A DNA stretch of 64,000 nt from Candidatus Nomurabacteria bacterium. Its GTDB lineage: Bacteria > Patescibacteriota > Minisyncoccia > Phycocordibacterales > SBAW01. A program made the translations under genes and the position numbers. The stretch lies in assembly GCA_943356415.1 (NCBI GenBank), contig CALREW010000002.1, positions 6,639 to 70,638 of the forward strand. Reading direction: 5' to 3'. This document shows positions 1-64,000 of the stretch, piece after piece (position 1 is the stretch's first letter; the number at the start of each line of letters is the position of its first letter). The notes beneath the pieces were generated by a model. It was not told the origin of the DNA and did no database searches. It saw only the letters and a list, made by a program, of their open reading frames with translations.

Positions 1-1286
1 ACGATGGCGATGTTCTGACGAAGACTATCTTGCGTTACTGAAGCGATATTTTGCCCATCAATGGAAATGGCCCCACCAGTCAAATCGTAGTGGCGCAGCA
101 ATAATTTAACCAGCGTAGATTTCCCTGCACCACTTTTCCCTACCAATCCAATCTTTTCACCCCCCTTAATAACAAAAGATAGGTTAGACATCACCGCCTC
201 ACCTTCATGATAGGAGAAGAGGATATTTTCAAACGAAACTTCTCCGTCTGAAACACGTAGCTCGTTCGCACTATCAGCGTCCGGTATCTCGTGCACGGTA
301 AGGATATCTTCGAGACCTTCTTCTATCTCACCCCACGTTTCGCTCAGATTGGATATCTGCTGTCCGAGGTTAAAGAGTCTCTCTCCCATACTCGTTGCGA
401 GGGCGAGCACCAAAATGATATCGCCCGCCGTCGCAAGCCCGTGTTCACCAAGAGACAGGACGATGAGAAGCATCGTTCCCGTTGCAGCAATTTGGAGCGT
501 GCCGTTACTGAGTGTTATACGCTGTTCAAATAAACGATTGCGAAGTCCCGCAAGTCTACGAGCGAGGATAAGGTCTTGCAGTTGGGTCATCTCAAAGAGA
601 CTGCGCGCGTACTCACGTACCGCACGCACATTGGTCACAATATCGACCGTCACGCCGCGTAGTTTCGTCTCTGCCGCCTGCGCTGCACGTGAGAGAGCGG
701 GACGCTGCCTAGCAAAGTAAGCATTGATAGGCACCGCGACGGCAATCCATACGACAAACACCCATCCGATATACGCGCTTGAATAAAAGGCGATGCCAAG
801 CGACACGATAGTCTGCACAAAAAACGGCAGGTAGTTATGTACCGTCCAATCTGAAAGATGGCGCGCGCCGTCACCTGCATTTCCGATTTTGCTCGAGACA
901 CTTCCTGCAAACCGATTTTCAAAATAGTCCTGGCTGTGTTTGAGCAGATAGTTTGTCAAAACATAGCGAGCGGTTGAGCGTACACCAAGACCGAGATGAG
1001 CAGATGCATATACAACTGCTCGCCACAGCAAAATGCGTGCGGCTACCGTGGCAAGGTACACGAACACCCAAAAGCGGATATCACCATATGAACCTCCTTT
1101 TTCAAGCGCAACAATCGCGTTAACAGTGTGCTTGTAGATGAGTGGCCCAACCGCTTCAACAATCGACGCAACCACTGCCCCGACAATGCTGGCAAACACA
1201 AGTGGAAGGTACGGGCGCACCGTCAGCAACAAGAAACGCAATGGCCGGGTGTCCGGCGCTATATCTTCGACCCAAGGAGTGCGCAT
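1..1286 (-). CDS. ABC transporter permease/ATP-binding protein (type I exporter, MsbA-like); C-terminus runs off the window start
   Basis: Minus-strand frame is open from the window edge to an ATG at about 1284-1286. Translation gives a 6-TM exporter domain (MRTPWVEDIAPDTRPLRFLLLTVRPYLPLVFASIV...) followed by a Walker A motif GLVGKSGAGKSTLVKLL near coordinates 60-130. It is absent from the ORF track because it is truncated by the window edge. Confidence 0.8.
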   Translation of the reverse strand, partial: MRTPWVEDIAPDTRPLRFLLLTVRPYLPLVFASIVGAVVASIVEAVGPLIYKHTVNAIVALEKGGSYGDIRFWVFVYLATVAARILLWRAVVYASAHLGLGVRSTARYVLTNYLLKHSQDYFENRFAGSVSSKIGNAGDGARHLSDWTVHNYLPFFVQTIVSLGIAFYSSAYIGWVFVVWIAVAVPINAYFARQRPALSRAAQAAETKLRGVTVDIVTNVRAVREYARSLFEMTQLQDLILARRLAGLRNRLFEQRITLSNGTLQIAATGTMLLIVLSLGEHGLATAGDIILVLALATSMGERLFNLGQQISNLSETWGEIEEGLEDILTVHEIPDADSANELRVSDGEVSFENILFSYHEGEAVMSNLSFVIKGGEKIGLVGKSGAGKSTLVKLLLRHYDLTGGAISIDGQNIASVTQDSLRQNIAI

Positions 1287-1352
1287 AAGGGTCTTATTCT
1301 ACAAGGGAAAGCTGCCTGGCTCAATGCGCAGTGCTGGGGTATAACAACGCGT

Positions 1353-2498
1353 ATGCGCATCTTAGCCATCGAAACTTCCTGCGATGAGACCGCAGTGGCA
1401 ATACTCGAAGGTTCGGGGACATTTCCGAACCTTTCTTTCCATATTCTCGGCAACGCCCTACTCTCTCAAGCACAAAAGCATGCCGAATTTGGTGGCGTCT
1501 TCCCAAACCTCGCAAAGCGCGAGCATGCCGCCACCATTGTTCCCCTTATAGAAGATGCATTGAAACAAGCCGGGCTTCTATCGGAAGAAAATCATCCTGT
1601 TGCGCTACCTGAAGGTCTTTTCGCACACGAACCTGGCCTTACCGAGCAGATGACTGCTTTCCTTTCGCGTACGGCCATACCAGAAATTGATGCAGTTGCC
1701 GTAACTGCGGGCCCGGGTCTTGAGCCAGCACTCTGGGTCGGCATCAATGCTGCAAAAGCGCTAGGTGTCGCCTGGAATCTTCCCGTCCTCCCCCAGAACC
1801 ACATGGAGGGGCATTTTCTCTCTGCGCTCATCCAGAACGACAAAATTGAGAATATTGAGTTACCGGTGCTCGGGCTGCTCATTTCAGGTGGCCATACCGA
1901 ATTCGTTGCAATGAAAGAGTGGCTCTCGTACCAGACAATCGGTGAGACGGTGGACGATGCGGTAGGCGAAGCATTCGACAAGACGGCACGTTTGCTTGGA
2001 CTGCCTTATCCAGGCGGTCCGCAGATATCAAAACTTGCAGAAGCTGCGCGTGCGGAGAACCTGCAGTCACCATTCTCTCTTCCACGCCCAATGCAAAAAA
2101 GTGGTGATCTTAGATTTTCATTCTCAGGATTAAAAACAGCGGTCCTCTATACCGTACAGAAAATAGAAACCTTGACCGATGAACTTAAAAAACTACTCGC
2201 ACTCGAATTTGAAAATGCAGTAGGTGATGTATTGCGCGATAAAACGCGCAAAGCGCTTGAAGACACTGGCGCGCGTGCATTCCTTATCGGCGGCGGCGTT
2301 GCAGCAAACACCCATATCCGCAGAATACTTACTGAACTTATACAAACCGAATTCCCAGATACAAAACTGTATATGCCTCATCCTAAAGATACCGGTGATA
2401 ACGCCGTTATGATCGCGCAAGCCGCTCTTGTGTCGCTCATGTCAGGCCAACAGCCCAAAGGCGGTGATATTCGCGCAAACGGCAATCTCGGCTTCTAA
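1353..2498 (+). CDS. tsaD: tRNA N6-adenosine threonylcarbamoyltransferase TsaD (Kae1/YgjD family)
   Basis: MRILAIETSCDETAVAIL N-terminus, HMEGHFLSA and LISGGHTE motifs. The tracked ORF start at 1128 (GTG) is an upstream extension; the ATG at 1353 is the likely true start, 66 nt from the divergent ABC gene. Confidence 0.9.
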   Translation: MRILAIETSCDETAVAILEGSGTFPNLSFHILGNALLSQAQKHAEFGGVFPNLAKREHAATIVPLIEDALKQAGLLSEENHPVALPEGLFAHEPGLTEQMTAFLSRTAIPEIDAVAVTAGPGLEPALWVGINAAKALGVAWNLPVLPQNHMEGHFLSALIQNDKIENIELPVLGLLISGGHTEFVAMKEWLSYQTIGETVDDAVGEAFDKTARLLGLPYPGGPQISKLAEAARAENLQSPFSLPRPMQKSGDLRFSFSGLKTAVLYTVQKIETLTDELKKLLALEFENAVGDVLRDKTRKALEDTGARAFLIGGGVAANTHIRRILTELIQTEFPDTKLYMPHPKDTGDNAVMIAQAALVSLMSGQQPKGGDIRANGNLGF

Positions 2499-2527
2499 AA
2501 CAAGGGTTTTTTGATAGGATTCAGCGT

Positions 2528-4654
2528 ATGCACGAGAAGTTTCTCAAACCCTACGACGCCAAAGCCACCGAAGAGGCGACTTATAAACGCTGGGAAGAAA
2601 GTGGCTTCTTTAACCCTGACAACCTACCCCCCATCGACACCGCTCAGGGTAAGGCAGAGCGTAGCGAACCATTCACGATCATCATGCCGCCGCCGAACGC
2701 CAACGGTTCGCTTCATGCGGGCCACGCCGTATTTGTGGCTATAGAAGACCTTATGATTCGCTATCAGCGCATGCGAGGCAAAAAGGCGCTGTGGCTTCCC
2801 GGCGCCGACCACGCGGGTTTTGAAACCCAAGTCGTCTATGAAAAAAAGCTTGAGAAGGAAGGTCGCACTCGCATGGGCATGGACCCAGATGCGTTGCGCC
2901 AGGAAATCATGGACTTCACTCTTACTAATAAATCTTTTATGGAGGGGCAGCTCCGCCAGTTAGGTGCTTCTTGCGATTGGAGCCGAGAACGTTTTACGCT
3001 GGATCCGGAAATTATTGAGACCGTGTATGGAACCTTTAAGAAGCTTCACGAAGATGGGCTCGTCTATCGTGGCGCGCGTTCAATAAATTGGTGCACCAAA
3101 CACCAGACCTCACTTTCTGAACTTGAGACGGAAAGCGAGGAACGCATCGATCCTCTCTATTACATGAAATACGGGCCGTTTATCCTTGCAACCGTGCGTC
3201 CTGAAACAAAATTTGGTGACACCGCCGTTGCGGTAAACCCGAACGATCCCCGATACCAAGAATGGATAGGGAAAGAAATTGAATTCGAAGGTCTTATCGG
3301 CACTGTGAAGTTGAAAGTTATCGCTGATGAATATGTCGACCCGGCGTTTGGCACGGGCGTTGTGAAAATAACCCCAGCACACGATCCAAACGACTTTGAG
3401 ATGGCAAAGCGCCATAACCTTGAAATCGTAGAAGTAATCGATCGCTACGGTAAGCTCAACGAGAAATGCGGCAAGTACGCTGGTATGAAAGTTGAAGAGG
3501 CTCGCAAAGCAGTCGCTGCAGACCTTTTAGAGCGCGGCCTTATCGATCACGTCGACGAGGAATACAAACACGCCGTAAAAAAGTGCTACAAGTGCGAGCG
3601 TGTGCTTGAGCCGCGTGTATTGCCACAATGGTTTGTAAAAATGGCACCACTTGCCGCTCCAGTCATTGAGGCCATCGAGCGAGATGAAGTTATCTTCTAT
3701 CCCGACCACTACAAAAAGATAATGTTGCACTGGTTGCGTAATATCGAAGACTGGAATGTATCGCGCCAAATAGTCTGGGGTATACCGATTCCTGCTTGGT
3801 ACAAAGACAAGGAAGTTCATATCGGCACTGAAAGCCCGGGAGATGGTTGGATCAAGGAAACCGACACCTTTGATACCTGGTTTTCCTCGGGCCAGTGGCC
3901 CTTTGCTACGCTCGGCTATCCTGACGGCTCTGATTTTAAGCAGTTTTATCCAACACAGGTCATGGAGACCGCCGGTGAGATTATCTTTTTCTGGGTGGCG
4001 CGCATGCTTATGCTCGGAACATATCGGACCGGTCGTCTTCCCTTCTCCACTGTCTATCTACACGGCATTGTGACGGCAAAAGACGGAAAGAAAATGAGTA
4101 AGAGCAAAGGCAACGTGATAAGTCCGCTTGAGCTTTCTGAAAAGTACGGCACTGACGCGCTACGAATGGGGCTCATTATCGGCAACACGCCAGGCACCAC
4201 AACAGCTCTCTACGAGGATAAAATAAAAGCTTACAAACTTTTCTCAAATAAACTCTGGAATATCACGCGTTTCATATTCGAAAATGCGGAAACTGTGGGG
4301 CACACAGAAGATGCGCCCCTTAACGCAGCGGACGCTACGCGGTTGGCAGAATTCAAAGCGCTTGCTGCTGACGTCACAAAAGATATCGATGAATATCGCT
4401 TCTATATGGCTGGGGAAAAACTCTATGGATACCTCTGGCACACCCTTGCTGATGCTATACTCGAAGAAAGTAAGCCCATCCTCAAGGAAGGCAGCGCCGA
4501 AGCAAAAGCTTCACGCCTGACGCTCCTTATGCTCATCCTCAAGGATTCGCTGAAATTGCTGCATCCGTTCATGCCATTCATAACTGAGGAGATATGGACG
4601 CATATCCCTGCACGAAGCAATTTGCTCCTCGTTGAAGCATGGCCGCAGCCGTAA
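2528..4654 (+). CDS. valS: valine--tRNA ligase (short form lacking the C-terminal coiled-coil)
   Basis: HIGH-type motif PPNANGSLHAGHA, KMSKS motif, editing-domain signature TVRPETKFGDTAVAVNP, and an anticodon-binding region. At 708 aa it is shorter than the usual 860-950 aa. Confidence 0.9.
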   Translation: MHEKFLKPYDAKATEEATYKRWEESGFFNPDNLPPIDTAQGKAERSEPFTIIMPPPNANGSLHAGHAVFVAIEDLMIRYQRMRGKKALWLPGADHAGFETQVVYEKKLEKEGRTRMGMDPDALRQEIMDFTLTNKSFMEGQLRQLGASCDWSRERFTLDPEIIETVYGTFKKLHEDGLVYRGARSINWCTKHQTSLSELETESEERIDPLYYMKYGPFILATVRPETKFGDTAVAVNPNDPRYQEWIGKEIEFEGLIGTVKLKVIADEYVDPAFGTGVVKITPAHDPNDFEMAKRHNLEIVEVIDRYGKLNEKCGKYAGMKVEEARKAVAADLLERGLIDHVDEEYKHAVKKCYKCERVLEPRVLPQWFVKMAPLAAPVIEAIERDEVIFYPDHYKKIMLHWLRNIEDWNVSRQIVWGIPIPAWYKDKEVHIGTESPGDGWIKETDTFDTWFSSGQWPFATLGYPDGSDFKQFYPTQVMETAGEIIFFWVARMLMLGTYRTGRLPFSTVYLHGIVTAKDGKKMSKSKGNVISPLELSEKYGTDALRMGLIIGNTPGTTTALYEDKIKAYKLFSNKLWNITRFIFENAETVGHTEDAPLNAADATRLAEFKALAADVTKDIDEYRFYMAGEKLYGYLWHTLADAILEESKPILKEGSAEAKASRLTLLMLILKDSLKLLHPFMPFITEEIWTHIPARSNLLLVEAWPQP

Positions 4655-5357
4655 GGACGCCAATAACGTGACTGACCCTTTAATACTTAGCCTCGCATTT
4701 CTTGGCGGCTTTTTGCCGGCCCTGCTTTGGCTTATCTTCTGGCAGCTAGAAGATCGTTGCGACCCTGAGCCCAAGAAGCTTATCTTTTTTTGCTTTGTGG
4801 GCGGCATGATTGCAGTGCCGCTTGTTTTGCCGCTGCAGTACTGGGCACAGGCTCACTTCTCTGGCACCTTGATGCTCCTTATATGGGCAGCCGGAGAAGA
4901 AATTCTAAAATTTGCAGCCGCTTGGTTTATCGCACTACGAGGCAAAGCGGTCGATGAACCGATAGATGCGATTGTATACATGGTAACCGCTGCGCTCGGG
5001 TTTGCGGCCATTGAAAATACTCTTTTCTTAATAGGTCCGCTAACTGGTGGGGACACGCTTACCAGTCTCATTACTGGCAACGTACGCTTTATTGGTGCAA
5101 CGCTCCTCCACACACTTGCTTCTGCAACGATAGGTGTCGCCATCGCAACAAGCTTCTACAAATCTCCTTTCGTGCGAAGGTGGTATCTCTTAAGCGGAGT
5201 TATCCTCGCCATTTTATTGCATACCGTCTTTAACGTGCTTATACTGCAACAAGGCGGCAGCATGACTTTCCCCGTGTTTCTTCTGGTTTGGATTGGAGTC
5301 ATCGCCGTTCTTCTTTTCTTTGAGCGGCTGAAGCGCCCCTCGCGAGACTACTGTTAA
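4632..5357 (+). CDS. PrsW-family intramembrane protease-like membrane protein
   Basis: Multi-TM protein with EEILKF, FAAIEN and HTVFN motifs (the PrsW E-E-xxx-K / FxxxE / HxxxN pattern). Its first 23 nt overlap the valS 3' end; an in-frame GTG at about 4668 is an alternative start. Confidence 0.6.
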   Translation: MKHGRSRKDANNVTDPLILSLAFLGGFLPALLWLIFWQLEDRCDPEPKKLIFFCFVGGMIAVPLVLPLQYWAQAHFSGTLMLLIWAAGEEILKFAAAWFIALRGKAVDEPIDAIVYMVTAALGFAAIENTLFLIGPLTGGDTLTSLITGNVRFIGATLLHTLASATIGVAIATSFYKSPFVRRWYLLSGVILAILLHTVFNVLILQQGGSMTFPVFLLVWIGVIAVLLFFERLKRPSRDYC

Positions 5358-5376
5358 CGCATTCACCTTACACACC

Positions 5377-5847
5377 ATGGCAAAGAACCGACGTTCATTT
5401 TTCGAAAGACTCACCGGAAGTGTGAGCGTTGACGACGAGTACGGTTTTGACGAACCACAGCACTCTGGAATCTCCTCACAAGGGGCAGTATTGCCTTCAG
5501 TTGAAGAGGAATCTCTTGAGGGTGAGCTAGCCGTTGATGTGTATCAAACCCCTACTCATATCATCATTAAGGCTATGATCGCTGGCGTGCGCCCCGAAGA
5601 CCTTGATGTGGCCATAACCCGCGACATGGTGACCATCAAAGGCAAGCGCGAACGGCACACCGAAGGAGGCGGCAGCGACTACTTTTTCCAAGAACTCTAC
5701 TGGGGCGCATTCGCACGAACCATTGTCTTACCGCAGGAAGTTGAGATAGAAGGGGCAGAAGCTACTGAAAAGCACGGCCTTTTGAACATAAAGCTGCCCA
5801 AAGTAGATAAAGGTAGGCAAACAAAACTAAAAATAAAGTCCTCCTAA
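5377..5847 (+). CDS. Hsp20/alpha-crystallin family small heat-shock protein
   Basis: Alpha-crystallin domain: LAVDVYQT...IIIKAMIAGVRPEDLDVAITRDMVTIKGKRE...GAFARTIVLPQEV...GLLNIKLPK. Confidence 0.85.
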   Translation: MAKNRRSFFERLTGSVSVDDEYGFDEPQHSGISSQGAVLPSVEEESLEGELAVDVYQTPTHIIIKAMIAGVRPEDLDVAITRDMVTIKGKRERHTEGGGSDYFFQELYWGAFARTIVLPQEVEIEGAEATEKHGLLNIKLPKVDKGRQTKLKIKSS

Positions 5848-5880
5848 CAAAAACTGCCCCGAGGGGCAGTTTTTGTTTAA
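5848..5880. terminator. bidirectional rho-independent terminator between convergent genes
   Basis: AAAAACTGCCCCGAGGGGCAGTTTTTG: a perfect hairpin flanked by an A-run and a T-run, between the stop at 5847 (+) and the stop at 5877 (-). Confidence 0.65.
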
Positions 5881-6251
5881 TCCTTAAAATACTGGAACTC
5901 TGATCTCGTATCGATCAGATGATGTGCCTGCTTCATTTGCTCTGGCGTATAGATACGAAGGATGGTGAACTTTCCTGACGTGGCCTTCTTCACATGGTCA
6001 TGCGTTGTTTCAACCATCTGCACCAAACCCCAATACACCCATTTGCCTCCTCTATTTTCGACAAGAAAATTCCGCACTGGGGCAGTTTTATAAATTCTGA
6101 TATCTGACTTATTTTTGAACTCAAAAACTTTCCCCTCAAAATCTTCAGTTCGATAGGGCGTTTTTAAATGACGATCCAAATCCAATTCAGCTGGAAAACC
6201 CTGTTCCTTTGTGAGCTGTAGCGTGTCATTGAGTTCTACAAAAACGCCCAT
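5877..6251 (-). CDS. hypothetical protein
   Basis: 124-aa ORF with normal codon usage and no family recognised. Confidence 0.4.
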   Translation of the reverse strand: MGVFVELNDTLQLTKEQGFPAELDLDRHLKTPYRTEDFEGKVFEFKNKSDIRIYKTAPVRNFLVENRGGKWVYWGLVQMVETTHDHVKKATSGKFTILRIYTPEQMKQAHHLIDTRSEFQYFKD

Positions 6252-6296
6252 GATTTAGTGATGTTTACCTTGAGCGAACGCACGTGAGTCGAAGTG

Positions 6297-6369
6297 TGCT
6301 TGGGGCCAGGATCGAACTGGCGACCCTTCCCTCTTCAGGGGAATGCTCTACCAACTGAGCTACCCAAGC
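6297..6369 (-). tRNA. tRNA-Phe (anticodon GAA), CCA not encoded
   Basis: Cloverleaf by eye on the minus strand: acceptor GCTTGGG/CCCAAGC, D-arm GCTCAGTTGGTAGAGC, anticodon loop CTGAAGA, T-arm GCCAGTTCGATCCTGGC. Confidence 0.85.
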
Positions 6370-6456
6370 GTGTTGGCATTGAACTTCGGACTTAAACTAC
6401 CCCTACCAATCTGAGCCCTGCCTGCGCAGGCCGATACTCAAACGTGTTGGTATTTT

Positions 6457-6771
6457 CTACTTGGCCTTCATGGAGGCCTGGTATTGCTCAAACATTTTCT
6501 TCAAGTCTGCAAGTGGATTATTCGACTGAATATCAGCACGAATGCCCTGCACTTCCTTAACCCCACTCATAAACTGCTCCACATAAGGAGCCAGGTAAAA
6601 GTAGTACGCGGCAAACGGCAAGATAACCAAGATAAGTAACCACCACACCACCTTCAATACGCCGCCCCAAAAGGACATGCGGCGCATAGAGCGGATGAGG
6701 CGGTTGTTTTCCTCGGTCAGTTCGAGGTTCCGCTTAAGAAGGGACTGAAGCTCCGGTTCGAGCATGGCCAT
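6457..6771 (-). CDS. hypothetical small membrane protein (N-terminal coiled-coil plus one TM helix)
   Basis: 104-aa ORF with a hydrophobic stretch VVWWLLILVILPFAAYYFY. Confidence 0.4.
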   Translation of the reverse strand: MAMLEPELQSLLKRNLELTEENNRLIRSMRRMSFWGGVLKVVWWLLILVILPFAAYYFYLAPYVEQFMSGVKEVQGIRADIQSNNPLADLKKMFEQYQASMKAK

Positions 6772-6805
6772 ACTATACCAAACGTATTGGGTTTAAAAAG
6801 GCTCT

Positions 6806-7207
6806 CTAGATCCCTGCAAGGCCTACAATTTTGCCCATAGTCTCACGAACAACCCGCGCATGAGCGGCGTGAGCGGTATCGCACTTCTGGTAGTAATTAT
6901 CCCAGGCGGCATCACGCTCCCTTGAGTGCCCCTGGGGGAGGTCTGCGAGCTCTGCAATGAGTTCCTTTTCAAGCGCGTCTTGAATCCCCTGCTGCCGCTC
7001 TGCAAGTTCCGCAACCGCTTGGTCGACGGCATCCATCTTCTTTTTACATTGACTGACACGGCTCGCAAGCTCCGCCGCCGCCGCCTCATCAAACGCGCGC
7101 ATGGCTTCCTTCTCACCTTTCTTCTGGTACAGCGCCAAAATGCGTCCCTTGTCTTCTTCAGGAATAAACGAAACTTCCACCAAAGCATGCATCTCTTTTT
7201 CTTCCAT
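6806..7207 (-). CDS. hypothetical coiled-coil protein
   Basis: 133-aa ORF rich in Ala, Glu, Lys and Gln heptads. Confidence 0.4.
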   Translation of the reverse strand: MEEKEMHALVEVSFIPEEDKGRILALYQKKGEKEAMRAFDEAAAAELASRVSQCKKKMDAVDQAVAELAERQQGIQDALEKELIAELADLPQGHSRERDAAWDNYYQKCDTAHAAHARVVRETMGKIVGLAGI

Positions 7208-7212
7208 ATGAG

Positions 7213-8088
7213 TTATGGGCGCGCGCGACGATGCGCCGCATAGGCTCCAGCGCCGCGCGCAAAGAGCTTCGCAGTTGCAGTTGTTGTTTTGACTGCAAGC
7301 GGCACAAGATCAAAAACAATACCCATCATTGCAGGCGTACCGCTTATCAAAAAGGTCATAAGACTCTTTCCTTCACTGATTGAATCCAGTCTCTTTTTTG
7401 CAGAACTAAAAAACTGAAGGAGCGGATTAAGGAGCCCATCTACCGGGTAGCTCTTTGCCGCTTCGATGAGGCGTTTATTTGCCTCTGCAACAGCGACTTG
7501 CTTCTCAAGGTTACTTTCGTGCCTCTTGAGTTCTTGTTGTATTTCAAGGACACGTCCAACATCAGCGACCAAGCGCGGGTGATTCGCGTATATTTCTGCC
7601 ATTGAACCGGCGCTTCGAAAATCAATGTCGCCATACAGGCGATTCGTTACGGCAATCAATTCGTTATTAAGTTCGGCATAATCAGCGATGACTGAATATC
7701 GTATGTCCGCCCCTTCATGTAGCGATTCCAAATGATCCTGCGTCTTTGCTAATTCTTGAGGTGTTGCAGGTAAGAGAGAGAACGGACGAAAATGTGGATC
7801 GTGTTTGCCATGTTTCTTCAATGCAGCAAGTTCCTTTGCGTCAAACTGCTCGGACAGAGCAGCATTGAACATTTTAAATATGTCGTCAGACGAGCCAAGG
7901 GCACCCTCTTTTTTGTACGACTGTTCAAACTGCGCGAACGTGCCCTGCGTCACTTCCTTTTGAGCTTGCTCTTTAGGTACGCCGCGTCGGTTTACTTCAC
8001 GTTCAATAAAATCATTAAAATCCCTCCGTATCTGGCGCTCTTTAGTACGCTCTTCCGATCTTCCAGGTGGGCGTGGGCCTCTTCTCAT
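7213..8088 (-). CDS. hypothetical protein (basic N-terminus, coiled-coil, C-terminal TM helix)
   Basis: 291-aa ORF with a C-terminal hydrophobic segment LMTFLISGTPAMMGIVFDLVPLAV. Confidence 0.45.
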   Translation of the reverse strand: MRRGPRPPGRSEERTKERQIRRDFNDFIEREVNRRGVPKEQAQKEVTQGTFAQFEQSYKKEGALGSSDDIFKMFNAALSEQFDAKELAALKKHGKHDPHFRPFSLLPATPQELAKTQDHLESLHEGADIRYSVIADYAELNNELIAVTNRLYGDIDFRSAGSMAEIYANHPRLVADVGRVLEIQQELKRHESNLEKQVAVAEANKRLIEAAKSYPVDGLLNPLLQFFSSAKKRLDSISEGKSLMTFLISGTPAMMGIVFDLVPLAVKTTTATAKLFARGAGAYAAHRRARP

Positions 8089-8116
8089 ACCTCTAGTATA
8101 AACTAACTTTCTCTAC

Positions 8117-8191
8117 TGGTGCCGCTGGCAGGAATCGAACCTGCATCTAGGGCTTAGGAGTCCCTTGTTCTATCCATTGAACTACAGCAGC
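8117..8191 (-). tRNA. tRNA-Arg (anticodon CCT), CCA encoded
   Basis: Minus-strand cloverleaf: acceptor GCTGCTG/CAGCGGC, D-arm GTTCAATGGATAGAAC, anticodon loop CTCCTAA, T-arm GCAGGTTCGATTCCTGC, 3' ACCA. Confidence 0.85.
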
Positions 8192-8355
8192 AGTACAGGA
8201 AACCCTTAGAAAATACACTACTTATCCGTCTCAGGTAAGCGTTCTGAGATATTCGAATGCAAGGCGCGGGGCGAGGATCCCGTGAGGCGTATCTAGCATA
8301 CGACGAACGGGGCCGAGGGGCCCCGTAACGCTGCAGTCGGATATATCCAGGACGT

Positions 8356-8595
8356 TTACGCTTCGATGCCTAGCTTGGCAGCTAACTTAGCCTTATCAAA
8401 CCCAACCATAATGTCTTCCCCAATGACAATAACTGGCACTCCCATTTGACCAGTCATCTCAATCATTTCATTTTTCTTTGCTTCGTCAGTCGAAACGTCG
8501 TAATCGGTATATGCGATACCCTTTGCAGTGAGAAACTCCTTCGCTCCCTTGCAAAAGTGACACCACGGCGTGCTGTAAATGTGTATTTCCTTCAT
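8356..8595 (-). CDS. glutaredoxin-like protein (NrdH/Grx family)
   Basis: 79 aa with a CxxC active site (YSTPWCHFC) and a thioredoxin-fold pattern GVPVIVIGEDIMVGFD. Confidence 0.8.
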   Translation of the reverse strand: MKEIHIYSTPWCHFCKGAKEFLTAKGIAYTDYDVSTDEAKKNEMIEMTGQMGVPVIVIGEDIMVGFDKAKLAAKLGIEA

Positions 8596-8705
8596 ATTTT
8601 CAGATTATAACAATTTAGAAGACGCTGAACCAGCCCTTCGACAAGCTCAGGGCACTTCGCCTCGCAGCTCATGTTTACACTGAGCGAGCGAAGCGAGTCG
8701 AAGTG

Positions 8706-8776
8706 TGCGGGATACCGGAATCGGACCGGTGCCTAATGCTTGGGAAGCACTCGTTCTGCCACTGAACTAATCCCGC
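8706..8776 (-). tRNA. tRNA-Gly (anticodon CCC), CCA not encoded
   Basis: Minus-strand cloverleaf: acceptor GCGGGAT/ATCCCGC, D-arm GTTCAGTGGCAGAAC, anticodon loop TTCCCAA, T-arm ACCGGTCCGATTCCGGT. The tracked ORF 8675..8884 overlapping it is spurious. Confidence 0.8.
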
Positions 8777-8888
8777 GAGACCTGAATCCCGACGCTTCGG
8801 TCGGGACCCCGACTGCTCTCGCACGTCGGGGCTAATCCCGCTCTTAGACGCTGCAGAGCGCTTGGATTCTAGCATAGCCCCCAAGGGC

Positions 8889-9254
8889 TTAGAATACGCG
8901 CTTCAGCCATCCTATAAATCCTTTCTCAGGCGTCGCTGGCGGCGCTTGAGGGACCTCTGCAACAACTTCAATGACCCCTTCCCCATCTTTTGCGACTCCG
9001 TAACGTCTGCGCAACTCCTCTTCAAGACCTCTATCCGAGGAGAGGGTGTCTATTCGGGCTTGGAGTGTCGCTTTACGCTCTTTAAGCGACTGCGCTTCTG
9101 CTACGGTCGATCGACGCGCCTCGGAAGCCGTGCTGTACCGGTCATACATGCGCAGGGCGCCTCTCAAAAATAGAAACGTTGCTCCGGCGAGAAAAAGCAC
9201 CGCGAGCGAGCGTTGCCCGTAGATTTTAAAGCGTCTGACATCTTTGGAGCGCAT
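8889..9254 (-). CDS. septum formation initiator family protein (FtsB/DivIC-like)
   Basis: N-terminal TM helix, coiled-coil, and a C-terminal FtsB-type motif EEELRRRYGVAKDGEGVIEVV. The tracked ORF extends to 9362, but the internal ATG at about 9254 (MRSKDVRRFKIY...) fits the family better. Confidence 0.6.
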   Translation of the reverse strand: MRSKDVRRFKIYGQRSLAVLFLAGATFLFLRGALRMYDRYSTASEARRSTVAEAQSLKERKATLQARIDTLSSDRGLEEELRRRYGVAKDGEGVIEVVAEVPQAPPATPEKGFIGWLKRVF

Positions 9255-9392
9255 ACGTGCTAGTATAGCAATCAAAGAAACGGCAATGCTCTGGGGAGGA
9301 AAAACACAAAAAACGATTAAAGTAATCTTTGGGATCGTAAGCGCTTTGGTGGCGCTCAGCATGGTTGCATCACTCTTCGCCTACGCACTTTT

Positions 9393-9466
9393 GTAGCCGC
9401 TAGCCACTCGGGTGTAGCCAATAGGAACTCGGGCTCCCTAAACCCTATTGGCTAATGGCTACAGCC
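9393..9466. repeat. intergenic palindromic repeat element, copy A (TAGCCACT / CCAATAGG cores)
   Basis: GCTAGCCACTCGGGTGTAGCCAATAGG...CCCTATTGGCTAATGGCTACAGCC. The arms are inverted repeats of each other and match the elements at 32137, 37251, 52290 and 50337. Confidence 0.55.
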
Positions 9467-9471
9467 TCTTC

Positions 9472-11265
9472 TCACTCTCCGTTCTTTACCATCTTGAGGA
9501 ATACCTCGTGCGGGATGTTGACGCGCCCACGTTCAAGCATCTTTTTCTTTCCTTTTTTCTGCTTCTCACGCAACTTCATCTTTCGAGTAATGTCACCTCC
9601 GTACATATGCTGTGTGACATCTTTTTTCATAGCAGAAAGGGTTCGCGATGCAAGAATGCGCCCGAGTGCGTAACCTTGAATTTTGGTCGTAAACATTTGA
9701 CGCGGCAACACGGTGTAGAGTTTTTCAACCGCTATTTCAGCTTCTTCATACGCGCGGCGCGCTGATACGACACGAGTAAACGCTGGCACCAATTCGTCTG
9801 CAACTAAAATATCAAGGCGAGTGACATCGGCCTCGCGCAACTCTCCCACCTCATAAGAAACCGATGCATACCCGGAAGAGACCGTTTTTACCTTGTCGAA
9901 AAAGCCGCGCATCAATTCTCGGAGCGGCATAATCGCCTTAATGAGCACGCGGCCTTCAGAAAACGTCTCCGTTGCACTCACTTCGGCCTCATGATCGAAA
10001 AGCAGGGCCATGAGCGCTCCGAGATATTCAGGTGGCGTCATCAGTTCGATACTCACCAATGGTTCCCATACTTTTACGATGTCACCGTGGTCTGGAAAGA
10101 GTGCTGGTGAATAGATTATTTTCTTTTCTCCATTTTTAAGCTCAACGTGATACGTAATCGTTGGCGTTGTTACCACAAGTTCAAGATTGAATTCGCGACG
10201 CAACCGTTCGCTGATTATTTCCAAGTGGAGCATCCCTAAAAAACCACATCGGAAACCACGACCAAGCGTACCTGACGCTTCTTCTTCAAACGAAAGCGAC
10301 GAGTCGCTGAGTCTCAATCTGGTGAGTGCCTGGCGCAGGGGCACTAAGTCATCCTGACTCTCAGGATAAAACGAAGCCCATACCACTGGTCGTGGCAATG
10401 AAAATCCCTCAAGCACCGGGCTGCGTCCAAGGCGGGTTTTGACGGTGTCTCCCACGGAGGCAACTCCCGGCTGTTTGATGCCCGTTACGATGTAGCCTAT
10501 TTCCCCAGGTCCGAGTCGCTCTATCGCCACAGGTGCAGGCTCGAAAGTACCTACCTCAATGGCGGTAAACGTCTCTTTGGTAGCTCCAAAAACTAATTGG
10601 TCGCCCTTAGTGACCGAACTATCAAAAACGCGGGTGTATACGATAACGCCGCGATGGTCCGAGTATTGGAAGTCAAACACCAACCCACGAAATTCGTCCT
10701 GTACGGGAAGCAATGTTTTAGGAGGAGGAATGCGGGAAATAATTTCGGAAAGTAGTGCCTCAACTCCCTCCCCCGTGCGTCCTGATACGGAAATAATTTC
10801 TGCTTCTTCAATACCAAGAAGCATCGCGACTTCGGTACGCACTTCGGCTACACGCGCAAGCGGTGAGTCGATCTTGCTTATAGCAGGGATGATGGTTAGA
10901 CCCAGATCCTGCGCCATACGCAGCGTCGTGAACGTCTGCGCCTGCACACCCTGCGTTGAATCAACCAAAAGCACTGCCCCTTCAACAGCAGTCAACGCGC
11001 GGCTCACTTCGTATGAGAAGTCGATATGCCCCGGCGTATCGATAAGATGCAGGAGATATTCCGTCCCTGCTAAGGCATATTTCATACGCACCGGTTGCAT
11101 CTTGATGGTGATGCCGCGCTCGCGTTCCAATTCCATAGAGTCGAGAACTTGGTCGCGCATTTTGCGCTTCTCTATCGTGGCGGTCACCTCAAGCATGCGA
11201 TCGGCAAGTGTAGACTTGCCATGGTCAATATGCGCAATGATAGAGAAATTTCTAATGTTGTTCAT
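9472..11265 (-). CDS. lepA: elongation factor 4 (LepA)
   Basis: MNNIRNFSIIAHIDHGKSTLADR, DTPGHIDF, a complete GTPase domain, and the LepA C-terminal domain with a KKGKKKML tail. Confidence 0.95.
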   Translation of the reverse strand: MNNIRNFSIIAHIDHGKSTLADRMLEVTATIEKRKMRDQVLDSMELERERGITIKMQPVRMKYALAGTEYLLHLIDTPGHIDFSYEVSRALTAVEGAVLLVDSTQGVQAQTFTTLRMAQDLGLTIIPAISKIDSPLARVAEVRTEVAMLLGIEEAEIISVSGRTGEGVEALLSEIISRIPPPKTLLPVQDEFRGLVFDFQYSDHRGVIVYTRVFDSSVTKGDQLVFGATKETFTAIEVGTFEPAPVAIERLGPGEIGYIVTGIKQPGVASVGDTVKTRLGRSPVLEGFSLPRPVVWASFYPESQDDLVPLRQALTRLRLSDSSLSFEEEASGTLGRGFRCGFLGMLHLEIISERLRREFNLELVVTTPTITYHVELKNGEKKIIYSPALFPDHGDIVKVWEPLVSIELMTPPEYLGALMALLFDHEAEVSATETFSEGRVLIKAIMPLRELMRGFFDKVKTVSSGYASVSYEVGELREADVTRLDILVADELVPAFTRVVSARRAYEEAEIAVEKLYTVLPRQMFTTKIQGYALGRILASRTLSAMKKDVTQHMYGGDITRKMKLREKQKKGKKKMLERGRVNIPHEVFLKMVKNGE

Positions 11266-11321
11266 GGGTAGTTTAAAACGGTGTGGAAACCGACAACCGA
11301 AAGAGTGAACCGGGAAGCACG

Positions 11322-13004
11322 CTACGGAAGTGTGGTCTGGGACGAGAGTTCGGAGGGTTCAACGGCGACTTGTGGCTTATCACGGAAGCGGCGCGCGAGC
11401 GCATCAAGTGTCTCACGCAATTCAGGGCTCGCAAGGGCGTAGAGAACGCCCACGGTGACCAGGAGTCCTGCCAAACCGCCAAGAAGTCCTTGCGCAAATA
11501 TACCGGCGAAGGTGTCGATGTCAACGACCGCACCCATTGCGGCAAGGACCAAATAGGCCGCAAAGCCACCAATAATGGACGAAGCTGCTCCTCGCCAAAA
11601 GGTAAGCCAAAGCGGACTAAGGGCGATCGAAAAATCTCTTTTGAAAAACCAGAGGGTTGCAAACGCGTTACTAAGTGCCCCAACAACATATCCGAGAACA
11701 AGCATAAGTATCGGGGTACTCTCGACGGAAGACACACGCAACAGGGACTCGACAAAGTATCGAAACGGCGCAACGTGCAAGAAGAGCTGAAGGAAACCGA
11801 CCGCAGAGAGTATGGATACGGCAACGGACAGGAGTGCAATGAGCAGCGGTCGGGCCGTTTCGCCCGCCGCATAATAGCCGCGCGCTAATAAGTACGTGAC
11901 GCTCTGCGCACACAGCGACAGGACAAACACGGCGAGAGCTGCGGCAGTAAGGCGCGTTGCATCCCAATCAAACTGACCGGCGCCAAGGACCACACGCACC
12001 AATTGTGCACGCAACACAATGATAAGGACCGTGGCAGGTACCGACCAAAAAAGAATATGCCTCAGCGCGACCGTTATCTGCAACAAAAAGTTTTCGCGCT
12101 TCCCTTCTCCGATGAGGCGTGCCAGTGTCGGAAAAGCAGCGACCGAATAGCTCATGCCGATAATAGCCAGCGGAACCGAGCCAAGATTCATTGAAAACGA
12201 GAGCGCTGAAATGGAGCCCGGAGCGAGAGTCGAAGCGAGTGCCACGAGCGCAAGCAATGTGAGTTGCCCCGCACCAAGCGCAGCCGTCCGAGGTAGCGAG
12301 AGCGTCAATATTTCTCTGAGTGGTGGTCTAACCGAGGGGCTACTCTCTTGTCGTGAACGTTCGGAGAGGAAATGCGGCACTTGTATAAGTGCGTGGAGGG
12401 ATGCGCCGACAACAACACCCCAGGCAATACCTGCCAGCCCAAAAAGTGGGTACAACAGGACAATGCCGCCAATAATGCCGAAGTTGTAGAGAAGCGGACT
12501 CACCGCATAGAGCGCGAAACGTGAACGAAACTGCGTGAGAGAAGCAAGCACATTCGACGCACCAAGCAGTATCGGCTGCAAAAGAAGTATGCGTGTCAAT
12601 GCAATAAGCTCTACTCGCGCAGCGCCCGTGAATCCAGGGGCAAGCTGCAACGTAAGTGCGGGTGTCGCGACGTACGCTACGGCTGCTGCGGCAGATGTAA
12701 ACGCAAAAAACCACAGAAGTACCCCTTCCACCGCTCGTGCTTCCTTACCAGCTGCACGCGCAAGTGCAGGCAATATTGCGTACAAAGAAAACAGTGACGC
12801 TATCGTCGTAAACAGAAAATCTGGTATGCGAAACGCAGCGTAATACACATCGAGGGTTCCACTTATACCGAAGGTAGATGCAAGGAGTCGATCGCGGACA
12901 AGTCCAAGAATCTGAGAAAGCAGTGCGAACGAAGCCAAAAGATACGCGGCCTCATGCATGCCGCGTATCTCTTTTGTGAAGACTGCAAGAATGCCCCGTA
13001 CCAT
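11322..13004 (-). CDS. murJ: lipid II flippase MurJ (MviN)
   Basis: About 14 TM helices and the MurJ N-terminal motif LLSQILGLVRDRLLASTFG...YYAAFRIPD. The start may be the internal Met at about 12959. Confidence 0.85.
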   Translation of the reverse strand: MVRGILAVFTKEIRGMHEAAYLLASFALLSQILGLVRDRLLASTFGISGTLDVYYAAFRIPDFLFTTIASLFSLYAILPALARAAGKEARAVEGVLLWFFAFTSAAAAVAYVATPALTLQLAPGFTGAARVELIALTRILLLQPILLGASNVLASLTQFRSRFALYAVSPLLYNFGIIGGIVLLYPLFGLAGIAWGVVVGASLHALIQVPHFLSERSRQESSPSVRPPLREILTLSLPRTAALGAGQLTLLALVALASTLAPGSISALSFSMNLGSVPLAIIGMSYSVAAFPTLARLIGEGKRENFLLQITVALRHILFWSVPATVLIIVLRAQLVRVVLGAGQFDWDATRLTAAALAVFVLSLCAQSVTYLLARGYYAAGETARPLLIALLSVAVSILSAVGFLQLFLHVAPFRYFVESLLRVSSVESTPILMLVLGYVVGALSNAFATLWFFKRDFSIALSPLWLTFWRGAASSIIGGFAAYLVLAAMGAVVDIDTFAGIFAQGLLGGLAGLLVTVGVLYALASPELRETLDALARRFRDKPQVAVEPSELSSQTTLP

Positions 13005-13006
13005 CC

Positions 13007-15358
13007 TTACTTCTCTTTGATCGGAGGAGTCGCCGGTTGTGCTGGATTCTTTACCGGAGGTTTTGCGCCAGCAAATGGAGCTGCTCCTTTGCGCATGTTC
13101 GCAAGAATGAGTGCTACTTCGGCATTCTCCGGGTTAGTTGTGGCAAGATCATTCATCAATGATATAGCTTCAGGCGCTTTCCCAAGCTGATAGTACGTAA
13201 GAGAGAGGAAGTACTTTGCGTTCGCATAATCAGGCATCAGTTTGAGTGCGCGCTCAAATGCGAGCGCTGCGTCGCTTGGCTTATTTGCATTGAGTGCAAG
13301 GAGTCCCAACTGAAGCCAGAGACCTGCGTTATCAGGAGCAGTCTGCACGGCAACCATGGACGCTTGCAGTGCGCCTGGGAGATTGTTCTTGGCAATCTCA
13401 AGTTGAACAATGAGAAGTACCGCGTCGGTATAGTTTGGCTTTAGGGTGAGTGCCTGATTGACCGCATCGCGCAGCGTCTGTTCCGAACCTGCAGCACCTT
13501 CCATGCGTGCGGCCGCGAGGTAGATTCCCGGATTGCGAGGATTGCGACGTATCGCTTCAACATACGTTTGCTGAGCACTCTGGTAGGCACCTTGCACCTT
13601 TGCAGGGATGAGTGCCTCGTAAATGCGAGCGAGAGAAAGCCAATTTCCATATTCGCGAGGACTTGCCGCAACCGCAGCGCGTGCGTACGCGATAGCATCT
13701 GAAACGGCAGTTTGGAACGCTTTTCCTCGCTCCTGCTCAGTCCCTGTCGTTGAAGAAACTACTGCCTGGGCACGAGCAACTTTTATATTTGCGAGCAAAC
13801 GGTTGGCATCGTCACTGTTGCGTATCGCAAGCGAACGTTTTGCATACCTCTCTGCGCCATCAAGATTGTTTGACCCGGCGGCAACAAGCGCGTGGCCGAG
13901 GTACATGCTTGCGCTAAAGCGCTGCAACGATATGCCCGCAAGCCCCACGGGCACAACGACAACAAGAAGAAACGCTCCAAATGTTGCGTACCGCGAAAGA
14001 GAGTGCGGTGTGGCAGGCGTCGCAAAACTTACTGATGCATGGCTAGCCCCATGAAGTGCTACATATGCCCCGAGGAGTGCGAACGCGAAAATAAACGGCC
14101 ACTGCCCAACCGCATAGACGAAGCAGAGACCGAAGAGTGCGAGGGTGCTTAAACCTATGACGGTAAGTCCCGTTCGAGTGTTGCTATTAAACGCGGTAGA
14201 GCGAACCAACTTTACAAGACTCACAATGAGGAGGAGTGGTATGAGGAGTAGAAGCAATCCACCGACGACGCCCAGGTTTACAAACATACTCGGTATGGAA
14301 CCAAAGCCCGCCGGGAAATCAGCATTCCAGAACGCTGAGAGATTGACCTCAGATGGTTTATTGAGGAGCCATTGTTCACCGAAGGTATTTGGCCCGCTAC
14401 CAAAGAGTGTCGTGAGTGTTGACTGAGAATACGTTGCGCGCATGACTGCAACAGTTGCAGAAGCCGATGGTCGAACATCAAGTTCCTGGATTGAAAGTGC
14501 GGTTGCCAATTTTGGCGCGATAACGCTTCCCCACATCAAGAAGACACCAGCGAGAACCGCCACAATGACCGAAGCGACTGGAATACGTTGCATCAATGAC
14601 TTGCCGGAGCGAAGCGCTGTGAAGTACGAAACCACACCTGCTACAACTGCGGTTACGAGCGCCACCCACCACGCACCATCAAAGTTAATGATGGCCATAA
14701 AGACAGCTCCTAGTACGAACGCACCAGCAGGCAGAAGGAGTCCATTCCCACGTACACGACGTATGTCAATCACCAACATCGACGCGAGAGCGATGAACGT
14801 CATGAAAATCGCCAAATCATTCCACTTGCCGACGAGATTACTCGAAACGGTAGTAAACACGGACGATCCCAAGAGACCTGGGCCAAACAAGAGCTGTGCT
14901 ACTTGGAAAAGACCGACGACAACGCCCGCCACAAGTACGGCGCGCCATAGATTCGTAATTGCCGTCTCACCGCGGATCAAGAAACTTGATACAAAAAACA
15001 CGGCCACAAGGCTGCAAGTGAAAAAAAGTGTGTCCACTTCAACACCTTCAGCAAGCACCGAAGCCGCGGGATTCTGAGAAAGAAGCGTCGAAACAACCAC
15101 CGCAGCGAGATATGCCACGATAGCAGCGCTTATGAGTGAGCGCGGCATCGCAAGCGAACGATCACGCCACGCGACAACGCTAAAGAGTACTGCTGCTATT
15201 GCTAGAAGTATGGCGAAAAGTGCAAATTTTGTCAGTTGGAATGGGAACCAGGCTACTGGAACTATAAAAACCGGCATAAGCACAAGGCCCAATATAAGAG
15301 CCCACGAGGCATACGTGCGCAAAGTACTTCCAGAACTAAGTGCGAGATTTTCAGGCAT
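13007..15358 (-). CDS. O-antigen ligase (Wzy_C)-like polytopic membrane protein with C-terminal TPR repeats
   Basis: 783 aa with about 12 TM helices, then a C-terminal region of tetratricopeptide-like repeats (AYQSAQQTYVEAIRRNPRNP..., KPSDAALAFERALKLMPDYANAKYFL). Confidence 0.75.
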   Translation of the reverse strand: MPENLALSSGSTLRTYASWALILGLVLMPVFIVPVAWFPFQLTKFALFAILLAIAAVLFSVVAWRDRSLAMPRSLISAAIVAYLAAVVVSTLLSQNPAASVLAEGVEVDTLFFTCSLVAVFFVSSFLIRGETAITNLWRAVLVAGVVVGLFQVAQLLFGPGLLGSSVFTTVSSNLVGKWNDLAIFMTFIALASMLVIDIRRVRGNGLLLPAGAFVLGAVFMAIINFDGAWWVALVTAVVAGVVSYFTALRSGKSLMQRIPVASVIVAVLAGVFLMWGSVIAPKLATALSIQELDVRPSASATVAVMRATYSQSTLTTLFGSGPNTFGEQWLLNKPSEVNLSAFWNADFPAGFGSIPSMFVNLGVVGGLLLLLIPLLLIVSLVKLVRSTAFNSNTRTGLTVIGLSTLALFGLCFVYAVGQWPFIFAFALLGAYVALHGASHASVSFATPATPHSLSRYATFGAFLLVVVVPVGLAGISLQRFSASMYLGHALVAAGSNNLDGAERYAKRSLAIRNSDDANRLLANIKVARAQAVVSSTTGTEQERGKAFQTAVSDAIAYARAAVAASPREYGNWLSLARIYEALIPAKVQGAYQSAQQTYVEAIRRNPRNPGIYLAAARMEGAAGSEQTLRDAVNQALTLKPNYTDAVLLIVQLEIAKNNLPGALQASMVAVQTAPDNAGLWLQLGLLALNANKPSDAALAFERALKLMPDYANAKYFLSLTYYQLGKAPEAISLMNDLATTNPENAEVALILANMRKGAAPFAGAKPPVKNPAQPATPPIKEK

Positions 15359-15458
15359 ACCCGTAAGTTATGATTATGCAAACCAGTATACCCCACATAC
15401 CGCGGTGTTTTGCGAGACTTCATACTGTGAAAAACGTTGCCACGTCTGGCTTAAACAG

Positions 15459-15497
15459 AGAACATCTCGCGATAAGCGAGATGTTCTCATGTTTTTT
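15459..15497. terminator. hairpin with flanking A/T runs immediately 3' of rnpB
   Basis: GAGAACATCTCGCGATAAGCGAGATGTTCTC followed by TGTTTTTTGG on the plus strand. In minus orientation it directly follows the RNase P RNA 3' end. Confidence 0.5.
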
Positions 15498-15850
15498 GGC
15501 GCACCTATAAGCCGAATTCTGTACTCTTGCGAGTGACAACTATCTATCTAGGACCGACATCGCTATCGGTCTCAAGCGGCTCTTCTCCTGTCAATTTCTC
15601 GACAAAAGACACGGCCTTGCACTTAAGGATAAGGATTTTGCCGTTTCATTCTCGTCTTGCGACGAGACACATCCCCGAAGGGAGCCTCCGGCTTTCGCCT
15701 CGGGCGTTTCTGCTCGCACCTCTCGGGTTACCCCGGACAGGCGTTACCTGCTATCCTCTCAATTTCATCCACCGAAGGTGGCAAAATTGGAACGTGTTCG
15801 GACTTTCCTCACAAGAACCTAAGCCCTTGCGCAGTTGTCCAGTGCGCCGC
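15498..15850 (-). ncRNA. rnpB: RNase P RNA, bacterial type A
   Basis: Minus-strand sequence contains the universally conserved P4 strands GAGGAAAGTCCG... and ...ACAGAATTCGGCTTAT, the J11/12 motif GGTAACGCCTG, GTGCGAGCAGAAACGCCC, GCTTGAGACC and CCTAGATAGATAG. A P1 helix can form between GGCGCACT and AGGTGCGCC. No protein-coding signal; the overlapping tracked ORFs are spurious. Confidence 0.8.
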
Positions 15851-16007
15851 GGCAAACTATACCACACTTCCCGTCTTGACCCAACTTCCTTTACACTTCC
15901 ATCACACTAAAGTCGATGAAGTGCGCGGCGCGAGTGAAGCCCGAAGCGAGCCGTATCTCGCATACGGTGAGTGAGGACTGGAGCGAGTAACAAAGCAATT
16001 CGCGACT

Positions 16008-16511
16008 TTAATGCGATGGAGGGAACTTTTGGGGGATGTCAGTCATCTCTCCCACCCCCAAATTCCTAGCATCCGCATACCCTGCATTCACTTCAAGAAC
16101 GTACCGTGCCGTTTGCGCTGGTTTAAACGTCTGTGGATACGTATCGGGGGTAACGCCCGGCGCAATACTTACGATGGCGCCTTCTGAGTTTATCCATATG
16201 ATATCGATCGCAAAACGCATATCTTTCATCCATATCGCCGGATAGCCGTCTTCAGGAAAGATGAAGAGCATCCCGGTATTTTCTGGCAACGGATCGCTTC
16301 CAGAGAGGCCTCGTATGAGTTCGGCGTCAGTATCGGCAACTTCAACAGAGACCGCCAAGTCACGGCGCAAATGAATAGTGGTATTTGCGTCAGTTTTCAC
16401 ATTAGTAATATCGGCCGGGACGCTGCGGTCACGGAACACGAGGCCGACAAAAATGCCGAGCGAAATAAGTGCGATGGCTGCAACGATGACGGCATTACGC
16501 ATATGCAACAA
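16008..16511 (-). CDS. DUF192 domain-containing protein
   Basis: N-terminal TM anchor and the conserved DUF192 core GMLFIFPEDGYPAIWMKDMRFAIDIIWIN.EGAIVSI. Confidence 0.6.
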   Translation of the reverse strand: MLHMRNAVIVAAIALISLGIFVGLVFRDRSVPADITNVKTDANTTIHLRRDLAVSVEVADTDAELIRGLSGSDPLPENTGMLFIFPEDGYPAIWMKDMRFAIDIIWINSEGAIVSIAPGVTPDTYPQTFKPAQTARYVLEVNAGYADARNLGVGEMTDIPQKFPPSH

Positions 16512-16538
16512 ACAGTATAGCGCTTCTCTGCCATTGAA

Positions 16539-16913
16539 TCATCCCGTATACCCGTGAAATACCGCTTCAATATTGTTGCCATCAAGATCAAGAACGAAGG
16601 CCCCGTAGTAGTGCGGGTGGTAATGTTGGCGAGGTCCTGGTGCACCGTTATCGCGTCCACCCGCCCCAATCGCTGCTGCATAAAAGGTGTTGACCGCCTC
16701 AGCCGAAGGGGCAGTAATTGCCACATGCGCCTCAGCCGTTACCGGTTGACCATCTGCCACGGCAATCCAAAAAAACGGTTTATCGTCACCAAAACCGTGA
16801 TACACACCTTCTTCACCCATAAGTGGCATGAGTCCAAGCGGCGCGAGAGCATCTTCGTAAAAAGCTTTTGACTTGGCGTAGTCGCTCACTCGTATCGTTA
16901 CATGATCAATCAT
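16539..16913 (-). CDS. VOC family (glyoxalase/bleomycin-resistance fold) protein
   Basis: MIDHVTIRVSDYAKSKAFYEDALAPLG... and AFVLDLDGNNIEAV. Confidence 0.7.
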   Translation of the reverse strand: MIDHVTIRVSDYAKSKAFYEDALAPLGLMPLMGEEGVYHGFGDDKPFFWIAVADGQPVTAEAHVAITAPSAEAVNTFYAAAIGAGGRDNGAPGPRQHYHPHYYGAFVLDLDGNNIEAVFHGYTG

Positions 16914-16917
16914 AGTT

Positions 16918-17391
16918 TTATTCTGATTTTCGTTTAGTTACTTCATCAATCGCTGCGAGCGCATAAAAACGCACCGACGGCCACAGCGTGGTATTTGCTT
17001 CAATCTCTTCTTTACTCCACCATCGCCAACCATCTTCAGCGTGTTCAGGCACAACGATATCACTCTCACTTGTCGCAATGTACACAAAATCAGAGTGGCG
17101 ATGACCGGGAGCTGCTTCGTGGATATTAAAGTAAAACGGCTCTATTAACTCCTTGAGTCCTTTTTCACCAAAACTCTGAGGTCTCTCGCGTGGCGGTATA
17201 AGTGTCACCGAAAGCCCGCATTCCTCTTTTACTTCGCGAATTGCAGCTTCGTTTGGGTCTTCCGTAAGTTCGATATGGCCACCGGGAGGCAACAACATGC
17301 CGTACTTTTTGTGGGTGTGCAAAAGCACCCGGCCGTTCACGACAATAAAAACACTGACCGTAAAATCAATATCTTTGTGCAGATGTGCCAC
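16918..17391 (-). CDS. NUDIX hydrolase
   Basis: Nudix box GGHIELTEDPNEAAIREVKEECGL. Confidence 0.8.
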   Translation of the reverse strand: MAHLHKDIDFTVSVFIVVNGRVLLHTHKKYGMLLPPGGHIELTEDPNEAAIREVKEECGLSVTLIPPRERPQSFGEKGLKELIEPFYFNIHEAAPGHRHSDFVYIATSESDIVVPEHAEDGWRWWSKEEIEANTTLWPSVRFYALAAIDEVTKRKSE

Positions 17392-17407
17392 GCTATGAGC
17401 CTAGCAC

Positions 17408-18262
17408 TCACTTCGCAAATACGTCCACAAGCTCATCGGAGCGCCAAAACGAGCCGCCGAGATCGCCGTATGAGTATCCCTTGCCTCCAATAGAGATAGC
17501 TGCACCTCCTGCCGAAGGAAAAGCATTCGGTTTTGATGCACCAAAACCCAGATTAAAGAGCGTCGCAATGACATCTGGGTTGTTTGATATGTCGTATCCC
17601 GCCTTCTTCCATTGCTCTTCTATCTCTCGAACATAAACCGCCGTATAGAGATAGGAGTAATAGTGGTCTTTAGGATCAGTTAGCCGGTTGTAAAGCGCTT
17701 CATCTCTGCCTTCGAGATTTTCGTAGGTGAGCAATTTCCCATATTTCTCCCCAGGATAGAACGGTGAATTCACATCGACAGCATGTCGCTCAATCGCTTG
17801 CGCCGTTTCTTGCTTTATGCCGGATACGCCAAGGGAGAATTGCGAAAGCGATGCCAATATTTTTAACGGCTCGAAATAGCGCTTATAAACTTCACGCTCC
17901 GAAGTAAAAAACCGCAACTGCTCCGGCACCACTATTGCCGCGAGCAGACGAGCGCTCACTCCCGTTTCCGCTGAGACGCGCGCAATGACCTCTTTATCTT
18001 TTCGTAAGCCCCCAGCAACTACCCCCCATTCAGGAGTCTCGTTCCATGAACATACTGAGCGTTCATCAGTACACGCCGCATGCGGAATATCCTTTGACTC
18101 ACTCGCCGTTCCACCTAAGAAAAAACGATTTCGCTCATCGATAGATCCACGCACATTAAAAAGACCGAATCGCATGCCAACAAAGACCGCACTAAACACA
18201 ACGCCGACAAGAGCGAAGATGATGATAAGCGCTATAGCCGTCTGCTTTAGAAAGGTTTTCAT
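17408..18262 (-). CDS. hypothetical membrane-anchored secreted protein
   Basis: The tracked ORF runs to 18499, but the likely start is the internal MKTFLKQTAIALIIIFALV signal anchor. No family recognised. It is divergent from the 18383 gene. Confidence 0.4.
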   Translation of the reverse strand: MKTFLKQTAIALIIIFALVGVVFSAVFVGMRFGLFNVRGSIDERNRFFLGGTASESKDIPHAACTDERSVCSWNETPEWGVVAGGLRKDKEVIARVSAETGVSARLLAAIVVPEQLRFFTSEREVYKRYFEPLKILASLSQFSLGVSGIKQETAQAIERHAVDVNSPFYPGEKYGKLLTYENLEGRDEALYNRLTDPKDHYYSYLYTAVYVREIEEQWKKAGYDISNNPDVIATLFNLGFGASKPNAFPSAGGAAISIGGKGYSYGDLGGSFWRSDELVDVFAK

Positions 18263-18382
18263 AGTTGGTGGCACGAGGAAACTCCGAACAAAACAGAGGC
18301 CCTCAGTGGCACTACTATAGCCGCACTGAGGGCTATATTCCAGAGCATCCCCTCGCAATGGGAGATATGCTTCAATGACGGT

Positions 18383-19426
18383 ATGAAACGGGCGGTAAGC
18401 ATACTTTTTCTCCTTCTGTCGTGCGGTATTTTTTCTGCGGTCTACTTCTTTAACCTGCGCCCACAACCACCTGAAACAACGCAAAACAACCTGCCTCAAA
18501 TCGAACTGAGTCCGCGCCTTTCAAATGAGGAATTCCAGGCAGAGCACCTCAAATTGCGCACCGTTGCCGATGCAAAGGGTCTGCAGGCTGCATTTGAAAC
18601 GCTAAAAAGCGATATGGCGCAGGACGAAAAAGTACTCAATTCATGCCACGAACTGTTACATGTATTTGGTCGTTCAATGTTCGAAAAATATGGCAACTTC
18701 ACTGAAGCCGTGCGTTACCAAGACGAAGTATGTGTTTCGGGCTACATACACGGCGTTCTAGAGGGATACCTCGCCGTGGAACCGCGTATCGACGTGGCTC
18801 TCAAGGAAGTCTGCACTGATACTGAGCCAGGCACCTACCGACGCACCTCGTGTTATCACGGCGTTGGTCACGCACTCATGTTTTATTCGCAAAATAATCT
18901 GCCGCTATCGCTTGAAAAATGTGACTTGTATCGTGACCCTACAGACAATAGCGACTGCTACAGCGGCGCCTACATGGAAAACTTTAATATGGATCAAAAA
19001 GAGCACCTTTCAACGTATCTTGACCCTTCTCGACCGCTCTATCCATGCACCGTAAATACCAAAAACCTTGACGCCTGTTACGCGTACGCGCCACTGTATT
19101 TCCTCGGATTACACAAAGACGATTACAGCGGTGCGCTTGCTGTGTGCGATTCGGCAGACAAAGCGTATCGAGCGAGCTGTTACTTTGGCGTTGGATTCCA
19201 ATATGTGCGCCGGCATCTCAAAGACATATCGTCAGTCCAAGCGGTATGCGACGCGTCAACAGCTGCCCGCGCTTCCTGCATTAGCGGTGCAGCATACTAC
19301 TACCTCTCCTACCACCTCTCTAAGGATAAGACGCGAACTATGTGTTCAACACTTAACCTGGAAGATGCAGCTACGTGCACTGAGGCAGTAGATACGTTTT
19401 CGAATCTCTTGAAGGATTTTAAATGA
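18383..19426 (+). CDS. secreted cysteine-containing tandem-repeat protein (about 7 repeats of C-[YVI]-x-G-x-x-[HYF])
   Basis: Signal-anchor N-terminus, then repeats CHELLHVFG / CVSGYIHGV / CYHGVGHAL / CYSGAYMEN / CYAYAPLYF / CYFGVGFQY / CISGAAYYY, each followed about 20-25 aa later by a second Cys. Confidence 0.5.
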   Translation: MKRAVSILFLLLSCGIFSAVYFFNLRPQPPETTQNNLPQIELSPRLSNEEFQAEHLKLRTVADAKGLQAAFETLKSDMAQDEKVLNSCHELLHVFGRSMFEKYGNFTEAVRYQDEVCVSGYIHGVLEGYLAVEPRIDVALKEVCTDTEPGTYRRTSCYHGVGHALMFYSQNNLPLSLEKCDLYRDPTDNSDCYSGAYMENFNMDQKEHLSTYLDPSRPLYPCTVNTKNLDACYAYAPLYFLGLHKDDYSGALAVCDSADKAYRASCYFGVGFQYVRRHLKDISSVQAVCDASTAARASCISGAAYYYLSYHLSKDKTRTMCSTLNLEDAATCTEAVDTFSNLLKDFK

Positions 19427-19472
19427 CGCGGAGGTTATTTCGGATCTTTCTCAAATCGTATGCACGCCACTT

Positions 19473-19979
19473 CTATTGTAAGAATCTAAAGCTCTTTACT
19501 ATTTTTTCTACATCAGTATTGCCTTCCAATGAAGTTTCATACAAGAGGCTATAAATATGTCCGCGGTGTTCGACGTAAATATCTTTGCCTATATAGGCTA
19601 TGCCTTTATTTTCAAAATCGCCCACGTAGGCCATCTCTCCGCCAAGTTGCTCTTCTTGAATGTTCGTTAGTTCATACGACAAGGCCTGTTTGAGAGAAGT
19701 TCGCTTATCAAGCGGCGCTTGCATCGAATACTCTGCGAGTGAATTCGCATACGCAAAAGAAATTTGTTTCCCATCAGCATTTTCCAAAGTCAGCACCTCC
19801 CCTCCCAAGCCAGTGCCTGAAACTTCTTTCCACGTTTTTGGATATGCCACGCTAAACCCATAGGTTTCATTCGTGTACTTGTTTTCACGTATCGTACCTG
19901 CAAGAAAAACGAGGAGTACCGCAAAAAACAAAGCGGCTAATGCGACAGGAAAAGCTCCGTATTTCTTAAGGGCAGCCAT
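19473..19979 (-). CDS. hypothetical membrane-anchored protein
   Basis: 168 aa with an N-terminal TM helix and no family recognised. Confidence 0.4.
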   Translation of the reverse strand: MAALKKYGAFPVALAALFFAVLLVFLAGTIRENKYTNETYGFSVAYPKTWKEVSGTGLGGEVLTLENADGKQISFAYANSLAEYSMQAPLDKRTSLKQALSYELTNIQEEQLGGEMAYVGDFENKGIAYIGKDIYVEHRGHIYSLLYETSLEGNTDVEKIVKSFRFLQ

Positions 19980-20105
19980 AGTACAACAAGCATAGCATCA
20001 CCATTTCAATCCCTACTAGAACTTTTGGGCGGAGGCGGCCGCACGCTGAGGCGTTGCGGCACTTCCTCGCCGTCGCTCGGTCGGAGAGACTCGTAGACAG
20101 TCCGC

Positions 20106-20131
20106 AAAAGTAAAAGCCGGCGTTCGCCGGC
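20106..20131 (-). terminator. rho-independent terminator downstream of tRNA-Ser
   Basis: Minus-strand GCCGGCGAACGCCGGC hairpin followed by TTTTACTTTT. Confidence 0.55.
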
Positions 20132-20140
20132 CAAACTTTG

Positions 20141-20225
20141 CGGAGGCGGAGAGATTCGAACTCTCGGACCCTTGCGGGTCGCACGCTTTCCAAGCGTGTG
20201 CACTAGACCACTATGCGACGCCTCC
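20141..20225 (-). tRNA. tRNA-Ser (anticodon GGA), class II with a long variable arm
   Basis: Minus-strand: acceptor GGAGGCG/CGCCTCC, anticodon loop TTGGAAA, variable arm GCGACCCGCAAGGGTCC, T-arm GAGAGTTCGAATCTCTC. The tracked ORFs 19966..20193 and 20006..20239 overlapping it are spurious. Confidence 0.8.
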
Positions 20226-20279
20226 AAGCGTACAGACATCCGAAGATATCCTGTACGGCATTTTATACACCACTATCCC

Positions 20280-21170
20280 CTACTTGTCTCCCAATAAGGC
20301 CTTCACACGGGCTTCAACTGGTGGGTGCGTTGAAAAAAGATTCGATATAAATCCTCGCGTCTTGCCAGTAGCGTCGAACGGATTAGCAATAAAAAGATGT
20401 GCTGTTGCGTTGTTGGCACGACGCATTGGTGTCCCATGTGCTGATATTTTCTGTAACGCTGAAGCAAGACCTTCTGGGTAGCGCGTAAGGAGCGCGCCGG
20501 ATGCGTCGGCAAGGTATTCACGGCGGCGCGATATTGCAAGCTGCATAAGGGTTGCAATAAGTGGTGAGAGAAGTGCGAGCACAAACCCAACAATAATAAA
20601 AACGCCTCCCGCTTTATTGTCACGATCTCCTCCAAAACGCGAGGCGCGCAAAAAGAAATCGGAGAGCAGCGTAACGAAACCAACGAGCACCACAGCTATC
20701 GTTGAAACCAACATATCTTTATTACCAATATGAGAGAGCTCGTGGGCGATCACACCTTCAAGCTCGGTCTTATTGAGAATCGCGAGCAAGCCGGTCGTTA
20801 CTGCAACAACTGCGTGTTTCGCGTTGCGTCCCGTTGCAAATGCATTCGGTGACGAATCATTGATGATATAGATTTTTGGTTTAGGAAGCCCTGCGGTTAT
20901 GGCAAGATTTTCAACAACGTTATGGAGGTCTGGGTACTGCGCGTCTGGTGCTTCAACGGCACCCGACATAGAAAGAACCAGTTTGTCCGAAAACCAGTAG
21001 CTGCCGACATTCATCACAATCGACAACACAATCGCCACTGGCAGGATGATTGGCTCATCGAGCACATAGGAAAACACCCAGCCAAGACCGATGATCGCAA
21101 TAAGAAACGTAGACATCAAAAGCCACGTCTTAGCGATGTTGCTATCTTGATGTGTGTAGATTGTTGCCAT
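20280..21170 (-). CDS. htpX: zinc metalloprotease HtpX (M48 family)
   Basis: HELSH zinc-binding motif (VIAHELSHIGN), 4 TM helices, and C-terminal FSTHPP. Confidence 0.85.
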   Translation of the reverse strand: MATIYTHQDSNIAKTWLLMSTFLIAIIGLGWVFSYVLDEPIILPVAIVLSIVMNVGSYWFSDKLVLSMSGAVEAPDAQYPDLHNVVENLAITAGLPKPKIYIINDSSPNAFATGRNAKHAVVAVTTGLLAILNKTELEGVIAHELSHIGNKDMLVSTIAVVLVGFVTLLSDFFLRASRFGGDRDNKAGGVFIIVGFVLALLSPLIATLMQLAISRRREYLADASGALLTRYPEGLASALQKISAHGTPMRRANNATAHLFIANPFDATGKTRGFISNLFSTHPPVEARVKALLGDK

Positions 21171-21201
21171 AGGAAATAGCCTCTATACCTCACCCTAAGA
21201 A

Positions 21202-21759
21202 CTAGAACTTAACGGCAACTGGTTGGCGAGCAGCCTCCTCCCCTTCGGAGAGTTCGAAAAGATCCATCTTCTTAAACATAAACATCCCGGCAATGACGTT
21301 GCCCGGGAACGATTCAACGCCGGTGTTTAGGTCGCGAACATTGGCGTTGTAGAAACGACGTGCGGCCTGGATTTTATTTTCGGTGTCAGAAAGCTCGCGC
21401 TGCAATTCAAGGAAGTTCTGGTTTGCCTTGAGGTCTGGGTACGCTTCGGCAACTGCAAAGAGTGACTTCAACGCGCCGCTCAACATATTTTCCGCTTGCG
21501 CTTTTGCCGGTCCTTGGACACCCATCGCTGCCGCACGTGCTTTTGTTACATTCTCAAACGCAGACGCCTCGTGTGCGGCGTAGCCTTTCACAGTCTCAAC
21601 AAGGTTAGGAATGAGATCGTAGCGACGTTTCAGTTGTACGTCGATATCTGCCCATGCTTCTTTGGTGCGATTTACCAAACGGACAAACGAGTTATACGAA
21701 AAAATAGCCCACAGTGCGAGGACAACGACTACTGCAAGAATGATGTAGAGAAAAGTCAT
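21202..21759 (-). CDS. lemA: LemA family protein
   Basis: N-terminal TM helix plus the LemA core (SYNSFVRLVNRTKEAWADIDVQLKRRYDLIPNLVE...). It is adjacent to htpX, as is common. Confidence 0.85.
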   Translation of the reverse strand: MTFLYIILAVVVVLALWAIFSYNSFVRLVNRTKEAWADIDVQLKRRYDLIPNLVETVKGYAAHEASAFENVTKARAAAMGVQGPAKAQAENMLSGALKSLFAVAEAYPDLKANQNFLELQRELSDTENKIQAARRFYNANVRDLNTGVESFPGNVIAGMFMFKKMDLFELSEGEEAARQPVAVKF

Positions 21760-21842
21760 TGAGAGTTAGAGAATTACGCAGTTCTTAATACAAAAATTGT
21801 AGCGCTTTTTTACGAAAAATCAATGGTCTCGAACCTCCGATA

Positions 21843-21873
21843 GCAAAAGGAGCCCTAGAAGAGCTCCTTTGCT
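21843..21873. terminator. candidate terminator hairpin downstream of groEL
   Basis: GCAAAAGGAGCCCTAGAAGAGCTCCTTTTGC, an 11-bp stem between the groEL stop (21903) and the lemA start (21759). Confidence 0.4.
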
Positions 21874-21902
21874 GTCTAATTTCTTCTTTCTGACTTTTTA
21901 CT

Positions 21903-23941
<2,039 letters not shown>

Positions 23942-24006
23942 GGGGTCGCGTGAAAGTTATCTATATAAAGTGCCCGGTATTCCCCGTCGCCGGGGGTAGA
24001 GGCACC

Positions 24007-24034
24007 AGTATAGAGGATTGGTATATGCAGTCAA
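24007..24034 (-). promoter_or_regulatory. sigma70-like promoter of the groES-groEL operon
   Basis: Minus-strand TTGACT, a 16-nt spacer, then TATACT, about 65 nt upstream of the groES ATG. An inverted repeat at 23970..24006 lies in the 5' UTR. Confidence 0.45.
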
Positions 24035-24036
24035 CG

Positions 24037-24072
24037 ATTAAAAAGGAATCGCCCAGGCCTCCCGGCCTGGGC
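24037..24072 (-). terminator. rho-independent terminator of purL
   Basis: Minus-strand CCCAGGCCGGGAGGCCTGGG hairpin followed by CGATTCCTTTTTA, 27 nt after the purL stop. Confidence 0.6.
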
Positions 24073-24098
24073 GTATCCGTCTGTTCGACCAGCGGTGC

Positions 24099-27000
24099 TC
24101 ACTGGTGTGCAAGGCACCAGCAACACGCGTTTTCGAACATCCTGAGCCAGGGGGAGGCGGCATCCTCCTTCCAATTGTCAGGCGTATAGACCCATTGCCA
24201 CGGAAGAACCGCGCGCTCAGGGTGCGGCATCATACCGAGGTGACGTCCGTCCGCAGAGCAGAGCCCTGCGATGCCGAGCGGCGAACCGTTCGGATTGTAC
24301 GGGTAGCTTTCAGTCGAGATGCCTTGCGGCCCCACGAACCGAAGTGGTAAGAGCTTCTTACGCATGATATCCGCGAGCACGTCTTGGTTCGGGAAGTTGT
24401 ATCTCCCCTCACCGTGCGCACTATGGATGCCCAGCACTGACCCTTCCATCCCTTGCAAGAAGATGGACGGGCTCTCGTAGATGCGCAGCATGCTCCACCG
24501 AGACTCAAACCGTCCCGACGCGTTGTGCCCCAAGTACGGGCGCGACGCCTCGTCACGGTCGCTTCCAGGCAGAACTTTCAGATGCTGCATGAACTGGTTG
24601 CCGTTGCAGACTCCCAGCGACAACGTATCGGGGCGCTTGTAGAACGCCTCGAACATCCTGCGCACCTTGCGATTGAAGCGAACCACAGCCGCTTGACCAC
24701 GCCCCGCACCGAAGACGTCCTTGAACGAAAACCCTCCGGGGTACGCGAGCAGTTGGAACTGGTCCAGCGTGCTCACGCGTCCTTCGAGGATGTCGCTCAT
24801 GTGAACGTCCCACGGCGAGAAGCCTGCCAAATGCAGCGCGCCCCACATCTCCTCGTGGCCGTTACTCCCCTCTTCGCGCAGCACTGCAGCTTTCGGCCGC
24901 GTTGCCGTTTGAGAGAAGACCGCCGGAGCCGTCGGCGTGAAAGAGCGCTTGTACCGCACGGGCTTCGCTGCCTGATGCGATTTCGCTTCCTCACACGCCG
25001 TTGCAGTAGCGCTCTGCCCTGCGTTCAACGCATCGCTCGTCGATTTCCACCATTCACGCAGCGTCGTGATCTGCTCGCCCATAACAAGCGAGCCACGCGC
25101 ATCGCGAACACTGAGACGCCGCACCGATGTATTCCCGCGACCCAGGCGCACCATTCCGACGCCAAGGTTCTTGAAGGTCGAGGTTATGGACGCCTCGTCC
25201 TCCATCGCATACGCAAACACGTACCCGGCTTCCTCGGCGAAGAGGTACGGCAGCGGATCTACTCCTTGCGGGAGGTTGATCTGCATGCCGAAGCCAGACG
25301 CCACGCACATCTCGACGAGCGTTGCGATAAGCCCGCCGTGACTACGCGCGTGGTACGCGAGTACTTGCCTGCGCATGTGCAGCATTTGGAGTGCTTCAAG
25401 GGACTGCCGAAGCAGCTCAGGATCGATGTCGGGGCATTCGTTGCCGAGCTGTCCCAACGTCTGAGCGAGGCTCGAGCCGCCGAGGCGATTCAAACCTTTC
25501 CCTAGATCAACAAAGCCGATTGCGACACCAGCCTTCAAAGAAGGCAGCGCCGCAGTCACTCCACGCCGAATGTTGAGCACCGGCGCGTAGCCCGTGAGGA
25601 CAAGCGTGCCTGGCGAGGCAACTGTTACCCCACCGATTTTCACCGACATGGACAAGCTGTCCTTACCGCCGGTAATGCGAGTCCTCGTACGGTTGTGGAT
25701 GTCTGCGAGGGCGTCGGCCGCCGCATACAGACGAGCCATTTCTCCTTTCATGCTCGCTGGCCACATCCAATTAGCCTGAGTGCAGATTTCCTGCGTTCCG
25801 GAAATTGCCGCCGCACCCATATTGAGGTACATGTCTGCATACGCCATTCGCGCACCGGCCCGAGGGTCGATGAGCGACATGATAGGCCGCTGCCCCACCG
25901 TCATTGCGGCACCGGTTGTCGTGAAGTAAGAGTCGGAAGTTACGCCGACCCGACCGACAGGCACTGCCATCGGTCCGCACGTATGTGAGCGTGCCACTTT
26001 GCCTCCAACACTTGAATCACCGAGCGTGGTGACCCATCGGTTGGAACCAACCCTGGGAAGCCGCAGCACATTGCGCAACGCCTCGGTGACGCTTAATCCC
26101 TGAGGGATTCTAAGCGGCGGGAGTTCACGCGCGACCGTCACGTCTTCGATCGTGAGCTGACCGACCGCACGACGCAATTCCGCGTAGGTGAGATCGACAA
26201 GCGTCGCATCGTCGGTCGAATCGATGAAGCGGATGGTGCCGCTGTCATCGACTTTGCCCAACACTTCAAGTGGCACACGCTCTCGCGTGCAAATCGCTTG
26301 AAACACCGGCAGATCTTCCGGTGCAATGACAACGCCGAAGCCCTCTTGGCTTTCGCCGAGTAGCTTTTCAACTCGCCGAATCGACGGATCACCCAAATTG
26401 AGCGCTCCGAGGTCGAGCGTGGCGCCGAGCTGATCAACGAGCTCGGTACCGAGACTTCCGACGCCGGCTGCGCCCTGGTCGTGGATGGCCTTGAACGGAT
26501 TGCGCCCAAGCATCGCGACTGCAGCGTTGATGGCGCGGAACGTACGGCATCCCATCTCTGGGTCGCCGCGTTGCACCGCCTCATCATTCTGTTTTGCCGA
26601 GTTCGCACTCTGATCGGCACTTGAAGCAGTAGCGCCACCGAACCCTAAGTTGAACGTCGGTCCGCCGTAGCGGATGGCGAGCATCCCTGGTTTCAATTCC
26701 GCTTTCTTCTGGTGCTGACTGAGTACGCGACCCATGCCGCCGACAACGAGAATCGGCTTTCGATTTCCCACCCGATCACCCCACGGCATTCCTTGCTCGA
26801 AGGAATCGATGTTCCAGAGGATGGTCGGGTGACCAGACGCGTTGGCGTAATCACACGCACCGTGCGCCCCTTCAAGCAGAATGCGCAGTGGCGTAGCTAG
26901 TGTTGGGTCATGCAGTTCTGGGATTTCGCCCGGGATCGCATGCCCCTTGATGTTGAGGTTGCCGACGGAGATGCCGGCCCATAGCGCAACGCCTGGGTAT

Positions 27001-27932
27001 GCGCCGATGCCGATGGCATAGAGGTCGCGCAGAAGTCCTCCGACGCCGGTTGCCGCACCAGGAAACGGTGCGATCGATGTCGGGAAATTATGCGTTTCGA
27101 CTTTGCCTGTCGGGTTGAGTGTGTGTCGCACGATTGCACCGGTCGTTTTGTCGACGACGAAACAAACCGGCGACGGACCACCCGGTTCAAGTGGCAGAAA
27201 CAGCGGCACCGGCGCAAGTCCGTGCATGGCGCTCGCGTTGTCGCTGAAGGCGACCGTCGCGATGCCATGCTCAGCTCGGTGAGGTGCCCTGACAAGATCA
27301 AACAGCGTGTACGGCATGACGTTGCCATCGATGACGATACGCGCGTTGAACTTCAGGTGTCGGCTGTGGTCTGAGTTGTACGCCGGGAGGAAGAACAGCT
27401 CTTCGACAGTCGGGTCGCGACCTTTCTGAACGAAAAAGGCTGTGTAGGCCTCCTGCTGTGCGACGCTTAGCCCGATGCTGAACTCAGTGTTCGCACGTCT
27501 GAGCGCCTCCACTCCTTCCGTCATCACCGGAACTCGGACAAAGCGTTCCGCCGTCCGAGCACCAGTAAGTGTCGTGGGCAGCGTGGCGTAAACCGACTGG
27601 GTCATACGGTCGAAGCCTTGCGCGAGCAGCTGCTCCTCGGTTTGCGTGCCGAGGACGCGATGCTCGAACCGTTCGATTCGCGTCACGGGAACGTCGATTG
27701 ACCCGAGAATGGCCGAACCATTGGCCGACTCAGGCGTCGAGAACATTAGACGCGGTCCGACGGTTAGCATGCCGGCGAGATCCGGCTGAACATTTCTGAC
27801 CGAATGACCTGAACCGCCAAGAAGATATTCCAACTTGACGATATCAGCCGGCTTGAGCGCTCGCGCGGACTCGACAATAAAGCAATCGACCGGCGCGCCG
27901 CCTTTGTGGCGGTAGAGTACGGACGTATGCAT
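24099..27932 (-). CDS. purL: phosphoribosylformylglycinamidine synthase, large single-chain type (PurL with fused glutaminase domain)
   Basis: AIRS-type motif HNFPTSIAPFPGAATGVGGLLRD and a C-terminal class-I GATase motif LSLGVCNGNQFM, about 1277 aa. The tracked ORF is extended to 28223; the ATG at 27930-27932 (MHTSVLYRHKGG...) is the likely start. The gene is about 60% GC, above the 50% background. Confidence 0.9.
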   Translation of the reverse strand: MHTSVLYRHKGGAPVDCFIVESARALKPADIVKLEYLLGGSGHSVRNVQPDLAGMLTVGPRLMFSTPESANGSAILGSIDVPVTRIERFEHRVLGTQTEEQLLAQGFDRMTQSVYATLPTTLTGARTAERFVRVPVMTEGVEALRRANTEFSIGLSVAQQEAYTAFFVQKGRDPTVEELFFLPAYNSDHSRHLKFNARIVIDGNVMPYTLFDLVRAPHRAEHGIATVAFSDNASAMHGLAPVPLFLPLEPGGPSPVCFVVDKTTGAIVRHTLNPTGKVETHNFPTSIAPFPGAATGVGGLLRDLYAIGIGAYPGVALWAGISVGNLNIKGHAIPGEIPELHDPTLATPLRILLEGAHGACDYANASGHPTILWNIDSFEQGMPWGDRVGNRKPILVVGGMGRVLSQHQKKAELKPGMLAIRYGGPTFNLGFGGATASSADQSANSAKQNDEAVQRGDPEMGCRTFRAINAAVAMLGRNPFKAIHDQGAAGVGSLGTELVDQLGATLDLGALNLGDPSIRRVEKLLGESQEGFGVVIAPEDLPVFQAICTRERVPLEVLGKVDDSGTIRFIDSTDDATLVDLTYAELRRAVGQLTIEDVTVARELPPLRIPQGLSVTEALRNVLRLPRVGSNRWVTTLGDSSVGGKVARSHTCGPMAVPVGRVGVTSDSYFTTTGAAMTVGQRPIMSLIDPRAGARMAYADMYLNMGAAAISGTQEICTQANWMWPASMKGEMARLYAAADALADIHNRTRTRITGGKDSLSMSVKIGGVTVASPGTLVLTGYAPVLNIRRGVTAALPSLKAGVAIGFVDLGKGLNRLGGSSLAQTLGQLGNECPDIDPELLRQSLEALQMLHMRRQVLAYHARSHGGLIATLVEMCVASGFGMQINLPQGVDPLPYLFAEEAGYVFAYAMEDEASITSTFKNLGVGMVRLGRGNTSVRRLSVRDARGSLVMGEQITTLREWWKSTSDALNAGQSATATACEEAKSHQAAKPVRYKRSFTPTAPAVFSQTATRPKAAVLREEGSNGHEEMWGALHLAGFSPWDVHMSDILEGRVSTLDQFQLLAYPGGFSFKDVFGAGRGQAAVVRFNRKVRRMFEAFYKRPDTLSLGVCNGNQFMQHLKVLPGSDRDEASRPYLGHNASGRFESRWSMLRIYESPSIFLQGMEGSVLGIHSAHGEGRYNFPNQDVLADIMRKKLLPLRFVGPQGISTESYPYNPNGSPLGIAGLCSADGRHLGMMPHPERAVLPWQWVYTPDNWKEDAASPWLRMFENACCWCLAHQ

Positions 27933-27959
27933 GGCGTGCCCCTTCCTGTGGCAGATTTC

Positions 27960-27994
27960 AAAAAAACACGCACCCTCTACAAAGAGAAGGTGCA
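27960..27994 (-). terminator. intrinsic terminator / attenuator hairpin inside the purL 5' leader
   Basis: Minus-strand GCACCTTCTCTTTGTAGAGGGTGC (9-bp stem) followed by GTGTTTTTTTG, ending about 28 nt upstream of the purL ATG. Confidence 0.5.
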
Positions 27995-28088
27995 TCCAAA
28001 TGAACAGTACCACTCGCCCTCTATATGAAAAGGTGGGCCAGGCCCCTATGCGTTGCACGCAAAAGAGGCCTCTGATAGAGTGGGCGTA

Positions 28089-28319
28089 ATGGATGCTCAA
28101 ACGGTGCTTCCCTATGTCGAAATAGGGCTCTCCGTCCTCATCATCGCGGCCGTCCTGCTTCAACAGAGCGGCGCATCGATGGGCGGTACCCTCGGAGGCG
28201 ACAACTTCTCTGCGGCGTTCCACACACGCCGTGGCGCTGAGCGCGTTCTCTTTTACGCGACCGTTGTCCTCGGGGTACTCTTCGCGCTTACGGCTGTCTT
28301 CGCGCTCATCATCGCGTAG
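28089..28319 (+). CDS. secG: preprotein translocase subunit SecG
   Basis: Two TM helices and LLQQSGASMGGTLGG. The tracked ORF starts at 28053; MDAQTVLPYVEIGLSVLIIAAV fits SecG N-termini better. Confidence 0.7.
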   Translation: MDAQTVLPYVEIGLSVLIIAAVLLQQSGASMGGTLGGDNFSAAFHTRRGAERVLFYATVVLGVLFALTAVFALIIA

Positions 28320-28369
28320 GCCACAAAAGCGGCATCCACTGCCACTCCCTTACTTAGATTTCTCGCGCT

Positions 28370-30124
28370 ATGGATCTGATTCGGCGGACACTCTCCGCCC
28401 GCATACACATTCCTGGCCTCACTGCGGCCAATGATATTGTCTCGGGACTAACCGGTCTCGGTCGTTTGTTATTCTTTTTCTTCGCCGGCCTTCTCGTCGC
28501 AAGCTCAATCGCGCTTGTGTGTATGGCGAGCAAGAACTTTCTCGTTGAAGTACCCGCTGCAGGCGGTTCTATCACTGAAGGAGACGTTGGTGCGCCGCGT
28601 TTTATCAACCCACTTCTTGCACTCTCAGAAGCAGATCGTGACGTGGTAGCGCTTGTATATTCGGGTCTTCTGCGCGCAACACCAGAAGGAACGTTTATTG
28701 CTGACCTCGCCGAGAGTTACTCCATAAGTGAGGACGGCAGAACCTATTCCTTTACGTTGCGTCCTGACGCCACCTTCCACGACGGCACACCCGTTACCGT
28801 AGACGACATTGTGTACACCGTTGAGCGCGCGCAAGATCCGGCCATCAAAAGTCCGAAGCGCGCCAACTGGGACGGCGTAACCGTTGAAAAAATTAACGAC
28901 CGCGAAGTTACCTTTACCCTGCGCGCGCCGTACGCTCCGTTTATCAGCAATGCCACGATGGGCATATTGCCCAAGCATCTTTGGGAAGAAGTCTCCGCTG
29001 AAGAATTTCCATTCAGCAACCTCAATACCGAAGCGATAGGTACCGGACCGTATTTCATATCGTCAGTCTCGCGCAATGCCTCGGGTATTCCAGACACGTA
29101 TCAACTGAGCCCCTTTAGTGACTACGCGCTTGGGAAGCCGTACCTCAGTCGCATTACGCTGCGTTTTTATGAAAGTGAGGATGAACTTATCAGTGCACTC
29201 AGCCGAGGAGAAGTCGAAGCAGCAAGCGGACTGACCCCCGCAAAACTCTCGTCGCTCCCTGAAGGAACGTCGATACGTCGCGCGCCGCTCAATCGTGTGT
29301 TTGGTGTCTTCTTCAATCAAAACCAATCCGAGGTACTCCGCGAACCTGAAGTGCGCACCGCGCTAAGCCAAGCAATCGACCGCGAGGCACTTGTTTCTGA
29401 AGTCCTCGAGAGTTACGCAACTCCTATTAACGAGCCTCTGCCGCCAGGCATCGCTCCGGCGTCACCTACACCAGTCGCAGTCGCAACCACGTCTCCATCC
29501 GCCGCAGCACGCGCATATCTTGAAGCGCGCGGTTGGAAATATGACGACAATCTTGGAGCGCTCGCACGAAAAAAAGGAAAGACGACCGAGGTACTGCGCT
29601 TCACACTCGCGACTGCGGATGTGCCTGAACTTCGCGCTGCCGCTGAGTTCGTTCGCGCTGCATGGAAACAAGCGGGTGCCGATGTTGAAGTAAAAATCTT
29701 CGAATCGGGGGACCTCAACCAAAACGTGATACGGCCACGCAAATACGACGCACTCCTCTTCGGCGAGATTGTGGGACGCGAACTTGATCTCTTTGCATTC
29801 TGGCACTCAAGCCAGCGCAACGACCCAGGGCTTAATATTGCCCTCTATGCAAATGCGACGTCCGACAACTTGCTTGAGGAATTACGTGTGGCACAAAGCG
29901 CATCGGAACGCCGCAGCTTGTATGAAAAGTTCCGTACCGAGCTCGCCAAAGATACGCCAGCGGTATTTCTCTACGCACCAGACTTTACCTACGCATTTCC
30001 AAACCACATCGAGGGTATGCAGCTGACTGCCATTTCGCAGCCCTCGGAACGCTTCCTTGACGTCTATCGTTGGCACCGCGAGGTTGACCTGGTTTGGACG
30101 TTCCTAACCCGTTTTACGCAATAA
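28370..30124 (+). CDS. ABC transporter substrate-binding protein, family 5 (peptide/nickel type), membrane-anchored
   Basis: N-terminal TM anchor plus SBP_bac_5-like regions (FTLRPDATFHDGTPVTVDDIVYTVERAQDPAIKSP...). Confidence 0.8.
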   Translation: MDLIRRTLSARIHIPGLTAANDIVSGLTGLGRLLFFFFAGLLVASSIALVCMASKNFLVEVPAAGGSITEGDVGAPRFINPLLALSEADRDVVALVYSGLLRATPEGTFIADLAESYSISEDGRTYSFTLRPDATFHDGTPVTVDDIVYTVERAQDPAIKSPKRANWDGVTVEKINDREVTFTLRAPYAPFISNATMGILPKHLWEEVSAEEFPFSNLNTEAIGTGPYFISSVSRNASGIPDTYQLSPFSDYALGKPYLSRITLRFYESEDELISALSRGEVEAASGLTPAKLSSLPEGTSIRRAPLNRVFGVFFNQNQSEVLREPEVRTALSQAIDREALVSEVLESYATPINEPLPPGIAPASPTPVAVATTSPSAAARAYLEARGWKYDDNLGALARKKGKTTEVLRFTLATADVPELRAAAEFVRAAWKQAGADVEVKIFESGDLNQNVIRPRKYDALLFGEIVGRELDLFAFWHSSQRNDPGLNIALYANATSDNLLEELRVAQSASERRSLYEKFRTELAKDTPAVFLYAPDFTYAFPNHIEGMQLTAISQPSERFLDVYRWHREVDLVWTFLTRFTQ

Positions 30125-30177
30125 GTTCGAGTGCAACTTTTACTAACAACTATCAATTAACATCTTCCGATTCGTTT

Positions 30178-32139
30178 ATGACTCCATCATCAGATAACAC
30201 AGCCAAGCCGCAGCGTTCGTCTCCGCAAGGAGGTTCCGCTGGTGCACGACGCGGCTCGCAAGGTCCTCGCCGATTTGGTGCCGCCGCAGGAGGAAATGGC
30301 CCACGTGGCGCACGACGTGGCGGACGTTCTATGCATCCTGCGCGCAGACAAACTCCCGGCTCGGCACCGCGCCCAGAGTTCGACCCAGACTTTGTTCGTC
30401 CTGCAGACGGTTTTGAAGGAGAAAGCGCTCCTGAGCGTGAGGCGGAGGACAACATTCCACCACTCGCTCCCGGAAACATCCGCATCATTCCGCTCGGCGG
30501 CGTCGAAGAAATCGGCCGCAACATGACACTGTTTGAGTACGGCGACGATATCATCATTGTCGACTGCGGGTTCCAATTCCGCGAAGACGATACGCCCGGC
30601 ATCGACTACATTCTGCCAAACACCAAATACCTCGAGGATCGGAAGAGTAAAATCCGCGGCATCTTCATTACGCACGGACACCTCGACCACATCGGCGCTA
30701 TCCCCTACGTTATCGACCGCATCGGGTATCCGCCGATTTACAGCCGTCGACTCACGACGGTGATGATCCGAAAGCGCCAGGAAGAATTTCCTCATCTGAA
30801 GACCATTGATATCCGCGAGGTTGAGAAAGAGGAGACGATACGCGCTGGCGCACTCAAGATTCGCTTCTTTGCGGTTACTCATACCATCCCCGACTCGATG
30901 GGTATCATCATTGAAACCCCGCACGGCGACATCGTTCACACGGGTGACCTCAAACTCGATCACGAAGGTGGCGTTCCGTCGAAGCGCGAAGAAGAAGCGT
31001 TCGGCATCTTCAAAAAAATGAATGTGTTGATGCTGCTTGCCGATTCAACGAACGTGGAGAAGCCGGGATTCTCAATTCCAGAAACGACGGTCTATAAAAA
31101 CATCGAGGAAGTCATACGCACGGTAAAGGGGCGTCTCGTTATCGGTACCTTCTCTTCACAGCTTGAGCGCATCATGAAGATTGTTGAGTTTGCTGAAGCA
31201 GCTGGCAAAAAAATCTGCATCGAAGGCCGCAGCATGAAGGTCAACGTAGAGATTGTGCTCCAGCTTGGCATGCTCAAAGCAAAGAAAGATACCTTCATCA
31301 CCGCCGAACAAATGGCGTCGCTTCCTGACAACAAGGTCATCGTACTTGCAACGGGCGCTCAAGGAGATGAGTTTGCTGCACTTATGCGCATGGCCATGAA
31401 GACGCACAAGTACGTCAAGATAAGCAAGAACGATACGGTATTGCTTTCATCGTCCGTCATCCCTGGCAACGAACGCTCCGTGCAGAAGCTCAAAGATAAC
31501 CTCAGCCGCCAAGGCGCGCGTATCATCCACCAAGCGACGATGGATGTTCACTCTTCAGGACACGCCAATCGTGACGAAGCTGTCTGGATACATCAAAAAG
31601 TTAATCCGCGCTTCTTCATTCCGCTGCACGGCTACCACTACATGCTCCGTGTACATGCCGATATCACCAAGGCGCTCGGCCGCGGCGAAGACGACGTAGT
31701 CATCGCTGACAACGGCACCATCATCGAAATACGCGATGAGGGCACAAAGCTGGTACGCCTCAAGGAAAGCGCCCCTACTTCGATTCGTATGGTTGACGGC
31801 TTCGCAATCGGCAACATCCAAGAAGTCGTTATCCGCGATCGCAAAGCGCTTGCCTCCGACGGTATGTTCGTCGTGATTGCGACCGTAAACCCAAAGACCG
31901 GCAAATTGCGCAAGTCACCTGACATCATCTCTCGCGGGTTCGTATACTTGCGCGAGTCGCAAGAACTCTTGCAGCAAGCGCGCATTATCGTCAAGAAAAC
32001 CATCGAGGACTCGAGTCACGGCCAACAGCCCATTAACTTTGATTTCGTGAAAGGCAATGTCACTGACGGTTTGTCGCGCTTCCTCTTCGGGAAGACCAAC
32101 AAACGCCCGTTAGTAATACCCGTGATACTTGGGGTATAG
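30178..32139 (+). CDS. rnj: ribonuclease J with an Arg/Gly-rich N-terminal extension
   Basis: Metallo-beta-lactamase / beta-CASP core (IIPLGGVEEIGRNM..., HGHLDHIGAIPYV) preceded by GSAGARRGSQGPRRFGAAAGGNGPRGARRGGRS. The tracked ORF starts at 30094, overlapping the upstream gene; the ATG at 30178 is more plausible. Confidence 0.85.
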   Translation: MTPSSDNTAKPQRSSPQGGSAGARRGSQGPRRFGAAAGGNGPRGARRGGRSMHPARRQTPGSAPRPEFDPDFVRPADGFEGESAPEREAEDNIPPLAPGNIRIIPLGGVEEIGRNMTLFEYGDDIIIVDCGFQFREDDTPGIDYILPNTKYLEDRKSKIRGIFITHGHLDHIGAIPYVIDRIGYPPIYSRRLTTVMIRKRQEEFPHLKTIDIREVEKEETIRAGALKIRFFAVTHTIPDSMGIIIETPHGDIVHTGDLKLDHEGGVPSKREEEAFGIFKKMNVLMLLADSTNVEKPGFSIPETTVYKNIEEVIRTVKGRLVIGTFSSQLERIMKIVEFAEAAGKKICIEGRSMKVNVEIVLQLGMLKAKKDTFITAEQMASLPDNKVIVLATGAQGDEFAALMRMAMKTHKYVKISKNDTVLLSSSVIPGNERSVQKLKDNLSRQGARIIHQATMDVHSSGHANRDEAVWIHQKVNPRFFIPLHGYHYMLRVHADITKALGRGEDDVVIADNGTIIEIRDEGTKLVRLKESAPTSIRMVDGFAIGNIQEVVIRDRKALASDGMFVVIATVNPKTGKLRKSPDIISRGFVYLRESQELLQQARIIVKKTIEDSSHGQQPINFDFVKGNVTDGLSRFLFGKTNKRPLVIPVILGV

Positions 32140-32206
32140 CCACTAGCCAATAGGGTTTAGGGAAATTTAATTCAATTCTAGTGGCTACACCCTAGTGGCT
32201 AATGCC
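32137..32206. repeat. intergenic palindromic repeat element, copy B
   Basis: TAGCCACTAGCCAATAGGGTTTAGGG...CTAGTGGCTACACCCTAGTGGCTAATGCC, between rnj and the MFS gene. Confidence 0.55.
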
Positions 32207-32235
32207 TGCGTCCATCGTGCTAGGATAACTCTGCA

Positions 32236-33375
32236 ATGCGGATGCTCTTCTGTGTGCTTACAGCGTTTCTCGCAGCCTTCCACGCCTACCTGACCGTCTA
32301 CATCAATTCGACGGTAGCCCTCAATAACGGTGGTCCCTGGGCAATCTCAAGCATATTTGTTGTGAGTGCCGTTGTGGCCCTATTCGCGTTTTATAACGCG
32401 CCACGGATGCTTGCACGCCTGGGCAACCGTCGATTTATCACGCTTTTCTCTCTGCTTGGCATTGCTGCACTTGTCGTACTTGCGATCTCGCATAATCCAA
32501 TTGCGATACTGATAGCGCTCGGCATACATGTCGCAGAAGCCCCTCTTATTGGGTATTCACTCGATATCTTCTTTGAATACGCGGTGCGTCGCGAAGGTGC
32601 AACCGGCGTTGCGCGTGGTTTATTTCTTACGGCAGGAAATACCGCGCTTGTTCTCTCCCCTCTTATTGCAGGAATCGTTCTTGATCACGCGGAGAGTTCT
32701 GCAGTGTATGGTCTTGCTGCAGCATTCCTTTTTGTGTTTTGGTCACTTTGCATGTTTTGTAGTCGCAACTTTAAGGACCCCGAGTATCGAAAAACAAACC
32801 TGCACGGCCTTCTAAAAACCGCGCGCGGCCACCTCGGTCCCGTGATTGCTGCACAATTCTGGCTGAGACTCTTCTATGGGTGGGCTCCTGTGTACTTGCC
32901 GCTGTATCTCACGACGATTCTTGGCTTTACATGGTCTCAAACTGGTTTTATTCTCGCGATTGCTCTTTTACCCTTTGTACTCTTTGAACTTCCCCTAGGG
33001 CGTCTCGAGGACGGGCTGTTGGGTGAGCGAGAAATACTCGCATTAGGATTTATTATTCTTTCATTTTCTATTATCGGTTTGTGGCTTGTGCCGTGGCACT
33101 CACTTATAGCCACTACGGTCATACTGTTCCTCAGCCGCACCGGCGCAGCCATGATAGAAATCGCTACCGAAACAAACTTCTTTAGGAGTGTTTCTGCCGA
33201 AAACGCAGACGCTATTGTTCTCTTTCGCATGATGCAACCGCTCGGCTGGATTGCTGGGGTAACGGTCGCCGCAGTAACCATCCTCCTAATTCCCTTTCCC
33301 TACGCGTTCGGTGTCCTTGGCGCGATAGTACTTCTCGGTCTCATCCCAACCATGCGTATCGAGGATTCCAAGTAG
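32236..33375 (+). CDS. MFS transporter
   Basis: 379 aa with about 12 TM helices and an MFS-like loop GNRRFITLFSLLG. Confidence 0.75.
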   Translation: MRMLFCVLTAFLAAFHAYLTVYINSTVALNNGGPWAISSIFVVSAVVALFAFYNAPRMLARLGNRRFITLFSLLGIAALVVLAISHNPIAILIALGIHVAEAPLIGYSLDIFFEYAVRREGATGVARGLFLTAGNTALVLSPLIAGIVLDHAESSAVYGLAAAFLFVFWSLCMFCSRNFKDPEYRKTNLHGLLKTARGHLGPVIAAQFWLRLFYGWAPVYLPLYLTTILGFTWSQTGFILAIALLPFVLFELPLGRLEDGLLGEREILALGFIILSFSIIGLWLVPWHSLIATTVILFLSRTGAAMIEIATETNFFRSVSAENADAIVLFRMMQPLGWIAGVTVAAVTILLIPFPYAFGVLGAIVLLGLIPTMRIEDSK

Positions 33376-33399
33376 AAATGAGAGAGGCTCGGGCCTCTC

Positions 33400-34230
33400 T
33401 CATTTGGCGAGATAAAACTTGGTACCCCTCCTCTGCACTAATCCGTTTTTTATAAGTCCCGCAAGTGCCTGAGTAACTTCAGGCATGCCTTTGCCGATAC
33501 GTCTTTGTAGTGGCGCCTTAGCAACTCCTCCCTTCCCCAATTCCCGCATAATGGCTCCACGCACTTGCCTGAGCGATCCTTCAAATTTAGTTTGCTTCGT
33601 ATAGCCCCGCGACTGTGCGTTAAGTCGCACGCCTTGCTTCTTTAAATGAGCGCCGTAATCCATGAGGGCTGCATACCAGTCCCGTGCCATTTTTCCTTTG
33701 GTTGGTTTCAGATGTGAAAGTATTGCAAGAATCTCCTCGTCACGCACTGCTTTTTTCTTCGGGAAAAAATGATGGAGTACTGCGGTGCGAATATTGGTTT
33801 CGATAAATGGCTCGGGATGGCCGTATGCAAACGCACGTATCGCTCCTGCAGTGTAAGGGCCTATGCCAGGAAGGGCGTGCAGGTACTCAAGGTCATCTTT
33901 GATGACTCCTCCGCTTTTAGCAATGGCATGTGCGGCGTCGCGCAAATATTTCGCACGGCGGTTATACCCAAGACCGCTCCACTGTTTGTACACTGCCGAC
34001 AAACTTGCACGCGCCAGCGACTCAACATCAGGAAATGCGTTAACAAATGCATTGAATTTTGGCACCACCCGATCAACTTGGGTTTGCTGCAACATAAGTT
34101 CAGAGACCAACACTCGATATGGGGTTTGCGTGACCCGCCACGGCAGCGAATGTCGCCCACGCGCTTTAAAATGGCTCAACGTGGCCGCTTTAAACTTCTT
34201 CTCTTTCTCTCTTTTGATCGCAGGCATCAT
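33400..34230 (-). CDS. HhH-GPD superfamily DNA glycosylase (MutY/EndoIII-like N-terminal domain, no Fe-S cysteine cluster)
   Basis: LPWRVTQTPYRVLVSELMLQQTQV and a helix-hairpin-helix LHALPGIGPYTAGAIRAFAYG. There is no C-x6-C-x2-C-x5-C motif, and the catalytic position reads IETN instead of VDGN/VDTN. Confidence 0.7.
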   Translation of the reverse strand: MMPAIKREKEKKFKAATLSHFKARGRHSLPWRVTQTPYRVLVSELMLQQTQVDRVVPKFNAFVNAFPDVESLARASLSAVYKQWSGLGYNRRAKYLRDAAHAIAKSGGVIKDDLEYLHALPGIGPYTAGAIRAFAYGHPEPFIETNIRTAVLHHFFPKKKAVRDEEILAILSHLKPTKGKMARDWYAALMDYGAHLKKQGVRLNAQSRGYTKQTKFEGSLRQVRGAIMRELGKGGVAKAPLQRRIGKGMPEVTQALAGLIKNGLVQRRGTKFYLAK

Positions 34231-34333
34231 GGGGATGTCCGTATGGTAGCAAAACGTGAGCTTGGTAAAATAAAGGTAGGTCGAGACAGTCTCTTTGTTT
34301 ATCTAAATCTAATGAAATAACGCGATTAGTACT

Positions 34334-34705
34334 ATGGCAAAGACAGTATTGTATGTGCTCGGCGTCGTGCTTACGCTTGTAGGCATTTTGGGTTTTGTCT
34401 TACCGTCGCCACTTCTCGGCCTCTTCACGGTTAATACGCTGCATAGCGTTATTCACCTTGCTTCAGGCGTTATCTTCCTTGCAGTTGCATGGATGGCACC
34501 AATGCAGGCCAGCATGACCGCCAAGATTTTTGGTGTCATCTATGGCGTCGTTGCAGCACTCGGACTTATTATGGGCGGCGATATGCTACTGGGGCTTATT
34601 GCGGTCGATATGATGGATCACTACCTTCATATTGCACTCGCCTTGGTTCTTCTCTGTGCTGGCTTTATGTCAAAACCAGCTATGGGTGCTGCGCCGATGG
34701 CATAG
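34334..34705 (+). CDS. DUF4383-like small membrane protein
   Basis: 123 aa with 4 TM helices. Confidence 0.5.
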   Translation: MAKTVLYVLGVVLTLVGILGFVLPSPLLGLFTVNTLHSVIHLASGVIFLAVAWMAPMQASMTAKIFGVIYGVVAALGLIMGGDMLLGLIAVDMMDHYLHIALALVLLCAGFMSKPAMGAAPMA

Positions 34706-34729
34706 CATTTTCTATTCATTCGATACAAA

Positions 34730-34757
34730 CAAAAAACTCCCTTGCGGGAGTTTTTTG
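34730..34757. terminator. bidirectional rho-independent terminator
   Basis: AAAAAACTCCCTTGCGGGAGTTTTTTG, between convergent genes. Confidence 0.65.
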
Positions 34758-34778
34758 TTGTTTCCGGACTCTTTCGAG

Positions 34779-35030
34779 TTAGGCTTTCGGGCGAGCTTCG
34801 CTCACGGTGAGCGAACGACCGCCAAAATCCTTACCATTCCACATTTCGATTGCAGCCTGTGCCTCAGCATCAGATGCCATCTCGACGAAGCCGAAACCCT
34901 TCGAGCGGCCAGTCTCACGGTCCATAACGATGGAAGCCGATGCAACTGATCCAGCCTGAGCGAAGGACTCTTCGAGCTCCTCTTTGGTGGTGCGGTACGG
35001 GAGACCGCCTACGAATAGCTTTGTAGCCAT
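34779..35030 (-). CDS. RRM-type RNA-binding protein (glycine-poor, single RRM)
   Basis: RNP2 KLFVGGL and RNP1 KGFGFVEM. An untranslated leader of about 100 nt lies upstream. Confidence 0.8.
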   Translation of the reverse strand: MATKLFVGGLPYRTTKEELEESFAQAGSVASASIVMDRETGRSKGFGFVEMASDAEAQAAIEMWNGKDFGGRSLTVSEARPKA

Positions 35031-35131
35031 TGCGTTGTTGTGAACTAGGTTGTTAACGTTCCGCGTAAGGCGACCTTCCGCACAGAACCACTTGGGAGAA
35101 CCAAGGGGGCGAGTACTTACGGCGAACAGCG

Positions 35132-35974
35132 CTACGGTAGCACAGTTCGCAAGTCTTGGGAAGAGGCATTCAACTCCCCCGCAAAAGTGGCGTCTGCCTT
35201 AGCAATCGCTGCTTTGCGCTCATCGGCAAGCACCGCAAGCGAAGCCATCAGACGAGTACGGTCAGTAAGTTTCGCCGTATAGGAACGCTCAACTGCCGCG
35301 AGGACTTTTTGAAGCTCAGTCCGGACTGCCGCCACATCAGAACCACTACGGCAGCGTGTGTCGCTTGCCGCAATTGCTTCAGAGAGTTCCGTGCGCATCT
35401 GCTCACCGAGTGTTTTTACTTCCGCGGCACGCTCGCGCAACCGTGCTGAAACTCCTTCGGCGTAAATACGTGCCGCAGCGTCGACTGCATCACGACGCAC
35501 ATCAGACGCTTTAACAACGCGTACTTTAAATGTGCTTACTGCCGCCTTCTTGGCTGCATCGGTTCCAGCTATTGTTTCAAGTCGCTTGAAATATGCTTCA
35601 AGTTTCACATCAGCCGCTGCGCGCGTGCTCGCATTGGTACTCTTCGCAGAAAGAGCTGCTGCGGTGCGCGCCTCCTTCTCTTCCGCTTTCTTTTGATACT
35701 CCGCAGCCGCCGAGGCAAGACGTGCAGACACCGATCCATTGAGCGAACCGAGTCGTGCGCACACGCCACTTAACGAGACTGCAGCAGCACTCGATGGGCG
35801 GCTATTAAGAGCATTCCCCGAATTGTTCAAAAAATCCGGAAACGAGAACGCCACAGCAGAAAGCGGCGCACATGCCATGGCTATCGTCACGCCACCACAA
35901 AGGCCGATACGCGCTATGTTAGATACTGTTTGCATCATAGGGGTTTTCATACGTGGAAAGTGCGTCGGAGTCAT
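35132..35974 (-). CDS. hypothetical Ala-rich coiled-coil secreted protein
   Basis: 280 aa with a signal-like N-terminus, directly downstream of the anti-sigma gene. Confidence 0.4.
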   Translation of the reverse strand: MTPTHFPRMKTPMMQTVSNIARIGLCGGVTIAMACAPLSAVAFSFPDFLNNSGNALNSRPSSAAAVSLSGVCARLGSLNGSVSARLASAAAEYQKKAEEKEARTAAALSAKSTNASTRAAADVKLEAYFKRLETIAGTDAAKKAAVSTFKVRVVKASDVRRDAVDAAARIYAEGVSARLRERAAEVKTLGEQMRTELSEAIAASDTRCRSGSDVAAVRTELQKVLAAVERSYTAKLTDRTRLMASLAVLADERKAAIAKADATFAGELNASSQDLRTVLP

Positions 35975-36578
35975 CCGCAGCCGAAGTTGCGCTCGACTGC
36001 GCGGTATCCGCTTGCTGCGAATCGCTTTTCATTTCATCAGAAAATACAGAGGCAAGTTCTTGATCTTGCGGGGTCGCGTTTTGTGTTGAAAACGTGGTCG
36101 GTGCCATTTTCATCGCCATTGGACTATTTTGTGATCCGTCACTTAGTGATGCAGGCGCTGTGGCATCCACATTAGTACGAGACGCATCATTTGAGCTGAC
36201 AGGCTCTGTTGTACCGTCTTCGTTCTTCGGTTGATTGTTCCCAACAGGAAGCACTACTGCGCCCGTCGCAACAAGCATTATCAAAAGCACCGGCAATACG
36301 AGCGCCGTGCGATAGGCCACAAAAAACGACGACACCCGCACGTACATTGAAGGGAGCGCCTCGGCGCGTGCATCCATAACACGCATCGAAGAGAGTGCGC
36401 GGCGCAAACCGTCGGGGTCGGGCTTCATAGAAGAAAAGCTCGCAGCGTTTTCTCTTATATTTGCATATTGTGCAAGTTCGGAAGCTAATGCGGGGTATGC
36501 ACGCGTAAGCACGTCGAGGCTTTCCCCGTTGATGAGTCGCTCAAGCGCAATATCCAGTTGGTTGTTTTCGGTACTCAT
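35919..36578 (-). CDS. putative anti-sigma factor (single TM helix, Ser/Thr/Asp-rich extracytoplasmic tail)
   Basis: Directly follows the ECF sigma gene, with the start MSTENNQLDIALERLING about 8 nt after the sigma stop. One TM helix ALVLPVLLIMLVATGAVVL. Confidence 0.5.
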   Translation of the reverse strand: MSTENNQLDIALERLINGESLDVLTRAYPALASELAQYANIRENAASFSSMKPDPDGLRRALSSMRVMDARAEALPSMYVRVSSFFVAYRTALVLPVLLIMLVATGAVVLPVGNNQPKNEDGTTEPVSSNDASRTNVDATAPASLSDGSQNSPMAMKMAPTTFSTQNATPQDQELASVFSDEMKSDSQQADTAQSSATSAADDSDALSTYENPYDANSI

Positions 36579-36585
36579 GGCTTTT

Positions 36586-37152
36586 TTAGGAAAGATACCC
36601 GTGATCTGCAAAGTAAGTTTTGAGTGCCCGCAGTGCTCTCACCTGCAGCTGGCGGACCGCCTCCTCACTTTTACCAAGAACGGCTGCCGCTTCTTTCACC
36701 GGTTTCTCTTCTATCAACCGTAATGATATGACATGCTGCTGCTCCTCGGTAAGGGTCTCCATCGCCTCGCGCAAATGCCCTGTATCCCACAAAAGACTTG
36801 CAGACTCTTGAGGCGTTGGCATGGTGGTATCCGGAATGTCCGGCATATCCATTTCATCCAATCGCTCAGTCTTCCTCTTTTTACGATAATCGATGATGGT
36901 ATTGCGAGCCGTCGTGTAGAGGAACCCTAACGGATGTGCGTCGCGCATTTCAAAACGATCGAGATATCCATAGACCTTGAGAAAGACATCTTGTGCCAAA
37001 TCTTCGGCTACTTCTTTCTCTTTCACTCGAAGAATGATGAAGCGATATACCGGGGTATACCATTCTTCATAGAGCTTCGCGAAAGCGTCTTGGTCGCCAT
37101 CCTTGGCGAGCCCTATAAGTTCTCTAAATCGGTCTGCTGCGCTCCTATCCAT
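36586..37152 (-). CDS. ECF-type RNA polymerase sigma-70 factor
   Basis: Region 2 (FAKLYEEWYTPVYRFIILRVKEKEVAEDLAQDVFLKVY) and region 4 HTH (EKPVKEAAAVLGKSEEAVRQLQVRALRALK). Confidence 0.85.
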   Translation of the reverse strand: MDRSAADRFRELIGLAKDGDQDAFAKLYEEWYTPVYRFIILRVKEKEVAEDLAQDVFLKVYGYLDRFEMRDAHPLGFLYTTARNTIIDYRKKRKTERLDEMDMPDIPDTTMPTPQESASLLWDTGHLREAMETLTEEQQHVISLRLIEEKPVKEAAAVLGKSEEAVRQLQVRALRALKTYFADHGYLS

Positions 37153-37250
37153 AGATAACGGTCAAAGCTCCATCGTGTGACCCTCTCTTGATGGAGAAGG
37201 TCGGACAGAGACTGGTATATACACGATTCTAACACCTAAAATAAGGCTGG

Positions 37251-37312
37251 TTAGCCACTAGCGTATAGCCACTAGAGGGTCGTTCCCTAGACCCAAGTGG
37301 CCAGTGGCTAAT
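37251..37312. repeat. intergenic palindromic repeat element, copy C
   Basis: TTAGCCACTAGCGTATAGCCACTAGAGGGTCGTTCCCTAGACCCAAGTGGCCAGTGGCTAAT. Confidence 0.55.
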
Positions 37313-37316
37313 TCCC

Positions 37317-38009
37317 TTATTGAAGTTCGAGCGTAACGACCAGGCGCTTGTCATAGCTGCGAGCGCCTTTGTCCCATGCACCATCGCACGTAATAAGCAC
37401 GAGACGCGAAAGTCCTCCTGTACTAAAAATATCTTTCACCGGAGCATCGTGTGCCCCGTACACAGTTATCTCACGAACAACATAACGAGCTTCTGCGTTC
37501 TCTCCTACCACCTGCACCGTGTCACCAAGTTGCAATTGATTGAGATTCTCAAAAACGCCAGCAAGACCGAGGCTATTGTTGAGGTGTCCTGCAATAACGG
37601 TCGTTCCCGCTTCACCCGGTGCAGCACCGTTCTTGTACCATGCAACTGTTTTATAGCCTGACGGTACCGCCATATTCCCGGCGGCATTGAGACCCACTTG
37701 CTCAACTGCCGCATCAACGCCAATAGAAGGTGCGACGAGGCGCAGCGGTATAAACGACGCGCGTACTGACTCTGACGGACGCGGAAGTGCTGCGGCGCTT
37801 GCGTGTGGTGCGTCCGGAGACCAGAGTGGTAGACGCGAGAGTATATCTATCGCACCAACGAGCACGAAAATAAGTCCGACAAACAGTGCCACAAGTCTCC
37901 CTGGCGTTAGCCAGGGTTCCTCGTAGAGCGCAGCTATCTTAGCCGACGAGAGTGCGTACAGCGGAGCGGACATGGGGGTAAGCAAGGATGAGCGCGAGAG
38001 GCATCGCAA
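37317..38009 (-). CDS. sortase (transpeptidase)
   Basis: Catalytic TLxTC motif (RLVLITCDG), conserved His (VIAGHLNN) and Arg, and an N-terminal TM anchor. Confidence 0.8.
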   Translation of the reverse strand: MRCLSRSSLLTPMSAPLYALSSAKIAALYEEPWLTPGRLVALFVGLIFVLVGAIDILSRLPLWSPDAPHASAAALPRPSESVRASFIPLRLVAPSIGVDAAVEQVGLNAAGNMAVPSGYKTVAWYKNGAAPGEAGTTVIAGHLNNSLGLAGVFENLNQLQLGDTVQVVGENAEARYVVREITVYGAHDAPVKDIFSTGGLSRLVLITCDGAWDKGARSYDKRLVVTLELQ

Positions 38010-39054
38010 CTACAGCACCGAGAAGCGCGAGAAGAAGGCCGAGCGAGCTCGGAGCAAAACCAGTGTTAGGAAGTCCCGGAATCTGTGTTGATGCGCCAAG
38101 AACGTTACCACCTGAGACAAGTCCTGGAACCGGCGTGCCGTACGCGTCGAGGATGCAAGCAGCAGTCTCATACCCCGATGTCACGTATATCGTCTGAGTA
38201 CCAGCGGTCCCGAGGATAACGTTGAGGCGAGAGCCAACGCCCGGGAAGGTGCGTCCGCCTGCAACCCAACTATAGACACCGTTTCCGCCTTGCGCGTTGA
38301 AAGTTACAGTCGAACCAAGAAGCGCTGACTGACGGCTCGGCGTACAAGAGAGGCGTCCCTGGTAGCTTGAATTGATCGCAGTGTTACCTGTGTCGTTGAG
38401 AGTGATGTAGCACGAGCGCGTTTCGCCATCTCCAATAGTGCCGGAGCATTCAGCAGAACGGCTCACATAGTACGAACCCGTTGATGCGGCGTCGATTGAG
38501 TAAGAGCCTGCACCGAGAAGTACCTGCACCGAACCGCTCGTTCCAGGGAAAGATGTGACGCTGGTGTTGATGCCAGAGACCGTAACAACAAAATCATTTG
38601 CAGTGCGCGTACCACCGTTGTCGTTGATAACGCCAACCGTTACGTTAACGCGGGAATTACCGCCCGTGCCCGTTCCTGAAGAAGTGATCGTACAGGTGCG
38701 TACTTCACCTGCCGAAATAAAACCACTGCAGTTAGACGAGTACGACAACGCGTTGCCCGAGAGACTTGCCGAGACGGTGTAGCTTCCTGGGATAACCGTT
38801 ACGACGCGGGTATCAGATGCGAAACTTGATGAGTACGTAAGAGTCGCCACTGACGTCGGTGTCGAGGTAAGTGACGGACCCGTACCAGTCACCATGACGG
38901 TGCCGGCGTATGTAGGCGTCAAACCGGTCGTGGTTTTAGTTACCACGACAATCTGCGCAGTGGAGGTTTGTGCAGAAGCCACAAATGGGGCCACTACCAA
39001 GATGGTGAGGCCGACGATGAGCGTCGCGAGGATGGTGCGAATAGTGGTAACCAT
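37939..39054 (-). CDS. LPXTG-motif cell-wall-anchored surface protein (Thr/Ser/Gly-rich)
   Basis: Signal peptide at the N-terminus. C-terminal GLPNTG sorting signal, then a hydrophobic helix and a basic tail (YPHVRSAVR). Confidence 0.75.
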   Translation of the reverse strand: MVTTIRTILATLIVGLTILVVAPFVASAQTSTAQIVVVTKTTTGLTPTYAGTVMVTGTGPSLTSTPTSVATLTYSSSFASDTRVVTVIPGSYTVSASLSGNALSYSSNCSGFISAGEVRTCTITSSGTGTGGNSRVNVTVGVINDNGGTRTANDFVVTVSGINTSVTSFPGTSGSVQVLLGAGSYSIDAASTGSYYVSRSAECSGTIGDGETRSCYITLNDTGNTAINSSYQGRLSCTPSRQSALLGSTVTFNAQGGNGVYSWVAGGRTFPGVGSRLNVILGTAGTQTIYVTSGYETAACILDAYGTPVPGLVSGGNVLGASTQIPGLPNTGFAPSSLGLLLALLGAVVAMPLALILAYPHVRSAVRTLVG

Positions 39055-39147
39055 AATAGGCGTCTAAGGGGTAATGGGGTCGAAACCGGTGCTAATTGCA
39101 CCGTACCACAGCCCCAGGGCTTTTCAAGCCCCTTCGCGTTGCCTAAT

Positions 39148-39687
39148 TTAATTCTGCTGTAGCGGCAGCCCACCCATAAAATCAGCTTTACCGATGGAAA
39201 GTCCGGCCGCACGGAGAAGACCGTAGGCTACCGTCAGATGAAAGAAGAAGTTTGGCAGCACATATTCTTGCGCATAGCCAAAACCGGTCATATGCATCCC
39301 TGGGAAAAAGGAGAGTTCGACTCGGCGTGAGTCAGAATCAGCGAACTTCTCTGCGGGGACGCTTTGCACAAACTGTAACGCCTTATCAATACGGGCGGAT
39401 AGTTCATCGAAGCTCACTTCAGTGTCTTCGTGCTTTGGTGCTTCCGCACCGCTGAGGCGCGCCACCGCACCTTTTGCTGTATCGCAGGCTATTTGTACTT
39501 GCTTAACGAACGGAAACATATCAGGTGCAAGGCGTGCATTAAGCAATTCCGTTTCAGAGATACCCGTTGAGGTAGCGTGCGCCTTCCCTTTTTCGAGCAA
39601 AACCTTAAGTGCGCTGAGGTGCTTCACAAAAAGTGGAACAAGAAATTCGTATGTAGTATGCATGGAGGAAATAGTACGCGCACTCAC
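39148..39687 (-). CDS. DUF1993 domain-containing protein
   Basis: LPNFFFHLTVAYGLLRAAGLSIGKADFMGGLP and the FVKQ motif typical of DUF1993. Likely start at MHTTYEFLV. Confidence 0.6.
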   Translation of the reverse strand: MSARTISSMHTTYEFLVPLFVKHLSALKVLLEKGKAHATSTGISETELLNARLAPDMFPFVKQVQIACDTAKGAVARLSGAEAPKHEDTEVSFDELSARIDKALQFVQSVPAEKFADSDSRRVELSFFPGMHMTGFGYAQEYVLPNFFFHLTVAYGLLRAAGLSIGKADFMGGLPLQQN

Positions 39688-39701
39688 CCACTACTGCAAA
39701 A

Positions 39702-40136
39702 TTATTCAACACGCACGAGAGAGCCGTCGAGACTAGTCCGGTACGTATATCGTCCAAATCCGCTTGAAAGTACGACGCGATACCCCTCCACCATCGACTG
39801 CCCGCACATCTCATTTGCCTGAGGCAACCCAAGACAGAGGTCTGGCCAGGTACGACGTTCAAGATTGTTCACGGTGACCTCGTCAACGGAAGCACCAAGC
39901 GACGCGGCAAGCTCTCGGCGCAACTGTTCAGCAACTACTGGAAGTTCCGGCTGCGGTGTTTTTGCTTCAAGTGGTTTATTCGAGGCTGGAGGATTTGGAA
40001 CAACCGCTTTTGTTGCCTCTATCACCGCGGCAGTGCTTACCTTCACTCGTCCCCCATCGGTAACAAGCGCGTAGGTAGCTCCCGCAGCAAGCGCGACGGC
40101 CAAACACGCAATAGTGAGATAAACCTGTGAGTGCAT
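39702..40136 (-). CDS. hypothetical secreted protein
   Basis: 144 aa with a signal anchor and a Pro-rich linker. Confidence 0.35.
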   Translation of the reverse strand: MHSQVYLTIACLAVALAAGATYALVTDGGRVKVSTAAVIEATKAVVPNPPASNKPLEAKTPQPELPVVAEQLRRELAASLGASVDEVTVNNLERRTWPDLCLGLPQANEMCGQSMVEGYRVVLSSGFGRYTYRTSLDGSLVRVE

Positions 40137-40170
40137 ATAGAGGTAAACGAGCCGTCTGTATGAGCGCTAC

Positions 40171-41958
40171 TTAAGAATTTCTACGAGCGCGGGAACGGTC
40201 TATGTCAGTCAACTGCTGCTTACGCAAGCGAACCGAAAGGGGTGTTACTTCGAGATATTCATCTTCACTCATAACTTCAAGTCCACGTTCGATACTGAGC
40301 GTAAAAGGCGGCACCAGGTCAATCGCTTCGTCGGAACCTTTCGAGCGCATGTTGGTGAGCTGTTTTCCTTTCGTTGGGTTAACGCTCATCTCTTCACCCT
40401 TGCTCGTATTTCCTATAACCATACCTTCATACACTTCGGTTGCAGGAGATATATACAGTACGCCTCGCTCCTGAAGATTCCACAAAGAGAAGCCGAGCGC
40501 CTTGCCTGACTCCATCGATATCATCGAGCCGACCTGGCGTTTGCGTATCTCGCCCGCATACGGCTTAAAGCCAACAAAACGCGACGAGAGTATTCCCTCG
40601 CCTCTGGTGTCCATCACAAACTGGTTGCGGTAACCGAGGAGTCCGCGCGTTGGTCCTTCAAAGGAGAGGCGCACCGTTGCATCATGAGTGCGCATATCAG
40701 ACATAACGAAGCCGCGAAGTCCTAAGCGCTCGATAATGGTGCCTTGAAATTCGCTCGGCGTATCGACAATTACCTCTTCAAATGGCTCCATTTTTACCCC
40801 ATCCTCTTCCTTGATGATGACCTGCGGCTGAGAGACCTGCATTTCGTATCCTTCACGACGCATATTTTCAAGAAGGATCGCAATGTGCAGTTCACCGCGC
40901 CCATAGACACGGAATGAGTCGGCAGCAGAAAAATCGACACGTAACCCTACGTTTATCTCGAGTTCGCGCTCAAGTCGTTCGCGTATCTGGCGCGAGGTAA
41001 CAAACTTTCCTTCGCGTCCCGCAAACGGCGAATTGTTAACCAAGAAATTGAGACCGATGGTTGGCTCATCAACCGCGATACCTGGAAGTGGTGTTGCGTT
41101 TTGGTCAGTCGTAATAGTTTCGCCAATATCGATGTCAGGAATACCCGCAACAAGTACGATATCCCCCGGCGTTGCCTCAGGTGTTTCTTCGCGCATAAGC
41201 CCTTTAAACGAAAAGACTTTTGTTATTTTGCCGTTGCGTGTTTCGCCAGTTGGCTTCTTCACAAATACCTGCTGGCCAGGAATAACCTTTCCTTCATACA
41301 CGCGGCCCACGGCCATACGACCGAGGAAGTTGTCGTATGCGAGATTGAATGGCTGAAATCGTAGAGGCGCTGAAGCGTCAGCGGTTGAAGCCACCGGAAC
41401 ATATGCCAAGATCGCATCCAAAAGTGGCGTGAGATCTTTCGACTCATCCTCAAGTTTCATCTTGGCGATACCCTGTCGTCCAATGGCGTACACCACTTTA
41501 AAGTCTGACTGCTCATCGCTTGCACCAAGCTCAAGAAATAGTTCAAGTACCGCTTCCTCTGCACGCGCAGGATCAGCAGCAGGTTTGTCTATCTTATTGA
41601 GCACCACAATAGGCTTCAACCCCAATTCAAGTGACTTCTTAAGTACGAAACGCGTCTGCGGCATAGGACCTTCCTGCGCATCTACCACCAACAAAACGCA
41701 GTCAATGGAGCGCAGCACGCGTTCTACCTCAGAGCCAAAGTCTGCGTGTCCTGGAGTATCGACGATATTTATTTTGGTGCCCTTGTAGATGACCGAGGCA
41801 TTCTTGGAGTAGATGGTGATGCCACGTTCGAGTTCGAGGGTATTTGAGTCCATGGAAACCCCCTCCTCCGCAGCCCCAGTCTGGCGCAACAAAGCATCCG
41901 TGAGAGTTGTCTTCCCGTGGTCGACGTGGGCGATGATAGCTATATTACGGATTTCCAT
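40171..41958 (-). CDS. typA: translational GTPase TypA/BipA
   Basis: MEIRNIAIIAHVDHGKTTLTDALL, DTPGHADF, and the TypA C-terminal domain. The tracked ORF is extended to 42042; the ATG at about 41958 is the likely start. Confidence 0.9.
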   Translation of the reverse strand: MEIRNIAIIAHVDHGKTTLTDALLRQTGAAEEGVSMDSNTLELERGITIYSKNASVIYKGTKINIVDTPGHADFGSEVERVLRSIDCVLLVVDAQEGPMPQTRFVLKKSLELGLKPIVVLNKIDKPAADPARAEEAVLELFLELGASDEQSDFKVVYAIGRQGIAKMKLEDESKDLTPLLDAILAYVPVASTADASAPLRFQPFNLAYDNFLGRMAVGRVYEGKVIPGQQVFVKKPTGETRNGKITKVFSFKGLMREETPEATPGDIVLVAGIPDIDIGETITTDQNATPLPGIAVDEPTIGLNFLVNNSPFAGREGKFVTSRQIRERLERELEINVGLRVDFSAADSFRVYGRGELHIAILLENMRREGYEMQVSQPQVIIKEEDGVKMEPFEEVIVDTPSEFQGTIIERLGLRGFVMSDMRTHDATVRLSFEGPTRGLLGYRNQFVMDTRGEGILSSRFVGFKPYAGEIRKRQVGSMISMESGKALGFSLWNLQERGVLYISPATEVYEGMVIGNTSKGEEMSVNPTKGKQLTNMRSKGSDEAIDLVPPFTLSIERGLEVMSEDEYLEVTPLSVRLRKQQLTDIDRSRARRNS

Positions 41959-42099
41959 TGCGGCTGTTGGCGGTGAAAAACAAAAAGGCCGTGAGGCCAA
42001 CGAGCCAACAATAGCAGGATATATTGATATTCTCAATAGCACTCACCTCACTCAAAAGAGAGGCAAAGACACCTTGTGAGGCGTGAAGTCGAGATATTT

Positions 42100-42519
42100 T
42101 TACTTACCTACTTTCTTCGCGGCTTTCTTTACTTTCTTTGCTACCTTTTTTGCAACGCGCGTGGCTTTCTTTGCGACTTTGGAAGTATCTCCACGAAACT
42201 TCTTCCAATCCTCGTTGACGGCGCTAACAAACGCTGCAACATCTTTTGGATCAACATTTTTAAGCGCCTTGTATCGTGAGCTGACCCCTTTCACAATCGT
42301 CTTATAGTTCTTTTCGTTAAGCGCAACATCCTTGAACTTCTTTGCTTCACGCTCAACTTCTTTGCGTGCCTTAGACATCCAGACAGCTGCCTTCCTTCGA
42401 TGCTCTTTAGCGTTCGAGCTTCCGTACAGATAATACGCCCCAGCTGCTCCGGCCGCCGCAACTGCGGCCACCGCTACCGTTGCAGCCACTCCTTTCCCTA
42501 CGCTTTTCTTTTTTGCCAT
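42100..42519 (-). CDS. hypothetical Lys-rich protein (N-terminal hydrophobic Ala/Val stretch, KKVAKKVKKAAKK tail)
   Basis: 139 aa with low-complexity basic repeats. Confidence 0.4.
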   Translation of the reverse strand: MAKKKSVGKGVAATVAVAAVAAAGAAGAYYLYGSSNAKEHRRKAAVWMSKARKEVEREAKKFKDVALNEKNYKTIVKGVSSRYKALKNVDPKDVAAFVSAVNEDWKKFRGDTSKVAKKATRVAKKVAKKVKKAAKKVGK

Positions 42520-42547
42520 ATGTATTCGTTATCCGTATAAATCCCCC

Positions 42548-42889
42548 TTACACACTCTCTTCTTCATTCTTGCTACGAGATCGTGCCCGAGGTGCCTTAT
42601 GCTTCGGCATAAAACCGGCACGACGTGCAAAGTAGACTGCCACCGCACGTAGGTGTGCACCTCCTTGTCGCACTTCAGACCTCAACGACTCGAGATCTTC
42701 GCTTACCTTCTCCGTGCCTTGCCGAATACGACTGGTGACATCGCGCACATCGCGCAAAATTCCCGCAAGATAGTAAAGAACGATACACACAAGAACAGTC
42801 ACGACGATCACAGCGGCAGACGTTATGTAGAAGAATATGTTTGTCTGAAGCACCAGATCCATCATGTGAGTATAGCCTGTTGTCTCCAT
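42548..42889 (-). CDS. DUF948-like membrane protein (one TM helix plus coiled-coil)
   Basis: 113 aa with the TM segment FFYITSAAVIVVTVLVCIVLYYL. Confidence 0.45.
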   Translation of the reverse strand: METTGYTHMMDLVLQTNIFFYITSAAVIVVTVLVCIVLYYLAGILRDVRDVTSRIRQGTEKVSEDLESLRSEVRQGGAHLRAVAVYFARRAGFMPKHKAPRARSRSKNEEESV

Positions 42890-42995
42890 TAAGAACGATG
42901 TTCACATCTCAAAGTGATCAGGGTCAAGCGTCACATCGACACGTTTCATTCATTAATAATTCAGGGACGTCTTATAAGGTTAACGACATACTTCT

Positions 42996-43148
42996 ATGTT
43001 GATTACCATTGCGACAATTCTTATCATCCTGTGGCTCCTTGGCTTGATCACGAGCTATACCATCGGTGGATTTATTCATCTCCTTTTGGTCATCGCGGTC
43101 ATCATGGTTTTGGTTCGTCTCATACGTGGCGAAAACCCAATACGGTAA
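42996..43148 (+). CDS. lmo0937-family small membrane protein (50 aa); absent from the ORF track
   Basis: ATG at 42996 to TAA at 43146-43148. MLITIATILIILWLLGLITSYTIGGFIHLLLVIAVIMVLVRLIRGENPIR matches the W-LLG...GG.IHLLLV.A signature of this family. The overlapping tracked ORF 42914..43156 in another frame looks spurious. Confidence 0.55.
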   Translation: MLITIATILIILWLLGLITSYTIGGFIHLLLVIAVIMVLVRLIRGENPIR

Positions 43149-43156
43149 TACTCTGA

Positions 43157-43190
43157 AATACCCCCGGCAGATTTGCCGGGGGTATTTCAT
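43157..43190. terminator. bidirectional terminator hairpin
   Basis: AAATACCCCCGGCAGATTTGCCGGGGGTATTTC, between convergent genes. Confidence 0.55.
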
Positions 43191-43702
43191 TAGAACGTCA
43201 ATGTGAGAGCCTCTCCAGTTTTTAAACCGTCGTAGCGTTTGAGGAGATACGCAAACGCTTTGGTTGCACGCTCAACAAAATCGCGAGTTAGATATGCAGG
43301 CGTATCAAATCCTTGAACTTTTAAATACCCGGGCAGCTGAGTTAGCAACTCATCGACACTAAAGCCTTCTTTCTGTGCACCCTGAAGTGACGCGACGATA
43401 AGTTCAGTCAGTCCCCCCTCTCCAACCAAACGGTTAGGGCTCTCTCTGTTCTGAGCGTGTGCATCCATACGCATATCAGCAAATGTCTTACCGGCGACAA
43501 CGGAGCCATAGAAGGAATGTTTAAGACCCGCCTCTTTCTCAACCACGTAGTGCATGAAATCGTGACGCAAATAACTGCGTGTCTCAAGATCAGAAGCGAC
43601 TTCACGAGTGCCATCGTCGCGGACCAACGCAAGCTCGTGCCGTTCGTGATTGGTTTTGGTGAATACAACCTCCATACCCACACTAACGAGCGCTGCGAAC
43701 AT
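43190..43702 (-). CDS. hypothetical protein
   Basis: 170-aa ORF with no family recognised. Confidence 0.4.
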   Translation of the reverse strand: MFAALVSVGMEVVFTKTNHERHELALVRDDGTREVASDLETRSYLRHDFMHYVVEKEAGLKHSFYGSVVAGKTFADMRMDAHAQNRESPNRLVGEGGLTELIVASLQGAQKEGFSVDELLTQLPGYLKVQGFDTPAYLTRDFVERATKAFAYLLKRYDGLKTGEALTLTF

Positions 43703-44378
43703 ACGTTATCCAAAAGGAAATTGCTGCCCACGTCAGAAGTCCGAGGAGTAAGAGTGACGGCTGGGTTATGGTCTCTTCAACGGCGTGCGCAAAATGATAC
43801 GCACCAAGTCCCCAAAGAATGTTCCATCCGAGCGTGTAAACAGTCGAGCGTGCTAAAAATTTCCTCCATGGAAATCGCCCATTGCCTGCAGCGATCGAAA
43901 CAAACCCTCCAACGTTTGGGTGAATGAACGCGAGCGGCAACGTGCGTTCACCTTTCTTCTCCCAATAGGTTTGTGCACGATCGATCAGCGCACCTCCTCC
44001 AAGCTTTCGTAAAAAGTTGTGGAGTCCAAAATAGCCGAGCGCATAATTCACCTGCGCAGTCACAATAAACGCAACAGTAGTGATTCCGACGACGAGCGCC
44101 GCTGCGGACGGGTCGCCATAGGAAAAAACAACTCCGAGCACGATAACCGCAGAGCCTGGAATATAGATATTGATAACAGCAATACCTTCAAGAAGCGCCG
44201 CCAAAAATACAAACGGGAGGCCATAGAGGTTAAACCAATGTTCGATAAGGGTATATGTTTCTTTCGGGTCAGGCATGCCGACAAGCTGCCATATCACAAG
44301 TACGACGAGGAGCACTGCTGTGCAGATAAGCGGCACTGCCGCAGAAAGTAGCGCGAGTCGTATGCGTTGCATTTCCAC
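43683..44378 (-). CDS. DedA/SNARE-associated (VTT domain) membrane protein
   Basis: LEGIAVINIYIPGSAVIVLGVVF motif. Confidence 0.75.
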   Translation of the reverse strand: MEMQRIRLALLSAAVPLICTAVLLVVLVIWQLVGMPDPKETYTLIEHWFNLYGLPFVFLAALLEGIAVINIYIPGSAVIVLGVVFSYGDPSAAALVVGITTVAFIVTAQVNYALGYFGLHNFLRKLGGGALIDRAQTYWEKKGERTLPLAFIHPNVGGFVSIAAGNGRFPWRKFLARSTVYTLGWNILWGLGAYHFAHAVEETITQPSLLLLGLLTWAAISFWITYVRSAR

Positions 44379-44466
44379 ACTGTAACCTGAGTTGCATCAA
44401 ACTGCTGCTTCGCTACAGTGACTCCGGAAGCAAGCTAAACGCTTTCGATCAACTAGAGGAGGGGCC

Positions 44467-46020
44467 ATGGCTCGCCCGAAGATTCTTGTCGTGGAGCTCG
44501 GCTCCCAATACACCCAGATCATCGGCAGGGCCCTGCGCGAGCTCGGGTACCGTACTGCCATCCTCGACCCTAAGAAGGCCGAGAGGTGGGCTGCGAATCA
44601 CGAGGTCAAGTGCGTCATTCTCTCCGGCGGTCCCCATTCGGTAACCGACGTGGATGCGCCGAAGCCTACGGAGCAGATGATGCGTCTCCTCTCCGAGCGC
44701 AACGTCCCCATCTTCGGGATCTGCTTCGGCATGCAGTGGCACGCACACCTCCTCGGCGGCACCGTCGAGAACATCGAAGCCAACCGCGAGTTTGGTCACG
44801 CGCTCGCCGCGCTTGATCCAGCGTCGCCGCTTTTCGCTGGCCTCAATGAAGAAGAGCGAGTCTGGGCGAGCCATGGCGACACGGTCACCACGCTCCCCGA
44901 CGGCTTTAAGGCCATCGGCTGGCAGACCACGAGCGGTGCTATCACCGCCATGGCCTCGACCAACGAACGGGTCTTCGGCGTGCAGTTCCACCCCGAAGTG
45001 ACCCACACACCCTCGGGCAAGGCGATCCTCGAGAACTTCGTTTCCAGCATCGCTGGCTGCGAACGCGACTGGGACCCGACGCTCTTGGTCGGAGAAATCC
45101 GCCAACATCTGTCGGAGCTCGCCAAGGACGGTGCGAAAGCCATCATCGGCTTCTCTGGCGGCGTCGATTCAACGACGCTCGGCGCCATCGCCTCTTCGGT
45201 CTTCGGCGAGCAGCTGCTCGCAGTTGCCGTGGACGCTGGCCACATGCGCGAAGACGAGATGGAGGAAGTGAAGCGGCACGCACAAGCGGCCGGTCTCACC
45301 CTACGGATCGTCGACGCACGCGAGAAGTGCCTCAAGGCACTCTCGTTCGAGACAGACTCCGAGAAGAAGCGAAAGGCCTTCACCAAGATCTACGAGGAAG
45401 CCTTCGCCGAAGTGGCGGCCGAGTTCGACGCCACCATCTTCCTGCAGGGTACGCTGGCGCCCGACGTCATCGAATCCGGCGAAGATGGACGCGACCTCAT
45501 CAAGTCGCACCACAACGTCAAGGCGAAGGTCGAAGGTTGCGAGTCGTTGCACCCGCTCGCGAGCCTCTTCAAGTACGAGGTCCGCGAAATCGCCAAGAGC
45601 CTCGACCTTCCCGAAAGCGTCTGGAAGCGCCAGCCGTTCCCGGGACCCGGCCTCACACTGCGCGTTGTCGGTGCCATGGTGACCGACGACGCGATGGCGC
45701 TAGTCCGCAAGGCGGACGCCATCGTGACCCGCGTACTCAAGCAGCACGGCGAGTACGACAAGGTAGACCAGCTGGTCGTGGCGATGCTGTGCATCAAGAC
45801 GACCGGGGTCAAGGGCGATGCGCGTTCCTACGGCTTCTCGATCGCCGTACGCGGCGTCATCACTTCCGACTTCATGACTGCGGAAGGGTACGATTTCCCA
45901 ACCGCCGTGAAGAAGGAGATCTCGCGCCAGGTCACCAAGCTCAAGATCGGTTACTACGACATCGTGCGTGTCCTGTGGGACACCACCGACAAACCGTCGG
46001 GTACGACGGAATACGAATAG
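44467..46020 (+). CDS. guaA: GMP synthase (glutamine-hydrolysing)
   Basis: GATase GICFGMQ with a catalytic Cys, PP-loop FSGGVDS, and the GMP synthase C-terminal domain. RBS GAGGAGGGG upstream. The gene is about 62% GC with strong GC3 bias, above the background. Confidence 0.95.
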   Translation: MARPKILVVELGSQYTQIIGRALRELGYRTAILDPKKAERWAANHEVKCVILSGGPHSVTDVDAPKPTEQMMRLLSERNVPIFGICFGMQWHAHLLGGTVENIEANREFGHALAALDPASPLFAGLNEEERVWASHGDTVTTLPDGFKAIGWQTTSGAITAMASTNERVFGVQFHPEVTHTPSGKAILENFVSSIAGCERDWDPTLLVGEIRQHLSELAKDGAKAIIGFSGGVDSTTLGAIASSVFGEQLLAVAVDAGHMREDEMEEVKRHAQAAGLTLRIVDAREKCLKALSFETDSEKKRKAFTKIYEEAFAEVAAEFDATIFLQGTLAPDVIESGEDGRDLIKSHHNVKAKVEGCESLHPLASLFKYEVREIAKSLDLPESVWKRQPFPGPGLTLRVVGAMVTDDAMALVRKADAIVTRVLKQHGEYDKVDQLVVAMLCIKTTGVKGDARSYGFSIAVRGVITSDFMTAEGYDFPTAVKKEISRQVTKLKIGYYDIVRVLWDTTDKPSGTTEYE

Positions 46021-46045
46021 CCGACTGATCATCGGCCCGAACACA

Positions 46046-46084
46046 GAAGGGCGCCGGCGGAAGCCGACGCCCTTCGTCTTTTTA
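46046..46084 (+). terminator. rho-independent terminator of guaA
   Basis: GAAGGGCGCCGGCGGAAGCCGACGCCCTTC followed by GTCTTTTT. Confidence 0.6.
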
Positions 46085-46098
46085 AAATTGGTTAGGGA

Positions 46099-46470
46099 TT
46101 ACTTTCCGAACCACAGGCGCAACCAACCATGCATCATTTCTATTTCACTGCTCTGAACCGTAATAATGTCATCCGCCATTTTGAGGAGTTCCGGTCGTGT
46201 GGTTCCCTCCTTTAGAACTTTCGCCATCGCAATCGCTCCCTCATGGTGTTCAATCATTCCGACGAGAAATGCTTCTTCAAGCGCGGCGCCAGTCTTTCCA
46301 TCAAGCGAAGCAGTCATCGAACTCATGGTGTCACCCATCGTCATCGAAGAATGATCGACGACTGTGGTTGCGCTCGGCGCAGTTTTTGGCGCAACCATAT
46401 AACCAAGTCCGAAACCAAGCACAAGACCGACGATACCCACAACAATGACGCTGTTTTGTTTCATATACAT
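46099..46470 (-). CDS. DUF305 family protein
   Basis: FLVGMIEHHEGAIAMA...SEIEMMHGWL. Confidence 0.6.
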   Translation of the reverse strand: MYMKQNSVIVVGIVGLVLGFGLGYMVAPKTAPSATTVVDHSSMTMGDTMSSMTASLDGKTGAALEEAFLVGMIEHHEGAIAMAKVLKEGTTRPELLKMADDIITVQSSEIEMMHGWLRLWFGK

Positions 46471-46869
46471 TTACTCTTTAGGTTTAAGGTCGAGACAAAC
46501 CGAATTCATACAGTAACGCTTCCCTGTACTTTCAGGCCCATCGTCAAATACATGTCCGAGATGCCCACGACACCGCGAGCAAACCACTTCAGTTCGATGC
46601 ATGCCGTGACTACTGTCTTCAATAAATTCCACCGCACCAGGAAGCGCCTGATCAAACGACGGCCAACCAGTGCCGGATTCAAACTTAGCGTCTGAAGCAA
46701 ACAACTCATTCCCGCACGCGGCGCACGTGTACGTTCCTTCTCGCTTTTCATGAAGAAGGGCTCCGGTGCCAGGCGCCTCAGTCCCCTTCTCACGCAATAT
46801 GTGATATTGCTCGGGCGTTAGCTTTTCCTTCCACTGATCTTCATTCTGAGGAATATTGTTCTCTCGCAT
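46471..46869 (-). CDS. msrB: peptide-methionine (R)-S-oxide reductase MsrB
   Basis: Two CxxC zinc motifs and the catalytic C-terminal RCRGHLGHVFDDGP motif. Confidence 0.9.
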   Translation of the reverse strand: MRENNIPQNEDQWKEKLTPEQYHILREKGTEAPGTGALLHEKREGTYTCAACGNELFASDAKFESGTGWPSFDQALPGAVEFIEDSSHGMHRTEVVCSRCRGHLGHVFDDGPESTGKRYCMNSVCLDLKPKE

Positions 46870-46874
46870 ATTAA

Positions 46875-47414
46875 TTATCCGTTTGCTTTTAATAGCGCCG
46901 CGAATTCTTTTTGAACTTTTTCAAGCTTGGGGTTAATCACAACCTGACAATATCCCTGCGTTTTATTGCGTTCGTAATAATCCTTGTGACTTTGTTCCGC
47001 TTCATAAAAAGTTGTTTTAGGAACTACCTCCGTTGTGATTTGGCTTCCATTTGGATTCGAGTTGTTTAAATCAGTGACAAATTGTTTTGCTTCTTTTTCC
47101 TGCTCCTCTGTTTCAGCAACAATAATCGAGCGATACTGCGTACCAATGTCGTTGCCTTGACGGTTAAGCGTCGTCGGATCGTGCGACGCAAAAAAGACCG
47201 TGAGCAAGGTATGGAATGAAACGAGCGTAGGGTCGTACTCAATTTTTATTACTTCCGCATGCCCAGTCTCTCCGGAACAAACCTGCAAATACGTGGGGTT
47301 CTCCGTGCGTCCCGCAGCATAGCCAGGTTCTACAGCAATAACCCCCTTGATCATCTTAAAAACCGCTTCGGTACACCAGAAACACCCGCCTCCAAAGATT
47401 GCTGTTTGAGTCAT
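46875..47414 (-). CDS. msrA: peptide-methionine (S)-S-oxide reductase MsrA
   Basis: GGGCFWCTEAVF catalytic motif. Confidence 0.9.
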   Translation of the reverse strand: MTQTAIFGGGCFWCTEAVFKMIKGVIAVEPGYAAGRTENPTYLQVCSGETGHAEVIKIEYDPTLVSFHTLLTVFFASHDPTTLNRQGNDIGTQYRSIIVAETEEQEKEAKQFVTDLNNSNPNGSQITTEVVPKTTFYEAEQSHKDYYERNKTQGYCQVVINPKLEKVQKEFAALLKANG

Positions 47415-47503
47415 GTCTGCGAATAAGGTGCTAAATGCTAGTTAAACCTTCAGGAACTTCGTAGTCAATTGTACCCTCCGTTTTTAGGTCTACGAGATAC
47501 TAA

Positions 47504-48568
47504 TTATCCGAAAGTAAAAGCATAGAAACGAACTCTTCCCTCTTTTACTCGCAGTTCGAGTTGGTGGGACTCTGCAGAATCTGCGTGCATCACATGGTAG
47601 AGTTTGCTTTCTCTTACCGTTATTACTCCGTCAACGACGTCAGTTTGAGTGAGCGTCCCTACCACCACATCGTCAATGAGAACTTCTACAGCAGAGGGGC
47701 TGTCCGCAGCCGCAACAATATAAACATCCTTTGCATCATATCGGTACACAACGGACGCTCCTGTTGCCCTCGTCTCTGCGTACTCAGGCCCAATAGCCCA
47801 CGAACCACTGAGATAGAGCGTATTTGAAGCAAGTGTCCCTGGCACAACAAAGGTATCCGTCACAGGAGCGCCCGGTATGCCGTTGCCAAGCCGTTCATTT
47901 CTAAGCGATCCAAAGTACGTCTCAGGACTTTGCGTCTCAACAATATCTTTACGCACCTTTGATGCAGCAAGATTCCCGACTAAAGCATCGTTATTAGTTT
48001 CTCCAAGTACGTGAGCTCGCTCGTCGAGCAATGCACGTATTTTCGTCTCCGTTTCTTCGTACCCACCTTCTCCGATGTGGTCATATACAACATTGCCATG
48101 AATATCGATAAGATATTTATGCGGCCAGTAGCTATTGTGATACGCGTTCCAGGTACCATACGCATTATCCAGAACAATGGGAAATGTCAGTCCGAATTGT
48201 GAAGCTGCAGCTTTCACGTTGGCGATATCCTTCTCGAAAGCGAACTCGGGGGTGTGTATGGCAACAATCTCAAACCCCTTGTCATGATAGGCCTCGTACC
48301 ACGCACGAAGGTACGGGAAGGTGCGCTGACAATTGATGCAACTGTAGGTTAAGAAGTCGACCAATATCACCTTTTTGCCGACAATATCTTTCAACGCTAT
48401 CGGGCCGGTATTAACGAAACCTGAAGGGTTAACTATCTCTGTGTATGGTGTTCCTGCGTACATTTCTGCAGCGTTTTTTTGTATGGCGGGTGCTTTGCTA
48501 AAGATAAGGGCAAGGCTGAGTGCCGCAACTATCAAAACAACTCCCGCAATGGCGTAGATTACTTTCAT
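47504..48568 (-). CDS. thioredoxin-fold thiol-disulfide oxidoreductase (TlpA/ResA-like) with an extra C-terminal domain
   Basis: Signal anchor plus a redoxin domain with CxxC (LTYSCINCQRTFPYL). Its stop overlaps the upstream ccdA. Confidence 0.75.
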   Translation of the reverse strand: MKVIYAIAGVVLIVAALSLALIFSKAPAIQKNAAEMYAGTPYTEIVNPSGFVNTGPIALKDIVGKKVILVDFLTYSCINCQRTFPYLRAWYEAYHDKGFEIVAIHTPEFAFEKDIANVKAAASQFGLTFPIVLDNAYGTWNAYHNSYWPHKYLIDIHGNVVYDHIGEGGYEETETKIRALLDERAHVLGETNNDALVGNLAASKVRKDIVETQSPETYFGSLRNERLGNGIPGAPVTDTFVVPGTLASNTLYLSGSWAIGPEYAETRATGASVVYRYDAKDVYIVAAADSPSAVEVLIDDVVVGTLTQTDVVDGVITVRESKLYHVMHADSAESHQLELRVKEGRVRFYAFTFG

Positions 48569-49299
48569 GATTGTGGCTGCACGCGCTGAAGCAGCAGCTG
48601 TTCTACTTTTGTAACGTCGATATATCCACTGTTGAGGATAGTTGTCTCAATTTTTTTCTCGAAACCAAACGCGATCGAAAGACCCAGAATAATAAACAAA
48701 ACTCCAATACCTCTTTTAAAGTAGCCGCGCGAGTCTGAAATCGCCGCGAGGCGATTTGCAAAACGCTGACCAAACAGTGCGACGAGTATTAACATGAGAG
48801 AGAGCCCCACTACGTATGCAAACAAATACAATGTCCCGAGCGCAAAGGAAGCCGGTAGTACCGAGGCAAGGATAACGAAGTATGTCGGCGAGCACGTGGA
48901 GAAAACTGGACCGAGGGCAGCGCCAACAACAACGTCACCCCATAGACTCTTCCCGCGAGCGCCTGCGCCAAGTGCATTATTAGACATCACAGAAAGACGC
49001 TGTACCCCAGGCAGATACTCCCACAGTGCAGGCATCGCAAGCGTTAAACCGAAGAGCGTTAGTATTCCGCCTGAAAGATAGGCCCACGCAGCAGCCGGCA
49101 CCATCACAAAAGCCGTAGACACCTTAAGAACGTAGGTGAAGAAGATGATAGACGCTGCAAGAGAAGCAACGACAACATACGGCGTCGCACGGCTCTTGCC
49201 AGTCGCCGCAGTCCCAAGCACGACAGGCAAAAGCGGCAAAATGCACGGAGCAAGAACCGTTAAGACACCGGCTAAAAATGAGACAGCGAGAAAGGTCAT
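48565..49299 (-). CDS. ccdA: cytochrome c-type biogenesis protein CcdA (DsbD family thiol-disulfide transporter)
   Basis: Six TM helices and the conserved Cys in LAPCILPLLPVVL. Confidence 0.8.
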   Translation of the reverse strand: MTFLAVSFLAGVLTVLAPCILPLLPVVLGTAATGKSRATPYVVVASLAASIIFFTYVLKVSTAFVMVPAAAWAYLSGGILTLFGLTLAMPALWEYLPGVQRLSVMSNNALGAGARGKSLWGDVVVGAALGPVFSTCSPTYFVILASVLPASFALGTLYLFAYVVGLSLMLILVALFGQRFANRLAAISDSRGYFKRGIGVLFIILGLSIAFGFEKKIETTILNSGYIDVTKVEQLLLQRVQPQS

Positions 49300-49301
49300 A
49301 C

Positions 49302-49574
49302 CTATTGAGACATGGCGCCGTCCTTCTTCATCATTGAATCACCTTCGTTCTTCATAGCACCACTGCTCATGGTCGAATCATCCTTTTTCATCATGTCGGC
49401 ATCACTCATTGAGGACGTCGCCATTGATTCGTCCTTTACTGGAGCATCTTTTTGCATCATCGTTGCGTCTTCTTTTGCGACCATTGCATCATTACGAGAA
49501 GTATTAAAGTGCCATAGCACCCCCGCTCCCCCAACAACAATGACGAGTCCAATAATCCACAGTGCTGCTTTCAT
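49302..49574 (-). CDS. Met-rich small secreted protein
   Basis: 90 aa with a signal anchor, then a tail of about 65 aa carrying 15 Met in repeats (MMQKD, DADMMKKDDSTM, DSMMKKDGAMS). It sits 3 nt upstream of ccdA. Confidence 0.5.
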   Translation of the reverse strand: MKAALWIIGLVIVVGGAGVLWHFNTSRNDAMVAKEDATMMQKDAPVKDESMATSSMSDADMMKKDDSTMSSGAMKNEGDSMMKKDGAMSQ

Positions 49575-49630
49575 AGATAGAAATGTTTTTTATCGCTTGT
49601 ATATAAAAAGTGTAAGCGAAAGAAATATGA

Positions 49631-49650
49631 ATGTAAAGTTGACTTTACAT
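49631..49650. promoter_or_regulatory. candidate operator palindrome ATGTAAAG-N4-CTTTACAT, copy 1
   Basis: Perfect 8-4-8 palindrome 57 nt upstream of the Met-rich gene start. It is identical in its arms to copy 2 at 50285. Confidence 0.5.
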
Positions 49651-49682
49651 TACCTCTGTGGAGAACTGCATGTTCCACGGCA

Positions 49683-50048
49683 CTAGCGACGACTGTCGAT
49701 GTAGAGACGACTACCAAGCTTGCCTAGAAGCATCGCCACCAACCCGCCTACAAGCCACGGATCAACAGCGTGTGAAAACGATTGCACAGCAACTCCAACG
49801 ACCATAACTCCTGCACCAACAAGATATGCTGCACGTCCTGCAAAGGTGCGGTTTGCTTCGTCACGCTCATCCTGAGCATCTTCACGTAGGACAAAGGCCG
49901 CAAAAAGCCCAAACACGACAAGCGCTGCAGCTGCGATGCCCATAACTACCATGCTCGGCATAAATAAATCGAATGGATTAAGCAAAACAAGTGCCAGCGC
50001 AGCGAGTGCAGCGGCGGCGATGCCCTCTTTAAGATAGCTGGTGTTCAT
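49683..50048 (-). CDS. membrane protein partner of the XRE regulator (3-4 TM helices)
   Basis: Overlaps the XRE gene stop by 4 nt, indicating an operon, and is hydrophobic throughout. Confidence 0.5.
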   Translation of the reverse strand: MNTSYLKEGIAAAALAALALVLLNPFDLFMPSMVVMGIAAAALVVFGLFAAFVLREDAQDERDEANRTFAGRAAYLVGAGVMVVGVAVQSFSHAVDPWLVGGLVAMLLGKLGSRLYIDSRR

Positions 50049-50251
50049 GATGATATTGAAAATAATTTCTCGACGGGCACTGAGAATAATTTTGCAAGCT
50101 TAAGTGCGAGCAAAACAGAGGGTGTGTAATTACCCTTCTCGATAGCGATGATGGTCTGGCGGCTCACACCGACGTGCTCGGCTACATCCTCCTGCGTCAT
50201 CATTGCTTTTGTGCGTAACACATTCACCGTATTGCTAACACGCGCTGTCAT
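50045..50251 (-). CDS. XRE-family helix-turn-helix transcriptional regulator
   Basis: Cro/C1-type HTH: LRTKAMMTQEDVAEHVGVSRQTIIAIEKG. Confidence 0.85.
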   Translation of the reverse strand: MTARVSNTVNVLRTKAMMTQEDVAEHVGVSRQTIIAIEKGNYTPSVLLALKLAKLFSVPVEKLFSISS

Positions 50252-50284
50252 TTCTGTAGGGTAAGTATACTTTTCTGCTCACAA

Positions 50285-50304
50285 ATGTAAAGCGGTCTTT
50301 ACAT
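50285..50304. promoter_or_regulatory. candidate operator palindrome ATGTAAAG-N4-CTTTACAT, copy 2
   Basis: Perfect palindrome 33 nt upstream of the XRE start codon. Confidence 0.5.
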
Positions 50305-50418
50305 TCAACATACCAGGCACCTGCTACGATTTGACGTAGCCACTGCGCTTCACTAGGCTTGCTTCGGGAACACCGTTGAAAGCCCGCCCGAAAAATTGAT
50401 GACCGAGGGGAGCCGACT

Positions 50419-50892
50419 ATGCGTACCTTCTTAAGCCTTGCGTGCGCCCTTTTTGCCACCGCAGCCGCTATGTCCTGGAGCACGACTGCGTCGGCGCAAC
50501 CGACACAGAGCGAACTGCCGAAGGCTGACCGCGACCGGTGCAACAAAGTGGGGCCCGACGGTCAGCCACTTCTGCTTCGCCCGGGAGACGAAGGCTATCG
50601 GCACGCATGTCTGCACCAGTACTACAAGCAGCTGTACGATGCCGGCAAATGTCATTGCCATACCGGTTATTGTCGGCCGACAAGGATCCGGTACGTCGCT
50701 GGCATAAGCGAGGTTCTCATCAGCGGGGTCTGGTATGAGTTTCCTCGCGAAGCGTTGAAGCGCAAAGCCGAGGTGCCGCCGGAGCTCTGGGAACACGAAG
50801 CTCACGTCTGTGCCCACCCACTCGGTGGCACCGACGAGAAGGGCCGTCCAAAAGTGAACATCGAATGCGTCATGGAAAATGCCGCAGGATGA
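50419..50892 (+). CDS. hypothetical secreted Cys-rich protein (high-GC gene)
   Basis: Signal peptide MRTFLSLACALFATAAAMS, 9 Cys including CHCHTGYC. The gene is about 61% GC, with its own RBS GAGGGGAG and a downstream hairpin. Confidence 0.5.
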   Translation: MRTFLSLACALFATAAAMSWSTTASAQPTQSELPKADRDRCNKVGPDGQPLLLRPGDEGYRHACLHQYYKQLYDAGKCHCHTGYCRPTRIRYVAGISEVLISGVWYEFPREALKRKAEVPPELWEHEAHVCAHPLGGTDEKGRPKVNIECVMENAAG

Positions 50893-50897
50893 CACCG

Positions 50898-50931
50898 CGC
50901 CCCGCCGACCTTCGAGGTCCGGCGGGGCGCA
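50898..50931. terminator. GC-rich terminator hairpin after the 50419 gene
   Basis: CGCCCCGCCGACCTTCGAGGTCCGGCGGGGCG. Confidence 0.45.
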
Positions 50932-50944
50932 GCCAATTTAGAGA

Positions 50945-51364
50945 CTACGAAAGAAACAAAAAGCCAATCGTCGCGGCACCAATCCATCCAAGCGACGACA
51001 CTGCACCACTTATAAACATTTTTCTCTTTTCCCCTGCAGTAAGTTCTGCAAACGGTCGCTCTGAGGAAATGCCAAGCATCGTTCCGATAAAGAGTGCATT
51101 CACCACAAGTACCAATACAAATACCATTTTGATAACAAACGCTGGTTTCTGTATGTAAAAAGAAAGTCCCGGGTACACCATATAGAGTCCGGTGCCGATC
51201 ATCCCGAGGAGTCCGAGCCACACCAATCCGTGCAATAGTTCCATTCGCCGCTTTGGCAAAAGAGGCATTGTTCCGCGCACATAGGCAATGCCGTAGTGGT
51301 CGCTTGCAAGTATCGCGACTGCGGTGAGGATAAGGATGGTGAGATGTATATCTACAATATCCAT
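50945..51364 (-). CDS. hypothetical membrane protein (4 TM helices)
   Basis: 139-aa hydrophobic ORF. Confidence 0.4.
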   Translation of the reverse strand: MDIVDIHLTILILTAVAILASDHYGIAYVRGTMPLLPKRRMELLHGLVWLGLLGMIGTGLYMVYPGLSFYIQKPAFVIKMVFVLVLVVNALFIGTMLGISSERPFAELTAGEKRKMFISGAVSSLGWIGAATIGFLFLS

Positions 51365-51367
51365 ACG

Positions 51368-51589
51368 CTAGTATCCTCCTTGATCTTGTAACCCACTAAG
51401 TGTCTCGGTATACGAACCAAGAAATGACGGTACCGCGAAGAAAAGACCGATAAGCGGCAGAATAAAAAGCACGAGCGTAATGATAAGTGTCCATAAAAAG
51501 TATTTACGTGTGCGCTCAACGGACACATAGATAGCGTCTATCTCCGCTTTCATTGCATCAAGTTTTGCGGCGAGTTCCGGTTCAATCAT
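51368..51589 (-). CDS. hypothetical small membrane protein
   Basis: 73 aa, 3 nt from the downstream gene. Confidence 0.35.
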   Translation of the reverse strand: MIEPELAAKLDAMKAEIDAIYVSVERTRKYFLWTLIITLVLFILPLIGLFFAVPSFLGSYTETLSGLQDQGGY

Positions 51590-51706
51590 TACGCCATTGT
51601 ACCGTACGAGGCATGTCTTTTCCTGAACACAGGTATTTGACGCCGCGCATCCTATTTAGTTCAGTTCTCTTTGGAGAACCACCACAACGACAAGGGGCTT
51701 ATAGCT

Positions 51707-52222
51707 ATGGACATCGTCGACGCCGGAGGAAGCTTCGGCAAGGACTACGGCGAGGGAAAGGGCGTGGACAACTTCACATTCGGTACCACGTCGCCCGTCT
51801 ACGACATGCTCGCGCGCATGAAGTGCGAGATGCCGCACACCATTCGCGTCCCTTTCCAGAAGGACAGCCTACGGATGACGGACACAGACCGCGAGGTTAT
51901 CGCGCGGCTCTGCGTGCGCGAACCGAGCATGAGCGACCGCGTGGTCATCATCCACGGCACCGACACCATGCTCGAGACCGCCAAGGCGATTTCCGGCATG
52001 TGGTTGGCACACGGCCTCACCATCACCCGCACCATCGTGCTCACTGGCGCCGGCAGGCCGGCGTCCATGCGCATCACCGATGCCGACCTACAGTTCGGCT
52101 ACGCCTTCGGCGTCGCGAAGCTGTTGCCGCCCGGCATCTACATCGCCATGAACGGCGAACACCACCTCTGGAGTGAATGCCAGAAGTGCGACGACGGCGT
52201 CTTCCGCAAGATCGCTGCCTAG
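51707..52222 (+). CDS. asparaginase-family N-terminal-domain-like protein (half-size, high GC)
   Basis: HGTDTM motif (VVIIHGTDTMLETA) typical of L-asparaginase/GatD, but only about 170 aa. RBS AAGGGGC lies 8 nt before the ATG at 51707. The tracked ORF starts at a TTG at 51671. The gene is about 62% GC. Confidence 0.5.
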   Translation: MDIVDAGGSFGKDYGEGKGVDNFTFGTTSPVYDMLARMKCEMPHTIRVPFQKDSLRMTDTDREVIARLCVREPSMSDRVVIIHGTDTMLETAKAISGMWLAHGLTITRTIVLTGAGRPASMRITDADLQFGYAFGVAKLLPPGIYIAMNGEHHLWSECQKCDDGVFRKIAA

Positions 52223-52254
52223 CCGCCTTCGGGCGACCCGACCCACGAACACAG

Positions 52255-52281
52255 AACCCCGCCCGGGAGATGGGCGGGGTT
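52255..52281 (+). terminator. terminator hairpin after the 51707 gene
   Basis: AACCCCGCCCGGGAGATGGGCGGGGTT. Confidence 0.5.
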
Positions 52282-52289
52282 CGTGCTGT

Positions 52290-52328
52290 ATTAGGGCACC
52301 CTAGTGGCTATCTACTCTAATTTAGTGG
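52290..52328. repeat. intergenic palindromic repeat element, copy D (partial)
   Basis: ATTAGGGCACCCTAGTGGCTATCTACTCTAATTTAGTGG. It overlaps the stop of the 52322 gene. Confidence 0.45.
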
Positions 52329-52801
52329 ACCCTCGCGTAGGTCGTAACGTCACCACGACCGGTAAGGTCTGTGGTTGTAAGTATTTCACTGGTGAGGTCA
52401 GTTACCACGAAGTACGTGGTTTCTACTCCCCCTTCCCATTCAACTTTTACAACAGTCTTACCAGGGAAACTCGCGAGAGGAACAGAGGGGTTAGTTTCCT
52501 TTGCGAGATCAACAATCTTCCACTGCCCGTTCACGCCCGCAGTTGCATCTCCTTGATAGCGATCAATAATCACGCCATCTGCGCGAATCTCACGCGTAAA
52601 CTTTCCATCTGCATTACTTCTCCAGGTGCCGGAGAGCTGAGTCTCCATGCTTACCGTTCCATTCGTAGCTGCCTGTTGCGTTGTCTGCTGTGTGCCGTCC
52701 GTAGTTGCAAGCGGAGCGGTGGCATCCTTTGGCCAGAAGTAGAACGCTGCTGCAGCGACTGCAACAACTGCGACCAAGCCCGTAACAAATCGTGCGTTCA
52801 T
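52322..52801 (-). CDS. hypothetical secreted protein
   Basis: 159 aa with a signal anchor and a beta-rich composition. Confidence 0.4.
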   Translation of the reverse strand: MNARFVTGLVAVVAVAAAAFYFWPKDATAPLATTDGTQQTTQQAATNGTVSMETQLSGTWRSNADGKFTREIRADGVIIDRYQGDATAGVNGQWKIVDLAKETNPSVPLASFPGKTVVKVEWEGGVETTYFVVTDLTSEILTTTDLTGRGDVTTYARVH

Positions 52802-52828
52802 AGGTATACGATTAATGTGACTAATCTA

Positions 52829-53404
52829 TTATTGCGCCAATACTCCTACCTTAAAGGTAGCAAGAGTACTCTCAGGGCGCGACTGTCCTCCATGCTGCTT
52901 GGTGAACGCTTCTGTTCCATCCTTGCCACAGAGGCCCAAAATGGCCTGACGACCACCCGGATGTCTATCAATCCAACTCGTTACGTCATAGACCATGCCG
53001 TTTACGATTGTGTAGCAACTTGCTTCAGAATTGTGCTTCGCTACTTCATCAGCAGTAAATGGCGTTGTTGGCGTTTCTTTTGGGGTGACGTCTGCAACTG
53101 GCTGCTTCTTTGTGTACTGATACGCGTAGTACCCGCCGCCAATAATCGAACCCTTGTACCAGGTCACCTCCCCCATCATGGGCGACGTAAACGCGATATA
53201 GATGATGCCCGAAAGGACGGACGCTGCGACAAGATTTCCCAAAAGATTCCAGAGCATCTGCGGGATCATGCTCGAGAATTTTTCATTTCCCGTCGGATGA
53301 ATATTTGCCAATCGCATCCAAAGCTTGCCGGTCACCGGCCCATGTGCGAGAAACCCAATAATAAATACCGCCACAGCGGCAAGAACGATAGTGAGTGGAT
53401 TCAT
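52829..53404 (-). CDS. membrane protein with a C-terminal cytochrome b5-like heme-binding domain (DUF1761-like N-terminus)
   Basis: N-terminal 3-4 TM region, then FTADEVAKHNSEASCYTIVNGMVYDVTSWIDRHPGG (the cyt-b5 HPGG motif). Confidence 0.6.
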   Translation of the reverse strand: MNPLTIVLAAVAVFIIGFLAHGPVTGKLWMRLANIHPTGNEKFSSMIPQMLWNLLGNLVAASVLSGIIYIAFTSPMMGEVTWYKGSIIGGGYYAYQYTKKQPVADVTPKETPTTPFTADEVAKHNSEASCYTIVNGMVYDVTSWIDRHPGGRQAILGLCGKDGTEAFTKQHGGQSRPESTLATFKVGVLAQ

Positions 53405-53563
53405 AGATACTTAGTATAGCTAAAACATTAGCGACTGCGACCTCTCTTTTCTTTACGCTTATTGGAAAAATTTCTCCCCACCGCCTCAAATCGGGCAGCT
53501 TGAACGGGGACATTTTGCCGAGCGCTATTTCGTCTATCTTGTCTATTCATACGCTTTGGTTGG

Positions 53564-54985
53564 TTAGGGCTTACTAAGAGAGTTTAACTTAGCGCGAGTT
53601 GCAGGACCCACCGTTCCCGTCTGCTCAATACCGTAGCGCTTTTGAAAACGCTTCAGTGCTGCTTCAGTTGCCGCACCAAACGTACCGGTTACCAAACCTT
53701 CTGGATAAATCGTTTTGTCCTTAGCGAGAAAGGTTTGGAGGGCAGAGACATCCGGATGCTTTGTTCCGCGGCGAAGAGCGGCAGTAAATTTGTATGCGTT
53801 GCTCGTTGCCGCAGATGAACTTGTTTGCGGCGGAGCTTGGACAACTGCGATGCTTGAAGTGGAAACCGCAGTGACTGTCGGCATCATGGTTTGCCCTATT
53901 GGTAATACGGTTATCTCTGCCATCTGTGCGTTGCTGCCGTAGAAGTAGGAGCCATTCGCTTTTTGTGCAAGAAACATCACGCGCACCGTTTGTGGCGAGT
54001 ACGTGCGGTTGGTAAAGGTAATGGGAAACGCGTTTGAACTTGCCCCAATTGGAGTGGCGAACGCCGGAGTGTTGCATGCAAGAGTCGTTCCACCGCTTGT
54101 AATAACAACGTCCGCGCACGAGAACTGGAAGTTGGTGCTGGTGGCGTTAGTGACCGCAAACCCAAACTGCACTGCTCCACCTGAAGTAACCGTCGTTGCG
54201 CTTGCTTTGAAAGAAGTAATGATCGGATCTGGCATTGCAGGTTTTGGGGTCACTGTAATACCCACCTGTTTTCCGGCCGAGCCGTTGTAGAGTCCTGCCG
54301 TTATAGCTGGGAGCATATTTATAGAGACAGCTGCCGAGTTGGACGGATCATCGTTGATGATGCTCACTGTCTTTGAACCTGAGATGGGAAGGTCGCTCGG
54401 AAACGCTGGAGTGCCACACGGAAGCTGCACGCCATTTTCATCAAGAACACGAATATGGGCAGCGCAGTCAAAGCGCATGTTGGTTCCACCAACGTAGAGA
54501 CTCTCCCAACTGAGCGCGACGCTACTTCCCGAAGAAATAGTCTGCATGCTTGAAGTGAACGCGCTGATGGTTACAAAAGCTGATTCAACCGTGATAGACG
54601 CTTCTGCATAAGCAGAGTCATAACTCACACCGTAACTATCTTTTGGATAGAGGCGCGCCGTGACCGTCCTCGGTACACCGGCAACGTTGATAAACGTGAA
54701 GCCTGCCGAACCGACAGCACTCGAAGAGAGTGTCTGGCGACTATTGCACAGAAAATCAGAACCTTCGCGAGTGATGCGTACGCCAGTCGGGCACGTAAAG
54801 GTAATTTCCTCCGCTCCCCCGTTTGAAACATTCCACGCAACCGATGCGCTGTATGCGTTGTAAATCGACGAGGGATTGATGGTAAAAGAGTTTACGGACG
54901 GAGTTGCAGTAGCAAACGAAACAAGCGGTAGAGCAAAAAGCGCTGACGCAGATACATAGAGTGCTACGCGAGTGAACTTTTTCAT
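53564..54985 (-). CDS. secreted repeat protein with a C-terminal peptidoglycan-binding domain
   Basis: Signal peptide MKKFTRVALYVSASALFALPLVSFA, Ig-like Ser/Thr-rich repeats, and a C-terminal PG_binding_1-like region (HPDVSALQTFLAKDKTIYPEGLVTGTFGAATEAALKRFQKRYG). The tracked ORF is extended to 55105. Confidence 0.6.
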   Translation of the reverse strand: MKKFTRVALYVSASALFALPLVSFATATPSVNSFTINPSSIYNAYSASVAWNVSNGGAEEITFTCPTGVRITREGSDFLCNSRQTLSSSAVGSAGFTFINVAGVPRTVTARLYPKDSYGVSYDSAYAEASITVESAFVTISAFTSSMQTISSGSSVALSWESLYVGGTNMRFDCAAHIRVLDENGVQLPCGTPAFPSDLPISGSKTVSIINDDPSNSAAVSINMLPAITAGLYNGSAGKQVGITVTPKPAMPDPIITSFKASATTVTSGGAVQFGFAVTNATSTNFQFSCADVVITSGGTTLACNTPAFATPIGASSNAFPITFTNRTYSPQTVRVMFLAQKANGSYFYGSNAQMAEITVLPIGQTMMPTVTAVSTSSIAVVQAPPQTSSSAATSNAYKFTAALRRGTKHPDVSALQTFLAKDKTIYPEGLVTGTFGAATEAALKRFQKRYGIEQTGTVGPATRAKLNSLSKP

Positions 54986-55123
54986 ATCAAAAAGTATACC
55001 CCGCCTCACACATTGAGACGGTACTATTGCCTTTTCTAAAAAAGTTTGTATAGTTTTTCGCGGAACGCAACCACCGGTCCGTTTCCTTTCCTCATCCTCA
55101 ACCAACAGTCAGCGAGGGCAGCG

Positions 55124-56137
55124 ATGCCGACACGTGAATTCGACCTCCTCATCGTGGGAGGTGGGGCCGCAGGCCTCAGCGCTGCCATCAGCAGCGCGTC
55201 CGAGGGGCTCAACGTGGGTCTTCTCGACTCCGCGGCACAGCTCGGCGGCCAGGCCGGCAAGAGTTCTGCCATCGAGAACTACCCCGGGTTTGCCACACCG
55301 ATCAGCGGTGACGAACTGATGGCTCGGTGCATCGCCCAGGCGCGCCGCTTCAACACCAACATCCTGTGCCCCCAGAACGTCGTGGGCATCGTCCAGGATG
55401 GCAAGCGGCAGCTGGTGGTGACCGACGACGAGCAGTCCTACCTCGCCAAAGCTGTCGTGCTGAGCCTCGGTCTCGACTACCGTCGCCTGATGGCGAAGGG
55501 CATCGGTGACTTCATGGGCCGCGGCATCCTCTACGGCGCCCCGACCACTGACCCGAGCGCGCTCGGCGAATGCATCGTTTCTATCGTGGGCGGCGCCAAC
55601 TCGGCCGGCCAGGCGGCGATGCATCTGTCCAAGAACCCGAAAGCCAAGGTACGGCTGCTGGTTCGCAAGGCGCTCGACGACCAGATGTCGGACTACCTCA
55701 TCAAGTACATCCGGGCGGCGCCCAACATCGAAGTACTCGAAGGTGTCGAGGTCGTGGAGGCCTTTGGTGATTCGAAGCTGCAGGAAGTGGCGCTGAAGAA
55801 GTCTTCGAGCGAGGCGCTCGAGCGGCTGCAGACGCACCACCTCTTCATCTTCATCGGCGCACAGCCGCGGACCTTTTGGCTCAACGGCCACGTCGCCGTC
55901 GACGCCAAGAAGTTCATCGTCACCGGCGCGGATCTGCTGAAGGAAGGGAGAGACGTGAAGTGGCAGGGCGTCTGGAAGCATCCGAAGCGGTCACCGCTGC
56001 GGTACGAGACGAGCCTGCCTGGTGTCTTCGCCTGCGGCGATGTTCGGCTCGGCTCCACCAAGCGTGTGGCCGCAGCCTTCGGTGAAGGCTCCGGCGTCAT
56101 CCAGATCTGCCACGAGTTCCTCGCCCTCGATGAGTGA
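55124..56137 (+). CDS. FAD-dependent pyridine nucleotide-disulfide oxidoreductase, thioredoxin-reductase-like fold without the CxxC redox centre (ferredoxin-NADP reductase type)
   Basis: FAD site DLLIVGGGAAGLSAA, NAD(P) site VSIVGGANSAGQAA, and C-terminal GVFACGDV. There is no internal CxxC. RBS GCGAGGG lies before the ATG at 55124. The gene is about 63% GC. Confidence 0.7.
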   Translation: MPTREFDLLIVGGGAAGLSAAISSASEGLNVGLLDSAAQLGGQAGKSSAIENYPGFATPISGDELMARCIAQARRFNTNILCPQNVVGIVQDGKRQLVVTDDEQSYLAKAVVLSLGLDYRRLMAKGIGDFMGRGILYGAPTTDPSALGECIVSIVGGANSAGQAAMHLSKNPKAKVRLLVRKALDDQMSDYLIKYIRAAPNIEVLEGVEVVEAFGDSKLQEVALKKSSSEALERLQTHHLFIFIGAQPRTFWLNGHVAVDAKKFIVTGADLLKEGRDVKWQGVWKHPKRSPLRYETSLPGVFACGDVRLGSTKRVAAAFGEGSGVIQICHEFLALDE

Positions 56138-56162
56138 CGAACGAATACGGCGCCTGCGCCGA

Positions 56163-56194
56163 AAACGCCCTGGGGGGAACCCCGGGGCGTTTTG
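56163..56194. terminator. bidirectional rho-independent terminator
   Basis: AAAACGCCCTGGGGGGAACCCCGGGGCGTTTT. Confidence 0.6.
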
Positions 56195-56208
56195 AATTCT
56201 AAAAGTGA

Positions 56209-56760
56209 CTACGCTCGCGCGCGGATTTCTGCGGCAAGTTTAGACATCATTTCAACGAGATGCTTTTTTGTTTCTTCGTCAGTAAGCACGCCATCGTCAG
56301 AGAATTTCGACTTTGCCTGCCCCATATAAAACTCAGGCTGCCCTACAACACGCGCCGCGAGGTATACCATCATTTGTCGCAGGTGCGCCTGCGCAACGGC
56401 AGTGCCGATATTTCCTGTTGACGCTCCAAGAAGAATCACCGGCTTGTTGTCCCAAGCACTGTCTCCATACGGGCGCGAGGTCCAATCGATCATGTTCTTG
56501 AGATACCCAGGCACTGAACGGTTGTACTCAGGAGTAACAATTGCCACCCCATCGGCAGCTCGGATTTCATCCTTAAGACGCTTGGCTTCAGCGGGAAACG
56601 CTGCTTCAAGGTCTCCGTTATAAAATGGCAGCTGCGAGAAATCGCCGATGGTTACTTCAACACCTTCTGGAGCATTTTCTTTCATCGCACGAGCAAGCAT
56701 CTTGTTAAAAGACTTCTCACGCAAAGAACCTACGTAGACAACGAGTTTTACTGGATTCAT
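56209..56760 (-). CDS. NADPH-dependent FMN reductase (flavodoxin-like fold)
   Basis: MNPVKLVVYVGSLREKSFNKMLA N-terminus and ...LLGASTGNIG, matching the SsuE/YieF-like family. Confidence 0.75.
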   Translation of the reverse strand: MNPVKLVVYVGSLREKSFNKMLARAMKENAPEGVEVTIGDFSQLPFYNGDLEAAFPAEAKRLKDEIRAADGVAIVTPEYNRSVPGYLKNMIDWTSRPYGDSAWDNKPVILLGASTGNIGTAVAQAHLRQMMVYLAARVVGQPEFYMGQAKSKFSDDGVLTDEETKKHLVEMMSKLAAEIRARA

Positions 56761-56798
56761 ATCGACATACTACTCGAAAACACCTTACAACCCATCGA

Positions 56799-56834
56799 GC
56801 ACACTCCCTGTGCCTATAGGCACAGGGAGTGTGC
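56799..56834. repeat. perfect 16-bp inverted repeat with a 4-nt loop (GCACACTCCCTGTGCC-TATA-GGCACAGGGAGTGTGC)
   Basis: Intergenic, between the GH18 stop and the FMN reductase start. No flanking U-tract. Confidence 0.5.
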
Positions 56835-56857
56835 AGCTGAAAAAGTAGATTCAATAG

Positions 56858-57976
56858 CTACCTCGCTGTCGAGAGCGCGTTCCACATTGCGGGGTCTTCA
56901 CCGCCGTCTATCTTAAAGATAGCGACGCCGCGCACGCCAAGACGCTTTGCAAGATCAACTTTAGCTTTGATCGCCTGCGCATCGCTCCAGGTCAAAACAC
57001 GCGTTGCATTTGGAAGCGGTATGGCATCAGTCGAAGAAGCGGCCGGGAAACTTATGTACGCTTCTCCCCCAGCAGAACGTTGTATGGCCAGCCCCATTTT
57101 TTGAGCAAGGTCTACGGCGTAACCTGGGTTAAACGACCACAGCGGACTGTATTCGTATCCTGAGGGCGTTGTACTCGACATGAACATATCGTGCTCGTAT
57201 CCGTAGGTAGCCACACCAATCAATATCTTCTTCTTTGCGATATCTTTTGACGCAAGGGTAATCGCCTTCTCTACCCACCGCACATCAGCGATCGGCATAT
57301 ACGGCGGCTTTGAGACAGCGTTTAATTTGAGGTCAATCGTGCCCTGGTCATACGTCATGAACTTCACGCGGTCGCAATACTTATTTATCTCTTTGAAATC
57401 ATTAGCGTATTCAAGTGTTTTTGGCACCGTTGAAAAACGACTCTCGGGCGGTGTACGCGCTTCGATCGTACACGTCACCCACTTCTTCCCCATCGCCTTG
57501 TAGAGCTCTTTAAGAAAAGCGGAGAAATACGGTTTGGTCTCAGCAAGCTTGCCTTCGTAGTCGATATCAACGCCATCAAAACCATTGGTATTTACCATGT
57601 CGACAATGGCCTGTATGTGCGCCGTGCGAGACGCTTTTTTTGAGAGAATCGCATGAATGGTTCCACCACTTCCCCACGTGATGGTCGGAATAATGCGAAT
57701 ATTTTTCTGGCGTGCCGTTGTGTACAGAAGCGGCCACAGTTTGCTGTTTTTCGTCAGTTCATCGTTAAGCGTACCGTCCGACTTAACCGTGTAGCCGAAC
57801 GGATTGATTTCGGTGAATGTATCGATATGGAGCGTCGTGTCGGCTATGCCTGCATCTGCGCGCCAATACGGTATCCATCCAGATACTTCAAACGGTTTAC
57901 TTTGCGCTGCCAACGCCGAAGCGGGTGTGGCGAGTACAAAGACAAGCACGAGCAAGGCGGAAAAAGCTTTCTTCAT
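56858..57976 (-). CDS. glycoside hydrolase family 18-like secreted protein
   Basis: Signal peptide and the GH18 catalytic motif FDGVDIDYEG. Confidence 0.7.
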   Translation of the reverse strand: MKKAFSALLVLVFVLATPASALAAQSKPFEVSGWIPYWRADAGIADTTLHIDTFTEINPFGYTVKSDGTLNDELTKNSKLWPLLYTTARQKNIRIIPTITWGSGGTIHAILSKKASRTAHIQAIVDMVNTNGFDGVDIDYEGKLAETKPYFSAFLKELYKAMGKKWVTCTIEARTPPESRFSTVPKTLEYANDFKEINKYCDRVKFMTYDQGTIDLKLNAVSKPPYMPIADVRWVEKAITLASKDIAKKKILIGVATYGYEHDMFMSSTTPSGYEYSPLWSFNPGYAVDLAQKMGLAIQRSAGGEAYISFPAASSTDAIPLPNATRVLTWSDAQAIKAKVDLAKRLGVRGVAIFKIDGGEDPAMWNALSTAR

Positions 57977-57997
57977 ACCCTTTCAACGTACCACGAG

Positions 57998-58489
57998 TCA
58001 CTCCGTGACCACGATCGCGCGGCGAGCGTGTATGTCACGCTCGTAGTCATAACTAATAAGAACGATCATGGCGATGTCGAAAAATGTGAAGAGGAGGAGC
58101 CACGGAGAGAATATATGGAGCAGGCGGTATGACTGATACAACGCAAATACGGTGAGCGCCACCAGCGAGACTGGATACGCCCATCGCTTGTGTTTCAAAA
58201 GCCCCACCACAAACACCCCATTGATAAGTCCGTGCCCAAGCAAGTACACGATAACAAACGTCGTTATCGTACCGTGCTCAATCAAACTCAACGCGCCACG
58301 TATCAAAAAATCATGTCGAGCGTCTGAAATCTCAGCATGCGCAAAGCGTACCAACGCGTGCGTCCCTTGTGTTCGACCAACCGCCATAAGCACGAACGCA
58401 GTCACCAGATCGACAACGGCAAAAAATCCTTTGATCGTAATGCCTGCCCACAACAGATTGTGCATGTCGCGACGGCTAATCATGCTCAC
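57998..58489 (-). CDS. DUF2127-like membrane protein
   Basis: 163 aa with 4 TM helices. Confidence 0.5.
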   Translation of the reverse strand: MSMISRRDMHNLLWAGITIKGFFAVVDLVTAFVLMAVGRTQGTHALVRFAHAEISDARHDFLIRGALSLIEHGTITTFVIVYLLGHGLINGVFVVGLLKHKRWAYPVSLVALTVFALYQSYRLLHIFSPWLLLFTFFDIAMIVLISYDYERDIHARRAIVVTE

Positions 58490-58527
58490 AACGTACCACG
58501 CAAAGAGCCACTTGTTATACTGAACGG

Positions 58528-58878
58528 ATGAAGACTTACACCGGTGGATGTCATTGCGGCAACGTGCGTTTTGAAGCTGAGATGGAGCTCGACAAGGTCA
58601 TCTCCTGCAACTGCAGTAATTGCGGCAAACGGGGTTTACTTTTGAAGTTTATTCCCGAAGAACAATTCAAACTTCTCAAAGGTGAGGAGAGTCTGAAAGA
58701 CTACCGTTTTAACAAAATGCACATTGCACATATGGTCTGCACCAACTGCGGTCTCGAACCTTTTGGTAAAGGTTCAAAACCAGACGGTTCAAAAATGGCA
58801 GCAATTAATATCCGCTGCTTGGACGACATCGATCCCACTTCAGTACCTGCGGAGAAAGTAGACGGAAAGTCCTACTAA
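58528..58878 (+). CDS. GFA family protein (glutathione-dependent formaldehyde-activating-like zinc protein)
   Basis: GGCHCGNVRF plus CNCSNC and CTNCG cysteine clusters. Confidence 0.8.
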   Translation: MKTYTGGCHCGNVRFEAEMELDKVISCNCSNCGKRGLLLKFIPEEQFKLLKGEESLKDYRFNKMHIAHMVCTNCGLEPFGKGSKPDGSKMAAINIRCLDDIDPTSVPAEKVDGKSY

Positions 58879-58882
58879 CTCC

Positions 58883-60550
58883 TTATTTTTTAGTTCCAGG
58901 AAAATCAAATTGCGACAGTCTCACTGAGGTTGCGGTGGCAACTTTTTTACCTGGGTTAAAGATATCGAGCGGATCAAAAATCTCTTTCACCTGACGGAAG
59001 AGATCCTGCATAGGAGCGCCGAACATTTTCCCAACATACTGCGTGCGGACAATCCCGTCATTGTGTTCCCCACTTATTGAGCCTTTGTATGAAAGGACGA
59101 GGTCATAGACCGAGTGCGAGAGCATATCGATAAGCGATGCTGCATCAGGACGCGCGGGGTCAATAAGCGGGATGATGTGGAAGTTTCCATCGCCCACATG
59201 ACCCGCAACGGTATAGATAAGGTCATGGCCTTCAAGGAGCTTTTCAAGCTTTGGAAGAAAATCTGAAAGTGCTGACGGCGGCACCACAAAGTCGTCGATA
59301 AAAGGCGCCGTGCGCTTGCCTCTTACTTTTTTGCGAAGAAGATTGAAACTCTCACGACGAATCGTCCAGTACTTCTTTGCTTTTTCTTCGGACTCTGCCA
59401 CACGGATACGCACGTTGGGACGTTTCTTTTTGAGGTCAACGAGCAACATTCGTGCACGACTAAGCGCTTCGTCTTGCGTATCGGCACGAAACTCAACCAT
59501 CAGAATAAGCTTTGGAATGCCGCCCGTGACGAGCATAAAGAGCTCTGGCAAAAACGAAATGCCGACCTTAAACATGCTTGATTTCATCTGCGCCGCAAAC
59601 TCAGGGAAATAGCGCGCGGCGAGTCCAAAGGTGTGGTCATCATAGGACTCAAAACTGTCAGGGTCGTGCGCGAGAACTTCCGGTACGATAACGCCGAGGT
59701 CCGAGAGTTTGTCGAGAAAGAGCACCGTCATAGCTGCATACGGTTTTGGACGCACCAGCTTAAAACGGATGTTCGTGACAATACCGAGCGTTCCTTGCGC
59801 ACCCACCATCAGGCGGCAGAGATTAAGCGAACTGAGACCGTCACCTACTTCCCACAGCGGGTAGCCTGAAGAATTTTTGGTAACAATTGGCGTGCTTGCT
59901 TTGACTGTTGTCGCATTCGCCGGATCCGCAAGCAGTTTCGACATGCGTCGATAGAGTTCTCCTTCGTAGGTGTTCTCGATAAGTTTTGCACGCAGCTCCT
60001 CACCCATGAGGTTCTTCAAGGTATGCACTTCCCCATCTCCCAACACGACATCAAGCGACTCGACATAGCGAGCCGTTTTTCCATACTTTAAATTTTTCTC
60101 ACCACCTGAGTCATTGCCGACCATTCCTCCGAGCGTATTTATTTCGCGCGAGGCAGTATAGCTCGGCAATTCGAGTCCTCGCTTTTTTGTCTCACGATCA
60201 AAATCACGGAAAAACATGCCCGGCTCAACGATCGCATAGTCTGCGCCCACTTCGCGCAGCTTGTTTAGATGCTCAGTGGTAGATACGACAATCGAGTCGG
60301 TAAGCGGTCCACCAGACATGTCGGTACCGGCAGCACGAGGTGTAAGAGAAATATGCGAAGCAGAATCGTGCTCCTTTTTTTGTTTTACCAAACGTACGAG
60401 CGCCGAGATATCCTGCGCATTTTTTGGATAGACCACCAATTCCGGCGTGACCTTATAGAGACTGGCGTCGCGGCTCATAGCTTCACGGACACCTCGGGAG
60501 TCATCTACCTCGCCCGCGATCACTTTTTTGATGTCATCGATGAGCGCCAT
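58883..60550 (-). CDS. FAD-linked oxidase (PCMH-type FAD-binding domain plus C-terminal oxidase domain)
   Basis: FAD-binding-4 pattern (PRAAGTDMSGG, VGAQGTLGIVTNIRFKL), 555 aa. Confidence 0.8.
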   Translation of the reverse strand: MALIDDIKKVIAGEVDDSRGVREAMSRDASLYKVTPELVVYPKNAQDISALVRLVKQKKEHDSASHISLTPRAAGTDMSGGPLTDSIVVSTTEHLNKLREVGADYAIVEPGMFFRDFDRETKKRGLELPSYTASREINTLGGMVGNDSGGEKNLKYGKTARYVESLDVVLGDGEVHTLKNLMGEELRAKLIENTYEGELYRRMSKLLADPANATTVKASTPIVTKNSSGYPLWEVGDGLSSLNLCRLMVGAQGTLGIVTNIRFKLVRPKPYAAMTVLFLDKLSDLGVIVPEVLAHDPDSFESYDDHTFGLAARYFPEFAAQMKSSMFKVGISFLPELFMLVTGGIPKLILMVEFRADTQDEALSRARMLLVDLKKKRPNVRIRVAESEEKAKKYWTIRRESFNLLRKKVRGKRTAPFIDDFVVPPSALSDFLPKLEKLLEGHDLIYTVAGHVGDGNFHIIPLIDPARPDAASLIDMLSHSVYDLVLSYKGSISGEHNDGIVRTQYVGKMFGAPMQDLFRQVKEIFDPLDIFNPGKKVATATSVRLSQFDFPGTKK

Positions 60551-60573
60551 TTGCTTCTATTGTAGCGCCTTTC

Positions 60574-62034
60574 TTACTTCTCCAAATCGAGTACTTCGTC
60601 TATGCGGATTTGCTTCACAAACTCTGGTACGTGGGAGACCAATATCATCGCTCCTTGGTATTCATCGAGCGCTTTGGCTATAACCGGGATATGACGGAAG
60701 TTAATATGATTGGTCGGCTCATCGAGAATAAGGAGTCCCGGCCTCATGAGGACAAGGCGCGCAAAGGCAACAAGTCCCTTCTGCCCTTCTGAGAGAACAC
60801 CGATAGGCGTGTCGATAAGATCTCCAATAAGAAGGCCGCCGCAGACGGTACGGAGATTTTCTTCAATACGCTTCTCCATCACCACCTCAAGCTCGTCGCG
60901 CACTGTTTTATTGAAATCGAGGTTGGAGAAATCCTGGCGGTAGTATCCAATACGCACACCTGGTGCGACAGTAGTTCCTTCAGCGGTGCCCTCGGCTATC
61001 GCCTCAAGTAGAGTTGATTTGCCGATACCGTTTGGCCCTTTTAACTGGAGGTGCTGGTTACGACGCAGTACGATATTTGCCTTACGCGTCGTTGCTTTGT
61101 GCTCATGGATCACTTTAAAGGAAGAAATCGTGATGATGTCGCCTATAAGTTCCGGCTGTGAGCCGATGACGAACGAACGGATGGTCTTATCTTCGCGACG
61201 CACATCTACTTTGTCTTCCTCAAGCTCTTCCGCCTTTTCGCGCATGCGCTTTGCAACCATACGCATCTGACCTCCTTTGTTTGCAAAGAAATTTGCTTTG
61301 TCTTTCTTCTCTTGTATCTCTTTTGCCAAAAGGGCGTTCTTTCGGTTTTCCTTCTCGATACGCACCGCAATCTCTGCCACTACGTCAGAGTAGTTACCAA
61401 CGTACTGTTCTACCTTTTTAGTACGCGCATCAAGATAGAGCACACCTTGGGTAAATGAGTTGAGGAAGTCCGCGTCGTGCGAGATAACAATGCAGGTTTT
61501 CTTATAGGCCTTAAGAAATTCAATGAGGTGTGCAATGCCTTGTTTGTCGAGGTTATTCGTTGGCTCATCAAGAAGGAGCAAGTCTGGGTCTTGGATAAGC
61601 GCCGAGGCAAGGAGTAAGCGCGCTTGCTGTCCGCCAGAAAATGAACGCACGATACGTTCATGCAATTTACTTTTCCCCTGAGGCAAATGGACAATCTCCA
61701 AAACTTCATCAATACGCGGGTCGATATCGTAGACCTTTTCTGGAAAAAGCTTCTGGAAAAAATCGCGTACCGTGAGGTCGAGGTCTTCGCGCGGTATAAC
61801 CTGGCGCGCGGTCGCAATGGAGAGTTTTGGTACCACGTTAATAAGCCCTTCAATGGGCGCGTGAGCACCAGTGAGGAGTCCGAAGATGGTACTTTTGCCT
61901 GCACCGTTTTGACCCATAAGCGTCAACTTTGCGCCGCGACGCACGGAAAAGTTCACCTGCTCGAGAAGGTGTTTTTTGGGGCCATGGTCGAAGGAAACTC
62001 CTTCAAACCTAACTATCGTTTCGTCCTTTGCCAT
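60574..62034 (-). CDS. ABC-F family ATPase (two tandem nucleotide-binding domains, no TM domain)
   Basis: Two Walker A motifs (GQNGAGKST, GPNGIGKST), two ABC signature/Walker B regions, and an inter-domain linker. Confidence 0.85.
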   Translation of the reverse strand: MAKDETIVRFEGVSFDHGPKKHLLEQVNFSVRRGAKLTLMGQNGAGKSTIFGLLTGAHAPIEGLINVVPKLSIATARQVIPREDLDLTVRDFFQKLFPEKVYDIDPRIDEVLEIVHLPQGKSKLHERIVRSFSGGQQARLLLASALIQDPDLLLLDEPTNNLDKQGIAHLIEFLKAYKKTCIVISHDADFLNSFTQGVLYLDARTKKVEQYVGNYSDVVAEIAVRIEKENRKNALLAKEIQEKKDKANFFANKGGQMRMVAKRMREKAEELEEDKVDVRREDKTIRSFVIGSQPELIGDIITISSFKVIHEHKATTRKANIVLRRNQHLQLKGPNGIGKSTLLEAIAEGTAEGTTVAPGVRIGYYRQDFSNLDFNKTVRDELEVVMEKRIEENLRTVCGGLLIGDLIDTPIGVLSEGQKGLVAFARLVLMRPGLLILDEPTNHINFRHIPVIAKALDEYQGAMILVSHVPEFVKQIRIDEVLDLEK

Positions 62035-62114
62035 ATCTCAAATCAATAACGCGGGTCTCCCCGCGCAAGTAACTACACACTACCTCAAACGGCTAAAAAT
62101 CGGAAGGTGCGAGC

Positions 62115-62471
62115 TTAGAAATCTACGGGGTGAAGCACCAGAAGATGTACGTGGAAATGATCGGGTATGGATTTAAGTTTTTGCGTACCTTCCATCACAA
62201 TTTCATACTTCTCAGCCACGTAGCCGTGTTTTATTTTGTTGTACTCCAACCACTCCTCTTGAGTTATCTCTCCTTCAGTGACGTGCCGTTTTGACACAAG
62301 CATGTCGTGTGTCGAGGCAACTTCGTCATACGGAAAATCATTCTGAAGTATTTTCCAATGCGTAAACTCCTCAAGTGGAGTGGCTTCGCACAACGCACAA
62401 AAAGAAGGATCCCGCCCGGTGCGCACTTCCTGATATTTCTTTTCAGTTTCTTTTGAGCGCAGCGAAAGCAT
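62115..62471 (-). CDS. HIT-like protein (histidine triad HFHVHL) with an N-terminal CxxC
   Basis: FCALCE and HFHVHLL motifs. Confidence 0.6.
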   Translation of the reverse strand: MLSLRSKETEKKYQEVRTGRDPSFCALCEATPLEEFTHWKILQNDFPYDEVASTHDMLVSKRHVTEGEITQEEWLEYNKIKHGYVAEKYEIVMEGTQKLKSIPDHFHVHLLVLHPVDF

Positions 62472-62526
62472 GTTGGATGTGCGCCATTGTAGCGCACGCT
62501 CAATACTTTTTGCTATTCCAGAAAAT

Positions 62527-62562
62527 ACAAACGCCCCGGCTTTTGGCCGGGGCGTTTGTATT
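62527..62562. terminator. bidirectional rho-independent terminator after the csp gene
   Basis: ACAAACGCCCCGGCTTTTGGCCGGGGCGTTTGT. Confidence 0.65.
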
Positions 62563-62575
62563 GTGACAATACGGT

Positions 62576-62773
62576 TTACTGTCTCGTGACCTGCACTGCG
62601 TTAGGACCCTTGTCGCTTTCTCCTATTTCGAAAGAGACAGAATCACCAACGCGGAGTTCATCGAACGTGACGCCAACAAGGTCCTTGGAGTGGAAGAAGA
62701 GGTCTTTTGCCTCCCCTTCACGGGCAATAAAGCCAAATCCGCGGTCCGTGAGCGTCTTAATTGTTCCAATCAT
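62576..62773 (-). CDS. cold-shock protein (CspA family)
   Basis: RNP motifs GFGFI and a full 65-aa CSD (MIGTIKTLTDRGFGFIAREGEAKDLFFH...). A 5' leader of about 130 nt lies upstream. Confidence 0.9.
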   Translation of the reverse strand: MIGTIKTLTDRGFGFIAREGEAKDLFFHSKDLVGVTFDELRVGDSVSFEIGESDKGPNAVQVTRQ

Positions 62774-62907
62774 CTGCGTATGTATTTTCTTCGTATGAGA
62801 AACTCTCGACCCCGTTTCTGCCGCTAAGCGTTAGCGGCCACCTTCATAATGTAATCCGACGCTGCGCACGTCAAGCGCCGTCGGCAATGTCAGTTGCGTA
62901 ATCCTTC

Positions 62908-63429
62908 TTATTTCTTTGAAGCTTTCTTGGCCTTTTTCTTCTTTGCGACACTCGACACGACTGCCCCAAGGGTCTTTTCCTTAGAGGCTTTGTCCGAAGA
63001 ACCTGCCTTATTTTGCGCTGCAAGGGTCTCAATGAGACGATCGAGTTTGCCGCTGATAGCCTCCATTTGGGTCTTTAGTTCACGAACACCCTGGTCGCTA
63101 CCTCGATTCTCTTCGCGGGGTGCGCGGAAATCATCACGAGGAGCTCCAAACGGCTTGCGTGCACCGAAGGACGGACGTGCGGGACGCGGAGAGAACTCGC
63201 GGCCTCCAGCAGGGCTTTTTGTTGAAAAACAGTCGCGGCAGTAGACCGGCTTCTCGCCATTAGGGCGGAATGGGACTTCACAACTCTTTTTACACTCGGC
63301 ACAGGTAGCCTGATAGAGCTGTGGGCGGTCCCCACGATCTCCACCACCAAAACGAGGCTTGAAACCTCCAGGGCCTCGCCTATCGCCTCCGCCACCTCCA
63401 AACCGTCCCCCTTTGTTGAAGTCCTTCAT
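62908..63429 (-). CDS. CxxC-x17-CxxC zinc-ribbon protein with a Gly/Arg-rich N-terminus and a Lys-rich C-terminus
   Basis: CAECKKSCEVPFRPNGEKPVYCRDCF; flanking RGG/FGG repeats and a KKKKAKKASKK tail. Confidence 0.6.
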   Translation of the reverse strand: MKDFNKGGRFGGGGGDRRGPGGFKPRFGGGDRGDRPQLYQATCAECKKSCEVPFRPNGEKPVYCRDCFSTKSPAGGREFSPRPARPSFGARKPFGAPRDDFRAPREENRGSDQGVRELKTQMEAISGKLDRLIETLAAQNKAGSSDKASKEKTLGAVVSSVAKKKKAKKASKK

Positions 63430-63535
63430 ATAATGTCGACCAACAGTACCATAGACTTTTAAAATTGCAAGATTCCGTCTTGATGCAGCAGAAAACGGGT
63501 GGCGTCGAGAGTCTCCATTCGATTACAGTAACGCT

Positions 63536-64000
63536 ATGGCACCGCGGAAGCGCACGAACGCTCAACTTTACGAAACGATGCGAGATGCAATCGCGTACAT
63601 GCGCGCACACGAAAAAGACCGGCCGTCACCTGCAGATGTCGCTCGCGCAGTGGGTATGAGCCCGTCACGCTTTGCACACGCGTTTTCAAAGTGGATTGGC
63701 ATATCACCAAAACGGTTTCTCTCGCACCTCACCCATGAGCGAGCAAAGGTTTTGATAGCGACGTCTTCAAACGTACTCTCTGCGTCTCACAAAACCGGTC
63801 TCTCTGGACCAGGGCGTCTCCACACACTTCTTGTTGAACATACAGGCGCTTCTCCTGGTGAATATATGCGCGGCGACATCGCCATACGCTACGGAATACA
63901 CTCATCGCCGTTTGGATATTGCGCCATTGGTATAACTGATCGCGGAATCTGTAAAATTTCTTTTCTAGAAAACGAAAGCGACGCTCGTGCACGCCAAGAA
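63536..64000 (+). CDS. AraC-type HTH fused to a methylated-DNA-protein-cysteine methyltransferase N-terminal domain (Ada/Ogt-like); 3' end beyond the window
   Basis: ATG at 63536; the frame stays open to the window end. AraC HTH (VGMSPSRFAHAFSKWIGISPKRFL) followed by IRYGIHSSPFGYCAIGITDRGICKISF. It is absent from the track because it has no stop. Confidence 0.65.
   Translation, partial: MAPRKRTNAQLYETMRDAIAYMRAHEKDRPSPADVARAVGMSPSRFAHAFSKWIGISPKRFLSHLTHERAKVLIATSSNVLSASHKTGLSGPGRLHTLLVEHTGASPGEYMRGDIAIRYGIHSSPFGYCAIGITDRGICKISFLENESDARARQE

Follow-up and report, generated by a model that had tools for sequence, protein, structure and literature searches.

A CylR2-like regulator, its membrane partner and an envelope redox operon are linked by a candidate operator conserved in Patescibacteria

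In Streptococcus pneumoniae (CcdA-Etrx-MsrAB2) and Mycobacterium tuberculosis (DipZ), CcdA-type electron transfer to an anchored thioredoxin-like protein is genetically linked to methionine sulfoxide reductases (Msr). In the cytolysin system of Enterococcus faecalis, a lantibiotic subunit serves as the quorum-sensing signal for a toxin operon, and the CylR2 operator was reportedly defined by Rumpel et al. in 2004. CylR2 binds at the promoter as a repressor and works with the membrane protein CylR1, with no kinase or phosphorelay (PMC3709268). The hypochlorite response of Azospira suillum, SigF/NrsF-MrpX-YedY, involves the peptide MrpX, of which 20% is Met and 44% is charged (PMC4436054). The locus analysed here lies in a 64-kb stretch of DNA, hereafter the window, and its regulatory half contains the following features.

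50285..50304, minus strand: site A, candidate operator ATGTAAAG-CGGT-CTTTACAT (exact match), preceding the XRE gene; predicted autoregulatory site
50264..50291, minus strand: predicted promoter of the XRE-membrane operon, with the −35 TTTACA (50291-50286) inside the half-site, a 16-nt spacer and the −10 TATACT (50269-50264)
50045..50251, minus strand: XRE regulator, 68 aa, single HTH_3 domain, CylR2-like (Pfam HTH_3, PDB matches)
49683..50048, minus strand: membrane partner, 121 aa, four TM helices (4-nt overlap with the XRE gene, conserved synteny, AF2 model)
49631..49650, minus strand: site B, candidate operator ATGTAAAG-TTGA-CTTTACAT (exact match), 32 nt past the stop codon of the membrane gene and 5′ of the redox operon
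49609..49637, minus strand: predicted promoter of the redox operon (promoter scan), with the −35 TTTACA (49637-49632) inside the operator, a 17-nt spacer and the −10 TACACT (49614-49609)

The palindrome ATGTAAAG-N4-CTTTACAT occurs in the window in exactly two perfect copies, at 49631-49650 (ATGTAAAGTTGACTTTACAT) and 50285-50304 (ATGTAAAGCGGTCTTTACAT), as an earlier note on this DNA had claimed, and no further copy appears even at up to three mismatches, where 0.21 are expected. On the coding (minus) strand, both palindromes grow by one base per side to AATGTAAAG-N4-CTTTACATT. Two more of that note's measurements agree with ours, namely the 33 nt from site A to the XRE start codon (ATG at 50251) and the 4-nt overlap of the XRE and membrane genes (50045-50048); the distance from site B to the ATG of the Met-rich peptide (49574), given there as 57 nt, is 56 nt. 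Rfam searches, at permissive E-values over 45900-50600 and over the whole window, place no RNA family at either palindrome; the matches in the window are tRNAs and sub-threshold matches at a hairpin at 46046-46075. The pair of palindromes is most likely the binding site of the CylR2-like repressor, which is paired with the membrane protein and would control an envelope thiol/methionine repair operon.

The regulator pair resembles a known one, CylR2/CylR1. The XRE protein belongs to the HTH_3 family (PF01381, 52.9 bits against a cut-off of 23) and is CylR2-like, aligning with CylR2 (PDB 1utx) over 60 residues (6-65) at E 6.8e-10. It also matches PDB 9k3w (E 7e-13), a structure entry for which we found no literature. 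Its recognition helix, SRQTIIAIEKGNYTPS, is nearly invariant among 30 homologues. In both systems, a single-domain HTH protein of 66-68 aa with the same SRQTI recognition helix is encoded by a gene that adjoins, and is co-transcribed with, the gene of a small polytopic membrane protein. We located the palindrome TTTTGTCAAGTG-T-CACTTGACAAAA in the upstream region of cylR1 on an E. faecalis plasmid; the half-sites of this cyl palindrome, TGTCAAG-N5-CTTGACA, are near-identical to those of the window, with a spacing of N5 instead of N4. The operator variants TGTCAAG and TGTAAAG do not track the XRE recognition helix, which is identical with either. Past its first TM helix, CylR1 carries a KKDER motif that resembles an invariant DER loop in the membrane partner of the window. 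As opposed to the locus here, where the XRE gene comes first, the cyl order is reversed, with the membrane gene first, and CylR1 has three predicted TM helices rather than four. Profile comparison of CylR1 with the membrane partner (hhalign) gives a probability of 2.7% and aligns only the DER segment, and we do not claim homology. Unlike cyl, the system described here has an envelope redox-repair operon as its target, two separate operators and a Patescibacterial lineage. There are no peptide or lantibiotic genes near the locus, and its gene content points to a redox signal. The S. mutans XRE protein SMU.405c is an unrelated protein of 136 aa.

Patescibacteria (CPR) have tiny genomes with few regulators and are mostly anaerobic epibionts, and we know of almost nothing that has been described of their transcriptional regulation. 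The source organism of the window is uncultivated. Our comparative set consists of 80 Patescibacterial species found through the XRE protein, with 777,702 nt (778 kb) of loci searched. The same four-TM membrane protein is encoded directly 3′ of the XRE gene in 76 of the 80 loci. Near the stop codon of the membrane gene, TGTAAAG-N4-CTTKACA (site B) is found exactly in 48/75 loci and with up to two mismatches in 62/75, and in all but one locus the orthologous site starts between 4 nt inside the stop codon and 44 nt after it; by chance, about 0.01 exact matches are expected in 778 kb (2 strands × 777,702 × 2/4^14). A weaker copy (up to two mismatches) lies 5′ of the XRE gene (site A) in 35/79 loci. 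Autoregulation is thus not universal, since site A is undetectable at this threshold in the other 44/79. The PFM of the sites has invariant half-site bases and variable central bases, a pattern that would fit recognition by a protein. Downstream, 56/63 loci encode an anchored Met-rich protein, which is usually fused to thioredoxin, followed by CcdA and a TlpA/DipZ-like protein, giving the conserved order XRE, membrane protein, [site], Met-rich-Trx, CcdA, TlpA. Further copies of the site in these loci precede genes for Met-rich-Trx, msrA, anchored MsrB and Met-rich secreted proteins, some of them in loci whose operon has been relocated to the 5′ side of the XRE gene; in one locus (L070), an anchored MsrB has an operator copy of its own.

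The tie between the palindrome and CylR2-like genes is a general one. In an unbiased metagenome scan, the exact sequence occurs 120 times, and at 66 of these places there is a CylR2-like ORF no more than 700 bp away. Another 51 occurrences have no XRE-like ORF in the flanking DNA examined, some of them at contig ends, and some of these 51 may be chance matches. The synteny in related genomes, which the earlier note had proposed to compare, holds for both the XRE-membrane pair and the Met-rich/CcdA/TlpA genes, and its central idea, that one regulator site joins the pair to the redox operon, gains support from the same two positions across 80 species, the overlap with −35 hexamers described below, the extra copies and the metagenome tie. 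That the palindrome is instead a chance duplicate or a dispersed repeat without a regulatory role, for which only its AT-richness speaks, is refuted by the presence of just two copies in 64 kb at up to three mismatches, by the position conserved across 80 species and by the specific tie to CylR2-like genes in metagenomes; we give it practically no probability.

At both copies, a promoter scan shows that the promoter-proximal half-site coincides with the −35 hexamer of a sigma-70-like promoter. The XRE-membrane promoter scores 10/12 matches and leaves a very short leader before the ATG at 50251. A −10 box (mostly TATACT or TACACT) follows 16-18 nt downstream in 57/62 orthologous B sites and at the same spacing in 32/35 orthologous A sites, as compared with 7.5% at random control positions. 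Towards the divergent 157-aa ORF on the other side of site A (50419-50892), there is no −10 box at the correct spacing, and this ORF has no counterpart among the 80 related loci. The palindromes would serve as operators at which the 68-aa XRE protein, whose gene lies between the two, binds as a dimer. With a −35 hexamer within each operator, bound XRE would block RNA polymerase and shut it out of two promoters, that of its own bicistronic operon (XRE and the four-TM partner) at site A and that of the operon for the Met-rich peptide, CcdA, TlpA/DipZ-like thioredoxin, MsrA, MsrB and DUF305 protein at site B.

A site centred near −39 and overlapping the −35 hexamer is also where some activators sit, and XRE could in principle activate both promoters in a class II-like manner. 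We regard this as improbable: near-consensus hexamers (TTGACA or TTTACA, 17 nt, TATACT) should need no activator, XRE is a bare 68-aa HTH domain, and the characterised homologue CylR2 is a promoter-bound repressor (PMC3709268). Repression is the reading that we carry forward.

Site B might also act mainly as an RNA hairpin, an intrinsic terminator or attenuator of the XRE-membrane transcript, rather than as a protein site. It lies 32 nt past the membrane gene stop, folds with −10.3 kcal/mol (z −3.8) and is followed by a U-rich stretch, and its non-conserved flanks are complementary more often than expected across loci, with a mean of 2.61 of 6 positions paired versus 1.80 ± 0.14 with permuted partners; all six flank positions pair in 10/62 loci, with compensatory differences between loci. 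In the window itself, however, the flanks add just two pairs, and the stem is AU-rich and is not reported by a terminator scan as a Rho-independent terminator. Its sequence is invariant rather than covarying, the identical sequence occurs 5′ of the XRE gene, a position with no preceding gene in the same direction that it could terminate, and the −10 box keeps its fixed spacing in 57/62 loci. A role mainly as a hairpin is hence unlikely, but a dual role as operator and weak terminator is likely in some lineages and is compatible with repression by XRE at both sites.

The membrane partner is the candidate sensor. XRE has no sensor domain, so a signal most likely enters through the co-translated membrane protein. 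An alignment of 77 sequences shows no variation at D60-E61-R62 and K110 and 96% conservation at M30, which lies within the conserved outer loop N-P-x-x-x-W-M30-P-x-M; a second outer loop reads Q-x3-H-x2-D-P-W (H93-x2-D-P-W). The AF2 model (pLDDT 84) has helices at 3-23, 32-55, 64-90 and 97-120, and the predicted topology places M30 and H93-D96-W98 in two loops opposite the cytoplasmic DER loop. The protein has no family in Pfam or NCBIfam, and the PDB entries that Foldseek aligned with the model were generic four-helix bundles, none of them below E 0.5. DUF2178 (PF09946), on which we found no literature, is a precomputed label on 3 of the 11 membrane-partner homologues returned; at E<=0.01, it is matched by none of the 18 aligned homologues that were scanned and not by the window protein itself, and we do not assign the protein to this family.

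Downstream of site B, the redox operon of the window consists of six genes and a closing hairpin.

49302..49574, minus strand: anchored Met-rich peptide, 90 aa; most relatives have it in a longer form, the Met-rich-thioredoxin protein
48565..49299, minus strand: CcdA-like (DsbD family) membrane thiol-electron transporter (Pfam DsbD_2 E 3e-5, just under cut-off; syntenic orthologues in most loci)
47504..48568, minus strand: anchored TlpA/ResA-like thioredoxin with a DipZ-type C-terminal domain (Pfam Redoxin 44.9 bits, Thioredoxin_10 99.4 bits; NCBIfam ResA subfamily E 1e-20)
46875..47414, minus strand: MsrA (Pfam PMSR 208.6 bits), preceded by an 89-nt gap
46471..46869, minus strand: MsrB (Pfam SelR 168.6 bits)
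46099..46470, minus strand: anchored DUF305 / CopM-like protein (Pfam DUF305 65.5 bits), outside the conserved cassette
46046..46075, minus strand: GC-rich hairpin at the end of the operon, where the DUF305 and guaA genes converge (fold −29.3 kcal/mol, z −4.1)

Pfam bears out the identities that had been read from the sequence for HTH_3, PMSR, SelR, Redoxin/Thioredoxin_10 and DUF305. The CcdA assignment is sub-threshold, at 24.4 bits against DsbD_2 (cut-off 24.9) and 22.9 bits against DsbD_TM (cut-off 27.1), and is accompanied by two Cys-containing TM motifs visible in the sequence and by conserved synteny. The description of the gene junctions as 3-nt to overlapping applies except at one junction, where 89 nt separate the end of the tlpA-like gene (47504) from the start of msrA (47414). 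Past its TM anchor, the Met-rich peptide counts 12 Met among 66 residues (18%), with a charged fraction of 33%; it is of the MrpX type, a small exported protein with a high content of Met and charged residues. In the Met-rich proteins of relatives, the median Met content of the linker is 16%.

In A. suillum, as would be the case here, a dedicated regulator is restrained by a small membrane protein and controls an adjacent operon; this operon encodes an exported Met-rich, highly charged peptide with a methionine sulfoxide reductase (PMC4436054). Regulation there is by an ECF sigma factor and its anti-sigma factor as opposed to XRE, so the locus is not of the MrpX type in its regulator. The A. 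suillum reductase is the periplasmic molybdoenzyme YedY/MsrP, whereas the window encodes cytoplasmic MsrA (PMSR) and MsrB (SelR), and the A. suillum system has no CcdA/TlpA branch. That branch resembles the M. tuberculosis protein in that the window TlpA-like protein carries the DipZ-type Thioredoxin_10 domain at its C terminus. The window Msr proteins have no export signals, in contrast to the surface Msr of the CcdA-Etrx-MsrAB2 type, and the S. pneumoniae and DipZ systems are not known to include a Met-rich anchor-thioredoxin protein or an XRE/membrane regulator.

The conserved target is the Met-rich-Trx/CcdA/TlpA reductant pathway. The Msr and DUF305 parts of the envelope oxidative-stress regulon predicted by the earlier note are less general: co-directional MsrA/MsrB genes lie downstream in only 17/56 loci (~30%), and DUF305 is found in 0/80 related loci. 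MsrA (starting MTQTAIFGGGCFWC) and MsrB (starting MRENNIPQNED) of the window have neither a signal peptide nor an anchor, and are therefore cytoplasmic rather than in the envelope. The 'methionine repair' part is hence weaker than the thiol-reductant part, because Msr is present in only that minority of loci and is cytoplasmic in the window.

The same wiring could answer to copper or another thiophilic metal instead of an oxidant, with the Met-rich and DUF305/CopM-like proteins binding Cu(I) and CcdA/TlpA repairing cysteines that copper has mis-oxidised, in the manner of Scs-type systems. Cu(I) is typically bound by Met-rich tracts of the MMxKD type and by Met/His/Trp loops (CusF, CopC, PcoE), and what the loci conserve is a thiol-reductant pathway instead of Msr. 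The outer-loop Met, His and Trp residues of the membrane partner and the CopM-like DUF305 protein would suit copper sensing just as well as an oxidant. The DUF305 protein matches the NCBIfam CopM metallochaperone model at 61 bits, below the cut-off of 90. Yet the absence of DUF305 from the related loci stands against a metal signal, the cassette has no copper exporter or chaperone, and the extra operator copies precede msrA or msrB genes, which indicates methionine oxidation. A metal signal seems rather unlikely, though it merits some weight, and an oxidant is the signal that we favour.

Taken as a whole, it is probable that the two operators bind an XRE dimer that blocks two promoters, that the signal passes through the membrane partner and that the redox operon is induced in response. 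Oxidation of exposed methionines would alter the engagement of XRE by the DER loop and so relieve repression. The induced proteins would then bring reducing power to the cell surface, soak up oxidant on sacrificial methionines and repair methionine sulfoxide. Literature searches on Msr, XRE and Patescibacteria, and on CylR2 with oxidative stress, returned nothing on this system, and the arrangement appears to be conserved in Patescibacteria and undescribed. It offers a testable regulator, operator consensus and regulon conserved across many CPR classes, and the operator sequence is directly usable for regulon prediction, DAP-seq and heterologous reporters. A dedicated guard of the cell surface against thiol/methionine oxidation would have been retained in these organisms, which bears on how they cope with oxygen or host-derived oxidants.

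More tentatively, the XRE/four-TM pair may be a one-step transmembrane redox switch, in which oxidation of the outward W-M30-P-x-M acts through the DER loop to release the CylR2-like repressor, serving a general Patescibacterial envelope oxidative-stress regulon. CylR2-like/DER-motif pairs might constitute an extensive, unrecognised family of transmembrane signalling systems that work without a kinase across bacteria and share one operator code, TGTmAAG-N4/5-CTTkACA. We put this extended proposal forward as possible and on balance doubtful. The Enterococcus case may be one member of such a broad family, and the Patescibacterial pair may offer a handle on the CylR1/CylR2 signalling mechanism. 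In the metagenomes, DUF305 is found in one relative (L169), and many of the CylR2-like genes there are distantly homologous and have a DER-motif membrane protein as partner; this combination of operator type and DER-motif partner is found again beside distant CylR2-like proteins in organisms whose GC content spans 25-68%.

The palindrome occurs twice in the window, as the earlier note had it, once upstream of the XRE regulator gene (site A, ATGTAAAGCGGTCTTTACAT at 50285–50304) and once upstream of the Met-rich peptide gene (site B, ATGTAAAGTTGACTTTACAT at 49631–49650). The 33-nt distance reported for site A is correct; site B lies 56 nt, not 57 nt, from its gene. Both sites read AATGTAAAG-N4-CTTTACATT on the coding strand and are the sole matches to ATGTAAAG-N4-CTTTACAT in the 64-kb window, even with up to three mismatches, for which chance would give 0.21 matches. 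In a promoter scan, the downstream half-site of each holds a −35 hexamer, TTTACA, followed by a −10 box, TATACT 16 nt further on for the XRE gene and TACACT 17 nt further on for the Met-rich gene, and sites A and B are predicted promoters with an embedded operator. They flank or precede the following genes.

50251–50045, minus strand: XRE regulator, 68 aa, HTH_3 (Pfam)
50048–49683, minus strand: membrane protein, 121 aa, overlapping the XRE gene by 4 nt
49574–49302, minus strand: Met-rich peptide, 90 aa
49299–48565, minus strand: CcdA-like protein, DsbD match just sub-threshold (Pfam)
48568–47504, minus strand: TlpA-like protein, Redoxin and Thioredoxin_10 (Pfam)
47414–46875, minus strand: MsrA, PMSR (Pfam)
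46869–46471, minus strand: MsrB, SelR (Pfam)
46470–46099, minus strand: DUF305 protein, DUF305 (Pfam)

The redox genes downstream of site B follow one another with the tight junctions described earlier, except before msrA, where an 89-nt gap (47415–47503) separates it from the tlpA-like gene. The gap contains TTGACT and, ~17 nt on, TTAACT, which could form a weak internal promoter without an operator; msrAB and the DUF305 gene might then be partly independent of site B. The string ends at a very stable GC hairpin (46046–46075, −29.3 kcal/mol), on which the DUF305 and guaA genes converge and which is probably a bidirectional terminator. Rfam matches to CsrC and BjrC68 at this hairpin are sub-threshold and look spurious.

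The anatomy of the locus is conserved across Patescibacteria. Relatives of the XRE protein number in the thousands; the closest (65–78% identical) are from Patescibacteria (Kaiserbacteria, Paceibacterota, Minisyncoccia and Liptonbacteria), and its recognition helix, SRQTIIAIEKGNYTPS, is nearly invariant among homologues. The XRE alignment, run against a single genome of each species, yielded at least 598 confirmed loci, of which the best 80, spanning many CPR classes, were analysed, with gene content counted by tblastn with the window's proteins. The membrane partner, a 4-TM protein, is encoded directly 3′ of the XRE gene in 76 of these best 80, and a CcdA and/or TlpA-like gene follows further downstream on the same strand in 56 of the 63 loci with enough sequence. 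Co-directional MsrA or MsrB genes are found downstream in 17/56 loci, and DUF305, by the same tblastn count, in 0/80.

The palindrome is conserved along with these genes. After the membrane gene, TGTAAAG-N4-CTT[TG]ACA is present exactly in 48 of 75 loci and with up to two mismatches in 62 of 75, starting, with one locus excepted, between 4 nt inside the membrane gene's stop codon and 44 nt past it; site A is present upstream of the XRE gene, with up to two mismatches, in 35/79 loci. By our arithmetic, the 778 kb examined should contain ~0.01 exact matches by chance, and a chance origin of the copies is excluded. The half-sites show little or no variation, unlike the central bases, and R-TGTAAAG-Y-NN-R-CTTKACA-T is the consensus. 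With a spacing of 16–18 nt, 57/62 of the B sites and 32/35 of the A sites are followed by a −10 hexamer, in most cases TATACT or TACACT, compared with 7.5% of random positions. Extra near-exact sites in the 80 loci lie upstream of Met-rich-thioredoxin genes, including two loci in which the Trx-CcdA-TlpA operon is relocated upstream of the XRE gene, and of genes for an anchored MsrB, an MsrA and a Met-rich secreted protein. At the sequence level, the comparative-genomics case for the system is solid.

In some lineages, site B probably also serves as a weak terminator. Its hairpin is modest (−10.3 kcal/mol) and followed by U-rich sequence, and in relatives 2.61 of 6 positions in the non-conserved flanks are complementary, versus 1.80 ± 0.14 in permuted controls. 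The flanks are fully paired in 10/62 loci, with sequences differing between loci, such as AACAAA...TTTGTT and AACGAA...TTCGTT (L009 at 6634–6663, L010, L021, L024, L038, L041 and others). Paired flanks lengthen the operator to a hairpin of at least 13 bp followed by T-rich sequence, so that the element may be operator, promoter and terminator in one. In the window itself, the flanks of site B (49629–49652) add two pairs only, and termination leaves site A, the invariant stem sequence and the −10 boxes unexplained.

Read as operators, the sites resemble a known element. Upstream of cylR1-cylR2 on the E. faecalis plasmid NZ_CP124896.1 (L084 1172–1196) lies a perfect palindrome, TTTTGTCAAGTG-T-CACTTGACAAAA, probably IR1, to which CylR2 is reported to bind (Rumpel et al. 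2004). This palindrome has TGTCAAG and CTTGACA as half-sites, 5 nt apart; the patescibacterial TGT(A/C)AAG-N4-CTT(T/G)ACA is close, with one central base fewer. The XRE protein matches solved structures of CylR2, the Enterococcus faecalis cytolysin repressor (E 6.8e-10), as well as 9k3w, an uncharacterised 65-aa PbsX-family regulator (E 7e-13). CylR2 and the small membrane protein CylR1 form a two-component regulator without phosphorelay, in which the signal route from CylR1 to CylR2 is unexplained (PMC3709268). In CylR1 (L084 1210–1494) the first TM helix is followed by KKDER, and the patescibacterial partner has an invariant DER; homology of the two is not established, because their profile comparison is not significant (probability 2.7%). 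The regulator is of a known kind, a CylR2-type HTH protein with a small membrane partner, but differs from the known type in its partner family, two operators, redox-repair regulon, phylum-wide conservation in CPR and plausible Met-based sensor. We found no literature on control of Msr or CcdA by an XRE protein in Patescibacteria, or on DUF2178, a Pfam label of some partner homologues, and no earlier description of the regulator, operator and regulon, which seem new.

The CylR2-like subfamily as a whole appears to share this type of operator. Public metagenome contigs scanned for the exact, 18-base-specified ATGTAAAGT-NN-ACTTTACAT gave at least 120 stretches; among the 120 matches listed, 66 have an ORF fitting the CylR2-like XRE profile within 700 bp, and redox genes are also present in 25. 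The XRE ORF is within 100 bp in 23 of the 66 and mostly 345–520 bp away, the length of one small gene, in the other 43. Because the matches associate with CylR2-like XRE genes, the palindrome is not a common, unrelated repeat, which the earlier note had named as one finding that would count against its reading. XRE-only cases are distant homologues (35–57% identity) from organisms of 25–68% GC, with the palindrome upstream of the XRE operon and an adjoining gene, in either order, for a polytopic membrane protein, often with DER or (E/D)DE after a TM helix (L093, L095, L097, L157, L158, L176, L179, L180, L187, L193, L194). They point to a broad and undescribed family of modules, each an XRE protein plus a membrane protein, with a common operator type. 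For 51 of the 120 matches listed, the available sequence holds no CylR2-like ORF (for example, L085, L098, L099, L115, L118, L123, L136 and L202); L111, L141 and L197 are contig-end cases that nevertheless contain Trx-CcdA genes, and others lie on long contigs. Such matches may be chance, remote regulon members or sites of another protein.

At 50% identity, the membrane-partner family has 547 representatives, almost all of them 116–125 aa long; the partner itself has no Pfam model and no structural neighbour. Its AlphaFold model (pLDDT 84) shows four helices, 3–23, 32–55, 64–90 and 97–120. Across 77 aligned orthologues, D60-E61-R62 and K110 are invariant, E56, R72, G78, D96, W98, L103 and M106 are at least 94% conserved, and loop 24–33 reads N-P-x-x-x-W-M30-P-x-M (M30 96%, P31 94%), followed by more Met. 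The positive-inside rule predicts a cytoplasmic DER loop (56–63), which would make the W-M-P-x-M and H93-x-x-D-P-W loops outward-facing.

In the mechanism that we infer, from XRE binding and direction of regulation to sensor role and signal, an XRE dimer on each palindrome would cover the −35 box, repressing the redox operon together with the XRE protein's own. Repression is favoured because the promoters are near-consensus, the XRE is a bare HTH protein and CylR2 is a repressor; activation is possible but disfavoured. Lacking a sensor domain, the XRE protein most likely receives the signal via the membrane partner, and methionine oxidation is an attractive trigger because exposed methionines are conserved; it would be relayed from these through the DER loop. 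Copper is a serious alternative signal, given a CopM-like DUF305 protein (61 bits, below cut-off) and the Met/His/Trp loops of the partner, but DUF305 is outside the conserved cassette and the extra operator copies precede msr genes. Once induced, CcdA would pass reducing equivalents to the TlpA/DipZ-like and Met-rich-Trx proteins on the membrane's outer side, the Met-rich tract would serve as an oxidant sink, and MsrA and MsrB, cytoplasmic in the window, would repair methionine sulfoxide.

In most relatives, the gene next to site B on its downstream side codes for an anchor at the N-terminus, a charged linker rich in Met (median 16% Met) and a thioredoxin-fold domain bearing WCPxC, as in L008 (3533–4066, WCPTC); its product has a CxxC motif in 39/49 loci. 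The window's peptide is a short form, with anchor and Met-rich part but without the Trx domain, of a kind that recurs in 5/80 loci (L014, L023, L026, L033 and L041). Beyond the anchor it has 12 Met in 66 residues and is 33% charged, a composition resembling that of Azospira MrpX, a sacrificial hypochlorite sink with 20% Met and 44% charged residues (PMC4436054).

Divergent from the XRE gene, an ORF at 50419–50892 (plus strand) encodes a 157-aa, Cys- and His-rich secreted protein with no Pfam family and no counterpart among the 80 related loci. GC content is 55% in the 50–51 kb bin containing this ORF versus 47–49% in the four 46–50 kb bins of the redox operon, and 59–62% at 24001–28000, 45001–46000 (the guaA gene, 44467–46020) and 55001–56000 in a window otherwise at ~50%; the 59–62% stretches may stem from heterogeneous composition or from gene acquisition. 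In L009 (~5970–5990), L010, L011, L017 and L031, the stretch from site A to the XRE start codon contains a second, shorter palindrome with 6-2-6 spacing, ATGTAAAC-TTACAT, which overlaps the −10 region and may be another operator with a spacing of its own.

Follow-up and report, generated by a model that had tools for sequence, protein, structure and literature searches.

The window (the whole stretch of DNA analysed, 64 kb long) carries on one strand a run of genes in which an ORF for a 90-aa Met-rich protein is followed by ccdA, a tlpA-like gene, msrA, msrB and a gene for a DUF305/CopM-like protein, with a pair of putative regulator genes lying upstream (Table 1). The ccdA start (49299) lies 2 nt past the stop of the Met-rich gene, the start of tlpA overlaps the stop of ccdA by 4 nt, and the stop of the HTH gene overlaps the start of its four-TM partner; msrA lies 89 nt beyond tlpA, with no operator in the gap. 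An earlier, sequence-only reading of this DNA had correctly placed the Met-rich gene upstream of ccdA, although it gave the gap as 3 nt, and its naming of ccdA, tlpA, msrA and msrB is borne out by Pfam. Neither MsrA nor MsrB has an N-terminal extension.

Table 1. Genes, protein segments and control elements of the Met-rich locus, in window coordinates
Feature	Position (nt)	Strand	Remarks
Met-rich anchored protein gene	49302..49574	-	90 aa, MKAALWIIGLVIVVGGAGVLWHFNTSRNDAMVAKEDATMMQKDAPVKDESMATSSMSDADMMKKDDSTMSSGAMKNEGDSMMKKDGAMSQ; ORF and translation
Hydrophobic anchor of Met-rich protein	49512-49568	-	~residues 3-21
Disordered Met/Asp/Lys/Ser tail of Met-rich protein	49305-49499	-	residues 26-90
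ccdA, membrane thiol-disulfide electron conduit	48565..49299	-	Pfam DsbD_2/DsbD_TM
Anchored TlpA/ResA-like reductase (tlpA)	47504..48568	-	DipZ-type C-terminal domain; Pfam Redoxin/AhpC-TSA + Thioredoxin_10
msrA	46875..47414	-	predicted cytoplasmic; Pfam PMSR 7e-62
msrB	46471..46869	-	predicted cytoplasmic; Pfam SelR 6e-50; signal sequence absent
Anchored DUF305/CopM-like protein gene	46099..46470	-	after msrB; Pfam DUF305 7e-18
Operator O1, 18-bp palindrome	49632..49649		TGTAAAGTTGACTTTACA; 58 nt upstream of Met-rich start codon
Operator O2	50286..50303		TGTAAAGCGGTCTTTACA; over -35 of predicted HTH-gene promoter
Operon promoter, sigma-70 type (predicted)	49609..49637	-	consensus scan
Xre-type HTH regulator gene	50045..50251	-	68 aa; Pfam HTH_3 4e-14; syntenic
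Four-TM protein gene, HTH partner	49683..50048	-	121 aa; syntenic in 45 loci

The Met-rich ORF is a genuine gene, and the identical 90-aa sequence is recorded in independent assemblies. (A 124-aa ORF on the opposite strand, 49312-49686, +, was considered as the true gene and rejected, because the sense ORF abuts ccdA and has syntenic orthologs under selection.) The protein has 13 Met, 12 of them within the last 65 residues (18.5%); the tail is Met-rich, as had been claimed, but the figure of about 15 Met in 65 residues was too high. The excess is far outside expectation (binomial P ~2e-8 against a background of 2.2% Met in the window's ORFs), and the ORF has the top Met fraction of the 184 window ORFs of at least 60 aa. 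The repeats quoted in the sequence-only reading are present: MM-Q-K-D at residue 39 and MM-K-K-D at residues 61 and 81, three MM-K-D motifs that are at the same time three MxKDx units. Charged residues make up 34% of the tail, and Cys, His, Trp, Tyr, Phe, Leu and Ile are all absent from it. No DNA-level tandem repeat was found in the ORF, so that recent slippage is not the origin of the protein repeats. A direct homology search with the protein (word index) returned only the protein itself, and searches of Pfam and NCBIfam gave nothing meaningful and no annotated homologue; matches to CpaB and FliL were set aside as weak anchor or low-complexity matches.

The anchor, a run of 19-21 hydrophobic residues with an aromatic belt, is not followed by any AxA-type site. 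The protein is of the exported type that had been claimed for it, but an uncleaved anchor is more likely than the proposed secretion. The N flank of the anchor carries a charge of +1, the net charge of the C flank is negative, and a single-pass topology, N-in/C-out, is predicted.

In CcdA, which has 3431 homologs, Cys19 and Cys136 are invariant. The TlpA-like reductase has the active site C-I-N-C and keeps the cis-Pro (W-P-H); it matches the NCBIfam ResA subfamily below the cut-off. MsrA has its GCFWC at residues 11-15, and in-frame upstream extension is impossible. The DUF305/CopM-like protein matches the NCBIfam CopM family (7e-17, also below the cut-off) and has a Met/His linker (HSSMTMGDTMSSM) that is short and follows the classical MxM/MxxM pattern; no gene of this kind was found adjoining the operon in other related loci.

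The sequence-only reading's candidate operator over the gene is real. The palindrome TGTAAAG-N4-CTTTACA matches exactly twice in the 64-kb window, at O1 and O2, each overlapping a -35 hexamer predicted by consensus scan. The -35 of the predicted operon promoter, TTTACA (49637-49632), lies within O1, and a 17-nt spacer separates it from the -10, TACACT (49614-49609). Since O2 overlaps the -35 of the predicted HTH-gene promoter, autoregulation of the HTH gene and its four-TM partner is suggested; a second, related palindrome also precedes the HTH gene at many of the related loci. The four-TM protein belongs to no family found by Pfam search. Its conserved features are P..WMP, with the W-M-P located in the loop after TM1, E...DERE, R72, G78 and M106.

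The window was compared with 80 related Patescibacteria loci (81 with the window itself) selected through CcdA. The usual gene upstream of ccdA in the 80 loci encodes an anchor, a low-complexity linker and a thioredoxin domain; in 30 of 61 such fusions, Met makes up 15% or more of the linker. In at least five lineages, including that of the window, there is only the anchor and a Met-rich tail. In the CcdA tree these stand-alone loci (the window, L031, L035, L037, L038, L044, L072, L077 and L024) are nested among the fusions and fall into at least four separate clades; L024 represents the fifth lineage, its gene having moved behind tlpA and having an operator of its own. A profile made from the anchor and linker of 37 thioredoxin-fusion orthologs has a single match among the 894 window ORFs, and that match is the Met-rich ORF (E 4.5e-11). 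A library-wide profile search yields, with clustering at 50% identity, at least 142 clusters, every one annotated as 'hypothetical' (approximately 89 stand-alone, 47 with thioredoxin); the profile matches are partly compositional. The window protein shares further traits of the family: it is encoded by the first gene before ccdA, behind the TGTAAAG-N4-CTTTACA operator, and has the anchor and a linker of the …N-D-A-M-M… type. The C-terminal thioredoxin domain of the fusions (WCP[T/S]C … Q-H-T) occurs nowhere in the 64-kb window, and no displaced copy was found within 10 kb at the other stand-alone loci. Because the ORF ends 2 nt before ccdA and the window holds no such domain, the protein is a thioredoxin-less derivative. 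Its end coincides with the linker-domain junction of the fusions (…GAMM-x-K/GSYE…). The thioredoxin domain has been cleanly lost in the window lineage, with the module kept. The conserved unit consists of the genes for the Xre-HTH regulator and the four-TM protein, the 18-bp palindromic operator that covers the -35, the Met-rich gene, and genes for CcdA and the TlpA/DipZ-like reductase. A search of the literature found no description of the Met-rich module in Patescibacteria.

Met-rich sacrificial or metal-binding peptides have previously been tied to Proteobacteria and the MsrPQ system. The present family, large, unannotated and found in the reduced genomes of Patescibacteria, would represent like chemistry with other wiring: the module is membrane-tethered, it mostly serves as a stalk for a non-canonical thioredoxin or for cuproproteins, it works together with a relay of CcdA and TlpA/DipZ, and it is controlled through a conserved operator and an HTH/four-TM pair. 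The operon offers a testable handle on envelope protection or metallation in ultra-small, largely uncultured bacteria, and the analysis provides a function-level hypothesis for a small ORF that recurs and is liable to be overlooked, or placed on the wrong strand, by gene callers.

Met richness is a property of this gene and not of its genomic surroundings. The linker of the gene upstream of ccdA has a median of 22% Met, against 2% (maximum 11%) in the remaining anchored proteins encoded at these loci (P 7e-11; this and the other locus statistics ignore phylogenetic relatedness), a comparison showing that anchored proteins of these genomes do not generally have Met-rich stalks. Met columns are conserved better than other columns of the family alignment. 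Conservation of Met density in syntenic orthologs, which the sequence-only reading had named as a point on which its proposal would turn, is found in a large clade even though the sequences can barely be aligned. Stand-alone tails, with 17-29% Met, equal the fusion linkers or are richer, and dN/dS values of 0.12, 0.14 and 0.31 (dS 0.7-0.9) for three stand-alone ortholog pairs signify purifying selection. Pooled, the family's linkers have 21.3% Met, 40% charged residues, 0.1% His and no Cys, with 182 MM doublets to 7 MxxM and 17 MxM; the doublets recur about 9 residues apart, set in Lys, Asp and Glu, and 15 of 85 stand-alone tails have MMHD repeats. The linkers of Met-poor homologs are PT-rich, with positive charges missing after the TM segment, and the stalks of deep-branching relatives are Met-free and PT/E-rich, so that the stalk as such does not need Met. 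The operator palindrome lies less than 200 nt upstream of the Met-rich orthologs in 37 of 38 loci, against 6 of 17 Met-poor ones; linker Met has a median of 18% in loci with the HTH/four-TM pair and 2.6% in those without it (P 1.7e-4, relatedness being likewise disregarded). The operator is also present at all five stand-alone genes that were found independently of ccdA, in matching context.

The domains to which the module is attached bear on what it may do. It is fused to plastocyanin/azurin-type cupredoxins in four clusters (P0187, P0193, P0237 and P0235) and to CopC in one (P0271), and it also tethers PG-binding and lipoprotein-type domains. In the thioredoxin partner, His stands at the position of cis-Pro76 in 64 of 65 sequences, which flags a thioredoxin subfamily in which the near-universal cis-Pro is replaced; the cis-Pro is thought to block metal binding by CXXC (PMC2757866). 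An identity of this partner with Sco was rejected, sequence and fold searches giving classical thioredoxins only, and the idea of a metal site there consequently depends solely on the His-for-cis-Pro substitution. Of the 81 loci, 5 have a copper-type gene (cupredoxin, P-type ATPase or CopM-like) no more than 5 kb from the operon: a CopB-type ATPase with the CPH motif at L010, a related P-type ATPase at L062, cupredoxins at L057 and L011, and the CopM-like gene of the window. L010, the sole operon with a CopB ATPase, has a Met-poor linker and no operator. A phmmer search of the 64-kb window with cupredoxin, CopC, CopB, SodC-like and Lipoprotein_15 queries found only the DUF305 gene.

The association with methionine sulfoxide reductases, on which the sequence-only reading had built, turns out to be facultative. 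Of the 81 loci, 11 have an adjacent MsrA gene and 8 an MsrB gene (for msrAB the figure is about 11 of the 80 related loci), about 85% of loci being without msrAB; the conserved partners are instead CcdA, TlpA and the Xre-HTH/four-TM pair. Outside the core, no neighbours recur except MsrA and MsrB, and in L029, L037, L044 and L061 their genes are co-oriented with tlpA and 3-40 nt from it. All 11 adjacent MsrA and all 8 MsrB begin at the catalytic domain, with no signal peptide, lipobox or TM anchor, and there is therefore no visible reductase to recycle an extracytoplasmic sink. Met richness is not significantly related to adjacent msrAB (7 of 11 Msr loci are Met-rich, and 38 of 69 overall, by hand count). 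MsrP/MsrQ (YedYZ) was not found in the window operon or in the 80 related loci.

Mopping up copper(I), oxidants or both at the cell surface is the probable role of the window protein. Its tail, and those of its relatives, would be intrinsically disordered and extracytoplasmic, built from (A/T/S)-M-M-(K/E/Q/H)-x-D-like units, the module being used alone or as the tether of an atypical thioredoxin, of cupredoxins and CopC, and of a small number of further domains that are exported. As the first cistron, the Met-rich gene would be transcribed together with those for CcdA and the TlpA/DipZ-type reductase from the operator-overlapped promoter, under an operator held in common with the adjacent, presumably autoregulated Xre-HTH/four-TM pair. 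Envelope stress, the putative inducing signal, would release the repressor, and the membrane would become densely covered with thioethers on its outer side. Sitting beside the cysteine relay, this cover could act as a sponge for thiophilic agents, capturing Cu(I) or oxidants that would otherwise attack the CXXC relay and the proteins it serves. We tentatively take the tail to be such an extracytoplasmic thioether sponge with Cu(I) as its most likely target, together with the oxidants of copper stress; Cu(I) is slightly favoured over an oxidant sink, which is a close rival. Given the cupredoxin and CopC fusions and the His-for-cis-Pro substitution, sacrificial oxidation is no more likely than Cu(I) binding. 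The copper-type genes near the operon and the MMHD repeats of some stand-alone tails also speak for copper. A wider proposal, which we regard as rather unlikely as it stands, is that Patescibacteria have a hitherto undescribed, modular extracytoplasmic copper system, in which a membrane tether of (A/T/S)MM(K/E/Q/H)xD repeats would collect Cu(I), the atypical thioredoxin, often joined to that tether, would provide a new Cys2His copper site from its CXXC and the His in place of the cis-Pro, CcdA and TlpA/DipZ would keep this site reduced, and the Xre-HTH/four-TM pair would be a new envelope sensor in control of the whole. If that were true, the stand-alone form in the window would be its minimal Cu(I) sponge, and the proteobacterial MXKDX proteins might use the same chemistry.

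The nearest likeness is to the proteobacterial 'MXKDX repeat' Met-rich periplasmic peptides, MrpX of Azospira suillum and BcrX of Brucella (PMC4436054, PMC8315932). Like the window protein, these are small, exported and about 20% Met, consist of hardly anything but Met and charged residues in M-x-K-D-x-like units, and their genes head or adjoin an envelope redox-repair operon with a dedicated stress regulator. Neither word-index nor profile search yielded convincing sequence homology of the window's family to them: P0138, a proteobacterial-type MXKDX protein encoded beside a Tat-signal gene and an ECF sigma, reaches only E 5.6e-4 with the family profile, probably a compositional match. The differences are several. 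MrpX is a soluble protein with a signal peptide that can be cleaved, in contrast with the window protein and its probably uncleaved anchor of 19-21 residues; it works with the molybdoenzyme MsrP/MsrQ, whereas the window has CcdA and TlpA and no visible exported Met-sulfoxide reductase; and MrpX and BcrX are controlled by ECF sigma/anti-sigma pairs (SigF/NrsF, BcrS/AbcS) or HprSR, as against the Xre-HTH/four-TM pair and palindromic operator here. Unlike MrpX and BcrX, the patescibacterial module is mostly a linker on folded domains.

The sequence-only reading had proposed a sacrificial Met sink. A sink of the MrpX kind, in which tethered Met would be oxidised by hypochlorite, chloramines or peroxide and the CXXC relay and envelope proteins spared, is a serious possibility that we nonetheless hold in some doubt; the oxidised tails may be turned over and the MetSO peptides re-imported for cytoplasmic MsrA/MsrB, or an exported reductase may recycle them. 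The composition is indeed that of the hypochlorite sink MrpX (pooled linkers 21% Met and 40% charged, MrpX 20% and 44%; PMC4436054), the MxKDx units are those of BcrX and MrpX, and P0138 matches the profile, if weakly. The preference for MM over MxxM and MxM, and the absence of His (and Cys), fit MrpX and not the Cu(I) 'Mets', and to this extent go against copper. The recurrent MsrA/MsrB neighbours likewise point to Met oxidation, being the sole extra ones and co-oriented near tlpA in four loci, and CcdA+Trx+MsrAB operons are a known design for extracytoplasmic Met repair. On the other side, the adjacent MsrA and MsrB all lack export signals, MsrP/MsrQ and ECF sigma factors are absent, msrAB is missing from about 85% of loci, and a sink leaves the partner domains (cupredoxin, CopC, the His-for-cis-Pro thioredoxin) unexplained. 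Met reacts slowly with H2O2, and where these organisms of groundwater and freshwater would meet reactive chlorine is not evident to us. The copper reading has its own awkward facts in the Met-poor linker of L010, a thioredoxin that is not Sco and, for copper genes in the window, DUF305 only; we also know of no Xre-type regulator that senses copper.

Three other readings have been weighed against the thioether sponge. The tail might be a sensory input, its oxidation or metal loading being read by the four-TM protein so that the Xre repressor leaves the operator; it would then be a signalling accessory and not a buffer. Met-rich linkers do co-occur with the HTH/four-TM pair and the operator (37/38 against 6/17), and the four-TM protein has its conserved W-M-P and Met106, but the co-occurrence may be wholly phylogenetic, a sensor has no need of 10-30 Met and a highly variable length, and the module tethers unrelated domains outside the CcdA operon; we consider this improbable. 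That the tail is a functionless remnant or spacer, the flexible stalk of the thioredoxin left after deletion, is disfavoured and seems more improbable still. The Met-free stalks of deep-branching relatives and the exact stop of the window ORF at the linker-domain junction would suit a remnant; three stand-alone ortholog pairs under purifying selection, at least five independent stand-alone lineages with some 89 library clusters, the private operator of L024, stand-alone tails no less Met-rich than fusion linkers, and a Met enrichment specific to this gene within each genome would not. We give least credence to an inverted topology, with a cytoplasmic tail as Met buffer for MsrA/MsrB and the fused thioredoxin as cytoplasmic electron donor of CcdA. 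It would account for the signal-less MsrA/MsrB next door, and positive charges alone are indecisive (many N flanks have 0-1 Lys, and the first 15 residues past the TM segment have 1-4). The net charge difference, however, favours N-in/C-out, Met-poor homologs carry typical extracellular PT-rich stalks, and the module tethers extracytoplasmic cupredoxins, CopC, PG-binding and lipoprotein-type domains. To our knowledge, there is no membrane-tethered cytoplasmic donor of CcdA.

The other known systems that the operon resembles share parts of its design. Met-rich Cu(I)-binding segments occur in CopC/PcoC, CusF, CopM/DUF305, the CueO insert and the Ctr1 'Mets'. They are flexible, thioether-rich and extracytoplasmic, and relatives of the window protein fuse the module to cupredoxin or CopC; the classical segments, however, use MxM or MxxM, usually with His, whereas here there are MM doublets, and most tails, including that of the window, are without His. 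Extracytoplasmic Met repair is performed by CcdA-Etrx-MsrAB2 of Streptococcus pneumoniae, MsrAB-CcdA-Trx of Haemophilus influenzae and the PilB Trx-MsrAB of Neisseria (PMC13488963, PMC9404787). CcdA, an anchored extracytoplasmic thioredoxin-like protein, MsrA and MsrB are likewise found together in the window and about 10 other loci, but the Msr of those systems is an exported or surface-anchored client of the relay, while the window's MsrA and MsrB are separate and signal-less; those systems also have no Met-rich partner, and the Msr link in Patescibacteria is facultative. In favour of the copper reading, copper chaperones are kept in the reduced state by reductases of the TlpA type, and the Cu-induced ScsB/ScsD pair has a similar organisation (bioRxiv 10.64898/2026.05.22.727170). 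The route from TlpA to ScoI/CoxB in Bradyrhizobium and the ScsABCD proteins of Salmonella (same reference) resemble the operon in having a DsbD/CcdA-type conduit to an anchored TlpA-like reductase, a co-encoded small accessory envelope protein, and cysteine sites protected or prepared under copper and peroxide stress. They differ from it in that Sco, CoxB, CueP and ScsC are absent here, in that ScsA is Cys-rich and the accessory here is a Met-rich disordered tail or a His-for-cis-Pro thioredoxin, and in regulation, CpxRA serving ScsABCD and an Xre-type regulator the present operon. CcdA and the TlpA-like reductase with its Thioredoxin_10 domain together match the architecture of DipZ (Mycobacterium tuberculosis Rv2874-type), for which we know of no Met-rich partner or Xre-HTH/four-TM regulator. 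DipZ is a single protein, whereas the window version is made by two overlapping genes; in L082 and L084, CcdA and the TlpA-like protein are fused into one DipZ-like ORF.

The Met-rich ORF of the window encodes 90 residues, with a hydrophobic stretch of 19 residues (3-21) ahead of a tail (the last 65 residues) that contains 12 Met (18.5%; 13 in the whole protein), 10 Asp, 10 Ser, 8 Lys and 8 Ala, and from which Cys, His, Trp, Tyr, Phe, Leu and Ile are all absent. The sequence-only reading had put the Met count of the tail at about 15 and the distance to ccdA at 3 nt (the measured gap is 2 nt), and had rightly recognized Met repeats, which are three MM-x-K-D units at residues 39, 61 and 81. Met enrichment is significant (binomial P ~2e-8 against a background of 2.2% Met in window ORFs), the Met fraction ranks first among all 184 window ORFs of at least 60 aa, and a search for a DNA tandem repeat in the gene found none. 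A longer ORF on the opposite strand mirrors the gene, so that a length-greedy gene caller takes the antisense ORF instead; this may have contributed to the poor annotation of the family. By the names given to homologs of the adjoining CcdA (65-73% identity), the window comes from the Patescibacteria (Paceibacteria/Kaiserbacteria-like).

Features of the window and of relatives' loci (L numbers)
Feature	Location	Strand	Remarks
Met-rich gene	window 49302-49574	minus	stand-alone form
Antisense ORF	window 49312-49686	plus	124 aa
ccdA		minus	starts 2 nt beyond Met-rich gene stop
TlpA/ResA-like gene		minus	DipZ-type Thioredoxin_10 domain; start overlaps ccdA stop by 4 nt
tlpA-msrA gap	window 47415-47503	minus	TTGACT-17-TTAACT promoter-like stretch
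msrA, then msrB		minus	89 nt beyond TlpA-like gene
DUF305/CopM-like gene	window 46099-46470	minus	anchored; directly after msrB
Four-TM gene			121 aa; upstream of Met-rich gene
Xre-type HTH gene			68 aa; upstream; stop/start codons overlap with four-TM gene
Operator copy	window 49632-49649		overlaps -35 (TTTACA) of predicted promoter 35 nt upstream of Met-rich start codon
Operator copy	window 50286-50303		overlaps -35 of predicted HTH promoter
Cys/His-rich ORF	window 50419-50892	plus	157 aa; called as gene in ENA contig
Displaced stand-alone gene	L024:6789-7093		after tlpA
DipZ-like ORF	L082:4607-6238		CcdA + TlpA-like
DipZ-like ORF	L084:5237-6958		CcdA + TlpA-like
Gene X with thioredoxin domain (GSYExY, DYD)	L014:4451-4993		
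Protein with PSHIH(S/A)GSC domain	L029:1032-1928		
CopB-type P-type ATPase	L010:2937-4967		His-rich, CPH motif; between X and ccdA
Related P-type ATPase	L062:8423-10717		related to the L010 ATPase
Anchored cupredoxin	L057:8033-8569		adjoins msrB
Anchored cupredoxin	L011:8588-9082		downstream of tlpA

Direct search with the 90-aa protein detects no homolog, and Pfam and NCBIfam offer no family for it. Therefore 80 loci, from different species, were fetched through CcdA, and the gene just upstream of ccdA (gene X) was examined in them, with start codons and linker boundaries set heuristically. The unit conserved across these loci comprises the HTH gene, the four-TM gene, gene X, ccdA and the TlpA-like gene. 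In 61 loci, X is a fusion of 150-270 aa: an N-terminal anchor, a low-complexity linker (median 50 aa) and a C-terminal thioredoxin domain (PF00085, motif WCP[T/S]C). Of these 61 linkers, 30 have a Met content of 15% or more and consist of units resembling AMMEKD, AMMKKD or AMMQKD; those of deep-branching clades contain no Met and are rich in Pro, Thr, Glu and Ala. In eight loci, including the window, X consists of anchor and Met-rich tail only (71-96 aa, 17-29% Met) and ends 2-23 nt ahead of ccdA. Met density, which the sequence-only reading had proposed to follow through homologs, is kept in syntenic position in half of the fusions and in the stand-alone loci. A ninth stand-alone gene, in L024, lies behind a private perfect operator copy (TGTAAAGTAGACTTTACA); that locus keeps a second operator in front of ccdA. 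No displaced thioredoxin domain was found in the window or in the other stand-alone loci. A profile of anchor and linker built from 37 fusions only has the window ORF as its single match among 894 window ORFs (E 4.5e-11), and the end of the window tail (…DGAMSQ) coincides with the linker-domain junction of the fusions (…GAMM-x-K|GSYE…). CcdA and the TlpA-like protein form one DipZ-like ORF in L082 and L084, as also in L004, L078 and L080, and are split into separate genes in other lineages, the window's included.

Several lines of evidence indicate that the stand-alone form is a functional gene. In a simple neighbour-joining tree of CcdA, stand-alone forms fall into at least four distinct clades embedded among fusions, which implies repeated loss of the thioredoxin domain with retention of the anchor and Met tail. 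Three stand-alone ortholog pairs have dN/dS of 0.12, 0.14 and 0.31 at dS 0.7-0.9 (ccdA in the same pairs, 0.03-0.11). Met-containing alignment columns are better conserved than others (16/17 vs 29/42 in L072/L077, 18/18 vs 33/43 in L031/L035; overall P 0.03, by a statistic that ignores relatedness). High Met content is peculiar to X: its juxtamembrane segment is 22% Met, against a median of 2% (maximum 11%) in other anchored proteins of the same loci (P 7e-11, relatedness again being ignored). Profile searches, whose matches are partly compositional, yielded ~20 further small anchored Met-rich proteins among 5.8 billion proteins, and 142 clusters among 1.84 billion cluster representatives (designated P below), ~89 of them stand-alone (median 82 aa, ~20% Met) and 47 carrying a thioredoxin with WCxxC. 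These searches brought up five stand-alone genes without recourse to ccdA: the operator is present at every one of them, together with four-TM/HTH genes on the upstream side and/or CcdA or DipZ on the downstream side.

That operator, the 18-bp palindrome TGTAAAG-N4-CTTTACA, had been a candidate in the sequence-only reading and is borne out: the 64-kb window contains exactly two copies of it (0.18 expected by chance), and it is conserved upstream of X in relatives, lying within 200 nt of it in 37 of 38 Met-rich loci vs 6 of 17 Met-poor ones (kinship ignored). Many loci also have a related site ahead of the HTH gene, and conservation at the two positions, upstream of X and of the HTH gene, extends over dozens of Patescibacteria species (loci L003-L080). 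The HTH protein contains no sensor domain; its four-TM partner matches no Pfam family and conserves P..WMP, E...DERE, Arg72, Gly78 and Met106. We infer that the HTH protein acts as an autoregulated repressor and that its release depends on the four-TM protein, and the palindrome probably defines the small regulon of this pair. The 89-nt tlpA-msrA gap holds a promoter-like stretch, spotted by eye, and no operator, so msrAB and the DUF305 gene may be transcribed separately from the regulated operon in this genome.

An N-in/C-out orientation, with the tail extracytoplasmic, is favoured by flank charges, stalks, partner domains and the logic of CcdA. The anchor (mean 21 residues across the family) is typically preceded by M-x-K, with a charge of +1 and free of acidic residues, and the 15 residues that follow it are net negative; Met-poor homologs have PT-rich stalks and no positive charge after the TM segment; in other family members the module precedes cupredoxin, CopC, PG-binding and lipoprotein-type domains. 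The AlphaFold model of the fusion P0139 (pLDDT <50 in the linker, 85-94 in the thioredoxin domain) is consistent with a disordered tether.

In 64 of 65 sequences, the thioredoxin domain of X has His (…KYGVTxQHT…) where E. coli TrxA has its cis-Pro76; the domain could represent a metal-binding or otherwise non-canonical subfamily. It also conserves GSYExY and DYD motifs (L002-L081; P0130, P0139). The TlpA-like protein retains cis-Pro and for that reason is regarded as an ordinary reductase. According to PMC2757866 (citing Su et al. 2007), conservation of cis-Pro across the fold exceeds that of CXXC, and the proposed role of this residue is to keep the thiolates from binding metal.

What does the tail do? 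A Cu(I)/thiophile sponge and an oxidant sink are judged nearly equal as explanations, and they are not mutually exclusive. The case for a sink starts from composition: pooled Met-rich linkers (21.3% Met, 14.3% Lys, 13.9% Glu, 11.8% Asp) resemble MrpX of Azospira, an exported protein of 20% Met and 44% charged residues that hypochlorite oxidises and periplasmic MsrP reduces again (PMC4436054); BcrX of Brucella carries the annotation MXKDX repeat protein (PMC8315932). The ccdA/TlpA-like/msr arrangement also matches the known CcdA, thioredoxin and MsrAB layout of extracytoplasmic Met repair (PMC13488963, PMC9404787), and MsrA (11 loci) and MsrB (8) are the sole recurrent non-core neighbours, in some loci only 3-40 nt behind tlpA. 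However, 85% of loci lack a nearby msr gene (ccdA, not msrAB, belongs to the conserved core), and every adjoining MsrA and MsrB starts directly at its catalytic domain, no exported reductase being seen.

A Cu(I) sponge or antenna is given a slight edge because it alone accounts for the partner domains. Among 17 non-thioredoxin family members there are four plastocyanin/azurin-type cupredoxins and one CopC, domains that are rare in these small genomes, and L029 and P0205 carry, between Met-rich linker and thioredoxin, a ~100-aa domain (motif PSHIH(S/A)GSC, without a Pfam match) that we take to be reminiscent of the copper-site region of SodC. His for cis-Pro in X points the same way, as do MMHD repeats in 15 of 85 stand-alone tails and copper genes near the operon in several loci (L010, L062, L057, L011 and the CopM-like gene of the window). 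The ordinary TlpA-like reductase of the operon has parallels in TlpA-type reductases that keep copper chaperones reduced and in the similarly organised, Cu-induced ScsB/ScsD of Salmonella (bioRxiv 10.64898/2026.05.22.727170). Against copper stand the spacing of Met in pooled linkers (MM 182 vs MxxM 7 and MxM 17) and their 0.1% His, the absence of His from the window tail, the Met-poor linker of L010 despite its CopB-type ATPase, and the resemblance of the X thioredoxin domain to classical thioredoxins, not Sco.

The Met-rich protein would work like MrpX or the Met-rich segments of copper proteins, yet belongs with neither. Its locus lacks MsrPQ and an ECF sigma factor, it probably has no cleavable signal, it shows no convincing homology to MrpX, and the MxM/MxxM/His motif of classical copper segments is missing from its tail. 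No description of the module was found in the literature searched. A natural contrast is offered by P0138 (L089/L090), a weak profile match: this 114-aa MMKKD-repeat protein has a cleavable signal peptide and adjoins a divergent ECF sigma factor, with a gene bearing a Tat signal next. Its locus looks like the proteobacterial MrpX/BcrX-MsrP type, and underlines the difference from the Patescibacterial arrangement.

Other fusions of the module are to Lipoprotein_15 (Yx(FWY)xxD repeat), RskA_C, DUF6799, YceI and PG_binding_1 (among P0162, P0267, P0174, P0209, P0269, P0149, P0230 and P0158); several of these partners, annotated without a function, might have a ligand or stress context in common with it. 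The DUF305/CopM-like protein of the window, found beside the operon in none of the other 80 loci, brings an anchor of its own and a short linker (HSSMTMGDTMSSM), whose classical MxM/MxxM spacing and His contrast with the MM-K-D style of the Met-rich tail. The Cys/His-rich ORF, which matches no Pfam family, encodes a clear signal peptide (…ASA|QP) and abundant Cys and His, as in CHCHTGYC; the stretch that contains it has ~60% G+C, against ~47-50% on either side, and it might have been acquired horizontally.
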